The position numbers were made by a program, and so were the translations under genes. A DNA stretch of 64,000 nucleotides. Source: an uncultured Clostridium sp. (lineage in GTDB: Bacteria > Bacillota > Clostridia > TANB77 > CAG-508). Positions within the stretch are counted from its first letter, which is position 1. Each line of letters starts with the position of its first letter. Under the pieces are notes generated by a model. That model had not been told where the DNA came from, searched no databases, and saw nothing but the letters and a program-made list of their open reading frames with translations. Shown here one piece after another: positions 1 to 64,000 of this stretch. The stretch spans positions 29,915-93,914 of the forward strand of contig CAYJIP010000005.1 of the NCBI GenBank assembly GCA_964370265.1, given 5' to 3'.

Positions 1-1
1 A

Positions 2-469
2 GCAGATGTTTTAGATATGACAGTAGAAGAAGCATTAGAATTCTTTTCAAATATACCTAAAATTAAAACAAAAATGCAGACATTATTTGATGTTGGTTTA
101 AGTTATATTAAATTAGGACAACCATCAACAACTTTATCAGGAGGAGAAGCACAAAGGATAAAATTAGCTAGTGAATTATCAAAAAGAGCAACGGGAAAAA
201 CAGTATATATATTAGATGAGCCTACAACAGGTCTTCATATAGCAGATGTCCATAAATTGGTAGAAATACTTCAAAGATTAGTTGATACAGGAAATACTAT
301 AATAGTTATAGAACACAATTTAGATTTAATAAAAACAGCAGACCATATTATTGATATCGGTCCAGAAGGTGGAGATAAAGGTGGAGAAATTGTTGCAATA
401 GGTACACCTGAGCAAATAGTAGAAAATGAAAATAGTTACACAGGTAAGTTTTTAAAACAACATATATAA
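2..469 (+). CDS. uvrA: Excinuclease ABC subunit A, C-terminal fragment (5' end outside window)
   Basis: Frame open to window edge. Second ABC module motifs: LSGGEAQR signature, [10 protein letters not shown] Walker [16 protein letters not shown]. Confidence 0.9.
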
Positions 470-486
470 ATTTTGTAGGAGGTCAT

Positions 487-1251
487 TTGATGATATATTA
501 TTTTTCGGGAACAGGTAATTCAAAATGGGTTTCAGAAAAAATTGGAAACAGTTTAAACGAAAAAGTAGAAAATTTAGCAAAAATAGAAAATTTTAGTGAA
601 TTAGAAAATGAAAAATATATAGGAATAATATTTCCTGTATATGCATTTTCAGTACCACAAATTATAAGAGAATTTTTAAATAAATTGAAACAAGAATTAG
701 ATAAAAACGCAGATAAGGATAGATATATATTTGCAATAATAACATGTGCAGGTGAACCTGCAGCAATAGCTAATGTATTGAATGAAATAATGGAATTCGA
801 TTTTATAGCATCAATAAGAATGCCAAACAATGATATATTCCATGTTTCTGCAAGTAATAAGATAGATGCAATTAAAACTATAGAAAAAGCTGAGAACAGA
901 ATTGAGGCTATAATAAAAAATATAAATAATAAAGAAAAAATAATAGATGTTAAAAATGGAATTTTACCAGAATTAAAGACAATGTTAGGCAAAAAAGCAA
1001 ATAAATTTTTAATTAATAGGACAAAACCATTTTATGCAGATGATAAATGTACAACATGTTATTTATGTGAAAGAGTGTGTCCTGTAAATTCAATAAAAAT
1101 AGTAGAAGGAAAACCAAAATGGTATAATAAATGTTCGTTATGTACATCTTGTATAAATAGGTGTCCAAGAGAAGCAATTCAATATGGAAAAGGAACAATA
1201 AATAGAAATAGATATTATTTTGAAAAATATATAAAAATAGATAACAAGTAA
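487..1251 (+). CDS. Flavodoxin-like / 2x[4Fe-4S] ferredoxin fusion (EFR1-family-like)
   Basis: N-terminal YFSGTGNS flavodoxin-type loop. C-terminal CTTCYLCERVCP and CSLCTSCINRCP cluster motifs. GGAGG RBS at 479-483. Confidence 0.7.
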   Translation: MMIYYFSGTGNSKWVSEKIGNSLNEKVENLAKIENFSELENEKYIGIIFPVYAFSVPQIIREFLNKLKQELDKNADKDRYIFAIITCAGEPAAIANVLNEIMEFDFIASIRMPNNDIFHVSASNKIDAIKTIEKAENRIEAIIKNINNKEKIIDVKNGILPELKTMLGKKANKFLINRTKPFYADDKCTTCYLCERVCPVNSIKIVEGKPKWYNKCSLCTSCINRCPREAIQYGKGTINRNRYYFEKYIKIDNK

Positions 1252-1298
1252 TTTGTTATACTTGTTATCTGAATATAATTTAATGTACTATTAAGACA

Positions 1299-1478
1299 TT
1301 ATTGAGCTTTTTGATACTTTAAACTGATTTTTTGTTTTACTTTAATTTGAGCTTTTAGTTGTAAATATAAATATTTATCTAGTTTCTGACTTTGTCTTAA
1401 AATAAAGTTATAGTTAAAGTTATGCTTTACCATGTAGTTTAAAATATATTTATGAAATCTGATTAAAAAATTTAGCAT
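1299..1478 (-). CDS. Possible small basic protein (59 aa), below ORF-track cutoff
   Basis: ATG preceded by AAGAGGTGA RBS. A 59-codon open frame is unusual in stop-rich AT intergenic DNA. TGTATAAT-like -10 at 1498-1503. No recognisable family. Confidence 0.25.
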   Translation of the reverse strand: MLNFLIRFHKYILNYMVKHNFNYNFILRQSQKLDKYLYLQLKAQIKVKQKISLKYQKAQ

Positions 1479-1717
1479 AAAATCACCTCTTTAGAATATT
1501 ATACAATTTATGTAATTAAAAGTTTGTCGAAACTTGTAGAAAACATTAAAAAAGTTTAAAAAATAACACTTTTACTTAGATAACAACACAAATAGAGAAA
1601 AATAGGAAAAAATATCAGTTTATGTCATTTTTAGGAAGTTTAACAATAAATATAAAAAAAACATATAAAATATTTGATAAAAAATAGAATAAAATAAATA
1701 CTTAGAAGAAAAATATA

Positions 1718-1777
1718 TTTCAAATTAAAGCTTAAATTAAAACTTTAATTTAGTTTGAAATGTAATTTTCTTTTTTT
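1718..1777 (+). terminator. Interrupted hairpin plus T-tract immediately upstream of gpr RBS (terminator or attenuator)
   Basis: TTTCAAATTAAAG (1718-1730) pairs with CTTTAA...TTTGAAA (1743-1760) with a 5-nt bulge. Followed by TGTAATTTTCTTTTTTT. Confidence 0.4.
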
Positions 1778-1827
1778 GTGATATTTTATATGTAATTAAT
1801 ACATAATAAATCAGAGGAGTGATTATT

Positions 1828-2760
1828 ATGTATAATTTTAGAACAGATTTAGCATCTGAAAGAAGAGATGTATATCAAAAGATAAATAAACTAGAAAATA
1901 TTGCAGGTATTGAAACAGAAAAAGAGGAAATTAATGAAAAATTAAAAATAGAAAGAGTGCTTATTAATAGTGAGGAAGCAGAACAAATAATACAAAAACC
2001 AATAGGAACATATATTACGATAGATATAAATGATTTGAAAATAGCGCAAAGTGATGATATTCAATTATCTGCGGATGTTCTTGCTAAAGAATTAAAAAAC
2101 TTAATACAAAAACATGTAGACAATCAAGGTGAAATATTAGTTGTGGGTTTAGGGAATATATATGTAACGCCAGATGCTTTAGGTCCAAAAGTTGTTAATG
2201 AAATTGAAATAACAAGACATATTATTAATTATATGCCAGAATATGCAAAAGAAGGTGCTAGAAAAATAAGTGCAGTTTCACCAGGAGTATTAGGAACTAC
2301 AGGGATAGAAACAGTAGAAATATTAAAAGGAATAGTGGATAATATACATCCAAATCTGATAATTGTTATAGATGCATTAGCTTCAAGAAGTATTAGTAGG
2401 ATTAGTAGTACAGTTCAAATTTCAGATACAGGAATAGTACCAGGAGCAGGTGTTGGAAACACAAGAGCAGAAATCAGTCAAAAGTCATTGGGAATACCAG
2501 TTATTGCAATTGGTATTCCAACAGTAGTCGAAACGGCTGTAATTGTAAATGATAGTTTAGATTTATTTATAACAAAGCTACAAGATAATGCAAAATCAAA
2601 CGAATATTTAAATGATTTGAAGGAAAAGGACAATTATGAAGAAATAAAAGAGGCATTATCTCCAAATAATTATAACTTAATTGTTACACCAAAAGAGATT
2701 GATGAGTTGATAGAAAATATGTCTCAAATTGTAGCAGCAGGAATAAATAATGCAACATGA
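1828..2760 (+). CDS. gpr: Germination protease (spore endopeptidase GPR)
   Basis: N-terminal RTDLASE motif and overall GPR-like sequence. AGAGGAG RBS at 1812-1818 favours ATG 1828 over the track start 1819. Confidence 0.85.
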   Translation: MYNFRTDLASERRDVYQKINKLENIAGIETEKEEINEKLKIERVLINSEEAEQIIQKPIGTYITIDINDLKIAQSDDIQLSADVLAKELKNLIQKHVDNQGEILVVGLGNIYVTPDALGPKVVNEIEITRHIINYMPEYAKEGARKISAVSPGVLGTTGIETVEILKGIVDNIHPNLIIVIDALASRSISRISSTVQISDTGIVPGAGVGNTRAEISQKSLGIPVIAIGIPTVVETAVIVNDSLDLFITKLQDNAKSNEYLNDLKEKDNYEEIKEALSPNNYNLIVTPKEIDELIENMSQIVAAGINNAT

Positions 2761-2796
2761 AAATATTGTTGAATTAAATAATATTTTCAGAAAACC

Positions 2797-2825
2797 TTGT
2801 ATTTAGTAAAAGTTTATAATATAAT
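2797..2825 (+). promoter_or_regulatory. SigA-type promoter candidate
   Basis: TTGTAT (2797-2802), 17-nt spacer, TATAAT (2820-2825), upstream of the 2853 gene. Confidence 0.5.
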
Positions 2826-2852
2826 TTGCATGTAAAACAAGGGGGAAGAAAA

Positions 2853-3500
2853 ATGGAAGAGAATAAAAAAACAGAAGAAGTAAAATTTGAAAAAGTACAA
2901 GATTCAGGAATTAAAAAGGAAAATAAAAAAACTTCAAAAGGAGTGATAATAGGAATCATCTTAATAGTACTTATAGCAATTGTAGCAATAATAGTTGTAG
3001 CAGGAATAAACATATATAATTTTATATATCCTACTCCTAGTGTTCAAATAGAAAGAAGTTTGGAAATTGTAACTAATGAAAATTCAGATGAAATAATACA
3101 AGTACTACAATCAACATCTTTGATAGAAGGAGATATTAATTCAGATGGTTTACAAATATTTGTTGGAGAATTAGAATATAAAATCTTAAGCGAAGAAATT
3201 ACTGGAGAAACTGCATTAGTTGAACTTGAAATAACAAATAAAGATTTTGGAAAAGCATTTGAAAATGTTGTAACAGAAGTGTTTACAAAAGCTATTTCAG
3301 GAGAAGAAGTAACAGAACAAATGATTTCAGATATATTTTATGCAGAACTATCAGATGAAAATCTAGGAACATTAACAGAAATTAATAAAGTACAGTTAAC
3401 AAAAAATGAAGGAATTTGGACGATAACAGATCCTAATTTTGTATATTATCTATTACCAGGTCTACAAAATGTAGTTGAACAATTATCAGCTATGCAATAA
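2853..3500 (+). CDS. Membrane-anchored hypothetical protein (single N-terminal TM)
   Basis: AAGGGGGAAG RBS before ATG 2853. Lys/Glu-rich N-terminus, then the hydrophobic helix GVIIGIILIVLIAIVAIIVVAGI. No family recognised. Confidence 0.6.
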   Translation: MEENKKTEEVKFEKVQDSGIKKENKKTSKGVIIGIILIVLIAIVAIIVVAGINIYNFIYPTPSVQIERSLEIVTNENSDEIIQVLQSTSLIEGDINSDGLQIFVGELEYKILSEEITGETALVELEITNKDFGKAFENVVTEVFTKAISGEEVTEQMISDIFYAELSDENLGTLTEINKVQLTKNEGIWTITDPNFVYYLLPGLQNVVEQLSAMQ

Positions 3501-3504
3501 TTAA

Positions 3505-3540
3505 AAATATAAATATAAATATAAATATAAATAAAAATAT
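3505..3540. repeat. Hexamer tandem repeat (AAATAT)x6 directly after stop codon
   Basis: Starts 5 nt after the TAA at 3498-3500 and lies upstream of the terminator hairpin. Confidence 0.9.
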
Positions 3541-3587
3541 AATAATAAAATCTTAAAAAAATAGTAATAAAAAATAATATTAAGTAT

Positions 3588-3637
3588 AAAAATAGAAAAA
3601 TAGGAATTGTTTATTCAATTTCTATTTTTCTATTTTT
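3588..3637. terminator. Bidirectional intrinsic terminator
   Basis: AAAATAGAAAAATAGGAATTG pairs with CAATTTCTATTTTTCTATTTT, with A-run on the left and T-run on the right. Sits between convergent genes. Confidence 0.75.
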
Positions 3638-3638
3638 G

Positions 3639-3708
3639 AATGTCTAGTTTTTCTTTTTTGATTTTGCATGTCTAGTTTTTTTGTTTTTAGTTTTTTTGTT
3701 TTTAGTTC
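3639..3708. repeat. Direct repeats ATGTCTAGTTTTT x2 and TTTTTGTTTTTAG x2
   Basis: Read directly. Abuts the stop of the minus-strand gene ending at 3702. Confidence 0.7.
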
Positions 3709-4559
3709 TTTTCTATTTTTGAAGTACTGTACATTCTACAAATATCGCAGTCGTTACATAATGTAACTTTATTTCCAAAAATTATTTGCAATGTTTGAAC
3801 AAACTCACTAATTGATTCATCTAATAGATGAATATAAATTTTTTTTGGAAGAAGATTTAACAATGTATTTAAACTGTAATCATTTGTTGAAAAAGATATA
3901 TCACTTAAAAATTTTGAATTTGAAAAATCTGAAATATTCATAATTATTTCTTTATTTTCATCTAAAAGAATTGATTCAGAAGAAGAATAGATCAGATGAA
4001 TTAGATTTACAGTAGGAGGTTGAGAAGAAATATATGATTTCAGTAATGATGTGAATTCAATATATTCTTGTGCTAATAAAAAAGAAGTTACGGCCTTTGA
4101 AAGTAGTTTATCTAATAAATCTAAATATTCTTTCAATCTGAAGTATATAAAACCATCTAAAAAAATATTTTTATCTGATATTAAATGAGAATAGAGTTTT
4201 GGGTATATTAAATCAAATTTTTGATTGAAAAAAAATACATATTCTTCTGAAAGTATATTATAGTAATTACGTATAATTTCTGATAATTCATATTTTGAAA
4301 AATAAGAATAATTTGTAGAAAGTAGAAGATGTAATAAATTATCTTCATAATTATCAATAATATATATAGATAATAATTTTGATAATAGAGATTCTACATT
4401 ATCATTGTTTAAAGATTTATCAAAATGTAGGATAATATTATCATAAGATTTAAAAGAATTAAGTGAAAAAAAGATTTTTTCAAAATCACTATTTTTTAGT
4501 TCATTAAATAAATATGTTAAAACATCTATATTATTTGTTTTAAGGCATAGTGATTTCAT
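3702..4559 (-). CDS. Hypothetical protein, possibly YtxC-like sporulation protein
   Basis: GAAAGGAG RBS. 285 aa, a size compatible with the YtxC family. C-terminal CNDCDIC cluster. Assignment is from memory only. Confidence 0.6.
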   Translation of the reverse strand: MKSLCLKTNNIDVLTYLFNELKNSDFEKIFFSLNSFKSYDNIILHFDKSLNNDNVESLLSKLLSIYIIDNYEDNLLHLLLSTNYSYFSKYELSEIIRNYYNILSEEYVFFFNQKFDLIYPKLYSHLISDKNIFLDGFIYFRLKEYLDLLDKLLSKAVTSFLLAQEYIEFTSLLKSYISSQPPTVNLIHLIYSSSESILLDENKEIIMNISDFSNSKFLSDISFSTNDYSLNTLLNLLPKKIYIHLLDESISEFVQTLQIIFGNKVTLCNDCDICRMYSTSKIEKN

Positions 4560-4673
4560 AAAATATCTCCTTTCAATAAAGTTATTATCTACTAAAGTTA
4601 TAAAACTTATACATTATAATATGTTAAATGTTTTTAAAAGAAACTTGTCAAAGAAATATAAATAAATATACAT

Positions 4674-4708
4674 CAAAAAAAGTAGAAAGTTTTAAAACTT
4701 TCTACTTT
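4674..4708 (-). terminator. Intrinsic terminator of the GH57 operon
   Basis: Palindrome AGTAGAAAGTTTTAAAACTTTCTACT (4681-4706), followed on the minus strand by a T-run (plus-strand A-run 4674-4680). Confidence 0.8.
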
Positions 4709-4722
4709 ATGTATTGATTAGA

Positions 4723-6411
4723 TTAAGTAATACTCTTTATGATTTTTTCTGATTTTTTAAGTTCGGATTTTTTCTTGATAGTTTTATTTTTAATAATAGG
4801 ATTCATTATTGTGTTTACATAGTTATCACTATATAGCATATAATCAATATCAGGAAATACACAATCTTTTTTTGAAATATCTTTTAAAAAGCCTTCATCA
4901 ATAGTGTTTTCTTTAATTTGATAATATAATTTAGTAAAACGACCAATATGTTCTTTAATTCGTTTTTTAGCATAATCTACCATTGTACCATTTGTTATAA
5001 TGAATAACCAATCACTACTCTGTGCAAGTAAAAGTTCTCTTGCGCATTGATTTAATGCTTTTTTTAGTAATCCTTTAGCATTTGGAAAATTTGCGGCAAG
5101 TTCACACATTCTATCACCAGCAACATGTAAATGTTTATGTGCATAATCATTTGTAGGGTTAAGCCAAACTTCACTATAACCATTAGCACCCCAACTAGAT
5201 CTACAAGGTGATGCTACTTGCATTGTAGGATGTTTATCAATAAATTCGGAAGGTGTTATTAATTCGAAATTAGAATTATCATAATATACTTTTTTAAATA
5301 AGATATAAAGCCAATATGGACCTTCATACCACCAATGTCCATATAATTCAGCATCATAAGGACAAAAAACTAAAGGTGGAGTGTGCATATGTTGTGATAA
5401 TTGATCTATTTGTTTATTTCTACTGTCTAAAAAGTGTCCTGCTTGTCTTTCAGCAGAATCTTTAGCCCATTGTACATCATAATAATCTTTGTGTTCTGTT
5501 TTACCAGTAATTCTATGATATTTAATACCAGTATGAACTCTGACACCATTATGAGCAATATATGGTTTGATATATTCATAATCAGCTTCGTATCCAAGAT
5601 CTCTATAAAATTCCCTATAATTAAAATCGCCTGGGTATCCATCAATAGAGCTCCAAACTTGTTTAGAAGATTCGATATCACGACCGAAAGCAATAACTCC
5701 TTCAGGTGAAACGATTGCTGCAAAAGTACCATAAACAGGAGTAGGATCAGCGTATAAAATTCCGTGTGATTCTGTAATGATATAATCTATTCCAAATTCT
5801 TTTAAATATTTGTCAGATTCTGGAACATAACCACATTCTGGTAACCAAATACCTCTAGGTTTTCTACCGAAATATCTTTCATAAGTTTGAACACCAACCG
5901 CAATTTGAGCTTTAACAGTTTTTTCATTTACATACAAAATAGGGAAGTATCCATGTGTTGCTCCACATGTTATAATTTCTAGAACACCTAAATCTTGAAA
6001 ATGTTTAAATGCATTTATCAAATTACAATTATGTTCTTCTTTGAAAAATCTTAAATCTTCAGTATAACGATCAAAATAATATTTTGATAAATTATTTAGT
6101 TTTTGATCATATGCTGTTCTAATAATTTCTTTTCTAGATAATTCAATTAATTTTTTTAAGTAGTTTATATATTTTTTTTGTAAAACCTTATTGTCTAACA
6201 TAGATAATAAAGGAGGAGTCATAGACATTGTAATTCTAAAATCGACTCCTTCATCAACTAATTTTTTGAAATTTTGTAGTAATGGAATGTATGTTTCTGA
6301 AATTGCTTCATATAACCAAGACTCTTCTAAGTAATCATTACTTTCAGGGTGATGAATAAATGGAAGGTGTGCGTGAAGTACAAAACTAACATAGCCTTTT
6401 TTTTGATTCAT
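4723..6411 (-). CDS. Glycoside hydrolase family 57 protein (alpha-glucan branching-enzyme-like, DUF1957 C-terminus)
   Basis: N-terminal FVLHAHLPF motif and GH57-like core. ATG overlaps the upstream stop (TAATG). Confidence 0.8.
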   Translation of the reverse strand: MNQKKGYVSFVLHAHLPFIHHPESNDYLEESWLYEAISETYIPLLQNFKKLVDEGVDFRITMSMTPPLLSMLDNKVLQKKYINYLKKLIELSRKEIIRTAYDQKLNNLSKYYFDRYTEDLRFFKEEHNCNLINAFKHFQDLGVLEIITCGATHGYFPILYVNEKTVKAQIAVGVQTYERYFGRKPRGIWLPECGYVPESDKYLKEFGIDYIITESHGILYADPTPVYGTFAAIVSPEGVIAFGRDIESSKQVWSSIDGYPGDFNYREFYRDLGYEADYEYIKPYIAHNGVRVHTGIKYHRITGKTEHKDYYDVQWAKDSAERQAGHFLDSRNKQIDQLSQHMHTPPLVFCPYDAELYGHWWYEGPYWLYILFKKVYYDNSNFELITPSEFIDKHPTMQVASPCRSSWGANGYSEVWLNPTNDYAHKHLHVAGDRMCELAANFPNAKGLLKKALNQCARELLLAQSSDWLFIITNGTMVDYAKKRIKEHIGRFTKLYYQIKENTIDEGFLKDISKKDCVFPDIDYMLYSDNYVNTIMNPIIKNKTIKKKSELKKSEKIIKSIT

Positions 6412-7364
6412 TATTTAATCTCCTTTGTAAAAGATAGTGATGTAGCTGAAGATGGATTAGATAAATCATGAGTTCCATTTATTATAGATGTATTTTCATA
6501 AATTAAACTATATAAATCATCAACTTTAAATACATTTTTTAGATGTTCATTAGAAATTAGTGTTGATAAATTTTTATGAGATAATTTACCTGTTTTTGTA
6601 TTTTTAAAATGAACTGAATTAAATGGTGTATTAAATAAAATATGATCATTAGGAACTTCTAGTTGATTAGAAGCGTAAATCTCAACGTAATCATTTTCGG
6701 AATTAATAGGTTTTTCATAATATTTTCTACCTAATTTAACTATGTAATCACATTTGCTGTCATTAATGTTTAAATACCAACTATTAGCAAAGTCGTCTAT
6801 TTGTACTTCAAATGTATAATCATTAGATGTATTTGTTATTAATAAAACAGGGTATGTTGATTCGAAGAAAGTATATCCATAGCGATCTTTTAAAAGTTTT
6901 CTATCAGAAGTAGAAATTTCCCAATAAATAAATAAATTATTTGGAGTTTGAGCTAAAATTTTAACAACTGTTTTTTCATAAGTATATGGTAAGTCATAAT
7001 ATTCTAAAATAGAAATAGGGTTTGACTTAATTGATTTTTTAACAGTACTAACTTTTTTAGTAGTAGTTTTTTTAGTAGAAGTTTTCTTTGTTTTAGTTGT
7101 TTTCGAAGGGGTAGTAGATTTAACTGTTTTTGAAACAGTTTTTGATTTTGATGAAGCTAAACCATCGCTGTCATTTTTTTTAGTAGTTTTTGATGTTGTT
7201 TTAGTAGTTTTTTTAGAAACTGTAGTTGTAGCTTTTTTTGTTTTTTTAATATTTGTATCAACCTTTTCAGTAGGTTGTAATTTATTTTCAGCTTTTTTTG
7301 TTTTAGTTTCTTTTTTTGTAACAAGATCTTTTGAATCTTTTTCGTCTATTGTTTTTCTTGCCAT
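6411..7364 (-). CDS. DUF4912 domain protein with Lys/Thr/Ser-rich N-terminal region
   Basis: C-terminal half (YYDLPYTYEKT..LFIYWEIS) resembles DUF4912, the usual partner of clostridial GH57 genes. GGAGGAAGG RBS. Confidence 0.7.
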   Translation of the reverse strand: MARKTIDEKDSKDLVTKKETKTKKAENKLQPTEKVDTNIKKTKKATTTVSKKTTKTTSKTTKKNDSDGLASSKSKTVSKTVKSTTPSKTTKTKKTSTKKTTTKKVSTVKKSIKSNPISILEYYDLPYTYEKTVVKILAQTPNNLFIYWEISTSDRKLLKDRYGYTFFESTYPVLLITNTSNDYTFEVQIDDFANSWYLNINDSKCDYIVKLGRKYYEKPINSENDYVEIYASNQLEVPNDHILFNTPFNSVHFKNTKTGKLSHKNLSTLISNEHLKNVFKVDDLYSLIYENTSIINGTHDLSNPSSATSLSFTKEIK

Positions 7365-7543
7365 TTTCCTTCCTCCTATGTATTCTCTTTATTTCTTAAT
7401 ATATATTATACTAAAATCCTATTTTATTCAAGTGAAAAATGTAAAAAATAGGATAAAGAAAAATATTTTTAGTAAATATCTAATATTAGTAGATTAATAT
7501 AGAAGAAATGTATATAGGTATTTGACCAAGTAGACTAACAGAC

Positions 7544-7572
7544 TTGCAAAAAAAATGATTTAACTATATAAT
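7544..7572 (+). promoter_or_regulatory. SigA-type promoter of accD-accA-fabI
   Basis: TTGCAA (7544-7549), 17-nt spacer, TATAAT (7567-7572). Confidence 0.6.
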
Positions 7573-7599
7573 GTGGATAGTTTGAGAGGAGGAAAATCA

Positions 7600-8442
7600 T
7601 TGATAATAGACAAAGTAAAAAAAGTAAATAGTAAAGAAGATAGAATAAAAAATCAACAAGCATCAGATAGTATGGTTGGCAGATGGGTAAAGTGTGATAA
7701 TTGTAAAGAAATACATCATTTAGAAGAAGTACATGATAATAATAGTACATGTCCAAATTGTAATAAACATTTTAGGCTATCAGCAAGAAGAAGAATTAGA
7801 CAAATTGTTGATAAAGATACATTTGAAGAAATTGGTAAAGATATAATGACAAAAGATCCATTAGAATTTGCAGGTTATTTGAAAAAAGTAGATATATTAA
7901 AAGAAAAAACAAAAATAGATGAAGCAGTACAATGTGGAATATGCAAAATAGAAGGAAATGATGCAGTAGTAGGTGTGATGGATGGAAACTTTTTGATGGG
8001 AAGCATGGGGTCAGCAGTAGGGGAAAGAATAACACTTGCAGTGGAAAAAGCTATTGAAAAAAGAATACCATTAATAATGTTTTGTGTATCTGGTGGAGCT
8101 AGAATGCAAGAAGGAATTGTCTCTTTAATGCAAATGGCGAAAACATCAAGTGCAATAGCTAGATTGAATGAAGAAGGAATATTGTATATATCTGTGCTAA
8201 CAGATCCAACAACAGGAGGAGTAACAGCTTCGTTTGCCAGTTTAGGAGATATAATAATAGCAGAGCCGAAAGCATTAATTGGGTTTGCAGGTCCTAGAGT
8301 AATTGAGTCAACAATAAAACAAAAACTTCCAGAAGGATTTCAAAGATCGGAATTTTTATTAGAACATGGATTCATAGATAAAATAGTTGATAGAAAAGAT
8401 ATGAGAAAAACATTAGCTAAAATACTAAGATTACATAAATAA
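7600..8442 (+). CDS. accD: Acetyl-CoA carboxylase carboxyltransferase beta subunit
   Basis: Zn-ribbon CDNC..CPNC plus carboxyltransferase core. GAGAGGAGG RBS at 7585-7592 fits a TTG start at 7600 better than the track start 7573. Confidence 0.9.
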   Translation: MIIDKVKKVNSKEDRIKNQQASDSMVGRWVKCDNCKEIHHLEEVHDNNSTCPNCNKHFRLSARRRIRQIVDKDTFEEIGKDIMTKDPLEFAGYLKKVDILKEKTKIDEAVQCGICKIEGNDAVVGVMDGNFLMGSMGSAVGERITLAVEKAIEKRIPLIMFCVSGGARMQEGIVSLMQMAKTSSAIARLNEEGILYISVLTDPTTGGVTASFASLGDIIIAEPKALIGFAGPRVIESTIKQKLPEGFQRSEFLLEHGFIDKIVDRKDMRKTLAKILRLHK

Positions 8443-8466
8443 TAAAATAAGTAGAAGGAGGAAAAA

Positions 8467-9255
8467 ATGGCTAAAAAAGAAGCATGGGACAGAGTTGTTC
8501 TAGCAAGACAGTTTGAAAGACCCAAAGCAGGAGATTATATAAAAAAAATATTTGATGAATTCATAGAATTTCATGGTGATAGAAGTTTTGGAGATGACAA
8601 AGCAATTATTGGTGGTATAGCAAAATTAGGAAAAATTCCAGTTACAGTAATTGGAGAACAAAAAGGAAAAAATGCTAAAGAAAATATCGAAGTTAATTTT
8701 GGTATGCCAAGTCCAGAGGGATATAGAAAAGCATTAAGATTAATGAAGCAAGCTGAAAAATTCGAAAGACCAATAATAACTTTTATAGATACACCAGGAG
8801 CATATCCGGGAATGGGAGCAGAGGAAAGAGGACAAGGAGAAGCTATAGCAAGAAACATAATGGAAATGTCTAATTTAAAGGTTCCAGTAATATGTGTAAT
8901 AATAGGAGAAGGATCAAGCGGGGGAGCATTAGCAATAGGTGTTGGAGATAAAATCTTAATGTTGGAAAATGCAGTATATTCAATTTTATCACCAGAAGGT
9001 TTTGCAAGTATCTTATATAAAGATTCAAGTAAAGCAAAAGATGCTGCAGCTAATATGAAAATGACAGCAGAAGATTTGAAAACGCTAGGAATAATTGATG
9101 ATATAATATTAGAACCAGAAGAAGGTGCGCAAGCAGATTTTGAAAAAGTATCTAATGATATAAAGAAATATTTACAGGAAAATATTGAAATATTAAGTAA
9201 ATTATCTAAAGAAGATTTAGTATCTAAAAGATATGAAAAATTTAGATGTATGTAA
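8467..9255 (+). CDS. accA: Acetyl-CoA carboxylase carboxyltransferase alpha subunit (short form)
   Basis: [10 protein letters not shown] and GEGGSGGALA-type motifs ([13 protein letters not shown]). AGGAGG RBS. Confidence 0.9.
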
Positions 9256-9293
9256 AAAATTAAAAATATATAATTAAATAAATTTGAAAGGAA

Positions 9294-10073
9294 ATGAGAA
9301 AAATGATATTAAAAGATAAAACAGTAGTGATTATGGGAGTTAGAAATAAATGGAGTATAGCTTGGGGAGCAGCACAATCAGCTTATGAACAAGGGGCGAA
9401 AGTAATTTGTACTTGCGCATCAGATAGTTTTGAAAAAGTAAAAGAATTAGTAAATGAAATACCAGGGACAACAGTATATTTATGTCAAGATGTTAGTAAA
9501 GATGAAGATATAGATACATGTTTAGAAGAAATAAAAAAAGATCATGGGAAAATTGATGGTATATTACATGCAATAGCACATGCATATACTGAAGATTTAA
9601 GAAATGATTTCATATTAACTTCAAGAGATGGATTTAGCCATGCTCATGATGTTAGTGCATATTCTTTAGTTGCAATAGTAAGAATGGCAAGAGAAAAAGA
9701 TATGTTAAATCCTGGTTCAAGTATAGTTGCATATACATACTATGGTGCTGAAAAAGTTATAGAAGGATATAATATAATGGGTGTTGCAAAAGCAGCATTA
9801 GAAACATCAGTTAAATACTTGTCAAAAGATTTAGGGAAAGATGGACATAGAATAAACGCTATATCTGCAGGACCAATTAAAACTTTATCAGCAAAAGGAA
9901 TAAAAGATTTTGGAACTATATTAGATGTAGTTGAAGAAAGATCACCATTAAAAAGAAATGTAACAATAAAAGAAGTTGGAGACAGTACAGCATTCTTATT
10001 TAGTAATATGTCAGCAGCTATAACAGGTGAAACTATTCACGTAGATAATGGTTTCTCGATTGTAGGAGTATAA
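9294..10073 (+). CDS. fabI: Enoyl-[acyl-carrier-protein] reductase (NADH), FabI type
   Basis: SDR fold with YNIMGVAKAALE (Tyr-x6-Lys) and ISAGPIKT motifs. The alternative ATG at 9303 is also possible. Confidence 0.85.
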   Translation: MRKMILKDKTVVIMGVRNKWSIAWGAAQSAYEQGAKVICTCASDSFEKVKELVNEIPGTTVYLCQDVSKDEDIDTCLEEIKKDHGKIDGILHAIAHAYTEDLRNDFILTSRDGFSHAHDVSAYSLVAIVRMAREKDMLNPGSSIVAYTYYGAEKVIEGYNIMGVAKAALETSVKYLSKDLGKDGHRINAISAGPIKTLSAKGIKDFGTILDVVEERSPLKRNVTIKEVGDSTAFLFSNMSAAITGETIHVDNGFSIVGV

Positions 10074-10146
10074 TATAACCTGGAATAATAAAGAATATAT
10101 AGACTTAAATGAAAAAACAAAAGAGAAAAGAGAAAAAATTAAAAAT

Positions 10147-10184
10147 AAAAAAGAAACTGAATTTTAAAATTCAGTTTCTTTTTT
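10147..10184. terminator. Bidirectional intrinsic terminator (fabI and convergent orphan gene)
   Basis: Perfect palindrome AAGAAACTGAATTTTAAAATTCAGTTTCTT (10151-10180), flanked by an A-run and a T-run. Confidence 0.85.
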
Positions 10185-10187
10185 ATG

Positions 10188-10258
10188 CTATACACACTAT
10201 TCTATACATACTATTCTATACATACTATTCTAATCATACTATCTTAATCATACCTATT
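10188..10258. repeat. 14-nt tandem repeat, about 5 copies (CTATACATACTATT and variants)
   Basis: Units at 10188, 10202, 10216, 10230 and 10244, degenerating towards the 3' end. Confidence 0.9.
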
Positions 10259-10273
10259 GAGCTAGTAATATTA

Positions 10274-10297
10274 AACTATCAACTATCAACTATAAAC
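10274..10297. repeat. 7-nt tandem repeat AACTATC x3
   Basis: Abuts the stop codon (10299-10301) of the minus-strand orphan gene. Confidence 0.8.
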
Positions 10298-10298
10298 T

Positions 10299-10967
10299 TT
10301 AAACCCTAGTATGAATCTTACTTATTTCTGATTTTAAATTAACTAAAAAATCATTTAAATTGATGTTTTCAATTAAATCATTTTTTGTTATTTGTAAATT
10401 AAAACTACCAAAAGATTCATATAACATACAGGTATTAGTATAATCAGATAAAAAAGTTAGTAATTTAATAATTTTTTTATTAAAGCGATACTCATCTGCA
10501 TGTGTACTTAACTCTATTTTTGAAATAGATGCAAATTTGAGTGAAGATACAGTTTTCTCAGTCAAAAATTCAAGTTGTTGAGAAAAATATTTAATTAGAT
10601 AATGAATTTCGTGAATATTTTTGTATGAAGGTAAAATGCTTTGACTATTAGTAGATAGATTTAAAATTAAAATTAAATTATAGAATTTATTTTCATATTC
10701 CGCAAATTTTGAAAAAAAATCAATATCTGTGAAAAGCAAATTAAATTTATATTTAAAACCAACTTTTTCTAAAAGTGTGATTTTTACAGAATGTAAGTTT
10801 AAAGATTTAAAAGATAGAAGTGTTTGAACTTCTAAGGGTATATTTCTTTTTACATCAGTGAAATAGCATTCATACAAAGATTTAATCCAATTTTGTAGAT
10901 TTGATTCTTGAACATAAATAGTGCACTGCGAAGTAAAAGCATAGGATGACGCTTTGTATTTTTTCAT
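10299..10967 (-). CDS. Orphan hypothetical protein A (222 aa), paralog of the adjacent gene
   Basis: GAGAGG RBS before the ATG at 10967; the track start 11093 would run through the promoter and leader. No known domain recognised. Patchy similarity to 11243-11968. Confidence 0.65.
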   Translation of the reverse strand: MKKYKASSYAFTSQCTIYVQESNLQNWIKSLYECYFTDVKRNIPLEVQTLLSFKSLNLHSVKITLLEKVGFKYKFNLLFTDIDFFSKFAEYENKFYNLILILNLSTNSQSILPSYKNIHEIHYLIKYFSQQLEFLTEKTVSSLKFASISKIELSTHADEYRFNKKIIKLLTFLSDYTNTCMLYESFGSFNLQITKNDLIENINLNDFLVNLKSEISKIHTRV

Positions 10968-11011
10968 ATTTAGACCTCTCTTTAAAAAATATAGTAATAT
11001 TTTAATATATA

Positions 11012-11057
11012 AGAGGTAATGCCCCTCCGATATATCGGAAGGATAATTAAAACCTTC
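11012..11057 (-). promoter_or_regulatory. Structured 5' leader of orphan A containing the conserved palindrome CCTTCCGATATATCGGAGGG
   Basis: GC-rich island in AT-rich DNA. The palindrome at 11023-11042 overlaps hairpin GAAGG/CCTTC (11038-11057) and a weak GAGG/CCTC hairpin (11013-11027). Confidence 0.5.
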
Positions 11058-11064
11058 TTTATAT

Positions 11065-11073
11065 AATATAACA
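11065..11073 (-). promoter_or_regulatory. Extended -10 promoter element of orphan A (TGTTATATT)
   Basis: Minus strand reads TTTTGTGTTATATTATAT, closely resembling the promoter of orphan B. Confidence 0.45.
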
Positions 11074-11132
11074 CAAAATAGAAGAAAACACAAAGTATTT
11101 ACAAAAAATAGAAGTGAAAAATTGAAAAAAAT

Positions 11133-11161
11133 GTAAAAAGTAAAAAAGTAAAAAAGTAAAA
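11133..11161. repeat. Tandem GTAAAAAA repeat, about 3.5 copies
   Basis: Read directly, next to the terminator of orphan B. Confidence 0.8.
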
Positions 11162-11162
11162 T

Positions 11163-11220
11163 AAAATACAGACTCTAATTAAATGTTAATCTATAACAAC
11201 ATTAAAAGAGTCTGTATTTT
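11163..11220 (-). terminator. Intrinsic terminator of orphan B
   Basis: 14-bp arms AAAATACAGACTCT / AGAGTCTGTATTTT with a structured loop. T-rich tract follows on the minus strand. Confidence 0.75.
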
Positions 11221-11242
11221 ATGATATATATTTATAAATGTA

Positions 11243-11968
11243 TTAAACCAAATCTGGGCAAAGGGTTAGTAATTGTATATTCAGTGTAGTTAAACATTTA
11301 CAAATATTTTTTGAATTAATAAATTCTTCTATAGAAAAATTTATCTTAAATTTTTTTCTATTTTTCTTATATGAAAAACTAGAAGTTTTAATATGATGTT
11401 CAAATATTTTTAAAATTTTAATAATCATAATATATTCGGAGTATTTTTCAAAATTAATTTTTTTCAAAGTATCTAGATCACCATAAAAAAGAGTAATTTC
11501 ATCAGAGATTTTGATTTTTAAATTTGAATGATTTGGTAGGTGTTCAATATTTGATTTTGTATCTAATTCAAAATAAAAATAGGTTGATTTTGTGAATTTT
11601 AACTCTTTATATAGTTTTAAAAAACTAGACATCGTATTGAAACATAAATTGAAAATATAATAAGGTTTCCGCTTACCTATTTGAATATATTCAAAACTTT
11701 GAATTGTAGCTCCAGCTAAGCTTAAATTATGTAGTAAAGTGATAACTTTACTTAATTGTTTTTTTTCTATTTGTGCTTTTTCACTAGTTGCATTAATAGT
11801 GTTAAAATGATTTAAGCAATTTTCATACCAATAATTAATTGATTTATTTTGAGCGGTATTTCTAAATCTGCTCGGAATATTTTTTAATATAATAGAGCAA
11901 AAAGTTTTTAGTGAATAATTTAAAGTGTTATTCGGTATTTCTGGTAAAAGTATTTTGTCATTTGTCAT
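11243..11968 (-). CDS. Orphan hypothetical protein B (241 aa), paralog of the adjacent gene
   Basis: GGAGGAAC RBS. No known domain recognised. Shared patches with orphan A (e.g. TLL..SL...FNL.F..F.K; C-terminal F.I..I....N....L..L). Confidence 0.7.
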   Translation of the reverse strand: MTNDKILLPEIPNNTLNYSLKTFCSIILKNIPSRFRNTAQNKSINYWYENCLNHFNTINATSEKAQIEKKQLSKVITLLHNLSLAGATIQSFEYIQIGKRKPYYIFNLCFNTMSSFLKLYKELKFTKSTYFYFELDTKSNIEHLPNHSNLKIKISDEITLFYGDLDTLKKINFEKYSEYIMIIKILKIFEHHIKTSSFSYKKNRKKFKINFSIEEFINSKNICKCLTTLNIQLLTLCPDLV

Positions 11969-12013
11969 AAAGTTCCTCCATAAAATTAATAATGTAAATA
12001 ATAAAATAATAAT

Positions 12014-12058
12014 CCGGAAGAATTAAACCTTCCGAATTATCGAAAGGTTATATAACCT
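12014..12058 (-). promoter_or_regulatory. Structured 5' leader of orphan B containing the conserved palindrome CCTTTCGATAATTCGGAAGG
   Basis: Three overlapping hairpins: 12045-12058 (AGGTTATATAACCT), 12026-12049 (10-bp stem, one mismatch) and 12015-12034 (CGGAAG/CTTCCG). Confidence 0.5.
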
Positions 12059-12068
12059 AATTTCATAT

Positions 12069-12077
12069 ATTATATCA
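12069..12077 (-). promoter_or_regulatory. Extended -10 promoter element of orphan B (TGATATAAT)
   Basis: Minus strand reads TTGTGATATAATATATG. The -35 is weak (TTTGTT). Confidence 0.5.
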
Positions 12078-12246
12078 CAATTAACATAAAAAACAAAATG
12101 AAAATAGGCTAAATATATAATATTTTGAGTGATTAAATATATATTAATGATCTTAAATCATATTTATATATAAATTTACTTAAAAACCTTTTAAAAGTGC
12201 AGAAAATATTATACAATATAAAAAATATATATTTTAGGAGAGGGAT

Positions 12247-13944
12247 ATGAAAAAAAAATGGCAAATATCACAATGTGATAAAACAAAAGTAGATGAATTA
12301 GTGCAAAAATATAATTTTAACAAGTTATTAGCTACAATATTAGTAAATAGAAATTTAGTAGAAGAAAAAGATATAAATCAATTTTTAAAACCTACAAGAT
12401 CAGATTTTTATGACCCTTTTTTAATAACAGATATGGAAATAGCTGTTGATAGAATAATAAATGCAATAAACAAACAAGAAAAAGTAACCATATATGGAGA
12501 TTATGATGTTGATGGAATTACAAGTACAACAGTATTAAAAAGTTTCCTAAAAGACAGAGGGTTAGAGACAGATGTATATATACCAAATAGAATAGATGAA
12601 GGATATGGTCTGAATTTATCAGCAATTGATACAATTAAAGAAAATGGTACGGATTTAATAATAACTGTAGATTGTGGTATATCAGCAAATAAAGAGATTG
12701 AATATGCTAATAGTTTAGGATTAGAAACAATAGTAACAGATCACCATGAGCCAGGAGAAGAATTACCAAATGCGTATGCGATTATTGATAATAAGAGAAA
12801 AGATAGCACATATCCTTTTAGAGAACTAGCAGGTGTCGGTGTTGTATTTAAAGTAGTACAAGCAATTAGTAAAAAGATGGAATTGAGAGATGAAGAATAT
12901 CTTAAATATTTGGACATAGTTTGTGTTGGTACAATATCAGATATAGTCCCATTAGTAGATGAAAATAGAGTTATTACAAAATTAGGTATGATGTTGGTTG
13001 AAAAAACACGAAATATTGGATTAAAGTCAATACTTAAATCATCTGGGTATAATGTAATTGATTCTAACACAATATCATTTGGAGTAGCACCTAGAATAAA
13101 TGCATGTGGAAGAATGGGGAAGGCTGAAGAAGCTTTACAATTATTACTTTCAAATAATTTAGAAGAAGTAAGACAATTGACACAAAATTTAAATGATCAT
13201 AATAAAATAAGACAAGAAACAGAAAAAAATATATTTAACAGTGTAATAGAACAAATTGAAAAAGATAGATTAGATCAAAAACAAGCAATAATTGTAGCTG
13301 GAGAAGAATGGCATCATGGAGTAATTGGAATTGTAGCTTCTAAAATAACAGAAATGTATTTTAAACCTAGCATATTATTAAGTTATGAAGATAAAGAACC
13401 AGAAATAGGAAAAGGTTCAGGAAGAAGTATTCCAGGATTTGATTTACATAGTGCGTTAACAAATTGCAATGAATATATAGATAGATTTGGTGGACATTCT
13501 ATGGCAGTCGGAATCGCTGTACAAAAAGAAAAATTCGAGATGTTTAAGGAAAAATTTGAGGAAATAGCTGAAAAGGAAAAAATAAGTGAAATAACACCAA
13601 TAATTAATATAGATGATAAAATATGTTTATCAGAATTAAATAAAGAAATGATTCATAGTCTTAAATGTTTAGAACCGTTTGGAGAAGCAAATAAGACACC
13701 AATATTTGCATTTAAAAATTTAAAAATTGATTCAATAAGAGCTTTATCAGAAGGTAAGCATTTAAAACTTACATTAAAAGATGAAAATCATATAATAAAT
13801 GCAATAGGGTTTAACATTGGGCAACTTGCTAATGAATACAGGATTGGCGATAAGGTAGATATAGCAGGAATGTTAGAAGTAAATTCATTTAATAATATTG
13901 AAAGTTTACAAATTAAAATTAGAGATATAATGAAATCATATTAA
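12247..13944 (+). CDS. recJ: Single-stranded-DNA-specific exonuclease RecJ
   Basis: DHH family motifs GDYDVDGITS, DCG and VTDHHEP, plus DHHA1-like GGHSMAVG. Confidence 0.9.
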   Translation: MKKKWQISQCDKTKVDELVQKYNFNKLLATILVNRNLVEEKDINQFLKPTRSDFYDPFLITDMEIAVDRIINAINKQEKVTIYGDYDVDGITSTTVLKSFLKDRGLETDVYIPNRIDEGYGLNLSAIDTIKENGTDLIITVDCGISANKEIEYANSLGLETIVTDHHEPGEELPNAYAIIDNKRKDSTYPFRELAGVGVVFKVVQAISKKMELRDEEYLKYLDIVCVGTISDIVPLVDENRVITKLGMMLVEKTRNIGLKSILKSSGYNVIDSNTISFGVAPRINACGRMGKAEEALQLLLSNNLEEVRQLTQNLNDHNKIRQETEKNIFNSVIEQIEKDRLDQKQAIIVAGEEWHHGVIGIVASKITEMYFKPSILLSYEDKEPEIGKGSGRSIPGFDLHSALTNCNEYIDRFGGHSMAVGIAVQKEKFEMFKEKFEEIAEKEKISEITPIINIDDKICLSELNKEMIHSLKCLEPFGEANKTPIFAFKNLKIDSIRALSEGKHLKLTLKDENHIINAIGFNIGQLANEYRIGDKVDIAGMLEVNSFNNIESLQIKIRDIMKSY

Positions 13945-13957
13945 TTAACTTAGTAGA

Positions 13958-13989
13958 ATTATAATTTAATTTGATTATAATTTAATTTG
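13958..13989. repeat. 16-nt direct repeat ATTATAATTTAATTTG x2
   Basis: Begins 14 nt after the recJ stop, in the recJ-relA spacer. Confidence 0.9.
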
Positions 13990-14030
13990 AATAATATTTT
14001 AAGAATCTTGAAAAAGAGGGGGATGACAAG

Positions 14031-16232
14031 ATGCAGGCGAAAGAAGGAAAAAAAATAGTAATTCAAGATGTAATTGCAAAGAAAAAAGAGATAACTAGAA
14101 AAGCAGATTCAAAGGCAATAATGAAAGCATACAAATATGCAGAAATACATCATGGAGATCAATTGAGAAAATCAGGAGAACCATATATAATACATCCACT
14201 TAGTGTAGCATATATATTAGCTGAAATAGGGTTAGATGATGCATCTATCATTGCAGCATTGTTACATGATTTAGTTGAAGATACTCCAACTACACAAGCA
14301 GATGTAGAAAAAGAATTTGGTGTAGAAGTATCTCAATTAGTAGCAGGTGTTACAAAATTAGGAAGTATGCATTTTGAAACAATAGAAGAGCAACAAGTAG
14401 AAGATTATAGAAAAATGTTTTTAGCTATGGGTAAAGACATACGAGTGATATTAATAAAATTAGCAGATAGACTTCATAATATGAGAACATTAAAATTCTT
14501 AAGAAGAGATAGACAAATAGCTATAGCAAAAGAAACAATGGAATTATATGCACCACTTGCAAATAGGTTAGGTTTATACTCACTAAAATGGGAATTAGAA
14601 GATCTAGCATTTAAATATTTGCAACCAGAAGATTATCATGAGATATTAGATGGAATAAACAAAAAAAGAGAAGAAAGATTAACTTTTATTGAGAAAATAA
14701 TGGATTCAATAAGAGGTGATTTAAAAAAGCAAAGAATAGATGCAGAAGTAACAGGTAGAGCAAAACACCTATATTCAATATATAGAAAAATGAAAAGAGA
14801 TAACAAAACGATAGATCAAATTTATGATTTATTTGCACTTAGAATATTAGTTAATTCGGTTAAGGATTGTTACTCAGCTTTAGGTATAGTTCATGACTTA
14901 TATAGTCCTATGCCAGGAAGATTTAAAGACTATATAGCTGTTCCTAAACCTAATATGTATCAATCTATACACACTACATTATTAGGACAAAAAGGAACTC
15001 CATTTGAAGTTCAAATTCGTACATGGGATATGCATAGAATAGCAGAGTTTGGTATTGCTGCACATTGGGCATATAAAGAAAATAGCTATTTTGGAAAAAA
15101 ACAATTGGTAAAAGTAGAGGAAGATAAATTAGCTTGGTTAAGAGAAACTTTAGAATGGCAAAAAGATATGCAGGATCCACAAGAGTTTTTGAACACATTA
15201 AAAACAGAATTGTTTCAAGATGAAGTTTATGTGTTTACACCAAAAGGAGCAATTAAAGTTCTACCACGTAATGCAACACCGATCGATTTCGCATATTCAA
15301 TTCATGCTGAAATTGGTAACAGAATGACAGGAGCCAAGATAAATAGTAAAATGATGCCAATAATAACACCACTTGAAAATGGTGATATTGTTGAAGTAAT
15401 AACATCAGATAATGCAAAAGGTCCAAGTAGAGATTGGATTAAATTTGTTAAAAGTAGTAGTGCTAAAAATAAGATAATGGCATTTTTCAAAAAAGCAAAT
15501 AAAGAAGAAAATATAGAAAAAGGTAAAAATTTAATAGATAAAGAAATCAAAAGAATTGGATTAACACACACAGAATTATTTAAAGTACAGTATTTAAATC
15601 CAATGTTGGAAAAATATAAATATAAAACTATTGAAGAAATGTATGCATCAGTAGGTTTTGGAGCTAATTCACCAGTTAAAATAATTTCAAGAGTGTTGCA
15701 AGAGTATAGAAAAGAAAACGAAGAAATAAATATAGAAGAAAAAATAAAACAACTATCTGAAGAAAAAGTAATAAAGCCTAGACCATCAAGTTCAGGGATT
15801 ATTGTAAAAGGAATAGATAATTGTTTAGTTAAATTATCAAAATGTTGCAATCCTTTACCAGGAGATAATATAATTGGATATATAACAAAAGGTAGAGGGG
15901 TTTCAGTACATCGTACAGATTGTGCCAATATAACAGAACTATTCTCAGAAGATAATAGATTGATAGATGTAGAGTGGTTTAAAGAAAAAAATTCATCATA
16001 TATCGCAGATATAAAAATATTTTCAAATGATAGAGGTGGACTATTAGTAGACATTTTAAAAGAAATAGGTACGACAAAAGCAAAAATTCAAGGTGTAAAT
16101 ACTAAAACATCAAAAGATAAAATTGCAAACATAGAAATAACATTGGAAGTGGAAGATATTGAACAATTAAATAGAGTCATAAAATTACTGAGAAAAATCG
16201 ATAGTGTTTATGAAGTTCAGAGAAAAAGATAA
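14031..16232 (+). CDS. relA: Bifunctional (p)ppGpp synthetase/hydrolase (RelA/SpoT homolog)
   Basis: HD hydrolase motif (HHGDQ..SGEPYIIHP), synthetase motif (GRAKHLYSIYRKM), and TGS and ACT regions. Confidence 0.95.
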   Translation: MQAKEGKKIVIQDVIAKKKEITRKADSKAIMKAYKYAEIHHGDQLRKSGEPYIIHPLSVAYILAEIGLDDASIIAALLHDLVEDTPTTQADVEKEFGVEVSQLVAGVTKLGSMHFETIEEQQVEDYRKMFLAMGKDIRVILIKLADRLHNMRTLKFLRRDRQIAIAKETMELYAPLANRLGLYSLKWELEDLAFKYLQPEDYHEILDGINKKREERLTFIEKIMDSIRGDLKKQRIDAEVTGRAKHLYSIYRKMKRDNKTIDQIYDLFALRILVNSVKDCYSALGIVHDLYSPMPGRFKDYIAVPKPNMYQSIHTTLLGQKGTPFEVQIRTWDMHRIAEFGIAAHWAYKENSYFGKKQLVKVEEDKLAWLRETLEWQKDMQDPQEFLNTLKTELFQDEVYVFTPKGAIKVLPRNATPIDFAYSIHAEIGNRMTGAKINSKMMPIITPLENGDIVEVITSDNAKGPSRDWIKFVKSSSAKNKIMAFFKKANKEENIEKGKNLIDKEIKRIGLTHTELFKVQYLNPMLEKYKYKTIEEMYASVGFGANSPVKIISRVLQEYRKENEEINIEEKIKQLSEEKVIKPRPSSSGIIVKGIDNCLVKLSKCCNPLPGDNIIGYITKGRGVSVHRTDCANITELFSEDNRLIDVEWFKEKNSSYIADIKIFSNDRGGLLVDILKEIGTTKAKIQGVNTKTSKDKIANIEITLEVEDIEQLNRVIKLLRKIDSVYEVQRKR

Positions 16233-16263
16233 GTCTAAGGAAGATAGCAAAAAGGAGAAATTA

Positions 16264-16911
16264 ATGATATTAAAAGAACTAAAGATTCAAACATGGGTAG
16301 GTGACCCTACAAAATGCTATATAATAACAGACGAAGAGTCAAAAGAAACTATGGTAATTGATCCGGCAGGGGATGCAGAAAAAATAGCAGAAATGATAAA
16401 TATATTAGAAGGTAAATTGAAATATATAATAATAACACATTGTCATAGTGATCATATTTTAGGTGTAGAAGAATTGAAATCTATAGCAGGTGGAAAAGTA
16501 TTGATTCATAGACAAGAAGCAGTAAATTTAAATAATCCAGAGATAAATCTATCACCATATATAGGGGTTAAGAATATTGAATTGGAAGCTGACTCAAGAC
16601 TTGATGATAATGATATAATTCATTTAGGTGAGTTGCAATTTAAAGTTATACATACACCAGGACATACTTCAGGAGGTATATGTATATATTGTGAAAAAGA
16701 AAAGTGTCTGTTTTCGGGAGATACAATCTTTAGAGGTACATGGGGAAGAACTGATTTACCAACATCAAGTTTAGAGGATATAATGTATTCAATTGAAAAA
16801 AAATTAATGATATTACCAGAAGATACAATAGTATACCCAGGTCATGGAATGATGACTATGATAAAAGAAGAAAAACCAATATATTTGGAATTAAAACCAA
16901 AATTATATTAA
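16264..16911 (+). CDS. MBL-fold metallo-hydrolase (glyoxalase II-like)
   Basis: THCHSDH motif. AAGGAGA RBS before ATG 16264. The track start 16204 overlaps the relA 3' end. Confidence 0.8.
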   Translation: MILKELKIQTWVGDPTKCYIITDEESKETMVIDPAGDAEKIAEMINILEGKLKYIIITHCHSDHILGVEELKSIAGGKVLIHRQEAVNLNNPEINLSPYIGVKNIELEADSRLDDNDIIHLGELQFKVIHTPGHTSGGICIYCEKEKCLFSGDTIFRGTWGRTDLPTSSLEDIMYSIEKKLMILPEDTIVYPGHGMMTMIKEEKPIYLELKPKLY

Positions 16912-16951
16912 TAAATATTGAGTAAACTGAAAAAATAGAAAGAGGATTAGT

Positions 16952-18274
16952 ATGGATAAAAATAGAGTAGAACCAAGAACTTTACCAGGGTTCATGGAAT
17001 TAATGCCAGATGAGCAAATATTATTTAATGATATGAAAAAGACAATACAAGAAACATATGAAAAATTTGGATTTTTGCCACTTGATACACCAGCTTTAGA
17101 ATATTCAGAAGTACTACTTGCAAAAGCAGGTGGTGAAACAGAGCAACAGATATATAGATTTATGAAAGGTGATAATGATTTATCATTAAGATTTGATTTG
17201 ACAGTGCCGCTTGCGAAATACGTATCAAAAAATTATGGAACATTAAGTTTTCCTTTCAGAAGGTATCAAATAGGAAAAGTATATAGAGGAGAAAAAGTTC
17301 AAAAAGGCCGTTATAGAGAATTTTATCAATGTGATATAGATGTAATAGGTGATGGAGAATTAGACGTTATAAATGACGCAGAATTACCAAGTATAATATA
17401 TACAATATTTAAAAAATTAGGATTTGATAAGTTTGTAATAAGAATTAATAATAGAAAAATATTAAATGGATTATTTGAAAGTATTAATGAAAAAGAAAAA
17501 TCTGTTGATATAATAAGAATTATAGATAAAATAGATAAAATAGGTAGTGAAAAAGTAATTGAAGAATTGAAAAAAATAGCTATTGATGATAAATCTATTG
17601 AAACAATAATGAATTTTATACTATTAAACGGATCAAATGATGAAAAAATAGAAAAATTAAAACAATTAAATATAAATAATGAAACATTTAAAAAAGGATT
17701 AGAAGAATTAGAAATAGTAAATAAATATGTAAATGTATTAGGTGTTCCAGTAGAAAACTATAAAATAGACTTAACTATAGCAAGAGGTTTGGATTACTAT
17801 ACAGGAACTGTTTATGAGACTTTTTTAACTGAATACAGAGAATTAGGAAGTGTATGTTCTGGAGGAAGATATGAAGAATTAGCAGAATATTATACAGATA
17901 AAAAATTACCTGGTGTAGGAATATCAATAGGCCTTACAAGATTATTCTATAAATTAAATGAATTGAAATTAATACAAGCAAATAAAAAATCAATAGCAGA
18001 TGTATTAATAATACCAATGTTAGAAGATTTATCAGTTCCGCTAAAATTAGCAGCAGATCTAAGAAAAGAAGATGTAAATGTAGAAGTATATTTGAATAAT
18101 AAAAAATTGAAAAATAAATTAAAATATGCAGATAAATTAAAAATTCCATACATAATATTAATTGGTGAAGATGAAGTGAAAAATAATAAAGTTAAAGTTA
18201 AAAATATGGAAACAGGAAATGAAACTGAAGTAGAATTAGATTCGATAAAAATTTCTAGTATTTTAGGAAAGTAA
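16952..18274 (+). CDS. hisS: Histidine--tRNA ligase
   Basis: Class II motifs (FRRYQIGKVYRGE, RGLDYYTGTVYE) plus a C-terminal anticodon-binding domain, which argues against HisZ. Confidence 0.85.
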   Translation: MDKNRVEPRTLPGFMELMPDEQILFNDMKKTIQETYEKFGFLPLDTPALEYSEVLLAKAGGETEQQIYRFMKGDNDLSLRFDLTVPLAKYVSKNYGTLSFPFRRYQIGKVYRGEKVQKGRYREFYQCDIDVIGDGELDVINDAELPSIIYTIFKKLGFDKFVIRINNRKILNGLFESINEKEKSVDIIRIIDKIDKIGSEKVIEELKKIAIDDKSIETIMNFILLNGSNDEKIEKLKQLNINNETFKKGLEELEIVNKYVNVLGVPVENYKIDLTIARGLDYYTGTVYETFLTEYRELGSVCSGGRYEELAEYYTDKKLPGVGISIGLTRLFYKLNELKLIQANKKSIADVLIIPMLEDLSVPLKLAADLRKEDVNVEVYLNNKKLKNKLKYADKLKIPYIILIGEDEVKNNKVKVKNMETGNETEVELDSIKISSILGK

Positions 18275-18291
18275 AATAAATTATGTATTGA

Positions 18292-18310
18292 TAGAAGTTA
18301 GAAGTTAGAA
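18292..18310. repeat. 7-nt tandem repeat TAGAAGT, about 2.7 copies
   Basis: 17 nt after the hisS stop and before the terminator hairpin. Confidence 0.7.
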
Positions 18311-18352
18311 TTAAATGAATATAGAGCAATTGAATAAGTACAAAGTAATTAC

Positions 18353-18395
18353 AAAAAGGTTTTTAGCAAATGTTAAATTTGCTAAAAACCTTTTT
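18353..18395. terminator. Bidirectional intrinsic terminator (hisS / crp-family gene)
   Basis: 18-bp arms AAAAAGGTTTTTAGCAAA / TTTGCTAAAAACCTTTTT. Confidence 0.85.
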
Positions 18396-18477
18396 CTTGT
18401 TAGTATACGATTACTTTTATTGAAAACAAGTAGTTTATATTTTATTTTTTTGACTCTTATCTATTTTATTATAAGTT

Positions 18478-19110
18478 TTATTTATATAAAAGAGTAATAA
18501 CATTCCCATTTTTTTCAATTAATCCATCATCCTTTAATAACTTTAACTCTCTCATCATAGCACTTCTATCTACACTTAAATAATCAGCTAAATCAGTTAA
18601 AGAAAATGGTAGGACTAATTTATTACTAAAATTTATAGAAGATAGAAAGGTTAAATAACTCAACAATTTATCTCTTGTAGATCTTTTTGTAAGTAATTCT
18701 ATTCTCATATTTAAACTAGTTACTTTATTTAATATTAATTCTGGTAAGTCTTCAGAAAGCACAGAGTGAAATTTGCAATTAGAAGTACATTTAGTATGAA
18801 TATCATCATAATTATAGAATAATACTGTACATTTTTTTCTAGCTTCAACTAATAATTCATTGTTAATTGTAATATGATAAAAAACTTCTCCAAATGTATC
18901 ATTTTTTGAAAAATGTTCAACAATGGTTCTATTACCATTTAAATCATATCTTACTAAATCAGCATCACCATCTAAAAGGATGCAAAACTGATTTCTTTTT
19001 GCGATATAGCTTGTTATAACTTGATCTTTTGAAAAGGTTTTCTTTTGTACTCTATGACAACTGTTTTGGAAGTCATTAATAAATTTTCGTATATCAAAAT
19101 TTAAATTCAT
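18478..19110 (-). CDS. Crp/Fnr family transcriptional regulator
   Basis: cNMP-binding-like beta-roll N-terminus and C-terminal HTH (LTDLADYLSVDRSAMMRELKLLKDDGLI). Confidence 0.8.
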   Translation of the reverse strand: MNLNFDIRKFINDFQNSCHRVQKKTFSKDQVITSYIAKRNQFCILLDGDADLVRYDLNGNRTIVEHFSKNDTFGEVFYHITINNELLVEARKKCTVLFYNYDDIHTKCTSNCKFHSVLSEDLPELILNKVTSLNMRIELLTKRSTRDKLLSYLTFLSSINFSNKLVLPFSLTDLADYLSVDRSAMMRELKLLKDDGLIEKNGNVITLLYK

Positions 19111-19327
19111 ATAAACCTCTTTTCGAATAATTATAATGTAATATAAGTGTTTTAAATATTTTTAAATTATATATCAAAATTGTGATTTTTGCAACAGAAA
19201 ATATTATTAAAATATATAATAATAAGTACATCAACAAAATAAAAATAGGTGAAGGAAAATTATATAAAAATTGTAATAAATTTGTAATAATCGACAAAAA
19301 CCTACAATAAGACGGATTACACTATTG

Positions 19328-19354
19328 TGACAAATAATTTGTTGCAAATGCAAC
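19328..19354. promoter_or_regulatory. Two adjacent palindromes (candidate operator) between the crp-family gene and nrdD
   Basis: ACAAATAATTTGT (19332-19344) and GTTGCAAATGCAAC (19341-19354), read directly. No known consensus matched. Confidence 0.3.
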
Positions 19355-19417
19355 GGAAAAAAAGGAAAATATAGATATAATGTTGATATTCAAAAATACA
19401 GGGGAGGAAGAATTGAG

Positions 19418-21544
19418 ATGAAAATTATTAAAAGAGACGGACGTGCAGTAGATTACAATAGAGAAAAAATTGAAGTAGCAATAAGTAAAGCTAACAGAGA
19501 AGTAAGAGCTAAAGAAAGAGCAACTAAGGACGACATTAAAAGTATAATATTATACATAGAAGAAATGGGTAAAAAAAGAATATTAGTAGAAGATATTCAA
19601 GATATAATAGAAGAAAAATTAATGGAAATTCAAAAATTTGAATTAGCAAAAAGATATATTGTATACAGATACACAAGAGCATTAGTAAGAAAACAAAACA
19701 CTACAGATGAATCAATATTAGGATTGATAAAAACAACTAATAAAGATGTAATGGAAGAAAATTCAAATAAAAATGCAGTAATAGCTTCAACTCAAAGAGA
19801 TTTAATAGCTGGAGAAGTATCAAAAGATCTAACAAAAAGAATGTTACTTCCAGAAAAAATCACAAAGGCTCATGAAGAAGGTGTTTTCCACTTTCACGAC
19901 ATGGACTATTTCCTACAACCTATATTTAACTGTTGCCTAATTGATATAGCTGATATGTTAGATAATGGAACAGTTATGAATGGTAAATTAATAGAAACTC
20001 CAAAAAGCTTCCAAGTGGCATGTACAGTTATGACACAAATCATAGCAGCTGTGGCAAGCAGTCAATATGGAGGTCAATCAGTAGATATTAGACATTTAGG
20101 AAAATATCTAAGAAAAAGTAAAGAAAAATTCAGAAAAGAATTAGAAGAATCATATGCAGGTAGACTTTCAGAAGAAATTATTAATGAAATAGTTGAAGAA
20201 AGAATAAAAAAAGAGTTATCAGCAGGTGTTCAAACAATTCAATATCAAATAAATACATTAATGACAACTAACGGACAATCACCATTTGTTACAATATTCT
20301 TGAATTTAGACAAAGAAGATGAATACATAGAAGAAAATGCATTAATAATTCAAGAAGTATTAGAGCAAAGATATAAAGGTATAAAAAATGAAAAGGGTAT
20401 ATATGTAACACCGGCATTCCCAAAATTAATATATGTTTTAGACGAACACAATGTTTTAAAAGGTGGTAAATATGATTACTTAACTAAATTAGCGGTTAAG
20501 TGTTCATCAAAAAGATTATATCCAGATTATATATCAGCTAAAAAAATGAAAGAAAATTATCAAGGAAATGTATTTAGCCCAATGGGATGTAGAAGTTTCT
20601 TGTCACCATATAAAGATGAAAACGGAAACTTTAAATTTGAAGGAAGATTTAATCAAGGTGTTGTTAGCTTGAATTTACCACAAATAGCAATAGTAGCAGA
20701 TGGTGATGAAGAAAAATTCTGGCAAATATTAGACGAAAGATTAGAATTATGTTTTGAAGCATTAATGTGTAGACATTATGCATTACTTGGAACAAGTTCT
20801 GATATAAGTCCTGTTCATTGGCAATATGGAGCAATAGCAAGACTTAAAAAAGGAGAAAAAATAGATCATCTATTAAAAGGTGGATATTCAACAATTTCTC
20901 TTGGATATATTGGAATATATGAAGTTACAAAATTAATGAGAGGTGTTTCTCATACAGATAAAATAGGAGAAGAATTTGCTAAAAAATTATTAAATTACTT
21001 AAATGAAATTACAGCAAAGTGGAAAGCAGAAACTAATATAGGGTTTGCAGTTTATGGTACACCAGCTGAAAGTTTATGTTATAGATTTGCAAGAATAGAT
21101 AAAGAAAAATATGGAGAAATTAAAGATATTACAGATAAAGGGTATTATACAAATTCATATCATGTTGATGTTAGAGAAAAAATAACAGCTTTTGATAAAT
21201 TAGGATTTGAAAGTTCATTCCAAGCATTATCAACAGGTGGAGCAATATCATATGTTGAAATACCAAATATGGCACATAATTTAGAAGCAATGGAAGCAAT
21301 AGTACAGTTTATATATGAAAATATTCCTTATGCAGAATTTAATACTAAATCAGATTTCTGCCATGTATGTGGATTCGATGGAGAAATTAAAATAAACGAT
21401 GATTTAGAATGGGAATGTCCAAATTGCAAAAATAAAGATAAAAACAAAATGAATGTAACAAGAAGAACTTGTGGGTATTTAGGAGAAAATTTCTGGAATG
21501 TTGGTAAAACAAAAGAAATTAAACAAAGAGTACTTCACTTATAA
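19418..21544 (+). CDS. nrdD: Anaerobic ribonucleoside-triphosphate reductase
   Basis: ATP-cone N-terminus, C-terminal Zn-ribbon CHVCG..CPNC, and glycyl-radical motif RRTCGYLG. Confidence 0.95.
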   Translation: MKIIKRDGRAVDYNREKIEVAISKANREVRAKERATKDDIKSIILYIEEMGKKRILVEDIQDIIEEKLMEIQKFELAKRYIVYRYTRALVRKQNTTDESILGLIKTTNKDVMEENSNKNAVIASTQRDLIAGEVSKDLTKRMLLPEKITKAHEEGVFHFHDMDYFLQPIFNCCLIDIADMLDNGTVMNGKLIETPKSFQVACTVMTQIIAAVASSQYGGQSVDIRHLGKYLRKSKEKFRKELEESYAGRLSEEIINEIVEERIKKELSAGVQTIQYQINTLMTTNGQSPFVTIFLNLDKEDEYIEENALIIQEVLEQRYKGIKNEKGIYVTPAFPKLIYVLDEHNVLKGGKYDYLTKLAVKCSSKRLYPDYISAKKMKENYQGNVFSPMGCRSFLSPYKDENGNFKFEGRFNQGVVSLNLPQIAIVADGDEEKFWQILDERLELCFEALMCRHYALLGTSSDISPVHWQYGAIARLKKGEKIDHLLKGGYSTISLGYIGIYEVTKLMRGVSHTDKIGEEFAKKLLNYLNEITAKWKAETNIGFAVYGTPAESLCYRFARIDKEKYGEIKDITDKGYYTNSYHVDVREKITAFDKLGFESSFQALSTGGAISYVEIPNMAHNLEAMEAIVQFIYENIPYAEFNTKSDFCHVCGFDGEIKINDDLEWECPNCKNKDKNKMNVTRRTCGYLGENFWNVGKTKEIKQRVLHL

Positions 21545-21561
21545 GAAAAGGAAAATTTAAT

Positions 21562-22023
21562 ATGAACAAATATATGCAAATAGCAAAACAAAATGCAGAT
21601 AATGGAATCGAAAAGCAAGAAGGTGGACCTTTTGGAGCTGTAATTGTTGATGAAAAAGGAATAATTATCGCAAATGGTAATAACAGAGTTTTGAAAAACA
21701 ATGATCCTACAGCACATGCAGAAATAGTTGCAATAAGAAATGCTTGTGAAAAATTAGGTACATATGATTTGTCAGGTTGTACATTATATACATCATGTGA
21801 GCCTTGTCCAATGTGTTTATCAGCTATAATATGGGCCAATATTAAAACTGTATATTTTGGTAATACAAAAAAAGATGCAGCAGAAATTGGTTTTAGAGAT
21901 GATATGATATATAAATACTTAGAAGGTAAACAAAATGACTTATTAGATTTAAAACAAATTGATAGAGAAGAATGTATAAAAACATTTGAAAAATATAAAA
22001 AAGAAAATGGAATAATATATTAA
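21562..22023 (+). CDS. CMP/dCMP-type nucleoside deaminase (guanine deaminase / TadA-like)
   Basis: HAE (HAEIVAI) and PCPMC zinc-binding motifs. Confidence 0.8.
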   Translation: MNKYMQIAKQNADNGIEKQEGGPFGAVIVDEKGIIIANGNNRVLKNNDPTAHAEIVAIRNACEKLGTYDLSGCTLYTSCEPCPMCLSAIIWANIKTVYFGNTKKDAAEIGFRDDMIYKYLEGKQNDLLDLKQIDREECIKTFEKYKKENGIIY

Positions 22024-22032
22024 TAATATAGA

Positions 22033-22070
22033 ATAGTAGGAGGATTTATTAAAATCACCCTACTATTTTA
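22033..22070 (+). terminator. Intrinsic terminator after the nrdD-deaminase unit
   Basis: ATAGTAGG / CCTACTAT stem followed by TTTTA. Confidence 0.6.
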
Positions 22071-22147
22071 TTGAATATTAATTAATATAATGATATATTG
22101 ATAAAGTAAAAATAATATTGAAAAACAATAATTGGAGAGAATATATA

Positions 22148-23101
22148 GTGAGTATAAAAATAAAAAAAGTAGTAAATGTAATTAGTATAATCATTTTAAC
22201 AATAATTGTTGCACTAATAATTGGATTAGCTATATATATAAATATAATAGATATTACTACAACTATACCAAAGAAATTTTCAGCTAATCATAATATTGTA
22301 ACAGAAAATATCATGGGCAGAAATGTGTTTGTAATATCAGATGATAAAAACATTAATTTAGAAAATATGAAATATATAGGTCAAACAGAAAAAATAATAA
22401 TATATTTTCATGGTGGCTCATATTTTGGAAATGGAACAGAAGATCATTTTGAATTAATTGAAAAAATGATTAAAGATACTAATGCGATAGTAATATTTCC
22501 TGATTATCCTTTAGCACCAAAACATGATTATGAAGATGTATTTAACATGCTAATACCAATGTATGAAAGTATTCTATCAGAAGTAAATAAAGAGGAAGTT
22601 TCAAAAGGAATTGAAATAGAAGTAATCTTGCTGGGAGATTCATCAGCAGGAGGAATGGCACTAGGACTATTACAAGAATTGAGTGAAAACAATAAAAATG
22701 AATATATGCCAGATAAAACAATACTAGTTTCGCCACTTTTAGATGTAAGGTTAGAAAATTCAGAAATAAAAGAAATAGAGAAAAATGATGATATATTAAA
22801 TAAAGAAGTATTACAACTAGCAGGTTGGTTTTATGCAGGTGAAGACGGAATGGAATCACATTTAGTTAATCCTATACTAGGTTCTATGGATGGAATAGAA
22901 AATTTAACTATTTTTACCGGAACATATGACATATTGAATGCGGATATAGATATTATAGTAGAAAAAGCAAAATCACAAGGTGTAGAAATAGAGATAAAAG
23001 AATATGAAAAAGCAAATCATGTTTGGTTTATAGAAAATAGTTCAAGTGAAGAGTTAAACCAAAAAGGTTATCAAGATATGATAGATGTTATTAATAGATA
23101 G
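22148..23101 (+). CDS. Alpha/beta hydrolase (esterase/lipase, HGG + GDSAGG type) with N-terminal TM anchor
   Basis: FHGGSY oxyanion motif and GDSAGG nucleophile elbow. TGGAGAG RBS favours GTG 22148 over the track start 22118. Confidence 0.75.
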   Translation: MSIKIKKVVNVISIIILTIIVALIIGLAIYINIIDITTTIPKKFSANHNIVTENIMGRNVFVISDDKNINLENMKYIGQTEKIIIYFHGGSYFGNGTEDHFELIEKMIKDTNAIVIFPDYPLAPKHDYEDVFNMLIPMYESILSEVNKEEVSKGIEIEVILLGDSSAGGMALGLLQELSENNKNEYMPDKTILVSPLLDVRLENSEIKEIEKNDDILNKEVLQLAGWFYAGEDGMESHLVNPILGSMDGIENLTIFTGTYDILNADIDIIVEKAKSQGVEIEIKEYEKANHVWFIENSSSEELNQKGYQDMIDVINR

Positions 23102-23132
23102 AAAAAGAGAAAAGAAAAAAGATAACAAAAAT

Positions 23133-23180
23133 AAAAAATAAAAACAATATTTTATTTATAAAATGTTGTTTTTATTTTTT
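23133..23180. terminator. Bidirectional intrinsic terminator
   Basis: Long AT-rich stem AAAAATAAAAACAATATTTTAT / ATAAAATGTTGTTTTTATTTTT with one mismatch. Confidence 0.6.
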
Positions 23181-23244
23181 TGAATATTAATTATATAGCA
23201 CAAAGTATTTAGAGTATATTAGAGTATTAATATTAATTTACTGA

Positions 23245-24000
23245 CTATTTAGGATTACAGAATTGAGCTATTAATTGTTCTCTGCAAAGATTTTCAAAAG
23301 TGTCATCTAATTCATTTAATTTCATATCTTCATTATATTTTTTATCTAAACAATATTTTATAATATAGTCTGTTAAAACAGGATTTTTTGAAAGAAGGGG
23401 ACCATGTAAATATGTTGCTAGGACATTCTTGTTAAAAAAGCCTTCTTCAGTATCTTCAAATTTATTTCCATTTCCAGATAATACTTTTCCAAATGGATTA
23501 TTAATATTAAATGTTTGTCCACCATGATTTTCAAATCCAATTATTTTTATTGGTGTTTCTAAAGTATTATTTAAATTTGTTTCAATAACTATATTTCCAA
23601 TACATCTTTTTTTTCTATCATTAATAGCTTCTGTGTAGTAATCAAATATTTCAAGTCCTGGAATTATATTTCCATCCACATCTTTGTAGTATTTACCAAA
23701 TAATTGATAAGCACCACAGATTAATAAGAAAAATACGCCATTGTCAACAGCAGTTTTAATATTATCTTTAAGTTTGAGTAAATCAGAAGCAAGTATACCT
23801 TGTTCTTGATCAGCACCACCACCAGCGAAGACTAAGTCAAAGTCACTGAAATTAGGAATAGGGTCTCCAATTGAATATGGAGTTATATTTGTAGTTATGT
23901 TTCGTTGCTCCAATCTATATTTTAAAACTTGCATATTACCAAAATCACCATAAAGTTCTAAAATATCAGGGTAGAGATATAGTATTTTTAATTCTTTCAT
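23245..24000 (-). CDS. gatD: Lipid II isoglutaminyl synthase, glutaminase subunit (CobQ-type GATase)
   Basis: N-terminal LYPDxLxLYGDxGN pattern. Lies immediately downstream of murT. Confidence 0.8.
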   Translation of the reverse strand: MKELKILYLYPDILELYGDFGNMQVLKYRLEQRNITTNITPYSIGDPIPNFSDFDLVFAGGGADQEQGILASDLLKLKDNIKTAVDNGVFFLLICGAYQLFGKYYKDVDGNIIPGLEIFDYYTEAINDRKKRCIGNIVIETNLNNTLETPIKIIGFENHGGQTFNINNPFGKVLSGNGNKFEDTEEGFFNKNVLATYLHGPLLSKNPVLTDYIIKYCLDKKYNEDMKLNELDDTFENLCREQLIAQFCNPK

Positions 24001-24010
24001 AATTTCTCCT

Positions 24011-25333
24011 TTATTTATTGTTTAATTTAAATAATTCTGCTCTAGTAGGTTGTAAAGAGGTATAATTTGCAATTACATATTTTTTTACATCAGTTTCATA
24101 GAGTTTTTTAGTAGCTTCTTCTAAATTTAAAAAAGCGTGTATTTTAGATGGATTAAAACCAGCAGTTTTAATTCGTATAGCAATATCATATCCACGTGTT
24201 CCACCAGTGACTATTCTTGATACATTATTTAAACTAGAAAAGTCAATATCCCAAATCCATGAAACATCTTTACCATCAGCAATATTATCATTTAAAACAA
24301 AAAATAATTCTTTTTCATCATTATCTTCATTTAATATTCGAAGACTTACATTCGCACCAGTAGGGTTTTTAGCAAGATTAATTATTGTTGTTACATTATT
24401 AATTAAAATATCTTCGTGTCTACCATTATTTAATACAAATTCAGATACAGACTGTTTTATAAAGTCTTCTGGTACATTGTGAATAGTTGCGCATGATATT
24501 GCAGCCGTAAAATTATATATATTATATATACTATTAAAGCGTATATTATATTTTGTATTATCGATAGTAAAAGTTTTATTTTTCAAATCAACATTAGTTG
24601 CTAATTTATATATTGGATTATTACCATATCCGCAATTAGGGCAATTGAAATCACCTATATGGGAATATTGATAATATTCATATTCAAGACGTGAATTGCA
24701 AAATGGACAAAATTTACCTTCACCAGCTTCTTTCATATCTGTTGTAGCAAATTCATATTTCTCAACACTGAAGAAATGAATATTTTGATTATTAGGGTTA
24801 CTTGATGCTAACCTAGCAACATTAGGGTCATCAGCATTTAATATTAAATTACCATTATATGTTTTTAAAAATTTATTTATTTTTAATATTAAAGATTCTA
24901 CTTCACCATTTCTATCTAATTGATCTCTAAAGAAATTTAATATAACAAGAGTTGATAAGGGGAAGTCTTTAAATAGTATAGGAATATATCCTTCATCAAC
25001 TTCAAAAACTAAGTAATCAGCCTTTATTTTACCAGTTAAAGAAGAATTTTTTATAAGGGTTGATAATATTCCAGTTTCCATGTTGTTACCTTCTGTATTA
25101 CTAATTACTTTTTTACCAGCTGTTTTAAAAATATGTCCAATTACATTATTTGTCATAGTTTTACCATTGGTAGCACTTACAGCAATAACAGGGCAATCTA
25201 TTTTAAAATATTTAAAAATTTCAGGATTCCAGTCAAAAGCAATTTTTCCTAAAAAATTACCACCTTTTTTACCAGCTATTTTTAAAATAATATTTAATAT
25301 TTTCATTATTAATAATATAAAGAAATTTTTCAT
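24011..25333 (-). CDS. murT: Lipid II isoglutaminyl synthase, Mur-ligase-like subunit
   Basis: Mur ligase P-loop (ATNGKT), Cys4 ribbon CPFC..CPNC, and DUF1727-like C-terminus. Confidence 0.8.
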   Translation of the reverse strand: MKNFFILLIMKILNIILKIAGKKGGNFLGKIAFDWNPEIFKYFKIDCPVIAVSATNGKTMTNNVIGHIFKTAGKKVISNTEGNNMETGILSTLIKNSSLTGKIKADYLVFEVDEGYIPILFKDFPLSTLVILNFFRDQLDRNGEVESLILKINKFLKTYNGNLILNADDPNVARLASSNPNNQNIHFFSVEKYEFATTDMKEAGEGKFCPFCNSRLEYEYYQYSHIGDFNCPNCGYGNNPIYKLATNVDLKNKTFTIDNTKYNIRFNSIYNIYNFTAAISCATIHNVPEDFIKQSVSEFVLNNGRHEDILINNVTTIINLAKNPTGANVSLRILNEDNDEKELFFVLNDNIADGKDVSWIWDIDFSSLNNVSRIVTGGTRGYDIAIRIKTAGFNPSKIHAFLNLEEATKKLYETDVKKYVIANYTSLQPTRAELFKLNNK

Positions 25334-25592
25334 ATGTTTTGTCCTTTCAAATCTATATAATTATTTTAGTTTATATAGTTACCTGATTATATCATAGACT
25401 AAAAAATGATGTAAAGTTATTTGAGAAAATATAGAAAAGAATCACAAAAATCCAGTTAGTAAAAAAATAGCAGTTTTATTTTTATTCTTATTTCATTAAT
25501 ATTTCATTCTAATTTTATTTGTATTTCTATTGACTAAAAAAAATATTATATATAGAATAAAGAAAACAGAAGAAAAATAAGTAGGGGGAAAA

Positions 25593-28500
25593 ATGAAAAA
25601 TAAAAAGGGGAAACTAAAACTGTGTATAGGAATTTTAATATTATTTATAGTATTATTTAATGCAAAAGTGTATGCAGAAGAAATCGAATTGAAGGTAGAA
25701 ATGCCTAGTAAAGAAATGAATAATGGGTTTATTCCAAGTGTTCTTAAACCAATATATTTTGAAGATGATGAAGAAAGTAATGTGATAGATAATGTTTTTA
25801 CAAGAGCAAATACAGTATATTCAAATACATTAGTAAAATATGATTTAAGAACAATTATACCAGAAAACTTAAATGTAAAAAATCAAGGTTCAACAGGTTT
25901 TTGCTGGGCATTTACAGGGATAGCAGTGTTAGAGACAAGGTTAGCTTTAAATGATATGGTAAATAGCAGTGCACTAAAGGTATATGATTTTTCTGAAAAA
26001 CACATGGTATATTCATCTGCTAAAAATTCGTTTTTGAATGGTGAAATAAATGAAACAGGTATTATTGAGGATTTGAGTGCAGGAGGAACAATGTTAAATG
26101 TACAAAGTTATTTAACAAATGGTAAAGGTGCAATATCAGAAAGTGATATGCCATTTATTGATTCACAAGAAGATATAAATATCCAGAGTTTATATAATAA
26201 AGATGTACAATCTACAGTTCACGATACAATTTTCTTAGAATCAGCAGAAATACATGAAACAGAAAAAGTAGAAAAAATAAAAGAAGAGATTAAACAATTT
26301 CTTAATACAAGCGGAGCATTATATATGGGGATTCATGGAGCAAGTCCCTTTGGTGATTCGGAGATATATAACAATGATACAGGAGCCCTATATACACCAA
26401 GCCTCGATTTATACCCTATAAATCATGCAGTGACAGTAGTTGGTTATGATGACAACTATAGTAAGGAAAATTTTGTTGATACAAATAAACCAACTATAGA
26501 TGGAGCTTGGATTGTAAAAAATTCATGGGGAGAAACTATTACAGTTGGTACAATAGATGAATATAAACAAATATTATATGAGCAAAATACATCATATTTC
26601 CAATCAATAGGATATACTAATTATTCTCAAATACCAGACGATATTACAATAGAAACAATTATAAATAATGGATATATATATAATGCAGAAAAAAGAACAT
26701 TAGAACTTGAGATTGGTGATAGTGGATATATGTACGTTTCATATCAAGATCCATCAATATATTCCGGAAACACATGGGGGATAGAAAAAGCAGTAAATGA
26801 AAAAGACTACAATAACATATATAAATTAGAATACAACGAACACGACTATATGGAAGTTCTTAATACAAGAAATGTTAAATTAGCAAATGTGTTTACACGA
26901 AATACAACTGAAGTAGAATATATTGATAGAGTTGCTATTTCATCATTATCAGAAGCACAAAATTGTAAAGTATATATGAACCCGAATGGAAGTAGTAAAA
27001 ATGAAGAAGATTTAATAGAAATAGATATAGTAACACCAAAATCAAATAATACAGTAGATATTGAACCTGGGTTCACAACAATAGAATTTACGAATCCAGT
27101 AGAAGTAAGTAGTGATACATTTACAGTCGTTATAGAAATATCAAATGAAGCCGAAAATGCAATATATTATTTCGAGAGTAATCATATGGGTGAAGTTAAT
27201 AAAAACGAAAGCTTTGTATATGATGAAATAAACAAAAAATGGATAGATATAGGAGATTCAGCAAATGTTGATACAATTGGAAATTTACCAATAAAAGCAT
27301 TTACAATAGATGTAGAGCCAATACTAACTTCAATAGAAATAATATCAAGTCCAACTAAAAGTATATATTATGAGGGAGAAAATTTTGATAAAACAGGACT
27401 TAGGATAATGGCAAACTATAATACGTACAGTGAGAAAGAAATAACAAATTTCCAAGTTATCAGTGGAGAAAATTTAGTTGAAGGACAAGAGACAGTAGTA
27501 ATAAGATATACTGAAAATGGAGTTACTAAAGAAGTAAGTGTAAACATCACAGTAAACCCGAATTCAGTATTATTAGAAGAAATAGAAATATCAACAACTC
27601 CGGATAAAGTTATATATATTGAAGGAGAAAATTTTGATAAAACAGGAATGGAAGTAAAGGCTGTTTATTCAAACAACACTAAAAAAGATATAACTAATTA
27701 TACAGTAGTGAACGGAAGTAATTTGAATCTAGGACAAACAAGTGTAATAATTAGATATGAAGAAAATGGAGTAATAAAAGAAAAGAACGTAGCAATTACA
27801 GTAAATCCAATGCCAGTAGTTTTAGAAAAAATTGAAGTATCAACAAATCCTAATAAAGTGATATATGTAGAAGGTGAGAATTTTGATAAAACAGGAATGA
27901 TCATAAAAGCAATATATTCAAATAATAATAACAAAGAAATAACTAGTTATACAGTAGAAAATGGGACAAATTTAACTAAAGGTCAAACTAATGTTAAAAT
28001 AAAATATACAGAAGCAGGGATAAGTAAGGAAACAACAGTTGATATTGTTGTAAATGAAAAAGAAGCAGATACAGTATATTTAGCAGGACTAATTATATCA
28101 ATAAATCCAGATAAGACGAATTATCTAGAAAGTGAAGATTTTGATAAAACAGGAATGATTGTAAAAGCAGTATATTCAGATGGAAGCCAAAAAGAAATAA
28201 CAAACTACACTGTAGAAAATGGAGAAAATTTACAAGAAAACCAAGAAAGTATTTCAATAACATATTCAGAAGGATCTATAACTAAAAAAATAAATGTGGA
28301 AATAATAGTTGAGAAAGGCGAAGATGTAGAAAATGTAATACTTCTAGAAATTCAAATAAGTCAAAATCCAGATAAGACAAATTATGTAGAAGGTGAGAAT
28401 TTTGATAAAACAGGAATGATTGTGAAAGCAATTTATTCAGATAATTCTGTAAAAGAAATAACTAATTATATAATAGAAAATGGAGAAGATTTAAAAGAAA

Positions 28501-37142: not shown

Positions 37143-38327
37143 ATGAAAATATTAGTATTAAATTCAGGAAGTTCATCATTAAAATATCAAGTAATAGATA
37201 TGGAAACAAAAGAAAGTTTAGTTGAAGGATATTATGAAAGAATAGGACAACCAACAGCATTCTTAACACATAAAAGAGGAGAAAAATTTAAATTTGAAGT
37301 ACCAGTACAAAATCATGAAGAAGCAATTAAAGTTGTTATGGAAAAATTAACAAGTGAAGAATGTGGAGTTATTTCTAATTTAAATGACTTAGCTGGAATT
37401 GGACATAGAGTTGTTCATGGTGGAGAAAAATTCACTAGTTCAGTAGTAATAACAGATGAAGTTATAGAAGAAATTAGAAGATGTGCAGAGTTAGCACCAT
37501 TACATAATCCAGCAGCAGTATTAGGAATAGAAGCTTGTAAAAAAATAGCTCCAGAAATGTCAATGGTAGCAGTATTTGATACAGCATTCCATCAAACATT
37601 AAAAAAAGAACAATTTATATATCCAATACCACATAAATATTATGAAAAATATGGAGTAAGAAAATATGGATTCCATGGAACATCTCATAGTTATGTATCA
37701 AAAAGAGTAGCAGAATTTATAAATGAAGATATATCTAAATTGAAAATAATAAATTGCCACTTAGGACAAGGATGTAGTGTTTGTGCTATCGATGGTGGAG
37801 TTTCAGTTGAAACAAGTATGGGATTAACACCTCTTGCAGGTTTAGCTATGGGAAGTAGATCAGGAGATTTAGATCCATCTGTAGTTACATATTTAATGAA
37901 AAAAGAAAACTTAACAGTAGCAGAAGTTGAAAATATATTAAATAAAGAATCAGGTTTATTCGGAATGTCAGAAATATCAGTAGATATGAGAGATATCGAA
38001 GATGCTGATGCTAAAGGTGATGAAAAAGCAAGATTATCTTTAGATGTATTCCATTACATAGTTGCATCACATGTTGCTAAATGTGCAGTTGCAATGGGTG
38101 GTGTTGATATTATAACATTTACAGCAGGTGTTGGTGAAAATGGTAAAGCTTCAAGAAAAGACATTTGTGAAAGATTAAAATTCTTAGGAATTGATTTCGA
38201 TGAAGAAAAAAATGATGTAAGAGGAAAAGAAAGAGAAATCACAACTGAAAATTCTAAAGTTAGAGCATTTATAATACCAACAAATGAAGAATTAATGATA
38301 GCTCAAGAAACAAGTAATTTAATATAA
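37143..38327 (+). CDS. ackA: Acetate kinase
   Basis: LVLNSGSSSLKY and RKYGFHGTSH motifs. Adjacent to pta. Confidence 0.95.
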   Translation: MKILVLNSGSSSLKYQVIDMETKESLVEGYYERIGQPTAFLTHKRGEKFKFEVPVQNHEEAIKVVMEKLTSEECGVISNLNDLAGIGHRVVHGGEKFTSSVVITDEVIEEIRRCAELAPLHNPAAVLGIEACKKIAPEMSMVAVFDTAFHQTLKKEQFIYPIPHKYYEKYGVRKYGFHGTSHSYVSKRVAEFINEDISKLKIINCHLGQGCSVCAIDGGVSVETSMGLTPLAGLAMGSRSGDLDPSVVTYLMKKENLTVAEVENILNKESGLFGMSEISVDMRDIEDADAKGDEKARLSLDVFHYIVASHVAKCAVAMGGVDIITFTAGVGENGKASRKDICERLKFLGIDFDEEKNDVRGKEREITTENSKVRAFIIPTNEELMIAQETSNLI

Positions 38328-38351
38328 TATATGATATTATAGAATAAGCAT

Positions 38352-38377
38352 AATAAAAGTAATAAAAGTAATAAAAA
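38352..38377. repeat. 9-nt tandem repeat AATAAAAGT, about 3 copies
   Basis: Lies between the ackA stop and its terminator. Confidence 0.8.
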
Positions 38378-38408
38378 ACTTTAATCTAGATATAGATTAA
38401 AGTTTTTT
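38373..38408 (+). terminator. Intrinsic terminator of pta-ackA
   Basis: AACTTTAATCTA / TAGATTAAAGTT stem followed by a T-run. Confidence 0.85.
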
Positions 38409-38422
38409 ATCATATAATTATA

Positions 38423-38451
38423 TTGCATAAAATGTAGAAATATGGTATTAT
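38423..38451 (+). promoter_or_regulatory. SigA-type promoter (extended -10) of the second acetate kinase gene
   Basis: TTGCAT, 17-nt spacer, TATTAT, with TG at -15/-14. Confidence 0.55.
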
Positions 38452-38474
38452 CAACTAGAAAAAATCAAGAAAAA

Positions 38475-38490
38475 CACTATTGTAATAGTG
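38475..38490. promoter_or_regulatory. 16-nt palindrome CACTATTGTAATAGTG in the leader of the second acetate kinase gene
   Basis: 7-bp perfect arms about 25 nt downstream of the -10. Could be an operator or an RNA hairpin. Confidence 0.35.
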
Positions 38491-38656
38491 AAAAAGTACA
38501 CAAAATTATACTTGAATTTTGTAAGAATATATTAGTAGGAGGGATTAATCTAAATAATAATATAGACAAAAGCAAAATATAAATATGTAAAAAGATACAA
38601 AAGTATAATTTGATACTATTTTCAACAATTACAATTATAAGAGAAAGGAAATGAAT

Positions 38657-39850
38657 ATGAAAATATTAGTATTGAATTCAGGAAGTTCATCTTTAAAATA
38701 TCAAGTAATTGATATGAATACAGAAGAATGTTTAGCATCAGGAAAATATGAAAGAATTGGAGAAAAAGCATCTTTTCTAGTACACAAAGTAGAAACACAA
38801 GGGAAAAAAATAAAATTAGAGAACACAGCATTAAATCATGCAGAAGCAATAGAATTCACATTAAAACAATTAGTGAATCCTGAATATGCAGTAGTAACAT
38901 CATTGGATGAAATAACAGCAACAGGACATAGAGTTGTACATGGTGGAGAATTTTTCAAAGAATCAGTAGTTATAACAGATGAAGTTATGCAAAAAATATC
39001 TGAGTACAGTGAATTTGCACCATTACATAATCCAGCAGCTATATTAGGAATGGAAGCTTGTAAAAAAGTTATGCCAGGTAAAAAAATGGTAGCAGTATTT
39101 GATACTACTTTCCATCAAACTATAGCTAAAGAAAAATTTATATATTCAATTCCTTATGAATATTATGAAAAATATGGAGTAAGAAAATATGGATTTCATG
39201 GAACATCTCATATGTATGTATCGAATAGATTAGCAGAAATAGTGGGAAAAGATATTAAAGATCTTAAAATTATTACATGCCACATTGGACAAGGTGCAAG
39301 TATTTGTGCTGTTGAAGGTGGGAAATCAATAGATACAAGTATGGGATTAACACCTCTTGCAGGTGTAACAATGGTAACTCGTTCAGGAGATATCGATCCA
39401 TCTGTTATTACATATTTAATGAATAAAGAACAAAAAACAGCAAAAGAAATGGAAGATAAGTTGAACAAAGAATCAGGTGTTGCAGGAATTTCAGGATTAG
39501 CACCAGATTTTAGAGAAATCGAAGAAGAAGCGAGAAATGGTAATCAACAAGCTAAAATAGCAGTAGAAAATTTTGTATATTCAGTTTCAGGATATATTGC
39601 TAAATATTGTGTTGCTTTAAAAGGTGTTGACTATATAGTATTCACTGGTGGAATCGGAGAAAATCAAATAACAATAAGAAAAGCTATTTGTGACAACTTA
39701 AGTTTTATTGGTTTAGAAATGAATGAAGAAAACAATAAAATAAGAGGTGAAGAAATAGAAATTTCTTCTAGTAAATCAAAAGTAGGTGCATATGTAATTC
39801 CTACAAATGAAGAGTTAGTAATAGCAAAAGAAACAGTTAGATTAATTTAA
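38657..39850 (+). CDS. ackA: Acetate kinase family paralog
   Basis: Same motifs as 37143-38327. First 20 residues identical if ATG 38657 is used (the RBS GAAAGGAAA fits this start). Confidence 0.9.
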   Translation: MKILVLNSGSSSLKYQVIDMNTEECLASGKYERIGEKASFLVHKVETQGKKIKLENTALNHAEAIEFTLKQLVNPEYAVVTSLDEITATGHRVVHGGEFFKESVVITDEVMQKISEYSEFAPLHNPAAILGMEACKKVMPGKKMVAVFDTTFHQTIAKEKFIYSIPYEYYEKYGVRKYGFHGTSHMYVSNRLAEIVGKDIKDLKIITCHIGQGASICAVEGGKSIDTSMGLTPLAGVTMVTRSGDIDPSVITYLMNKEQKTAKEMEDKLNKESGVAGISGLAPDFREIEEEARNGNQQAKIAVENFVYSVSGYIAKYCVALKGVDYIVFTGGIGENQITIRKAICDNLSFIGLEMNEENNKIRGEEIEISSSKSKVGAYVIPTNEELVIAKETVRLI

Positions 39851-39870
39851 TTAATATTAAAAAAAATTAG

Positions 39871-39915
39871 ATGTCCAAATATTAAGTAATATATTAATAT
39901 TTGGACATATTTTTG
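39871..39915 (+). terminator. Intrinsic terminator
   Basis: 15-bp arms ATGTCCAAATATTAA / TTAATATTTGGACAT, then ATTTTTG. Confidence 0.85.
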
Positions 39916-39935
39916 TATGTAAAATCCAAAAATAA

Positions 39936-39964
39936 TTGAATTACTGTGATAAATGTGATAATAT
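39936..39964 (+). promoter_or_regulatory. SigA-type promoter
   Basis: TTGAAT, 17-nt spacer, TAATAT. Confidence 0.5.
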
Positions 39965-39997
39965 AGAGTACATAAAATAATTGAAAGAAGGTTTTTT

Positions 39998-40348
39998 ATG
40001 GGGAAGACAGTAGGTTGGATACTATATTCAATAGATGAATTACGTAGAGAGTTAAGATTGAAAATTTATGCACGGATGCCAATTTTAACCTGGAAATTAT
40101 TTAATCGCAGATTAAAAGGAAAATCTAAATTAATTTCGTCTAAAATTCAATATTGTGAATGTATAAAAGATAGTGATGTTCAAAAATTAAAGGAATATCA
40201 AAAAATTTTGAATACTGCAATAGTAGAACTAGAGAAAATAGATTTACACAACCAAGGTGAAATTAAGAATTTTGAAAAAGAATTTTATCAACAAATTTTT
40301 AAGTTTAAATTACAAATTTTACAAAATGAAGAAGAAAAGAAAATTTAA
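39998..40348 (+). CDS. Orphan hypothetical protein (116 aa, basic N-terminus, coiled-coil-like C-terminus)
   Basis: RBS GAAAGAAGG. Has its own promoter and terminator. No family recognised. Confidence 0.55.
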   Translation: MGKTVGWILYSIDELRRELRLKIYARMPILTWKLFNRRLKGKSKLISSKIQYCECIKDSDVQKLKEYQKILNTAIVELEKIDLHNQGEIKNFEKEFYQQIFKFKLQILQNEEEKKI

Positions 40349-40407
40349 AAATAAAGTTAAAAAATGCTGAAAGTTAAAACTCAAAACTAAAACTAAAAAA
40401 CATCTTT

Positions 40408-40438
40408 AAAGACCTCCAATAAATATGGAGGTCTTTTT
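40408..40438 (+). terminator. Intrinsic terminator
   Basis: AAAGACCTCCA / TGGAGGTCTTT stem followed by a T-run. Confidence 0.85.
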
Positions 40439-40448
40439 ATATATCATT

Positions 40449-40481
40449 AGTAAAACTTAAGTAAAACTTAAGTAAAACTTG
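40449..40481. repeat. 11-nt tandem repeat AGTAAAACTTA x3, running into a -35 box
   Basis: Units at 40449, 40460 and 40471. The last unit overlaps TTGACA (40479-40484). Confidence 0.9.
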
Positions 40482-40507
40482 ACAGATTATTTGATAAGGA
40501 GTAATAT
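40479..40507 (+). promoter_or_regulatory. SigA-type promoter
   Basis: TTGACA, 17-nt spacer, TAATAT. Confidence 0.6.
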
Positions 40508-40541
40508 ATAGGTATTAAAATTAAAGAAAGGTGGAGTCAAA

Positions 40542-41036
40542 ATGACGACAACTGAGCCGAAAAATAAAGTAATTACTGATTTTTTGAAAAAAGTACAAAT
40601 GATTGAAAAAGAAATTCCAGTTATTGAAAAAGGAGATGTGAAAGATTTTATAAAATTTAAATTTTTTATAACTAAACTAAATCACAAGAAATCTAAATTA
40701 AATTTACTAGTTGACAGTGAAAAATTGATTGAAATAGAACGGAATGTAAGTTCGAATATAAATATTAAAATAACAGAAGTCAGTCAATTTGAATTATTAA
40801 ACCATAAAAGAGATATGGTAGTAGAAGGATACACTAGTAGGATAATTCAAGATTTTATAAATTTTTTAGAAGCGCAAATAGAGTATGCAAAAAGTGTACG
40901 CAAGAAAGATTTGCAAATATATCTTCAAAGATTTGAGCAGGCCATAAAAGAGCAAAATAATAAAATTGAAAAAGAAACAGTTCTGATGGAAGAAATTTGT
41001 GCGGATACTTTTTCTGAAGAATTATGTATGTGGTAA
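40542..41036 (+). CDS. Orphan hypothetical protein (164 aa)
   Basis: AAAGGTGGAG RBS and its own promoter. No family recognised. Confidence 0.6.
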   Translation: MTTTEPKNKVITDFLKKVQMIEKEIPVIEKGDVKDFIKFKFFITKLNHKKSKLNLLVDSEKLIEIERNVSSNINIKITEVSQFELLNHKRDMVVEGYTSRIIQDFINFLEAQIEYAKSVRKKDLQIYLQRFEQAIKEQNNKIEKETVLMEEICADTFSEELCMW

Positions 41037-41188
41037 AAAAATAGGTGTGGATTTTAATCTATATCTATCCAAGTTATTAATAAATTTAAAGTTGTCGCAC
41101 ACAGTAAAATTAATTTTATGATATATGAATATTAAAATTCAAGAGTATAATGATTAAAGAAAGAAACAATAAGGAAGAAGGAATCGTA

Positions 41189-41494
41189 ATGAAAAAGGAA
41201 AATCAACGGAGTGAAAAAAATAAGAATCAAGAAACAATTAAATCATTATGTTCTTGGGTAAATATGCTATTTATATGTTGTATAGTAATAACAATAGTAT
41301 ACAAACCATATTTTGATGGGAAATCAGAATTTATAAATTATATGGTATTAATATTATGTATTATTAGTATTTTAAACTATATCATAAATATAATTTATTT
41401 GATTGTTACAAAAGACAAAGATAAAAGTGAAATAATGACAAATATAGCTTATATATTTTCAATAATATTATTGTATGTGATATATAGTCTATAA
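41189..41494 (+). CDS. Small membrane protein (three predicted TM helices)
   Basis: GGAAGAAGGAA RBS before ATG 41189. Hydrophobic segments follow a charged N-terminus. Confidence 0.5.
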   Translation: MKKENQRSEKNKNQETIKSLCSWVNMLFICCIVITIVYKPYFDGKSEFINYMVLILCIISILNYIINIIYLIVTKDKDKSEIMTNIAYIFSIILLYVIYSL

Positions 41495-41496
41495 CT

Positions 41497-41542
41497 AAAA
41501 AAGAAAGAGTAAACAATAAATATTGTACACTCTTTCTTTTTT
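41497..41542. terminator. Bidirectional intrinsic terminator
   Basis: AAAAAAGAAAGAGT...ACTCTTTCTTTTTT arms with additional inner pairing. Confidence 0.8.
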
Positions 41543-41555
41543 AGTTATTATTAGG

Positions 41556-43406
41556 TTATTTAATAATTAAATTTGGTTTATAAATACTTAGCCACATATT
41601 TACTTGAATTAAATATGCCAGTAGCTGAGGTCCTGTCATTAGTTGACCAAACCACGGTCTAGTAAAAGATACGCCATTTGTATCTAAAATTTCTTGAAGA
41701 ACAGATTTATTTAACAAAGTAGTGATAGGTGAATTTGAATCTTCTATAATTGAAGCGAAAATATTTTTCACCTTAGCTAAATAAGAAGGGTTATGAGTTT
41801 TGGGATATGGAGATTTTTTTCTATCAATAATTTCAGAAGGAAGGAAATCTTTAGAAATATATCTAAGTAATCCTTTTTCTCTATTTTTCAAGGCTTTCCA
41901 CTCCCAAGGAACATTCCACATATATTGAGCTAACCTGTAATCACAAAAAGGAACACGTATTTCTAATCCATTATACATAGCCATTCTGTCGGAACGATCT
42001 AATAATGTTTGCATAAACCACGTCATTGTCAAATACGAAATATTTCGTTTGTCTGATGTTTCATCAGAATCAGTATCCAATATATCTACATTACTTAAAC
42101 TTTCATTATACCTGAAATCAACATATTCTTTTAAGTTAATCTTATTTTGTAAATCAGTATTTAAAAGATTTTGTCTTTCAGGAATTGAAATAGACCAAGG
42201 AAAAGTGTTACTATTTAAAGCATCATTTCTAAAAAACCAAGGATAACCACCGAAAATTTCATCTGCACATTCTCCACTTAGTGCAACTGTCATATCTTTT
42301 TTTACATTTTTACAAAATAGGAGTAGAGAGGAATCGATATCAGCCATTCCAGGCATATCACGAGCTACCATGGATTCTTCTAAATAATCATATAACTCAG
42401 GTGTGTCGAGTACTATTTTATGATGATTTGTATTACAAGAATTGGTAACTAAGTTAATGTAGTAGTTATCTGAATTTGGCTGAAAATCACTTTTAATGAA
42501 ATTTTTGTCATTATCTATATAATCAACTGAATATGTGTTTAAAATTCCTAAGTTATTGTTTTTATAGTGATCAGAGGCGAATTTAGTTATTATACTAGAG
42601 TCTAAACCACCAGATAAAAAAGTACAAAGAGGAACATCAGAAGTTAATTGTCTTTTGATAGAATCATTTAATAGTTCCTTAATATCAGTGCATGTTTGAG
42701 CGAAATTTTCAGTATGTTCTTTGCTAGATAATGACCAATATTTTTGAATATCCAATCCATATTTGTTAAAAATACCCGAATGTCCAGGTTTTAATTCAAA
42801 TATATCTTTGAATATCGTAGTTCCAGGCGTATGTGCAGGACCTAAGCCAAAGAGTTCTGATATTCCTTGATTATCAATGTTTTTTTCAATAAGTGGATAT
42901 TCAAAAATCCCCTTTAATTCTGAAGAAAAAATCAGGTTATTATTATATTCTGTATAAAAAAATGGTTTTACACCAAAATGATCTCTTGCGAAAAATAGTT
43001 CATTTTTATTTTCATTCCAAATAGCAAAAGAAAAAATACCATTTAAATAATTGCATACATTTTTTCCAAAATGAAGATAAGATTTTAATAAAACTTCTGT
43101 GTCTGAATAACCAATAAAAGTAAAATTATTTTCTAATAGAATTGATCTTAATTCTTCTGTATTATATAATTGACCATTATATATAAGTGTATAATTATTT
43201 TCATTGTGTATAGTTGTCATTGGTTGTTTTCCACCATCAGCATCGATAACGATTAGTCTTTTATGTCCTAAAGCGATAGTGTCTGTTATATGAAATCCTT
43301 CTTCATCAGGACCTCTTCTAAAAATAGAGTTATTCATATTTGTTAAAATATTTCTTTTGTTTGATATATTATTTTTAAAATCAGTAAAACCTACAAAACC
43401 ACACAT
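41556..43406 (-). CDS. asnB: Asparagine synthase (glutamine-hydrolysing)
   Basis: N-terminal MCGF Ntn nucleophile and SGGLDSS PP-loop. 616 aa. Confidence 0.9.
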   Translation of the reverse strand: MCGFVGFTDFKNNISNKRNILTNMNNSIFRRGPDEEGFHITDTIALGHKRLIVIDADGGKQPMTTIHNENNYTLIYNGQLYNTEELRSILLENNFTFIGYSDTEVLLKSYLHFGKNVCNYLNGIFSFAIWNENKNELFFARDHFGVKPFFYTEYNNNLIFSSELKGIFEYPLIEKNIDNQGISELFGLGPAHTPGTTIFKDIFELKPGHSGIFNKYGLDIQKYWSLSSKEHTENFAQTCTDIKELLNDSIKRQLTSDVPLCTFLSGGLDSSIITKFASDHYKNNNLGILNTYSVDYIDNDKNFIKSDFQPNSDNYYINLVTNSCNTNHHKIVLDTPELYDYLEESMVARDMPGMADIDSSLLLFCKNVKKDMTVALSGECADEIFGGYPWFFRNDALNSNTFPWSISIPERQNLLNTDLQNKINLKEYVDFRYNESLSNVDILDTDSDETSDKRNISYLTMTWFMQTLLDRSDRMAMYNGLEIRVPFCDYRLAQYMWNVPWEWKALKNREKGLLRYISKDFLPSEIIDRKKSPYPKTHNPSYLAKVKNIFASIIEDSNSPITTLLNKSVLQEILDTNGVSFTRPWFGQLMTGPQLLAYLIQVNMWLSIYKPNLIIK

Positions 43407-43589
43407 AATATCCTCCTAGAATAAATTAGATATAACTAAAGTATATGCAAATTATATAAAAATAGTAATTTTAAATAATGAAACGTATTTTTTAAATATA
43501 TTCAAAGTAGAGTTTTATATGATTTTCTAGGTTTTATGAACTTATTGAATAAAAAAAATAAAAAGATTATGGAATAATTACAAGAGCTA

Positions 43590-43618
43590 TTGACAAAAAA
43601 CTAAATTACTTGTATAAT
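43590..43618 (+). promoter_or_regulatory. SigA-type promoter of rpmF
   Basis: TTGACA, 17-nt spacer, TATAAT. Confidence 0.65.
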
Positions 43619-43688
43619 TTTAAGGTACTAAAATGGTTAAAAAACAAATAGATATATAAAACATATCTTGGTCTAAGGAGGGATAACG

Positions 43689-43880
43689 ATGGCACAACCA
43701 AAAAGAAGATGGTCGAAAGCAAGAACACATTCAAAAAGAGCAAATTGGAAAAAAGAAAAACCAACATTTTCAAATTGTCCAAAATGTCAAGAACCAGTAA
43801 TGCCACATAGAGTTTGTAAAAACTGTGGACACTATGCTGGGAAAGAAGTAATAGCTGTAAAAGAAAACGAAAATGCATAA
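43689..43880 (+). CDS. rpmF: 50S ribosomal protein L32 (zinc-ribbon form)
   Basis: MAQPKRRWSKARTHSKRA N-terminus with CPKC...CKNC. AAGGAGGG RBS. Confidence 0.85.
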   Translation: MAQPKRRWSKARTHSKRANWKKEKPTFSNCPKCQEPVMPHRVCKNCGHYAGKEVIAVKENENA

Positions 43881-43886
43881 ATAAAT

Positions 43887-43927
43887 ATCTCTAAATAAGG
43901 TGAACTTATTTGGGGATTTTTATTTTT
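43887..43927 (+). terminator. Intrinsic terminator of rpmF
   Basis: 13-bp stem ATCTCTAAATAAG / CTTATTTGGGGAT (two G-U pairs) followed by a T-run. Confidence 0.75.
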
Positions 43928-44002
43928 TACTATACAAAAAAAATATTATATGATATATTGGATATATTAATACTAAAATATGTAAAAATAGGGGTGGTTA
44001 TA

Positions 44003-44524
44003 ATGGGAGTAAAAATTTTTTCTGAAAAAGGAACTACAAACTTGATATTACCAGGAATATGTATAGCATTAGGTTTAATTTTAGCAACAAATCCTGAGGC
44101 TATAACATCAATTATTTCAATAATATTAGGAGCATTATTAATATTATTAGGAATAATAAAACTATTTGGTTATAATTCAACTAATAAAACAGATGGTTCA
44201 CTATTTACAACTGCAATACTATGTATTGTGTCAGGGATTGTGGTAATGTTTTTTACACATATAATATTAGAGTTTTTAAGAATTTTAATTGGAACTTGGA
44301 TTATATATGCAGGAATTATGGGATTAATCAAAGTAATTAAATGGAGAGAATATACATCAAAGTTATGGATAGTATCTTTAATATTATCTGTTATATTATT
44401 TGGTATAGGATTATTTGTATTAATTAATTCAAATGCTATAGTACAAACATTAGGAATAGTAATAGTTATTTACGGTATAATTGATGTTATAGCTAATATA
44501 ATATTCATGAAAAAAGCTAATTAA
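44003..44524 (+). CDS. DUF308/HdeD-like integral membrane protein
   Basis: Six hydrophobic helices. ATG 44003 follows GGGGTGG. The upstream part of the track ORF overlaps the terminator. Confidence 0.5.
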   Translation: MGVKIFSEKGTTNLILPGICIALGLILATNPEAITSIISIILGALLILLGIIKLFGYNSTNKTDGSLFTTAILCIVSGIVVMFFTHIILEFLRILIGTWIIYAGIMGLIKVIKWREYTSKLWIVSLILSVILFGIGLFVLINSNAIVQTLGIVIVIYGIIDVIANIIFMKKAN

Positions 44525-44554
44525 AATATAAAAGAAAAAGAAAAACTAAAAGAA

Positions 44555-44624
44555 AAACTAAAATTAAAACTAAAATTAAAATTAAAATTAAAACTAAAAT
44601 TAAAACTAAAATTAAAACTAAAAG
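44555..44624. repeat. Hexamer tandem array AAAAYT, about 11 units
   Basis: AAAACT and AAAATT units alternate, preceded by related AAAAGAAAAACT units from 44533. Lies between the stop (44524) and the terminator. Confidence 0.9.
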
Positions 44625-44636
44625 TGAAATAAGTTA

Positions 44637-44678
44637 AAAGTATAAATATTAAATTATATTTAATATTTATACTTTTTT
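44637..44678 (+). terminator. Intrinsic terminator
   Basis: 19-bp arms AAAAGTATAAATATTAAAT / ATTTAATATTTATACTTTT followed by a T-run. Confidence 0.8.
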
Positions 44679-44877
44679 GATATATGAAAATATATCAATT
44701 TAGAAATAATAGTAGATATAAAAATAAAATTTAAAACACGTGTTAAAGCAAATATTAAAAAAAGGTTTTAAAATACATACTAGACGATAAATCATAGTTT
44801 TTGATGTGCTGTAAAGAAAAGAAATAGTTACATTTTACATAAAAACTTCATATTATAAAAAGAAAGGAGAATGTAAT

Positions 44878-45228
44878 ATGTATAAAAAATATGATAAATG
44901 TAATTGTCAAAATAAAGAAGTTATAAATGAAATGATATTACAAGATACTGAAAATATTGATGATCAATATGAATGTATGTCAAAAATGGAAAAGCTAGAA
45001 TGTGGATTCAATCAAACAGAAAACTATTTTCCAAATAATGTATCATTAGCTCAAAGTTATGTACCATATCAAAAAATGGATAAAACTTTTGTACCATGTG
45101 TGGGATTAAAAATGGGGACAATATTTCCAGAGTTGGTTAGTCCATATGTACCATGCCAAGCTATGATGCAAAATGAATTTTTAAGAACAAGAAATTCTAT
45201 GAAAGCAGGTGATAATACATGTTTTTAA
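44878..45228 (+). CDS. cotJA: Spore coat-associated protein CotJA
   Basis: C-terminal LAQSYVPYQ...GTIFPEL motif. First gene of a cotJABC-ordered triplet. Confidence 0.8.
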   Translation: MYKKYDKCNCQNKEVINEMILQDTENIDDQYECMSKMEKLECGFNQTENYFPNNVSLAQSYVPYQKMDKTFVPCVGLKMGTIFPELVSPYVPCQAMMQNEFLRTRNSMKAGDNTCF

Positions 45229-45500
45229 ATAATGAATGTGAAACAAACAATATAATGAATAAAGAAGAGTTAATGAATCAAATAATGTCTGATGAATTTG
45301 CAATAACAGAATTAACCCTATACTTAGATAATCACCCAGAAGACCAAAAAGCATTAGCACTTCACAATAAATATTGTAACGACTTAAATAATGTCAAAAC
45401 AATGTATCAAAAAATGTATGGACCACTTTCGATTGATTATCCATGTAATTCATGGAGATGGATTGAAGAACCGTGGCCATGGGAAGGAGAGTGTAACTAA
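45219..45500 (+). CDS. cotJB: Spore coat protein CotJB
   Basis: ELTLYLDNHPED..AL..N motif. Overlaps cotJA by 10 nt. Confidence 0.85.
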   Translation: MFLNNECETNNIMNKEELMNQIMSDEFAITELTLYLDNHPEDQKALALHNKYCNDLNNVKTMYQKMYGPLSIDYPCNSWRWIEEPWPWEGECN

Positions 45501-46099
45501 TGTGGACATATAATAAATGCTTACAATATCCAATAAATATAAAAGAAACAAATCCAATGATAGCTAAATGTATAATAACACAATACGGAGGTCCAGATGG
45601 TGAAATAGGAGCAGCACTTAGATACTTATCTCAAAGATTTGAAATGCCAGATCAAAAAGCCAAAGCTATATTAAATGATGTAGGAACAGAGGAGCTGGGC
45701 CATCTAGAGATGGTAGGAACTATGGTACATCAACTAATCAGAAATGCAAATATTGAAGAAATTGAAAAATATGGATTATCAGAATACTATACAGATCATG
45801 CATTAGGTGTATTTCCTCAAAGTGCAGGTGGTTCAGCATTTAATGCAATAGCATTTGCATGTAAAGGAGACCCAATAGCTAATTTACAAGAAGATTTAGC
45901 AGCAGAAGCTAAAGCAAGAGTAACATATGAAAAGTTAATAGATTTATGTAGAAACTATCCAGATGTATTAGATCCATTGAGATTCTTAAGAGAAAGAGAA
46001 GTAGTGCATTTCCAAAGATTTGGTGAAGCTTTAAATGGAGTTCAAGAAAAACTATCAATGAAAAAGAATTATATGACAGGAATGAATGATTGTATATAG
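45500..46099 (+). CDS. cotJC: Spore coat protein CotJC (manganese catalase family)
   Basis: YGGPDGEIGAALRYLSQRF and EELGHLEMV di-metal motifs. Overlaps the cotJB stop by 1 nt. Confidence 0.9.
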   Translation: MWTYNKCLQYPINIKETNPMIAKCIITQYGGPDGEIGAALRYLSQRFEMPDQKAKAILNDVGTEELGHLEMVGTMVHQLIRNANIEEIEKYGLSEYYTDHALGVFPQSAGGSAFNAIAFACKGDPIANLQEDLAAEAKARVTYEKLIDLCRNYPDVLDPLRFLREREVVHFQRFGEALNGVQEKLSMKKNYMTGMNDCI

Positions 46100-46132
46100 T
46101 TTGAATGCAATTGACAGCAAGAAAATGAGATT

Positions 46133-46225
46133 AAAAATAAAATCAAAAATAAAATCAAAAATAAAATTAAGATTAGAATAAAATTAAGATTAGAATAAAA
46201 TTGAGATTAGAATAAAATTAAGATA
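46133..46225. repeat. Composite tandem array: 12-mer AAAAATAAAATC x3, then 17-mer AAGATTAGAATAAAATT x3 plus a partial unit
   Basis: 12-mers at 46133, 46145 and 46157. 17-mers at 46169, 46186 and 46203. Lies between the cotJC stop and its terminator. Confidence 0.9.
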
Positions 46226-46238
46226 TAAAAAAGAAGAT

Positions 46239-46280
46239 AAAACCAATAATATTAAATATTTAATATTATTGGTTTTATTT
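46239..46280 (+). terminator. Intrinsic terminator of cotJABC
   Basis: Near-perfect palindrome AAAACCAATAATATTAAATATTTAATATTATTGGTTTT. Confidence 0.85.
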
Positions 46281-46407
46281 AGTTAGAAAATGTGTGGAGT
46301 TTAAAATATAAACGAAGGATAAAAGATAAACAGTATAACTAAAATTTGTGATTGGAATTTTCATGTAGAATAATAATTATTAGAGAAATTTAGAAAGTAT
46401 ATAAAAT

Positions 46408-46437
46408 TTGACAAAATGTATTAAAATATAGTATAAT
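46408..46437 (+). promoter_or_regulatory. SigA-type promoter
   Basis: TTGACA, 18-nt spacer, TATAAT. Confidence 0.55.
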
Positions 46438-46561
46438 ACTATTATGTTTAAACGAAAATAATATTTATTAAATAACTGAATTTAGTAAATGTTATATTTT
46501 TTTGAAATAAATACAGTAAAATATGTATTATACGCAGTTATATGTGAAATGGAGGAATGTT

Positions 46562-47812
46562 ATGAAAGAAGTTGTGAATTTTGGAATTGGATTCTTTACT
46601 GGAAGGCCAAATGTTTGTTCAATAATTAATAGTTATTACAATTTATTATTAGAACAATTTGAGGAATCTAAATATGAAGTCAAGATTACTTGTTTTATTT
46701 TATTTGATATGGAATATTTATCAACAGAAAGAAAAGAATTTTATAATATAGAGCCTGAAGTATATAAAAATATTAATATTAAATATATATCTCCAGAAAA
46801 TATAGATGAAGAAAGAAAGAAGTTCATGACAAGGTTCGAACTTTCTGAATATGAAGCAAATTTAATTTTAGGAAATAATTATGCTAAAGCAAGAAATACA
46901 ATAATGTATTATGCATTGAGAGCAAAAATGGATTATTTATTATTCTGGGATGATGACGAGTACCCAGTAGCTAATATAAAAGACGAAAACGGAGATGTTT
47001 CGTGGATTAAACAAAATAATTTATTAGAGCATTTTAAAGGATTAAAAAATGCAAATGTAACTACTGGTTTCAGATGTGGATTCATGGCACCATTACCAAT
47101 GTTTGAATATACAGAAGATTTAAATGAAGAAGATTTTAAAAAATTCATATATGCAGTAAGTAATGAAGCATTTAACTGGGATACTGTTTGTGAAATGAAA
47201 GTAAATCCAAGTAGTATATCATATGCTAGTGAAGATATAGCAACAGCAAAAGCTAGTGCAAATGAATTATTAGGAATAGGAAAAGATACATGGGTATTAG
47301 GATCAGGATTAGCATTAAACTTGAAAAAGTTAGAAATACTACCAGCTTTCTATAATCCAGAAGGAGCAAGAGGGGAAGATGCATTTTTTGCAACAGCATT
47401 AGCAAAAGAGAATGCTAAAGTTGTACAAGTTCCAACATATCATTTCCATGATAGTTTTTTACGTTATACAAATATTCTTAAAGAGAAATATCCTAAAAAC
47501 TTTAAGAGACTAAACCATAAAGATGGCGACTTAGTTATTAGGTTTAGAAAAGCATGTATTGGATGGATGAAATATAAACCATTATTAATATACATAACAG
47601 AAAGAGAAAAATATGAAGAAATTATAATTAAAGTAAGAGCATATTTAGAAGAAACAATCTCAAAAATTAATAAAGTGTTTCCTAACTATAATTTTGATAT
47701 ATTATTAAATGAATTAAATGAATATGATAAAAATGTTGAAAAACATTATGAAGAATATTTAAAAACAACAGAAGTTTGGAATAAGATTAAAGAAAAAATG
47801 TTATCAGAATAA
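46562..47812 (+). CDS. Uncharacterised protein, possible GT-A-fold glycosyltransferase
   Basis: GGAGG RBS before ATG 46562. WDDDEYP (DxD-like) and GARGEDAFF motifs. No family recognised with confidence. Confidence 0.65.
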   Translation: MKEVVNFGIGFFTGRPNVCSIINSYYNLLLEQFEESKYEVKITCFILFDMEYLSTERKEFYNIEPEVYKNINIKYISPENIDEERKKFMTRFELSEYEANLILGNNYAKARNTIMYYALRAKMDYLLFWDDDEYPVANIKDENGDVSWIKQNNLLEHFKGLKNANVTTGFRCGFMAPLPMFEYTEDLNEEDFKKFIYAVSNEAFNWDTVCEMKVNPSSISYASEDIATAKASANELLGIGKDTWVLGSGLALNLKKLEILPAFYNPEGARGEDAFFATALAKENAKVVQVPTYHFHDSFLRYTNILKEKYPKNFKRLNHKDGDLVIRFRKACIGWMKYKPLLIYITEREKYEEIIIKVRAYLEETISKINKVFPNYNFDILLNELNEYDKNVEKHYEEYLKTTEVWNKIKEKMLSE

Positions 47813-47839
47813 GATTAATACTGAAAGGAAAATTGATGT

Positions 47840-48850
47840 ATGAAAAAAATAAGTGTAATAATTCCAGTATACAATGTGGAAAAATACTTAGAGAAATGTT
47901 TAGAAAGTGTTATAAACCAAACATATAAAAATTTAGAAATAATTGTTGTAAATGATGGGTCAAAAGATACATCAGGTGATATATGTGATATATTTGCCAA
48001 AAAAGATGATAGAATTAAAGTCATTCATAAAATAAATGGTGGGTTATCAGATGCTAGAAATGCAGGAATGAAAATAGCTACAGGTGATTATATAGGATTT
48101 GTAGATAGTGATGATTATATTGCAGAAGATATGTTTTCAACATTATATGAATTAGCAGAAAAACATAATTGTGAAATTTCAATTGTTTCATTTTATGAGA
48201 TGATGGATAATAGATTATTAAGTGTTCAACGATCTGGTGAATTAGATGTGATGGATAAAGAAACGGCAATAAAAGAACTTTTAATAGATACCAAAATACA
48301 AAGTTATGCATGGAATAAGTTGTTTAAGAGAGAATTATTTTTAGATATAGATTTCCCAGTAGGAAAGAATTTCGAAGATATAGCAACAACATTATTATTA
48401 TTTGAAAAAGCAAATAAGATTGTTAGATTAGAAGAACCAAAATATTATTATTTAAGAAGAAATGATAGTATAGTAGGTGTAAGAAATTATAAAACATATG
48501 CAGATTATATTGAAGTATTGTTATCTAAATATGAATATCTGGAAGGAAAATATAAAGAACTAGATGTATATAATGAATATAATTTTATAATATCAATGAT
48601 ATGGGTATATACAATAATAGTAGCATTTGAAATAAATGATTTGGAAAGTAAAATAGATGAAATTTTCCCGTTATTAAAAAAACTTACAGAGAAAAATTCG
48701 GACTTATTAAACAAAGAATTAGATCACTATAATAAAGCGATGTTATCTATGATATTATTAGATAGAAAAACAACACATAATGCAATAAAAGAATTATATA
48801 TAGAATGTAAAAAATTAAGAGAAGACGGAAATTTTTCATTACAAATATAG
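47840..48850 (+). CDS. Family 2 glycosyltransferase
   Basis: ISVIIPVYNVEKYL..NQTY..LEIIVVNDGS..D and DSDD motifs. Confidence 0.85.
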   Translation: MKKISVIIPVYNVEKYLEKCLESVINQTYKNLEIIVVNDGSKDTSGDICDIFAKKDDRIKVIHKINGGLSDARNAGMKIATGDYIGFVDSDDYIAEDMFSTLYELAEKHNCEISIVSFYEMMDNRLLSVQRSGELDVMDKETAIKELLIDTKIQSYAWNKLFKRELFLDIDFPVGKNFEDIATTLLLFEKANKIVRLEEPKYYYLRRNDSIVGVRNYKTYADYIEVLLSKYEYLEGKYKELDVYNEYNFIISMIWVYTIIVAFEINDLESKIDEIFPLLKKLTEKNSDLLNKELDHYNKAMLSMILLDRKTTHNAIKELYIECKKLREDGNFSLQI

Positions 48851-48874
48851 AGATAATATAGAATTAAAGAAAAA

Positions 48875-48931
48875 AGATAAAACAATATTGAATTATAACT
48901 TATTAAGAATAATTTGATATTGTTTTATTTA
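48875..48931 (+). terminator. Hairpin (possible terminator or attenuator) inside the glycan cassette
   Basis: 12-bp stem ATAAAACAATAT / ATATTGTTTTAT with partial inner pairing, then TTT. Confidence 0.5.
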
Positions 48932-48976
48932 AGAGTATAGATATATATCAAATTTAAATATAGAAAGAGGTAAAAA

Positions 48977-50062
48977 ATGAAAATAGGAATTTTAACATAC
49001 CATGATGCACATAATTATGGTGCAGTATTACAAGCATATGCTTTAAAAACATATTTAAATAAACAAGGACATGATGCAACATTAGTTAATTATCATCATA
49101 AAGATGTACCAGACGGTTTCCCAAGAGAAAGAAAAATGAAAAAATGTGAAACTAAAGAAGAATTAGACATTTTTTTAAAAGAAATGGAATATTCAGCAAA
49201 AGACCATGACGAAAGATGGATTAAATTCGATAGTTTTATCAAACAATTAATTGATAATAATTCATATGTATATGATTCAGAAGAAGAATTAGAAAAAATT
49301 CAAGATATAGATGTATTCATATGTGGTAGTGATCAAATATGGAATAGTGATATTACTGGTGAATTAAATAAAGGATTCTTCCTATATTTCAACACAAAAG
49401 CTAAAAAAATATCTTATGCTGCAAGTATGGGGATTGATGCTTTAAGAGAAGATGAAGAAGCGGATTTTAAAAAATATATAAATAATTTAGATTCAATAGG
49501 TGTAAGGGAAGATTCATTAAAAGAATATTCTGAAAAATTCACAGATAAAAAAGTAACAAAAACATTGGACCCTACATTCTTACTAGAAAAAAAAGATTAT
49601 GAAGACCTATTAACAGAAGTGAAATTTGAAAAATATATTTTAATATATGCATTAGGACCAGATAGCAGGTTGACAAAATTAGCAAACTATATTGCTAAAG
49701 AAAAAAATCTAAAAATTGTAGAATTAAATGATTGTAAAAAAGAAAACTACCAATTTGAACAAGTTTCAAATGCAGGACCAAGTGATTTCTTAAGTTTAAT
49801 ATACAACGCAGATTTCGTTATAACAAATTCTTTCCATGGAACAATATTCTCAATAATATTCAATAAAGAGTTTTATACATTAACAAGATTAAATAGAAAT
49901 TCAAGAATGAAATCATTATTAGGAAATATTGGTCTAGGAGACAGATTATTAGATCAAAATATTGATATTGATATTAATAAAACAATTAACTTTAAAGATG
50001 CAGAAAAATTATTAGAAAAAGATGTTGAAATAGCAAAAACATATTTGAAAGAATCAATATAA
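48977..50062 (+). CDS. Polysaccharide pyruvyl transferase family protein
   Basis: MKIGILTYH..NYGAVLQAYAL N-terminus and GSDQIWN motif. Confidence 0.8.
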   Translation: MKIGILTYHDAHNYGAVLQAYALKTYLNKQGHDATLVNYHHKDVPDGFPRERKMKKCETKEELDIFLKEMEYSAKDHDERWIKFDSFIKQLIDNNSYVYDSEEELEKIQDIDVFICGSDQIWNSDITGELNKGFFLYFNTKAKKISYAASMGIDALREDEEADFKKYINNLDSIGVREDSLKEYSEKFTDKKVTKTLDPTFLLEKKDYEDLLTEVKFEKYILIYALGPDSRLTKLANYIAKEKNLKIVELNDCKKENYQFEQVSNAGPSDFLSLIYNADFVITNSFHGTIFSIIFNKEFYTLTRLNRNSRMKSLLGNIGLGDRLLDQNIDIDINKTINFKDAEKLLEKDVEIAKTYLKESI

Positions 50063-50113
50063 GCAAAGATATTTTTCACATTTAGAGTAAAATAATATCT
50101 TAGGAGGATATAA

Positions 50114-51214
50114 ATGGAAAAAGTATATAGTACTGAACAATTGTGTTCAGGTTGTAGAATTTGTAGCAATATTTGTCCTACAAAAGCTATAGTAATGCAA
50201 GCAGACAAAAAAGGATATAGTTACCCAGTGATAGAACAAGATAAATGTATTGATTGTAAGCAATGTATAAGAGTGTGTCCATACAAAGATGGTACTAAAT
50301 TTGAAAAATCATTAAATATATATGCATGTAAAAATAAAGACCTTAAAAAAATAGAAGTAAGCTCTTCAGGTGGATTCTTTGGAGAAGTAGCAACAAAAGT
50401 TATCAATAATGGTGGAGTGGTTTTTGGAGCAATTTTTGATGATGAATTTAAAGTAATTCATAAAAAAGCAGAAACATTAGAAGAATTAGAAAAAATAAAA
50501 AGATCAAAATATGTGCAAAGTGATACAAAACTGATGTATATAGAAATTAAAAATGAATTAAAACAAAATAAATTAGTTTTAGCATCAGGAACACCGTGTC
50601 AAATGCAAGCATTAAAAAATATGAATTTACCAAATAAGGAAAATCTTATAGTAATAGACTTTGTATGCCATGGTGTAATGGCACCAGAAATTTTTGAAGA
50701 GTATAAAAAGTTTTTAGAAAAGAAATATAATTCTAAAATAATCAATTTTAACTTTAGGCACAAAAATGAAAAAGGTACACAAAATGTAAAAGTAGATTTT
50801 GCAAATGGACAAACATATATATGTTCATATAGAGAGGGAGATCCATACTACAATTTATTTTTAAAAGACTATACACTACGTGAAAGTTGCTATAATTGTA
50901 AATTTAAGAATATAGAAAGAATTAGTGATATAACATTAGCAGATTTTTGGGGAATACAAAATTTAGAAAATAAAGAATTTGCAAATAAAAAATCAGTATC
51001 TTTAATATTAATAAATTCTAAAAAAGGACAAGAAATTATTGAAGAAATTAAAGATAAATTCGACATACTAGAAATAGAAGAAAAAGATTGCAAGCCATAT
51101 AATTGTTTTGACAAAATAATAAGACCTGAAAAAGTTGACTTTGTATGGGAACAATATATAGAAAAAGGATTTGAACAATTATTTATAGATAATCCAGATT
51201 TATTAACATTTTAA
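50114..51214 (+). CDS. Coenzyme F420 hydrogenase/dehydrogenase beta-subunit-like FeS protein
   Basis: Two N-terminal 4Fe-4S motifs (CSGCRICSNICP, CIDCKQCIRVCP). FrhB-like C-terminus. Usual partner of pyruvyl transferases. Confidence 0.7.
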   Translation: MEKVYSTEQLCSGCRICSNICPTKAIVMQADKKGYSYPVIEQDKCIDCKQCIRVCPYKDGTKFEKSLNIYACKNKDLKKIEVSSSGGFFGEVATKVINNGGVVFGAIFDDEFKVIHKKAETLEELEKIKRSKYVQSDTKLMYIEIKNELKQNKLVLASGTPCQMQALKNMNLPNKENLIVIDFVCHGVMAPEIFEEYKKFLEKKYNSKIINFNFRHKNEKGTQNVKVDFANGQTYICSYREGDPYYNLFLKDYTLRESCYNCKFKNIERISDITLADFWGIQNLENKEFANKKSVSLILINSKKGQEIIEEIKDKFDILEIEEKDCKPYNCFDKIIRPEKVDFVWEQYIEKGFEQLFIDNPDLLTF

Positions 51215-51306
51215 AAAATTAAATATAGAAAATAAAATGAAACAACTTTAAAAATATATATGGATTTAGAGTTGTTTTATTCTGATTGACATAATTTTGA
51301 CATTTT

Positions 51307-51336
51307 ATTATAGAATAGAGTATAATATATATAGTT
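51307..51336 (+). promoter_or_regulatory. SigA-type promoter (one of two overlapping TTGACA boxes)
   Basis: TTGACA (51307-51312), 18-nt spacer, TATAAT (51331-51336). A second TTGACA at 51296 pairs with TATAGA. Confidence 0.5.
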
Positions 51337-51391
51337 ATGTTTATATAATTAATTACATTATCATTAAAACAACAGAAAAGAGGATTAAGAC

Positions 51392-51994
51392 ATGAAGAAA
51401 ACAAAAGACATACAAGGAATAATAGGAGTAATTGTAATAATTTGTTTAATTGTAGGATATTTTATTACAGGAACGCCAAAACAAATTGATGAAGAATATA
51501 TAACATACCACTGTGATGGTAAAGTATTAACATTGCGGAATACAGAGATAGAAATATCGAAAGATTCAAAACACTATGCAAAAATACAAGGAGATATAAT
51601 TCGATTTGTAGTTGAACCACTTAAAATGTATAATTCTGAATCAGAAATCATTGCTTATGCAGATGATACATATCATTTCATTGCTCAAGATTCACATGCA
51701 GTTTTTGTAGGTGAGAAATTTCAATTTGAAGTAGTAGGTTTAGTAGATTTTTTAGGTGAAAAATATGAAATATATGACGAAGAAGGAAATCAAATTGGGG
51801 TTGTAGATTTTAATTCTATCGACACAGAAGGAGAATTTTATGATATGGAAGGGACCCTGTTAGCAGATTACACTTCTCGTATGGGTGGATTAGATTACAC
51901 TGTTAGAATAACAGAGAATTGCACTTTAAATCATGATGCGATATTACTGTTAATGGCTTCATATTATAGTGATAAACAAGCAGATTCAAAATAA
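51392..51994 (+). CDS. Membrane-anchored hypothetical protein
   Basis: Good RBS and N-terminal TM. Beta-rich body, possibly tubby/LOR-like, unverified. Confidence 0.55.
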   Translation: MKKTKDIQGIIGVIVIICLIVGYFITGTPKQIDEEYITYHCDGKVLTLRNTEIEISKDSKHYAKIQGDIIRFVVEPLKMYNSESEIIAYADDTYHFIAQDSHAVFVGEKFQFEVVGLVDFLGEKYEIYDEEGNQIGVVDFNSIDTEGEFYDMEGTLLADYTSRMGGLDYTVRITENCTLNHDAILLLMASYYSDKQADSK

Positions 51995-52008
51995 AAATGA
52001 TAATGTAT

Positions 52009-52044
52009 AAACTAGTACTTCAAATTTGGGGTACTAGTTTTTTT
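52009..52044 (+). terminator. Intrinsic terminator
   Basis: AAACTAGTAC / GTACTAGTTT stem followed by a T-run. Confidence 0.8.
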
Positions 52045-52121
52045 AGAATGATAGTAAATATAATTTGTAATATTAAAATAGTAGTGGTAAAATGTAGAAA
52101 AATCAGTAGAGGAATTTTGTT

Positions 52122-52996
52122 ATGAAAGAATTTGATGAAAAAAGATTAAAAGATCTATTCGAAAAATATAAAAAAAGTGATAAAAATAAAGAAGTATTTG
52201 AAGAGATATATATAGTAAATATAGGCAATTAGTATTTAAGATAGCTTTTACAATATTGAAAAATAAAGATAATTCAGAAGATGTAGTACAAATTATTTTT
52301 TTGAAAATATATAATTTAAAAAAAGAAAATTTACCTTCGAAATATTATTTGAGCTGGATATATCAGATTACAAAAAATGAATCACTAACATATATTAAAA
52401 AAAATTTGAATAATAAACAATCTAGTTTAGAAGAACAAAAAGAAATCATCAACCAAAATAATGAAATCGAAGAATTTATAGAAAAAGATAAATATGAAAA
52501 ACTTATAAAAAGACTAAATGAAACAGAAAAAGAAATTATAACATTAAAAATAATATCAGAATTTTCATTTGCAGAGATAGCACATATGTTGAAAAAACCT
52601 GAAGGTACTATAAAATGGAAATACTATAATGCAATACATAAATTAAAAATAATACTAGGAAATTTAAGTATAGGATTAATAGCTTTTATTTTAGGATGGA
52701 AAATGTTATATAAAGAAATTCAAATTACCGAATATATAGAAAAAGAAATACCTAATCCAGAATATATAGATGTTGAAGAAAACCCAGATGAAGAATTTAA
52801 AGAAGATATGAATGATGAACAGGAAGAAATATTAATACCAAAAACTATTATAATAACAGAAGAAAAAGTCGTTAATACAACAGAGATTTCAAATGAAGGA
52901 ATAGGTCTAATCATTATAGCAATAGTTTTCATATTAATTTCAATAGTATTAATTTTAAAATATATTGTGAAATTTTCTAAAAAACCAACTATTTAA
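52122..52996 (+). pseudogene. ECF-like sigma-70 family sigma factor with a C-terminal double-TM extension, interrupted by a frameshift in an (AT)n tract
   Basis: ATG 52122 with RBS AGTAGAGGAA encodes MKEF..EVFEEIY and stops at 52230-52232. Region 2 continues in another frame from 52202 (DIYSKYRQLVFKIAF..EDVVQIIFLKIY). Removing one AT from ATATATATA (52206-52214) restores a single ORF. Confidence 0.75.
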
Positions 52997-53039
52997 TAGA
53001 TTAAAATAGTCTAAATAATAGAAAGGATAGGTGGTTAAA

Positions 53040-53918
53040 ATGAAAAGAAAAGTTTTAATAATTATAATTACTATAGTTATTGTTACAATTTTAGTTATAA
53101 CTAGTTTTTTATTAGGAATAAGATATAATGAGGAGAATAGACAAAACCAAAACAATGACATACAACAAAATATTAATCAGGAAAACACAGCAAATACTTT
53201 TGAAGAAACAGATGTAGTAAAAATTGAAAATCAAGTAATACAGAATGAATATCTAATTAATGAATTTATAGCAAAAATTGAAGATGGAAAAGAAGCAGAA
53301 ATAGTTTTGACTGTAGATATTAATGAAGAAGTTGTAATAGTCAAATATTTTGAGATACAAGAGATAGACGGAATAAAATTGGTGTATCAAGTTATAAAAA
53401 ATGATGGAGAGGTACATGTTTATGAAAGTGAAAAATGGACATTAAAAAGAAGAGTGATAGGAGATATAGTACAAATATATTTAGATAGTGGAGAAGATTA
53501 TGATTTAGCAGAAATTCCAATTATATGTGAGTATTTATTAAAAAGTAGTGGCTACACAAGAAAAATAGAGTTCAATTTTGAAGAAAGAAAAGATTTAGGG
53601 GAAGAAATAATATTTAATAAAAATGAAAATACAGATTATAAATATAATATAAAAACAATAGGTGGGGATTTATCTATTATTGTGGAAGAGGATATGGTTT
53701 TTGCAAATATTAATAAAAATGAATTATTAAAAACTATAAATTTTGATGAAATATATAATCAAATTAAGTTAGATGAAGAATATGGTTATGTAAAAATAAG
53801 AGAAATAGAAGATAAAGATATAATAATATATGAATATGACAGCTTTGATATAATAAAACATAACGAAATAGATAATAAAGATTTAGTATTTGTACCTAAC
53901 AATTTTACTAATTGCTAG
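53040..53918 (+). CDS. Membrane-anchored hypothetical protein downstream of the sigma factor (possibly DUF4362-like)
   Basis: AGGTGG RBS before ATG 53040. N-terminal TM, then an extracytoplasmic domain with an NEYLINEFIAKIEDGKEAEI segment. Confidence 0.55.
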   Translation: MKRKVLIIIITIVIVTILVITSFLLGIRYNEENRQNQNNDIQQNINQENTANTFEETDVVKIENQVIQNEYLINEFIAKIEDGKEAEIVLTVDINEEVVIVKYFEIQEIDGIKLVYQVIKNDGEVHVYESEKWTLKRRVIGDIVQIYLDSGEDYDLAEIPIICEYLLKSSGYTRKIEFNFEERKDLGEEIIFNKNENTDYKYNIKTIGGDLSIIVEEDMVFANINKNELLKTINFDEIYNQIKLDEEYGYVKIREIEDKDIIIYEYDSFDIIKHNEIDNKDLVFVPNNFTNC

Positions 53919-54042
53919 AAATACACTAAAATAAATTAAAGAAAAGTATGACTATAAAGAATATAATATTATAAAAATAATCATTTCAAATATATTAGAA
54001 ATATAGTATAATAGATATATGGAGAAAAAGGGGGGAATTTAA

Positions 54043-54840
54043 ATGGCAGCATTAGCAGTAATACTTTTACCAATAATAGTAATGATGGGTATTATATTTA
54101 TAGTATTTAATATAGTTGTAGCAGCACTTGGGATCACAACTGTAATTCTTGGAATAAGAGCAATAATTAAAAAGAAAGTTAAAAATGGATTTATAGCATG
54201 TTTAACATTATTTCTAACATTAGGATTATTGTTAGCAGCGATATGGGGATTTTTCTTCACACCAGATACATATTTTAGATTTTTTACAAATATGGTGATA
54301 GGAAAAGAATTAACAGCAATAGAATATTTAGATTATGAAAAACTTGAAGAATACTTAAAAGATGGATGGAAACCTGAAGAATCAGAATATATATTTGAAG
54401 ATATATTACCATTAGAAGATGATAAAGAAAAAGATGAAGCAAATTTGAAAATACTTGATTTATTATTAGAGTATGGAGTAAATCCAAACAGTCCAGAACA
54501 AGTAGGTGATAAGGAAATGTCAATACTTCAGTATGCAGTAGGACAAGAGAATGTAAAAGCAGTTGAAATAATTTTAAAACATGGAGGAGATCCAAATAAT
54601 ACAAATTATCCACAATATAAACAAACAGCAGGTCACAATATATTTTTTGAATTTGGAACAGAACATTATGAAATGTTACAAATTTTATTAGAAAACGGCT
54701 TAGATGTAAATGCAAAAGATTATTATGGAGAAACAGTTTTAGAACATTTAAATGAAGAATTTCTAGAAATAGATGAAGATACAGAAAATTATCAAGATAT
54801 AAAAGAATTACTTGATAAGTTGAAAAGTGAAAATGTATAA
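54043..54840 (+). CDS. Membrane protein with C-terminal ankyrin repeats
   Basis: Three N-terminal TM helices. Ankyrin-like units (SILQYAVGQENVKAVEIILKHGGDPN, LENGLDVNAKDYYGETVLEHL). Confidence 0.65.
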   Translation: MAALAVILLPIIVMMGIIFIVFNIVVAALGITTVILGIRAIIKKKVKNGFIACLTLFLTLGLLLAAIWGFFFTPDTYFRFFTNMVIGKELTAIEYLDYEKLEEYLKDGWKPEESEYIFEDILPLEDDKEKDEANLKILDLLLEYGVNPNSPEQVGDKEMSILQYAVGQENVKAVEIILKHGGDPNNTNYPQYKQTAGHNIFFEFGTEHYEMLQILLENGLDVNAKDYYGETVLEHLNEEFLEIDEDTENYQDIKELLDKLKSENV

Positions 54841-54866
54841 AAAAGATAATTTGAAAAAAATTTAGT

Positions 54867-54904
54867 AAAAAATAATAATTACATATGGTAGTTATTATTT
54901 TTTA
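54867..54904 (+). terminator. Intrinsic terminator
   Basis: AAAAAATAATAA...TTATTATTTTTT arms around an ACATATGGT centre. Confidence 0.6.
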
Positions 54905-54905
54905 T

Positions 54906-54933
54906 TTGAAATTATGTAAATTTATGGTATAAT
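54906..54933 (+). promoter_or_regulatory. SigA-type promoter (extended -10)
   Basis: TTGAAA, 16-nt spacer, TATAAT, with TG at -15/-14. Confidence 0.55.
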
Positions 54934-55000
54934 ATATATGTGAGTTTTTATGAATAGATATGAAAGAATTTTCATATCACAGGAGACATAGGAGGTTATT

Positions 55001-56791
55001 ATGTCTATAGGTAAAGTTATTATGAGTATATGCTCAATAATATTTATATGGTTAGTGTATTTATTTACATTACCTGTATTAAATATTGGATTCTTATCAG
55101 GTTTTATCTTTTTTGCATTTATACTAATTATTCTAATAGGAAATATTGGTATGTGGTACGGTGCAGAAGATGAAATATTAGTTGATTTTGGAATGCCAGC
55201 AGGTGTAACATTTGGTATAGTAATTGTAATTGGTATAATATGTGCAATTATAGGGGCACCATGGTTTAACGCTAACACAATGCAAGAACAGTTACCAGAA
55301 GCAGAAGTTAGGGATTTTACTGATGATATAGCATATATGGATTTAACACAAGTACCAATTGTTGATGAAGAATATGCTATTAAGTTGGCAGACAAAAAAT
55401 TAGGGGAAAATCCTAGTTTAGGAAGTCAAGTAAATGTTGGTGAATTTGTTATGCAAAATGTTAATGGTGAATTAATATTAGTAGCTCCATTAGTGCATTC
55501 AGGATTTTTTGAATGGTCAAATAATAGTGGAGGAACACCAGGATATATCACTGTTAGTGCTTCAAATCCACAAGATGTTAGATTGGTTCAGGAAATTAAT
55601 GGAGAAGATATTAAAATTAAATATCAACCAGAAGCGTATTGGGGAGAAGATTTAAAACGACATATTTATGCCAATGGATATGGAACTACAGGAACTACAG
55701 ATTATTCATTTGAATTAGATGATAGTGGAAATCCATACTGGGTCATTACAACTTATGAGAATAAAACATTATATGGAACTGCTGAAGCAACAGGTGTAGC
55801 CGTTGTAAATGCTCAAACTGGAGAAACAAAAGGTTATAGTATTTCTGAGACGCCTGAATGGGTTGATAGAATACAACCAATGAATTTTGTATACAATCAA
55901 ATTGCTAATCAAGGGGAATACATCAAAGGTCCATTTAACTGGTCAAATAGTGATAAATTTATGCCTACAAATGGAATGGCAGTAATCTATAATGAAGGTC
56001 GTTGTTACTATTATACTGGTTTAACATCTATAGGGAGCGATGAATCAATCATGGGATTCTATTTAGTAGATACTAGAACAAAAGAAGTATTTTCATATAC
56101 TATGAAAGGTGCTCATGAAAATGCAGCTATGAAAAGTATAGAAGGAAAAGTACAAGACCTAGGATATGTTGCCACATTCCCAATACCAGTAAATATAGAT
56201 GGTATACCATCATATTTCCTTAAATTGAAAGACAAAGAAGGTTTGATTAAATCATATGGGTTTGTAAACATTGATTCATATGACATTGCGGCAACTGGTG
56301 ATACTATCCAACAAGCAATGCGTAATTATACAAATATGTTATATACAACAGGAAATAATGTAGCATTTGAACAAAGTGTGTATCAAAAAGATATAACAGG
56401 CATTGTTGATAGAATTAATTCAAAAGTTGAAAGTGGTGAAACAACATATATACTAACATTAATTGATGATGTAAATATATATACAATATCTTCATTGGTT
56501 TCAGAAGAAGTTACAATAACTGAACCAGGAGATGAAGTTAATTTAACATATGTTGAAAGTGGTGCTAATATTGTTAATATCAGCGATTTTGACAATTTAG
56601 ATATTCTAACAATTAAGTCTGAAAATCAAGAAATTAAAGATGAAATGGTAGAAGAGGCTGAAGTTGAAACAGAAGATTCAAAACAAAATACTATTATTGA
56701 AGTTAAACCGACAGAGGAAATGGATTTAGAATGGGACAATTTGTCAGATGAAGAAAAAGCAGCAATACTAAACGGATTAAATGAAGAATAA
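55001..56791 (+). CDS. Conserved-looking membrane protein with a large extracytoplasmic domain and an acidic C-terminal tail
   Basis: AGGAGG RBS. About four N-terminal TM helices, then about 450 aa of soluble beta-rich domain. Family not recognised. Confidence 0.65.
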   Translation: MSIGKVIMSICSIIFIWLVYLFTLPVLNIGFLSGFIFFAFILIILIGNIGMWYGAEDEILVDFGMPAGVTFGIVIVIGIICAIIGAPWFNANTMQEQLPEAEVRDFTDDIAYMDLTQVPIVDEEYAIKLADKKLGENPSLGSQVNVGEFVMQNVNGELILVAPLVHSGFFEWSNNSGGTPGYITVSASNPQDVRLVQEINGEDIKIKYQPEAYWGEDLKRHIYANGYGTTGTTDYSFELDDSGNPYWVITTYENKTLYGTAEATGVAVVNAQTGETKGYSISETPEWVDRIQPMNFVYNQIANQGEYIKGPFNWSNSDKFMPTNGMAVIYNEGRCYYYTGLTSIGSDESIMGFYLVDTRTKEVFSYTMKGAHENAAMKSIEGKVQDLGYVATFPIPVNIDGIPSYFLKLKDKEGLIKSYGFVNIDSYDIAATGDTIQQAMRNYTNMLYTTGNNVAFEQSVYQKDITGIVDRINSKVESGETTYILTLIDDVNIYTISSLVSEEVTITEPGDEVNLTYVESGANIVNISDFDNLDILTIKSENQEIKDEMVEEAEVETEDSKQNTIIEVKPTEEMDLEWDNLSDEEKAAILNGLNEE

Positions 56792-56800
56792 ACTTACCTT

Positions 56801-56829
56801 AAAGCTATGGGAATTTCCCATAGCTTTTT
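56801..56829 (+). terminator. Intrinsic terminator
   Basis: AAAGCTATGGG / CCCATAGCTTT stem with a 5-nt loop, followed by a T-run. Confidence 0.85.
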
Positions 56830-56934
56830 AAGTAGTACTCTAACATCTATACTATCTTAATATTTAATATTTAATATGTACTAGTTGTTTTATTGTCAGA
56901 TATTTGGTATAATTTTATGACGGAGGAAATATAT

Positions 56935-58665
56935 ATGAAATTAAAAGAAACATTAAAGTTTTTTAAGAAATATTTTAAAAAGGAAAAAAAGCTATTTATA
57001 ACAGCATTTATATTACTATTTTTATCAGCTTTTAGTAATGTGTTTTATGGAATGTTAGTTGGAAATGCAACACAATATGCAATAGATGGAGTGTATAAAA
57101 CAGCAATTATAACATTGGTAATATATTTTGTATTTGCTATAATAGATGTTATGTTTTTTACAAGAATTGGAAATATTAAAGTGGCACATTTAACAAATAA
57201 TTTAATGGAAAAAATGAGCTTTGATGTATTTAGAAAAGTTACTAAATTACCGACTAGAGCATTTGAAGAAAAAACAAGTGGAGAGTTAATAAATAGAATA
57301 AATACAGATTCATCTAACATATCAGATACTTTAGGACAAGTTATCACAACATTTTTACAGTTATTTTCATCATTAATGGTGTTTATATATATAATTTTTA
57401 ATTCTTGGATAGTTGCATTAGAAATAATTATATATATGTTTTTAGCATATATAATATCTAAAGTTTATTTACCAAAAATAAGAGCAGAACAAGAAAAAAT
57501 AACTATAGATAATGATGTAATAGTAGCAGAAGTAAATGAAACAATAAGAGGAATACGTGAAGTTAAAGCATTAGGTATTGTAGATAAATTAACAACAAGA
57601 GTAAAAGATATATTACAATTAATGTACTCTAAGAGTAAAAGACAATCTTCAATTGAAAATAAGTATAACTCATTAATATATTCATTATCAACTTTACTTG
57701 AAACATCAGTATTTATTACATGTATTTTACTAGTATTTTTCAATCAAAATAGTTTTGGTTTTTTTGTAGCAATGACATATTACATATATAGATTTACATT
57801 TACTGTTCAATCATTAATGAACATAACAAAAAGCTATCAAAAAATGAATGTATCTATACAAAGAATAAATGAAATTACTGATAATAAATTATACAAAGAT
57901 CAAGAATTTGGCGCAATTGATAAAACAGAAATAACAGGAAGAGTCAAATATAATAATATAACTTTTAAATATTCAGATCAAGAAAAAAATATATTCGAAA
58001 AATTAAACCTAGAAATAGAGCCGAACTCAGTAACTGCGATAGTAGGAAGAAGTGGTCAAGGTAAGACAAGTTTATTTAATCTACTATTAAGATATTTTGA
58101 TACAGAAAATGGAGAAGTTTTAATTGACGATATAAATATAAAAGATTTTACAGAACAAAGCTTAAGAAAAAATATTTCAATAATACGACAAGACCCATTT
58201 GTATTTAATAAAACAATATTAGAAAACTTCAAAATAATTGATGATAAATTTACAATTGAAGAAATAAGAGAAAGTTGTAAAGAAGCAGAAATTGACGAAT
58301 ATATAATGAGTTTACCTGAACAATACAATACTTTAATTGGTGAAGGTGGAGTTAATCTTTCAGGAGGACAAAAACAAAGATTAGCAATAGCAAGAGCATT
58401 ACTTAGAAAAAGTAAAATAATATTATTTGATGAAGCTACATCAGCGCTTGATAATAAAAATCAAGAAAAAATAAAAGTAGCAATAGCAAATTTAGCTAAA
58501 AACCACACAATTATCGTAATAGCACATAGATTAAGCACTATAGAAAATGCAAATATAATACATGTTGTAGATGGTGGAAATGTAGTAAATAGTGATACAC
58601 ATAAAGGTTTATTAGAAAAATCAGAAATATACAAAGAATTATATGAGAAAGAAGACAAAGTATAA
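56935..58665 (+). CDS. ABC exporter, fused permease-ATPase (MsbA/type I exporter-like)
   Basis: Six-TM N-terminal domain. Walker A GRSGQGKTS, signature LSGGQKQR, Walker B ILFDEATSALD. GGAGG RBS before ATG 56935. Confidence 0.85.
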   Translation: MKLKETLKFFKKYFKKEKKLFITAFILLFLSAFSNVFYGMLVGNATQYAIDGVYKTAIITLVIYFVFAIIDVMFFTRIGNIKVAHLTNNLMEKMSFDVFRKVTKLPTRAFEEKTSGELINRINTDSSNISDTLGQVITTFLQLFSSLMVFIYIIFNSWIVALEIIIYMFLAYIISKVYLPKIRAEQEKITIDNDVIVAEVNETIRGIREVKALGIVDKLTTRVKDILQLMYSKSKRQSSIENKYNSLIYSLSTLLETSVFITCILLVFFNQNSFGFFVAMTYYIYRFTFTVQSLMNITKSYQKMNVSIQRINEITDNKLYKDQEFGAIDKTEITGRVKYNNITFKYSDQEKNIFEKLNLEIEPNSVTAIVGRSGQGKTSLFNLLLRYFDTENGEVLIDDINIKDFTEQSLRKNISIIRQDPFVFNKTILENFKIIDDKFTIEEIRESCKEAEIDEYIMSLPEQYNTLIGEGGVNLSGGQKQRLAIARALLRKSKIILFDEATSALDNKNQEKIKVAIANLAKNHTIIVIAHRLSTIENANIIHVVDGGNVVNSDTHKGLLEKSEIYKELYEKEDKV

Positions 58666-58797
58666 GAGTAGTAAGCAAGGAAGTAAAGCAAGTAGAGTGA
58701 AAAAGTGAACAAAATCATACTTTAGGTTGATAAAAATAAAGATGTTTTATGTTATAATTTATAAATACTAATAAATACATAAAAAAGGAGGCAAAAC

Positions 58798-59019
58798 ATG
58801 GCAGGTAATAAATCAAAAATGATAGCAGCATTATTAGCATTATTTTTAGGGTATTTTGGAATACATAATTTTTATTTAGGTAATTCTAAAAAAGCAGTTA
58901 TGCAAATAGTAGTAACTATAGTTACATGTGGTATTGGTTCAGTATGGGGATTTGTAGATGCAATATTCTTATTTACTGGAAAAATCGATACAGATGCAGC
59001 AGGAAACAAATTAGTTTAA
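58798..59019 (+). CDS. TM2 domain-containing small membrane protein
   Basis: ALFLGYFGIHNFYLG and GFVDAI motifs of the TM2 domain. Confidence 0.7.
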   Translation: MAGNKSKMIAALLALFLGYFGIHNFYLGNSKKAVMQIVVTIVTCGIGSVWGFVDAIFLFTGKIDTDAAGNKLV

Positions 59020-59203
59020 AATGAATTTAAAACTATAAAAAATTAGAGATAAAAAGCTATATAGATAATTGGTGTTAGTCTTAATTGACTCATTAGATAT
59101 TTATATAGTTTTTTTGTTCAATTCTAAGTGCGCAATTTTGAAAAAATTCAAAGACAAGGAAAGAAGAACATGGGGAATTGTAGTGGAAATTAATCGATTG
59201 CCA

Positions 59204-59232
59204 TTGACTTAAAAAAATCAAGGTGGTACAAT
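59204..59232 (+). promoter_or_regulatory. Strong SigA-type promoter (extended -10) of the beta-CASP gene
   Basis: TTGACT, 17-nt spacer, TACAAT, with TG at -15/-14. Leaves a leader of about 125 nt. Confidence 0.65.
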
Positions 59233-59364
59233 GAAAATATATACTAAAGAGTAGTATAGAATCGAAAAAAATAATATTTTTTAAGGGGGAATTTATTTAA
59301 TTTTATTTAATAAAGAATATGGCTTAAACCTATTCAAAATAATTAACAGTTATGGAGGTTCATT

Positions 59365-61131
59365 ATGCTAAAAGAAATTGCTGTAACAACAGAAGCTATT
59401 CACCAAGAAGTAACAGGATCATGTTTTAAAAATACTATTAAATTTCCAAACGGTGTAGAAAAACGGTTTATAGTAGATTTAGGATTAATTCAAGAACAAG
59501 AATATGATCATTATAATGATTATTTGGATTTTGACCCAAAAAACTATGACGCTATATTTATAACACATAATCACAATGACCATTATGGAAGGGTTCCTAA
59601 GTTTTATCGAGATGGTGGAGATTGTACGATATATACTTCAATACCAACTCAAGAACTAATGAAGCCAGCATTAATTGATTCATGTAGAATTGTTAGAAAT
59701 AGACGTAAGCCTAGAAAAAATGCTAAATTGTATACTGTAAAAGAATTAGAAAAAATGATTGGAGATATCGGAGATATTTCGAAGTATTTACCTAAAAAAG
59801 CAAAACAAAGAAATATAGGACTTTTCTCTGAAGAGGATTTAGCAAAAGTATTTGGTAAATACAGTCAAACTGATAATCTCATATCAGAAGCTTTAAAAAC
59901 AGGTGTATATATTAGAGATATTAGCAATAAGATTAAAAACAAAAAGAGACAGGACAAAGTTTTTAAAGCACTTCGGAAAGCTTTTGAACAAAAGGCATCA
60001 TATTTATTAAAAGAAAAATTAAAAGAAAACAGGGAAGAAGAACAAGAACCATTATATGAAATGGAAGATGTTGAATCTGTTTTTATGCATACACAAGGAA
60101 TGCCTTTTTATCAAAAATTTTCACCGTTTGAAGGTGTTGATGTTACATTTTTAATGAATGGACATGTAGTTGGAGCTGCAATGATTTTGATTGAAATAGC
60201 ATATGAAGGTTGCGAATCAGTAAACCTATTGTTTACAGGAGATTATTGTGAAGAAAATATATTTTTGGATATACCAGAAATTCCAAAAAAGATATTGGAT
60301 TTACCAATTAGAATATTTTGTGAAGCAACATATGGCAAAATGAAATCAGATGAAATAAAAATTTGCTTTAAAGAAAACATATTGAAACATTTAGAAAATC
60401 CAGAAGGAGTAGTTATTTGTCCCGCATTTTCATTTGGGAGAAGGCAAGAAGGTGAATATGCTACAAAAATGTGGCAAAATGAAGGTGAATTATCTTTAGA
60501 AATTCCTATAATAGTGGATGGTAATTTAGGGCATAATTATGATGAGTTATTCATCAATAATGATAATCTAGGAATAAAAGAAGAAATGAAACTATTCAAA
60601 CCCCAAAACTCACACAAAGCTAGCAGAGAAAATAGGAGTATGTATTTAAATATGAATACAAATGCAATAATTTTCTCATCATCAGGAATGGGATCATATG
60701 GACCAATACAGCAATATATATTATCATATATTGAAAATCCAAATGCATTAATTCATTTTATGGGATATTGTGCAGAAGGTACTTTAGGACATAGATTAAA
60801 AAATACAGTTGATGGGCAACCTATAAATATTTATGGGCAAATGAAAATTAAAAGAGCAAAAATTGAATATACTTCTGAATTTTCAGCACACGCAAAATGT
60901 GATGGATTGAAAAAACTTTTAAGAAAATTCAATAATATAGAAACCATTTTTATAAATCATGGAACAATAGAATCTAAAAATGAATTTGGGAAATATTTAA
61001 TTCAAGACAAAGATTTTATACAAAATCATTTTTCAGAAAAATCAACCAGTAAAATAATAGTAATGGACACACAATATATGTATAGAATGAAAGGGTCTCA
61101 TATTAAGTCAATTCCAAGAGGTATAAGGTAA
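59365..61131 (+). CDS. MBL-fold / beta-CASP family nuclease with a large Lys/Arg-rich insertion
   Basis: HNHNDH (HxHxDH), NGHVVGAA, FTGDY, CEATYG, PAFSFGRRQE, SSSGMGSYG, GYCAEGTLG, FSAHA and INHG, in canonical order. Confidence 0.8.
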   Translation: MLKEIAVTTEAIHQEVTGSCFKNTIKFPNGVEKRFIVDLGLIQEQEYDHYNDYLDFDPKNYDAIFITHNHNDHYGRVPKFYRDGGDCTIYTSIPTQELMKPALIDSCRIVRNRRKPRKNAKLYTVKELEKMIGDIGDISKYLPKKAKQRNIGLFSEEDLAKVFGKYSQTDNLISEALKTGVYIRDISNKIKNKKRQDKVFKALRKAFEQKASYLLKEKLKENREEEQEPLYEMEDVESVFMHTQGMPFYQKFSPFEGVDVTFLMNGHVVGAAMILIEIAYEGCESVNLLFTGDYCEENIFLDIPEIPKKILDLPIRIFCEATYGKMKSDEIKICFKENILKHLENPEGVVICPAFSFGRRQEGEYATKMWQNEGELSLEIPIIVDGNLGHNYDELFINNDNLGIKEEMKLFKPQNSHKASRENRSMYLNMNTNAIIFSSSGMGSYGPIQQYILSYIENPNALIHFMGYCAEGTLGHRLKNTVDGQPINIYGQMKIKRAKIEYTSEFSAHAKCDGLKKLLRKFNNIETIFINHGTIESKNEFGKYLIQDKDFIQNHFSEKSTSKIIVMDTQYMYRMKGSHIKSIPRGIR

Positions 61132-61171
61132 ATAACAAGTTTTAATAAATACAATAAAATTAAATAAAGTT

Positions 61172-61203
61172 AAAAGTATAATTCAATGAATTATACTTTT
61201 TCT
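61172..61203. terminator. Intrinsic terminator shared by convergent genes
   Basis: AAAAGTATAATTCA / TGAATTATACTTTT stem. Confidence 0.75.
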
Positions 61204-61283
61204 TATGAAGTAAAAACTATTATAAAAGAAAAGGGGAAATAACTAAGTCAATAAACGAATAAACGATTAAATAATTAACAATA

Positions 61284-61712
61284 TTAATCATTATCATGAT
61301 AATGATTAATTTCTCTTCTTTGAGCAATATAGTACCAAACTAAACCAAAAACAACTAAAGCAGCTGCTGCAACAATAAGCCATGTCCACATATTTCCTGT
61401 CATACCCATTAAAGTTGTATCAGTAGTAGTAGATGTTCTTTCAGTTGTATAAGTACTAGGCGAAGGTGTTGTCGACATTGTGCTTGAGATGTCATTTGTC
61501 ATATTATCCATTTTTTCTTCTGCATTGTTCATCATATCTTCAGTTGTAGTATTGATATTATCTATAGTATTATCAATACCATCTTTTGCATCTTCAGTCA
61601 TTGTATTAAAGTCATTTTCTAAATTTGTCATCATATCATTAGCAAAACAAAAGGAAAAAAGAGAAAATAATAAGAAAATTGAGACGAATGAAAGTGATAT
61701 TTTTTTAAACAT
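61284..61712 (-). CDS. Small secreted or anchored protein: signal peptide, acidic Asn/Thr/Met-rich region, C-terminal TM
   Basis: AGGAGG RBS. Signal-like N-terminus ending FCFA/ND. Thr/Ser/Pro tract. WLIVAAAALVVFGLVWYYI helix followed by QRRE. Confidence 0.65.
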   Translation of the reverse strand: MFKKISLSFVSIFLLFSLFSFCFANDMMTNLENDFNTMTEDAKDGIDNTIDNINTTTEDMMNNAEEKMDNMTNDISSTMSTTPSPSTYTTERTSTTTDTTLMGMTGNMWTWLIVAAAALVVFGLVWYYIAQRREINHYHDND

Positions 61713-61936
61713 ATGGTCCTCCTATAAAAAATATAAATTAAAATAAATAGATATAATTTAATTCAAATAAATGAAAATATATTTATTTATATATAGTATT
61801 AGGAAAAAATACATATAATATACTTGAAAAATTTGTATGATAATAAAAAATAAGTAGAAAACAAAATTAGAACAAATGATTTAAAAAATCTAAAAGAGAG
61901 TAAAAAAATAAACTAAAATAAAAAAATAAAGTAAAA

Positions 61937-61964
61937 TAAAAAACTTTCAAAATAAATTTGAAAG
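61937..61964 (-). terminator. Intrinsic terminator
   Basis: Minus strand reads CTTTCAAA-TTTAT-TTTGAAAG followed by TTTTTT. Confidence 0.65.
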
Positions 61965-61973
61965 TAATATATA

Positions 61974-62396
61974 TTAGGAATTTAATCTTATTAAAATTGC
62001 AATTGATAATAATACAAGTAATATTCCAATAACAATTATAGCGATATTTAAAATATTAGATAATGTTAATTCATTTTCTTCATTAGAAGTTTGGGTTACA
62101 GAACTAACTTTATTAGTAGAAGATTCTTGGTTGTTGTTTGTATCTGAATCTTCATTTTCAGTATCTTCATTGTTTGAAGTGTTTTCATTATCATCTTCGC
62201 TTGAAGATGAGCTTGAAGATGAGCTTGAAGATGAGCTTGAAGAGTTTGAAGAGTTTGAAGAATCATCATCTTCATCAGGTAAATTTAAATCTACAGCAAA
62301 TGAATTAGTTACTCCTAGAAAAAGAATAAGTAATATAAATGTTGATAAAATCTTAAGCATTTTTATTTTTTTTGAATTTTTTAATGTTTGATACAT
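61974..62396 (-). CDS. Small secreted or anchored protein: signal peptide, poly-Ser/Asp/Asn/Glu region, C-terminal TM
   Basis: AGGAGG RBS. Signal-like N-terminus ending NSFA/VD. Long Ser-rich acidic run (poly-Ser core of 15, after SS-N-SS-N). C-terminal IAIIVIGILLVLLSIAILI helix. Confidence 0.65.
   Translation of the reverse strand: MYQTLKNSKKIKMLKILSTFILLILFLGVTNSFAVDLNLPDEDDDSSNSSNSSSSSSSSSSSSSSSEDDNENTSNNEDTENEDSDTNNNQESSTNKVSSVTQTSNEENELTLSNILNIAIIVIGILLVLLSIAILIRLNS
62199..62260. repeat. Coding tandem repeats: 12-nt GCTTGAAGATGA x3 plus 9-nt units, encoding the poly-Ser tract on the minus strand
   Basis: Units at 62199, 62211 and 62223, followed by the GCTTGAAGAG / TTTGAAGAG series. 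Confidence 0.85.
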
Positions 62397-62596
62397 GTTT
62401 TCCTCCTATGTATTATATATACACATATAATATCATAAGAAAAATGAAATTGTCTACCGGTATTAAAAAATATTTAATAATTATATGAGAAATTAAAAAA
62501 TTAATAAAAAATTAATAAAAAAATATATAAAAATTAGTAAAAATATTGTGAAAAAATGTAAAAAGGTATAAAATGTATTTGAAAGGGGAAATTGAG

Positions 62597-63487
62597 ATGA
62601 GTTTAATTATTAAAGATGTAAGTAAAAACTTCGCAGAAAAAAAAGCAGTAGATCAAATATCATTCTCACTTGAAAAACCAGGAGTGTTTGGACTACTAGG
62701 AACAAATGGTGCTGGTAAAACAACTACAATTAGAATGATTTTAGGTATTATACGAAAAGATGAAGGTACAATTACTTGGAACGGTAAAGAAGTTTCAAGA
62801 CAAACTGTGAACTTTGGATATTTACCAGAAGAAAGAGGAGTATATCAAAAAGTAAAAATAATAGATCAATTAATATATTTTGCTGAATTAAAAGGTATGA
62901 AAAAAGCCAAAGCAATGGATGAGATAAATAAATGGGCAAAAATATTAAAGGTGGAAGAATATTTACAGATGAAAGCGGAAAAACTTTCTAAAGGTAACCA
63001 ACAAAAAATACAATTAATAACAGCATTAGTACATAATCCAGATTTGATAATTTTAGATGAACCATTTAGTGGGTTAGATCCCGTAAATGCGGAAATATTA
63101 AAAAATGTTATGATAGATTTAGTAAATCAAGGTAAATATATAATAATGTCAAGTCATCAAATGACTTCAATAGAAGAATTTTGTACAGATATAGTTATAT
63201 TAAATAGAGGAAAAACAGTTCTAAAAGGAAATTTAAAAGAAATTAAAAATACATACAAATCAAATAGATTAGAAATAAGTACAAATATTGATATAAGAAA
63301 ATATATTGAAGAAGCAAATTTAGTTTTAGAAAATGTAAAAAATGATATATATTCAATTAAAATTGATGGAGATGAAAAAGCAAGAAAATTATTAAAAACA
63401 TTAATTCAAAATGATATGGAAATAAATAGTTTTGATATCAAAAAACCTACATTAAATGATATATTTATAGAAAAGGTAGGTGTGTAA
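62597..63487 (+). CDS. ABC transporter ATP-binding protein (ABC-2 / NatA-like)
   Basis: Walker A GTNGAGKTT, signature LSKGNQQK, Walker B LIILDEPFSGLD. ATG 62597 follows AAAGGGGA. Confidence 0.85.
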   Translation: MSLIIKDVSKNFAEKKAVDQISFSLEKPGVFGLLGTNGAGKTTTIRMILGIIRKDEGTITWNGKEVSRQTVNFGYLPEERGVYQKVKIIDQLIYFAELKGMKKAKAMDEINKWAKILKVEEYLQMKAEKLSKGNQQKIQLITALVHNPDLIILDEPFSGLDPVNAEILKNVMIDLVNQGKYIIMSSHQMTSIEEFCTDIVILNRGKTVLKGNLKEIKNTYKSNRLEISTNIDIRKYIEEANLVLENVKNDIYSIKIDGDEKARKLLKTLIQNDMEINSFDIKKPTLNDIFIEKVGV

Positions 63488-63488
63488 T

Positions 63489-64000
63489 ATGAAAAATTTA
63501 GATAATTTAAAAACAGTAATAAAATTTACAATAAAAGATGCAATAACAAGACCAGCATTTATAATAACAACAGTAATATTTTTAGTATTAATAGTAGCAG
63601 GTTTTAATATTCCATCAATTTTAGAAGCTTTTGATGTGAATGAATCATCATTTATGACAAATACACTAATAATTGATAGTGAAAACATATATAAAGATAG
63701 TTTATCAAATATAAATGATATGGAATTAGGATATGAAATACAAGTTAAAAATGAAGAAGTAAAAATTGAAGATTTAAAATCAATGATAAATAATGGTGAG
63801 GTTGATGAAGCTTTAATAATTAAAGAAGAAAATGAAGTGATAAAAATTGAATATATGGTTAAAAATATGAATTCAATTATGGCTCCTCCAGAGGCATTAG
63901 TAAATACATTAAATGAAATGTATAAAACAATCAAAATATCTGAATTAGGATTATCAGAAGAGCAATTAAAAAGTATAACACCAATATTAGAGTTTAGTGT
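63489..64000 (+). CDS. ABC-2 type transporter permease, N-terminal part (3' end outside window)
   Basis: ATG 1 nt after the ATPase stop. Frame open to the window end (MKNLDNLKTVIKFTIKDAITRPAFIITTVIFLVLIVAG...). One TM, then a large external loop, as in NatB-like permeases. Absent from the ORF track because no stop is reached. Confidence 0.65.
   Translation, partial: MKNLDNLKTVIKFTIKDAITRPAFIITTVIFLVLIVAGFNIPSILEAFDVNESSFMTNTLIIDSENIYKDSLSNINDMELGYEIQVKNEEVKIEDLKSMINNGEVDEALIIKEENEVIKIEYMVKNMNSIMAPPEALVNTLNEMYKTIKISELGLSEEQLKSITPILEFS

Follow-up and report, generated by a model that had tools for sequence, protein, structure and literature searches.

Riboregulators that sequester the Shine-Dalgarno (SD) sequence in the 5′UTR, together with terminator/antiterminator attenuators, form a general class of regulators. 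In Gram-positive 5′UTRs, SD-like sequences known as STAB-SD have been described which stabilise the mRNA (PMC4113751). Regarding gene content, phage morons are additions between conserved genes which are transcribed as units of their own (PMC3594210), and hot spots of horizontal transfer are located between core genes and show a rapid gene turnover (PMC5635113). Here we analysed a locus of an uncultured gut Clostridium, placed between fabI and recJ, in a window of 64 kb (the whole stretch of DNA that was analysed).

Two minus-strand genes between fabI and recJ

An earlier note on this DNA had described two minus-strand ORFs of 222 and 241 aa between plus-strand housekeeping operons; both are present and their length is beyond chance. 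They are located between fabI (9294-10073, plus strand) and recJ (12247-13944, plus strand), and the flanks are the chromosomal housekeeping operons accD-accA-fabI and recJ-relA. The predicted product of orfA (11243..11968, minus strand) is a soluble, basic protein of 241 aa (pI 9.4), and that of orfB (10299..10967, minus strand) is a soluble, basic protein of 222 aa (pI 8.9); neither has a detectable homolog. The SD of orfA, GGAGG (11975..11979, minus strand), is found 6 nt 5′ of the ATG. orfB begins with ATG and has the SD AGAGAGG, and its SD region AAAGAGAGG (10975..10983, minus strand) is predicted to pair with a CU-box at 11011-11016. The strong terminator proposed for the upstream gene, orfA, was confirmed as a long hairpin with a U-rich tail (11149..11234, minus strand; -25.2 kcal/mol, z -6.8). 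On the other side, a perfect palindrome of 21+21 nt (10145..10186, 100% complementary) would be a bidirectional intrinsic terminator common to fabI (plus) and orfB (minus), and it forms the left edge of the slot. In the 3′UTR of orfB, between the stop codon and this terminator, the 14-nt unit TATTCTATACATAC is repeated about 5 times in tandem (10184..10253), and this array was not found in any of the fetched loci of relatives. Taken together, each ORF has its own extended -10 promoter, a 5′UTR of about 92 nt, an SD and a terminator, so that the claim of two separate promoter-leader-ORF-terminator units with related cis-elements is borne out at the sequence level.

The stop-free run extends over 291 codons in the frame of orfB and 241 in that of orfA, while no run in 2000 shuffled versions of the slot (21.5% GC) exceeds 146. 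With the codon usage of the host, the annotated frame ranks best of six. The coding score was weak, with -0.06 and -0.11 bits per codon for the two ORFs against +0.5 to +0.7 for fabI and recJ, and GC1 was 0.245 and 0.288, compared with mostly 0.35-0.50 in the other ORFs of the window. No internal repeats were found within either ORF. Because the length of the ORFs is far beyond chance, no other frame of the six scores better than the annotated one and each ORF has its SD, promoter and terminator, we read orfA and orfB from their sequence as real genes, which are ordinary lineage-specific accessory genes. Singleton ORFans are common in variable gaps, and singleton orphan genes are very common in metagenome-assembled genomes.

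The profile and database searches came back empty, in agreement with the earlier observation that neither protein has a recognisable domain. No family or domain was matched in Pfam, NCBIfam, PADLOC, PHROGs or the PDB sequences; the PADLOC defence-system models gave no family at E<=10, and the Pfam family PF12784 (PDDEXK_2) was not matched even at E<=10. In a word-indexed search of 5.8 billion clusters orfA and orfB each retrieved itself alone, and the same result was obtained for orfA in an exhaustive HMMER scan of 1.84 billion representatives (the scan covered orfA, and the word-indexed search is the one that covered orfB). Nothing was retrieved by tblastn of orfB against phages and plasmids, nor by searches of viral loci with both proteins, and exact-protein look-ups for other strains, with orfA and FabI, gave no record. 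The AlphaFold2 single-sequence models were poor (pLDDT 42.6 for orfA and 45.5 for orfB); in orfB, moderate confidence was reached by residues 11-95 alone, modelled as an alpha/beta unit. A Foldseek comparison with PDB and BFVD yielded nothing at E<1e-3 for orfB and nothing significant for orfA, and the generic matches to ACT, PII and ferredoxin-like folds, with a best E of 0.02-0.2, were set aside.

The fabI-recJ junction in related genomes

The slot is approximately 2 kb long, from the fabI terminator (about 10186) to the conserved recJ promoter block (about 12165). This block, the recJ promoter/5′ region (12165..12246, plus strand), with AAAACCTTTAAAA...TGTTATACAAT...AGGAGAGG kept across species, forms the right edge, and both edges, the fabI terminator side and the recJ promoter block, are conserved across relatives. 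The GC content of the slot is 0.19-0.23 compared with 0.27-0.33 in the flanks. As marks of insertion, no integrase, tRNA or flanking repeats were found at the slot; it contains no regulator gene, and no phage or mobile-element gene adjoins the orfA/orfB pair in this genome.

For the comparison, 80 loci were fetched around recJ homologs, and fabI adjoins recJ in 16 of them. The loci are from different species, with RecJ 66-75% identical, and not from different strains. In these 16 relatives the gap measures 100-1400 bp; it is empty (no ORF >=50 aa) in 9, with 100-610 bp, and carries cargo in the other 7. Three of the latter (L008, L015 and L016) have a PDDEXK_2 protein, PD-(D/E)XK transposase-like, which matches PF12784 with 1e-46 in L008 and 1e-51 in L016; two (L009 and L010) have truncated copies, one (L074) has a coiled-coil protein and one (L001) a singleton orphan, P0003, of 267 aa. 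The nearest upstream neighbours of recJ belong to 26 unrelated clusters. The inserted position between housekeeping operons is consistent with these empty gaps and different cargoes. The proteins and the leader of orfA and orfB are absent from the relatives, and the conservation of pair and leader in related genomes, which had been put forward as a check, was not found. That homologs, pair and leader are all missing elsewhere is also one half of what the earlier note had named as refuting its reading, the other half being a lack of transcription.

The closest relative (L001, RecJ 75% identical) has a terminator-like hairpin 3′ of fabI at the matching place. Its orphan P0003 resembles orfA and orfB in occupying the slot in minus orientation as a singleton, with a promoter that abuts the recJ promoter block and an end beside the hairpin that follows fabI; it differs from them in being a single ORF with another leader and no detectable similarity to either protein. 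It also has a significant internal two-domain duplication. We considered this orphan as a positional ortholog on the basis of a FxFNLxF likeness seen by eye. The pair-profile comparisons of A+B to C, A+C to B and B+C to A all failed, with A and B being orfA and orfB and C the orphan, and a profile of its own two repeats against orfA and orfB failed too. The likeness was rejected as chance because the motif is not kept between the two internal repeats of P0003.

A duplicated promoter-leader module and its predicted folds

A module of about 85 nt is present in duplicate, once in each cassette; in order, it comprises the -35 region, the -10, the hairpin of 20 nt and the CU-box. The extended -10 promoters are TTGTGATATAAT (12080-12069, orfA) and TTGTGTTATATT (11076-11065, orfB). 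Promoter A (12069..12100, minus strand) combines the extended -10 TGTGATATAAT with a conserved TTTGT -35-like region, and from the spacing its start is predicted at about 12062-12063; promoter B (11065..11097, minus strand) combines the extended -10 TGTGTTATATT with the same TTTGT region, with a start predicted at about 11058-11059. The 20-nt palindrome CCTTYCGATAWWTCGGARGG is located at 12028-12047 and 11023-11042 and at no other site in the window (chance expectation 0.00), and the distance from its centre to the ATG is 69 nt in orfA and 65 nt in orfB. The DNA upstream of both genes gives a colinear alignment of 72 nt that starts in the -35 region and includes the hairpin, with a score of 47 compared with 22 +/- 3.4 (maximum 37) in shuffles, equivalent to a Smith-Waterman z=7.4, and in this way the related promoters and the palindromic leader 65-69 nt before the start codon, both noticed earlier, were confirmed.

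A nhmmer search with the module gave E=7e-18 and 2e-15 at the two known sites and none further in 1.41 Mb; with two copies alone, a multicopy MITE-like element was ruled out. It was also discarded as a widespread motif: the 20-mer has 2 viral and 68 metagenome matches, none of them with the context of promoter, CU-box and SD, the viral ones being inside apparent coding sequence and many of the metagenome ones being a hairpin followed by a T-run. Rfam covariance models gave no match in either leader at E<=10 and none at the gathering score across the window. The Spo0A 0A box, the LexA/Cheo box, CRP/FNR, Fur and PurR were compared by eye as operator motifs, and none fits both copies.

Both leaders are predicted to fold better than shuffles, with z about -3.2. 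In leader A the palindrome can form hairpin P2, CCUUUCGAUAAUUCGGAAGG (12028..12047, minus strand; -12.6 kcal/mol), whose 5′ arm is overlapped by P1, a perfect 14-nt palindrome, AGGUUAUAUAACCU (12045..12058, minus strand), paired in the minimum-free-energy structure. The alternative hairpin P3 (12008..12041, minus strand) joins the 3′ arm of the palindrome and the CU-box UUCUUCCGG by 14 pairs and is followed by AUUUUAUUAU, which makes it terminator-like. The two states of leader A are nearly isoenergetic, with -23.3 kcal/mol for P1 plus terminator-like P3 and -23.1 for P2 plus the helix between CU-box and SD. Leader B contains the equivalent P2, CCUUCCGAUAUAUCGGAGGG (11023..11042, minus strand), as a predicted fold, and the CU-box CCUCUU (11011..11016, minus strand), whose sequence is complementary to both the SD and the 3′ hairpin arm. 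The minimum-free-energy structure of leader B is P2 plus the CU-box:SD helix, and the decoy state costs +4 kcal/mol. The terminator-like hairpin of leader A has 14 pairs and overlaps a 10-pair alternative; its counterpart in leader B is weak, with 5 pairs and a U-tract of poor quality. The RNAalifold consensus comprises a hairpin of 8 pairs, 2 of them with one-sided changes that still pair as G-U, and a CU-box:SD helix of 5 pairs, with 1 compensatory and 1 one-sided change; since there are two leader copies (n=2), the covariation evidence is minimal. It is noted that in leader A both predicted states look OFF, by terminator or by masked SD, which is awkward for a simple switch.

Origin of the cassettes and comparison with known systems

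A key aspect is whether the proteins are paralogs, as the term weakly paralogous in the earlier note implied. The comparison of orfA with orfB gave E=0.84 by BLASTP, E=0.36 by hhalign and z=1.9 by Smith-Waterman, where 11/300 shuffles reach the score, and other scoring schemes gave a shuffle p of about 0.01-0.1. With an unrelated ABC-ATPase ORF orfB scores 73, above the 69 obtained with orfA, and no DNA similarity was detected inside the coding regions. The hhalign alignment is colinear over 187 columns with 27% identity, and within it a predicted beta-hairpin plus helix around a FNLxF motif is found at a matching offset in both AlphaFold models, whose confidence is too poor for a comparison of folds (pLDDT 42.6 and 45.5). 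By these sequence comparisons protein paralogy is statistically not demonstrated and the term was not upheld. Because of this, the duplication of the whole unit is something that we infer from the duplicated leader, and not a result. Regarding the proposal of an old duplication under shared control, the related cis-elements stand; the duplication of the whole unit is a parsimonious reading with proteins of no significant similarity.

The best explanation, to which we give about even credence, would be a moron-like pair of cassettes in an insertion hot spot, duplicated and co-regulated by an RNA leader that masks the SD. The fabI-recJ slot would be a site of insertion and turnover in this clade of uncultured gut Clostridia, and would hold here two stand-alone minus-strand cassettes of moron type, each with a putative sigma-A extended -10 promoter, a 5′UTR of about 92 nt, SD, ORF and terminator. 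One whole cassette may have been duplicated in tandem, and an old tandem duplication is probably the origin of the two. The coding parts would have diverged past detection, and promoter and leader would have been held by purifying selection. The leader would act as RNA. The CU-box (UUCUUCC in A, CCUCUU in B), placed 5-7 nt 3′ of the hairpin, would have two possible partners: the true SD, located about 50 nt further 3′ and masked by this pairing, or the hairpin's 3′ arm, which is SD-like (GGAAGG in A, GGAGGGG in B). The outcome would be a two-state switch of SD, anti-SD and decoy SD, in which the decoy state of leader A also resembles an intrinsic terminator; the choice between the states may be set by a protein, by temperature or by the ribosome. 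Taking into account the location, the low GC, the rapid turnover and the selfish cargo at this site in relatives, the likeliest class for both proteins is that of accessory functions with roots in mobile elements or in phage-host conflict.

The same module can be explained if it alone, with its approximately 85 nt, had been duplicated or recruited twice and unrelated ORFs had arrived separately, the proteins then not being paralogs. The lack of significant protein similarity and of DNA similarity past the module, the failure of the pair-profile tests and the unrelated cargo that the slot takes in relatives are in line with this. However, orfA and orfB are in tandem, co-oriented, similar in length (241 and 222 aa) and in their odd composition, with a nearly equal distance from hairpin to ATG; the 187-column alignment and the matching FNLxF element point in the same direction, and there is no third copy to suggest that the module moves alone, so we regard this origin as unlikely, if worth keeping in view. 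Still further from our expectation, and very improbable, is that orfA and orfB are relics in decay, or open frames that have no function and whose protein product is not under selection. Their singleton status, very low GC1, weak coding score and low-confidence structure predictions would fit, against which stand the 241 and 291 stop-free codons (maximum 146 in 2000 shuffles), the annotated frame as best of six, the intact SDs, promoters and terminators and the leader kept between both copies.

Regarding the palindrome, its 20 bp could be a DNA operator with 9-2-9 inverted half-sites near CCTTCCGAT, with its centre at about +25 relative to the transcription start, where a dimeric factor encoded elsewhere would repress both promoters by roadblock. 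Both copies lie at equal distance from the -10 and are nearly perfect inverted repeats, GC-rich inside DNA of 21% GC, and the minimum-free-energy fold of leader A does not include the palindrome as its own hairpin. An operator would nevertheless leave the conserved CU-box and its SD complementarity in both copies unexplained; both asymmetries of the stem arms retain G-U pairing on the sense strand, the slot has no regulator gene and the 64-kb window no further copy of the site, and we consider it a doubtful, yet serious, contender. The hairpin with its SD-like arm might otherwise be a 5′ stabiliser of the mRNA, as a 5′ stem-loop or as a STAB-SD-type 30S site that blocks RNase J1, giving high constitutive expression with no switch. 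A stable hairpin, one arm of which resembles GGAGG, at a distance of about 17 nt from the predicted 5′ end, and the STAB-SD precedent in Gram-positive 5′UTRs (PMC4113751), would agree with it; yet the SD-like sequence is buried within the hairpin, and neither a conserved CU-box that masks the SD nor the terminator-like alternative of leader A is a feature of known stabilisers, which makes this role rather improbable. It is also quite improbable, somewhat beyond that, that the leader represents a very small new class of cis-acting RNA switch, composed of a decoy-SD hairpin, an anti-SD box and the true SD, which would co-control anciently duplicated genes whose rapid diversification an arms race (phage defence or immunity, for instance) would have driven. 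Such diversification would explain that the coding similarity was lost while the 85-nt control module was kept.

If the moron-like pair with its SD-masking leader is the correct reading, the locus would be a clean, small example of how gaps between core genes of reduced gut Clostridia gather self-contained expression cassettes, of a control region that outlasts all recognisable similarity of the genes under its control, and of a compact leader design with decoy SD and anti-SD. Its rating in the earlier note as the best candidate for an undescribed module was overstated, as nothing indicates a specific function; the locus opens up no question of long standing, the proteins offer no handle on their function and the host is uncultured.

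By comparison with known systems, integron cassettes were discarded, given that the palindromes sit in 5′UTRs after promoters, no attC R″/R′ core (GTTRRRY) was seen by eye and the slot has no integrase ORF. As in the STAB-SD and 5′ stem-loop stabilisers of Gram-positive bacteria, a purine tract resembling an SD and a stable stem-loop are located in the leaders far 5′ of the true SD, whereas here the tract is base-paired and an extra anti-SD box is conserved. The leaders differ from the SD-sequestering riboregulators and attenuators in showing no Rfam family, ligand pocket, leader peptide or known protein-binding motif, and in existing as two copies alone; in prediction they are alike in their mutually exclusive helices, CU-rich anti-SD and SD-like decoy arm and in the terminator-like hairpin of leader A. 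In the case of phage morons, orfA and orfB are flanked by fabI and recJ and not by phage genes, and have no similarity to phage sequences or PHROGs, yet judged from sequence they share with morons an own promoter and terminator, the addition between conserved genes and a GC content below that of the neighbours. Finally, although species and not strains were compared and the slot has no integrase, tRNA or flanking repeats, it resembles the hot spots of horizontal transfer in being an interval between conserved genes whose content varies by species, from empty to PDDEXK_2, coiled-coil and orphan cargo.

Gene content of the fabI-recJ slot

The window is very AT-rich (25.7% GC), and the gap between fabI (9294-10073, plus strand) and recJ (12247-13944, plus strand), here called the slot, lies between plus-strand genes that also comprise accD (7573-8442), accA (8467-9255) and relA (14031-16232). 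It holds two minus-strand ORFs, orfA (11243-11968, 241 aa) and orfB (10299-10967, 222 aa), the latter starting at an ATG preceded by AAAGAGAGG. A longer form of orfB in a mechanical ORF list, starting at TTG 11093, is implausible because this codon is upstream of the gene's own -10 box. The stop-free run of 291 codons compares with a longest run of 146 in 2000 shuffles of the slot, and the lengths of orfA and orfB far exceed chance for DNA of 21.5% GC. By host codon usage the annotated frame ranks best of six, with a score well under those of fabI and recJ. Upstream of accD there are a YtxC-like gene (3702-4559), a GH57 branching-enzyme-like gene (4723-6411) and a DUF4912 gene (6411-7364), all on the minus strand. 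YtxC is a sporulation-associated family, and its presence would hint that the organism may be spore-forming.

The two proteins are soluble and basic (pI 9.4 for orfA and 8.9 for orfB), rich in K, I, L, N, S and F. Neither had a match in Pfam, NCBIfam, PADLOC, PHROGs or PDB sequences, nor in phage, plasmid and viral-contig searches. Among 5.8 billion clusters each matched itself alone, as a single-sequence cluster from one contig, and when orfA was scanned exhaustively with HMMER against 1.84 billion representatives, only the query was recovered. GC1 is unusually low (0.245 in orfA and 0.288 in orfB); since Pfam families are present in all four other low-GC1 ORFs of the window that were put through Pfam, AT-richness alone does not explain why orfA and orfB have no family. 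Single-sequence AlphaFold2 models were poor (pLDDT 42.6 for orfA and 45.5 for orfB), residues 11-95 of orfB, an alpha/beta unit, being the sole moderately confident part, and Foldseek with these models gave nothing under E=1e-3.

It had been proposed in the earlier note that the two proteins are weak paralogs, and this was not demonstrated (BLASTP E=0.84). Their local alignment (z=1.9) was equalled in 11 out of 300 shuffles, and p ranged from 0.01 to 0.1 when the matrix and gap costs were varied. With orfA, orfB scored lower than it did with an ABC-ATPase ORF from the window to which it is unrelated. The hhalign alignment was colinear over 187 columns with 27% identity, yet its E was 0.36. Soft support for paralogy comes from the tandem arrangement in the same orientation, the similar length and composition, the nearly equal spacing from hairpin to ATG, and a beta-hairpin plus helix around the FNLxF motif at equal alignment offset, both AlphaFold models being of low confidence.

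The duplicated control module and its predicted leader RNA

Each ORF appears, at the level of sequence, to form a unit of promoter, leader, ORF and terminator, as had been described before. The predicted extended -10 promoters are TTGTGATATAAT for orfA (12080-12069, minus strand) and TTGTGTTATATT for orfB (11076-11065, minus strand). The putative orfA terminator (11149-11234, minus strand) is a strong hairpin with a U-rich tail (-25.2 kcal/mol, z -6.8), and that of orfB, a perfect 42-nt palindrome (10145-10186), would also terminate fabI. Several repeats accompany these elements. The orfB 3'UTR, from stop codon to terminator, is filled at 10184-10253 by about 5 tandem copies of the 14-nt unit TATTCTATACATAC, which was not found in any fetched locus; a 7-nt repeat, TAAACTA/CAACTAT, overlaps the orfB stop codon with about 4.7 copies (10272-10304); and between the orfA terminator and the orfB promoter about 4.5 minus-strand copies of the T-rich 8-nt repeat ACTTTTTT (11127-11161) may be an UP-element or a curved DNA stretch.

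The region preceding the two ORFs is a real, non-random duplication. The 20-nt palindrome CCTTYCGATAWWTCGGARGG occurs within the 64 kb only at 12028-12047 and 11023-11042 (chance expectation 0.00). A colinear alignment of the sequences upstream of the two ORFs extends over 72 nt, from a TTTGT element resembling a -35 past the -10 as far as the hairpin's 3' arm, with a Smith-Waterman score of 47 against 22 +/- 3.4 for shuffles (maximum 37). Since the best score in comparisons with 40 further upstream regions from the window was 43, the promoter part by itself is unexceptional and the hairpin part is exceptional. Using nhmmer with a profile of the two sequences, exactly these two copies were retrieved from 1.41 Mb (window plus fetched loci); Rfam had no match in either leader or anywhere in the window. 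No DNA similarity between the units was seen in the spacer before the SD or in the coding regions. Duplication of the whole cassette would be the most economical origin of the two leaders. The old duplication under shared control that had been suggested is plausible, though unproven for the coding parts.

Sequences identical or close to the 20-mer CCTTCCGATAAATCGGAAGG are also present in unrelated metagenome contigs (L083-L150) of 24% to 63% GC, in many cases as a hairpin with a T-run behind it. In one group of soil or gut contigs (L109, L112, L113, L122, L124, L134 and L141) it lies within a conserved, structured-looking region.

The predicted 5'UTRs of about 92 nt fold better than shuffles (z ~ -3.2). 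In both leaders the palindrome hairpin, P2, has on its 5' side a pyrimidine arm (CCUUYC) and on its 3' side an arm resembling an SD (GGAAGG/GGAGGGG), a pyrimidine stretch or CU-box (UUCUUCC/CCUCUU) comes 5-7 nt past it, and the true SD is about 50 nt beyond the CU-box. The RNAalifold consensus of the two leaders is exactly P2 plus a CU-box:SD helix. Two of the 8 P2 pairs differ between leaders by one-sided changes that retain G-U pairing, and of the 5 pairs of the CU-box:SD helix one has a compensatory UA/CG change and one a one-sided change. This structure is the minimum-free-energy fold of leader B (-22.8 kcal/mol). In leader A it (-23.1) is isoenergetic with an alternative (-23.3) in which the SD-like arm pairs with the CU-box, forming a terminator-like hairpin of 14 pairs (12008-12041), and the small palindrome P1, which overlaps the 5' arm of P2, occupies that arm.

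Taking these folds together, we infer that the leader could act as a two-state switch, with a decoy SD and an anti-SD, common to orfA and orfB and controlling both genes. The proposal draws on two leader sequences only, the decoy state costs +4 kcal/mol in leader B, and both states of leader A look OFF. The palindrome could also be read as a DNA operator, given its 9-2-9 inverted half-sites at about +25; we regard this as rather unlikely, and it leaves the conserved CU-box unexplained. Of all the details of the locus, this proposed decoy-SD/anti-SD leader is the one of most interest.

The slot in relatives

The comparison covered 80 loci, each around a RecJ homolog of 66-75% identity, in MAGs of uncultured gut Clostridia and in Clostridium sp. 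CAG:343. recJ and relA were together in every locus reaching far enough, and the gene upstream of recJ belonged to 26 unrelated clusters. In about 20 relatives (among them L003, L005, L013, L020-L024, L029, L030, L036, L038, L039, L045 and L048) the best relA tblastn segment begins 700-1000 nt past the recJ end, versus 30-90 nt in the window and many loci, which could be due to an insertion separating the two genes or to a divergent RelA N-terminus.

fabI adjoins recJ in 16 of the 80 loci, with a gap of 100-1400 bp. Nine of these gaps (100-610 bp) lack an ORF of at least 50 aa. Three carry a full PD-(D/E)XK transposase-like gene (L008 ~4758-5642, minus; L015 ~4693-5577, minus; L016 ~4960-5892, plus), for which PF12784 matched at 1e-46 and 1e-51 in the two tested, and two carry truncated copies (L009, L010); the two orientations and the truncations suggest that such genes have inserted here, and decayed, more than once. 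One gap has a coiled-coil protein. In the closest relative, L001, there is a 267-aa singleton orphan (4979-5782, minus strand) in which a domain of about 100 aa is duplicated in tandem, significantly so by self-alignment (score 86, z=7.8). Its short leader has an AAUCCU element that could pair with its own SD; no relation of this protein to orfA or orfB was detectable. Conservation of the pair and leader elsewhere, a check raised in the earlier note, was not observed: orfA, orfB and the leader occur in no relative.

The recJ promoter and 5' region (12165-12246, AAAACCTTTAAAA...TGTTATACAAT...AGGAGAGG) is conserved in sequence in L001, L002, L003, L011, L014 and L032, and behind fabI both the window and L001 have a terminator-like hairpin; together these bound the slot at about 10186-12165. 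The conservation of the recJ 5' region is unusually strong for an intergenic stretch, the RecJ proteins of these species being only about 70-75% identical.

Comparison with known systems

The observation made in the earlier note is largely correct, and orfA and orfB are putative accessory cassettes at a hot spot, orphans specific to their lineage. Such cases are common, and these two give no hint of a specific function. Hot spots of transfer and turnover between core genes have been described (PMC5635113), and the pattern of the slot fits them. Phage morons each come with a promoter and a terminator of their own and with deviant GC (PMC3594210); unlike them the orfA and orfB cassettes stand without phage context, and they would resemble them in carrying their own predicted promoter and terminator and in their deviant GC.

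Follow-up and report, generated by a model that had tools for sequence, protein, structure and literature searches.

The two near-identical palindromes upstream of the adjacent orphan genes A and B form helix P1 within a conserved element, about 100 nt long, of the 5' UTR, and are not a DNA operator. Besides the hairpin that was first reported, the element has three further helices that interlock with it, and the series ends at the ribosome-binding site. Comparison of related leaders and folding models suggest that the leader is a cis-acting, two-state RNA that regulates translation through masking or release of the Shine-Dalgarno (SD) sequence, a reading to which we assign a probability of roughly three in four. 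That the trigger is kinetic and free of any ligand is a further prediction of the same models, and one that we consider quite possible though far from assured.

The earlier note had placed two palindromes on the minus strand of the window (the whole 64-kb stretch of DNA that was analysed), and two near-identical 20-mers were found there, CCTTCCGATATATCGGAGGG in leader A (11042-11023) and CCTTTCGATAATTCGGAAGG in leader B (12047-12028). The degenerate form of the palindrome pattern had no matches in 100 dinucleotide-preserving shuffles of the window. The statement that no other copy is present in the 64 kb was borne out, and a genome-wide pattern check found that the motif is not common at random positions; the 1.52-Mb genome (26% G+C) holds just these two sites, with one mismatch allowed. 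No extra half-sites were found genome-wide, where single 8-nt arms are scattered with 1-8 occurrences each. Each palindrome begins 21-22 nt past an extended -10 element (TGnTATAAT/TATATT type). The dyad arms were confirmed, but neither copy is a perfect palindrome as DNA, since one position per copy pairs solely as a G.U wobble in the minus-strand RNA. The description of the palindromes as the only GC-rich islands in their leaders did not hold, as further G+C-containing segments flank each of them on both sides. To the 5' side lie GAAGG (leader A) and UAGG (leader B), complementary to the palindrome's 5' arm, and to the 3' side lie the CU-rich sequences CCUCUU (leader A) and CUUCCGGA (leader B), complementary to both the 3' arm and the SD.

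Together these sequences make up a chain of five segments that are alternately purine- and pyrimidine-rich: seg0 (AAAGG), seg1 (CCUUUCGA), seg2 (UCGGAGGG, a decoy SD), seg3 (CCUCCGA, an anti-SD) and the SD itself (AGGAGG). Each segment is complementary to its neighbors, and therefore only two global folds are possible. In the P0+P2 fold, seg0 pairs with seg1 and seg2 with seg3, which locks the anti-SD away and leaves the SD free. In the P1+P3 fold, seg1 pairs with seg2 and seg3 pairs with the SD, which is masked.

All five segments are present in both window leaders, on the minus strand. In leader A, the extended -10 promoter element TGTTATATT (11065..11073, with the hexamer TATATT at 11070-11065) was assigned from the sequence and the family alignment, and the match to the covariance model R2, described below, begins at this element. 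Downstream of it, seg0 (GAAGGU; 11052..11057) is the predicted 5' end of the transcript and forms P0 with the 5' part of seg1; this GAAGG:CCUUC pairing co-varies with the AAAGG:CCUUU of other members. The 5' arm of the palindrome is seg1, UCCUUCCGA (11035..11043), which forms P1 at a predicted -12.6 kcal/mol, and the 3' arm is the decoy SD seg2, UCGGAGGGG (11022..11030), which can pair with seg1 (P1) or with seg3 (P2). The anti-SD seg3, UUACCUCUUA (11010..11019), is degenerate in this copy (CCUCUU), so that P2 is weak at -9.4 kcal/mol, and its duplex with the SD (P3) is predicted at -9.8 kcal/mol. The predicted SD region, AGAGAGGUCU (10972..10981; ATG at 10967-10965), is paired with seg3 in both the predicted minimum free energy (MFE) and centroid structures, and the masked fold of copy A is predicted to be favored by 3.9 kcal/mol.

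Leader B has the same order of features. Its extended -10 promoter element, TGATATAAT (12069..12077), was assigned from the sequence, the family alignment and the R2 match, and is followed by seg0 (UUAGGU; 12055..12060), which forms P0 with seg1. The palindrome's 5' arm, seg1 ACCUUUCGA (12040..12048), forms P1 at -12.1 kcal/mol, and its 3' arm, the decoy SD seg2 UCGGAAGGU (12027..12035), pairs with seg1 or seg3. The anti-SD seg3, AUUCUUCCGGAUUAUU (12008..12023), can form either a 14-bp P2 with seg2 (-17.0 kcal/mol) or P3 with the predicted SD region AUGGAGGAAC (11972..11981; ATG at 11968-11966). Copy B is predicted to be near balance, with P0+P2 at -23.9 versus P1+P3 at -23.1 kcal/mol. The -35 regions of both A and B are weaker than the family norm.

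The cargo of leader A is orphan gene A (222 aa; 10299..10967, minus strand) and that of leader B is orphan gene B (241 aa; 11243..11968, minus strand), and neither belongs to a family. No match to either protein was found in Pfam, NCBIfam, PADLOC or PHROGs, no homologue was found in 60 related species, and both came out as singletons in a set of 5.8 billion proteins. Codon usage in frame is better than in the other two frames for both, so A and B look coding, with a usage that is atypical for the genome (8th-14th percentile, 22% G+C). The two proteins show a weak colinear similarity to each other, with a local alignment equalled by 71 of 2000 shuffles (p about 0.035). Single-sequence AlphaFold2 models of A and B were unusable (pLDDT 44-46). 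Past the stop codon of B, a long-loop hairpin (11163-11220, minus strand; AAAATACAGACTCT...AGAGTCTGTATTTT, loop of about 30 nt) followed by ATTTTA is probably the terminator of B, and A and B are therefore separate transcription units. The length of the loop caused the terminator scan to overlook this hairpin. A terminator-like hairpin past gene A (10145..10186, minus strand), flagged by the terminator scan, is common to the convergent fabI gene. Between the stop codon of A and this hairpin (10188-10297), a 14-mer (TAGAATAGTATGTA-like) occurs about five times and GATAGTT three times, in tandem.

Both genes lie antisense between fabI and recJ. In four relatives the fabI-recJ gap measures only 170-360 nt. 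In the closest relative (G006; L048 494-1384) it holds an unrelated gene for a PD-(D/E)XK transposase-like nuclease (PDDEXK_2, PF12784, E = 2.7e-46). The gap is a variable slot, a hot spot of gene gain and loss, and provides no conserved leader.

A genus-wide search with the palindrome pattern matched 10 genomes, versus 10 for the reversed control, a result that resembles chance. Inspection of the context showed that two of the ten were real homologues with the whole architecture of the window leaders. A covariance model built from these two leaders and the two of the window (R1) matched 49 of the 338 genomes of the genus, and 25 of the 27 non-seed loci inspected had the same layout as the window leaders. 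To remove circularity, a second model (R2) was built from 27 non-window leaders. When R2 was run on the window and its genome, leader B ranked first (41.7 bits, E = 9e-7) and leader A second (36.9 bits, E = 9e-6), and the next best match scored 25.4; the window copies are among the most divergent members of the leader family. Across the genus, R2 finds the element in 58 of 338 species (E <= 0.001), or about one in six, and it is single-copy everywhere except in the window's genome and one other.

Outside the genus, R1 found the complete element in two further genera of the same family, and the order-level search gave no convincing members elsewhere in the order. A three-segment DNA pattern, run against species-representative genomes, gave 14 real matches as well as 37 chance matches in G+C-rich genomes; the 14 all come from metagenome-assembled genomes (MAGs) of uncultured gut Clostridia with 26-31% G+C (e.g., Clostridium sp. 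CAG:389). Rfam 15 had no match in the window leaders (E <= 10) or in 16 typical loci (E <= 1), and no description of the family was found in the literature searched. The leader is thus an uncatalogued RNA family of uncultured gut Clostridia, and a variant of known SD-masking leaders. A survey of stable hairpins across the genome's 707 long upstream regions told little, since most of these hairpins are terminators of the preceding gene. In another family of the order, one locus (L148 in G506, about 1501-1600) reads GCTCTCAAAATTTTGGGGGC-GA-CGCCCCC...AGGAGG-ATG behind a TGATATACT promoter. A wobble-containing first helix and a Watson-Crick second helix share a strand there, which is the same logic in other letters, and the locus could be a distant relative or a convergent design.

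The layout shared by those 25 inspected loci is as follows. A -35 element (TTGAAA or TTGCAA) and an extended -10 (TGnTATAAT, in 27 of 29 members) are followed after 7-12 nt by seg0, AAAGG(U/C). Then come seg1, (G)CCUUUCGR, an A/U loop, seg2, YCGGAGGG(C), a spacer of 2-18 nt and seg3, CCUCCGR, and 7-71 nt past seg3 lies AGGAGG and then ATG. The element is placed between a promoter close to consensus and the start codon, and every member inspected points toward an open reading frame (ORF) with a strong SD. A sub-class of leaders (L107, L111, L132 and L138, and also L126 and L139) has an extra AUUCC...GGAAU hairpin directly 5' of seg1.

To count pairs, the five segments of 29 leaders were placed in a common register, with the cores joined by artificial linkers. 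The register of seg0, seg3 and the SD was set by complementarity, so that the counts given here lean toward pairing, which the shuffle and slide controls correct partly, and the 29 sequences are related, so that the shuffle counts overstate independence. On this footing, 90.5% of cells are paired in the P1+P3 fold (slid controls, 37-59%) and 10 of its 17 pairs are changed on both sides; its covariation is 0.276 versus 0.161 when shuffled, and none of 500 shuffles reached as high. The P0+P2 fold gave nearly the same result, with 90.6% of cells paired (slid controls, 31-61%), 11 of 15 pairs changed on both sides, and a covariation of 0.261 versus 0.147 when shuffled (0 of 500 as high). Among the single helices of the 29 leaders, P1 has 96.6% of its cells paired, about 23% of cells being G.U pairs that would be mismatches in DNA or in antisense RNA. 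In P2, seven of nine pairs are changed on both sides. P3 has 83.6% of cells paired, and its five core pairs are nearly invariant while its outer pairs co-vary.

Changes in one segment are followed along the chain. Seg1, seg2 and seg3 co-vary as a triple, reading CGG/CCG/CCGG in L066, L067 and L071, UUGA/UCAA/UUGA in L077, and UCAA/UUGG/CCAA in L091. The outer seg3:SD pairs co-vary as GCCUCC:GGAGGC, UACCUCC:GGAGGUA and AGUUCUCC:GGAGAGCU, and P0 changes as GAAGG:CCUUC, AAAGG:CCUUU and GAAGAC:GUCUUC. Two positions of P1 carry a U.G pair, one in 26 and the other in 23 of the 29 leaders. These conserved wobbles let the same U pair with an A of seg0 and the same G pair with a C of seg3, and such dual use of the U and G residues is a signature of a bistable RNA. 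At the level of sequence comparison, these data show that both pairings of the segment chain ending at the SD are under selection.

The earlier note had read the palindrome either as a repressor operator immediately past the transcription start or as an RNA stem-loop to which a protein binds, and had suggested that covariation in orthologous leaders would tell them apart. Orthologs of the orphan genes do not exist, and the test therefore succeeded only through the leaders found by the RNA model. In those 29 leaders P1 is kept by compensatory and wobble changes, which supports the stem-loop and not the operator. Neither the length nor the sequence of the loop is conserved, so that recognition by a protein is not indicated, nor is it needed. 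An operator at which a dimeric repressor stops RNA polymerase immediately past the start of transcription would account for a dyad with 8-bp arms and a 4-bp center, at about +15 to +35, that is common to two adjacent promoters. As DNA, however, the two window copies contain one mismatch each and the arms of most family members match at only six of eight positions, and the mismatched positions are those that pair solely as G.U in the sense-strand RNA (26 of 29 and 23 of 29 leaders). The arm letters are not fixed, and co-vary with each other as well as with the third segment and the SD. There is also no other genomic site or half-site cluster, and no regulator gene is adjacent, the neighbors being fabI and recJ. 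The mismatches at the DNA level, the lack of another site and the lack of a regulator gene lead us to reject the operator reading as extremely improbable.

The nearest-neighbor energies and findpath barriers given here are rough estimates, and they point to a change of fold as the transcript grows. The masked P1+P3 fold is predicted to be favored in 25 of 29 full-length leaders (median +3.6 kcal/mol), and P0+P2 in 24 of 29 nascent RNAs that end after seg3 (median -3.1). In growing-chain MFE predictions, 18 of 29 leaders pass from P1 to P0+P2 and then to P1+P3, and six more pass from P0+P2 to P3. The direct path from the open to the masked fold has a predicted median barrier of 14.5 kcal/mol.

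These estimates are consistent with a two-state RNA whose trigger would be kinetic. The nascent RNA would fold into P0+P2 before the SD is synthesized, so that ribosomes could load on fresh transcripts. Transcripts left idle would then cross a sizeable barrier to reach P1+P3, the more stable fold, in which the SD would be masked, the message untranslatable and the 5' end left unpaired. P1, the palindrome first reported, would drive this shut-off, because it takes seg2 from seg3 and thereby frees seg3 to mask the SD. In the window's genome, copy A would be biased to the masked fold and copy B would remain near balance. The kinetic model offers no explanation for the 4 of 29 leaders that favor the open fold at equilibrium, nor for the terminator-like P2 of copy B.

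The terminator-like P2 of copy B bears on another reading, transcription attenuation, in which P2 would be an intrinsic terminator and P1 the antiterminator. The terminator scan flagged the P2 of leader B, a 14-bp stem with UUAUUUUAU behind it, and also a weak 5-bp version in leader A. Across the family, however, this feature is not kept: leader B alone among the 29 has at least six U residues in the 9 nt that come behind P2, against a mean of 2.1, and most of the tails are A-rich. Moreover, seg3 co-varies with the SD, which would not be required of a terminator arm. We therefore consider attenuation very unlikely.

A shift of the balance between masked and open folds with temperature would make the leader an RNA thermometer. 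Gut bacteria that move between hosts could use a temperature cue, and the SD is masked by pairing, as such a device would need. The predicted energy difference between the folds is nearly flat from 20 to 50 C, however (median 4.0 to 3.1 kcal/mol), with the open fold predicted for 4-6 of 29 leaders throughout that range, and the architecture of the leader is far more elaborate than that of known thermometers. On these predictions we consider a thermometer, too, very unlikely.

The two-state RNA could instead be flipped by a trans-acting factor (an RNA-binding protein, a small RNA or a metabolite) that stabilizes one of its folds. The leader offers the two conserved folds, close in energy, that such a switch would need, and 7 of 29 leaders are predicted to lie within 2 kcal/mol of balance. 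Translational riboswitches resemble the leader in having an expression platform of SD, anti-SD and anti-anti-SD sequences; they differ from it in that the leader lacks an aptamer domain and has neither conserved junction nor conserved loop nucleotides, and it has no match in Rfam 15, a negative that covers the window leaders and the 16 typical loci. The P0 loop varies from 4 to 13 nt, the P1 loop from 3 to 7 nt and the seg2-seg3 spacer from 2 to 18 nt, and their sequences vary too, so there are no conserved unpaired nucleotides for a ligand or a specific protein. In addition, no conserved regulator gene lies nearby, and the diversity of cargo among members speaks against autoregulation through the encoded protein. 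We regard control by such a factor as rather unlikely, though as an alternative it deserves to be taken seriously.

The layout of four complementary segments also resembles that of the ermC leader, in which 1:2 and 3:4 pairing masks the SD and 2:3 pairing frees it. There, a ribosome stalled on a leader peptide opens 1:2, and by analogy a ribosome stalled on a short upstream ORF (uORF) could open P1 here. Some members do have an ATG 5-13 nt past the decoy SD (e.g., L068, which encodes MPPRKNN*). Such an ATG is found, however, in only 6 of 29 members and in neither window leader, and a start codon before or overlapping seg1 in none of the 29; the leaders have no ORF equivalent to the ermC leader peptide. 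It is extremely doubtful that this mechanism operates here. In L068, L070, L072, L080 and L086, the ATG just 5' of seg3 opens tiny uORFs or frames that run into the main ORF, and it might add a ribosome-dependent layer in those species.

Having no aptamer, leader peptide or conserved loop, the two-state leader is left with folding kinetics or ribosome capture as its likely trigger. Its closest counterpart in mechanism is the leader of the maturation (A-protein) gene of Levivirus phages such as MS2; for MS2, experiments support a kinetic control of translation that involves an upstream complementary sequence, a long-distance interaction and a metastable hairpin (PMC4615214). In the stable final fold of MS2 the upstream complementary sequence pairs with the SD, as seg3 does in P3. 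During synthesis a metastable hairpin sequesters that sequence so that ribosomes load on fresh RNA only, and its predicted counterpart here is P2. Covariation shows both the transient and the final structure to be conserved in MS2 and in the present leader alike, and the control needs no ligand in MS2 and would need none here. The two leaders share no sequence homology, so the likeness is one of mechanistic class and not of a homology family. MS2 is a phage RNA genome made by a replicase, whereas the present leader is part of a chromosomal mRNA made by RNA polymerase from a sigma-A-type promoter. The leader also has two extra helices, P1, which takes up the released strand, and P0, which caps the 5' end. 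Its final fold consists of two hairpin-type helices where that of MS2 is a cloverleaf, and its kinetics are predicted.

The mRNAs of hok-type systems also have metastable hairpins that sequester the SD. The same is true of the Helicobacter pylori type I toxin mRNA aapA3 (PMC6733600). These mRNAs resemble the present leader in that successive, mutually exclusive local helices of SD-like and anti-SD-like segments time translation during transcription. Their logic is the opposite, however, since there the transient hairpins keep the nascent RNA from being translated until later processing activates it. They also involve an antisense RNA and a small hydrophobic toxin, neither of which applies to the leader described here.

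The element precedes at least six unrelated families of small proteins. In most species it lies directly past holA and a gene for a SleB-type cell-wall hydrolase, and its main cargo is an uncharacterized protein of about 100 aa or a tandem two-domain form of about 215 aa (207-231 aa). In the ORFs of L064-L091, this cargo has the core 'NNEISKKL...IIP...INWD...H..VW..L..YC', with invariant Pro, His and Trp and a near-invariant C-terminal Cys. No match to it was found in Pfam or the PDB, and it is named nowhere beyond 'hypothetical protein'. It forms about 36 clusters among 5.8 billion proteins, nearly all of them from metagenome assemblies. The other cargo comprises a family of 92-98 aa, CxxCxGxG zinc-ribbon-like proteins of 53-78 aa, a 'MSASYRI' family, the protein of L090, and orphans A and B. 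Within the sub-class that has the extra hairpin, L107, L111, L132 and L138 drive CxxCxGxG proteins (about 70-78 aa), and L126 and L139 precede a 'MSASYRI' protein. The CxxCxGxG protein of L111, the one that was scanned, resembles the central domain of DnaJ and Anti-TRAP, at scores below the Pfam cut-offs (E = 7e-6 and 6e-5, respectively). At L090, a T-box-like match (105-284; 54.9 bits, below the gathering score of 93) is located on the other strand, about 1.2 kb away from the element. The holA-sleB site is not universal, since at L064 in G033 the element is immediately preceded by a tmRNA gene (1595-1951; 178 bits).

The main cargo family is absent from the window's genome, and a profile comparison of A and B with that family found no similarity. 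At the canonical site of this genome (C1:199372-199860) there are a terminator, AAAATAAAATTAAATATAAAGC-type tandem repeats and an assembly gap of 100 N, in which a copy is possibly hidden. The cassette is present in this genome at a different place, twice, and with novel cargo, so that both site and cargo are unusual. The leader may be a cellular, MS2-like, ligand-free and self-timed switch combined with a strong promoter, forming a portable cassette that gut Clostridia would reuse for many unrelated small genes, often orphans; we put this forward more tentatively than the kinetic trigger itself.

Leaders that hide the SD are a known form of control. What is new here is an uncatalogued family in which both of two exclusive folds are conserved with covariation, and this makes the family a clean natural example of a bistable RNA. 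Experimental support for a mechanism based on folding kinetics or ribosome capture comes mainly from phage MS2 and toxin mRNAs. As a self-contained element of about 100 nt, the leader could serve as a compact part for synthetic biology. The presence of a promoter-plus-leader unit before unrelated small families, including orphans, offers a handle on how new or fast-evolving genes gain regulated expression. If the broader reading, of a self-timed cassette, is true, a purely kinetic RNA timer would give bacteria in general a means of tying protein output to active transcription or to the supply of ribosomes.
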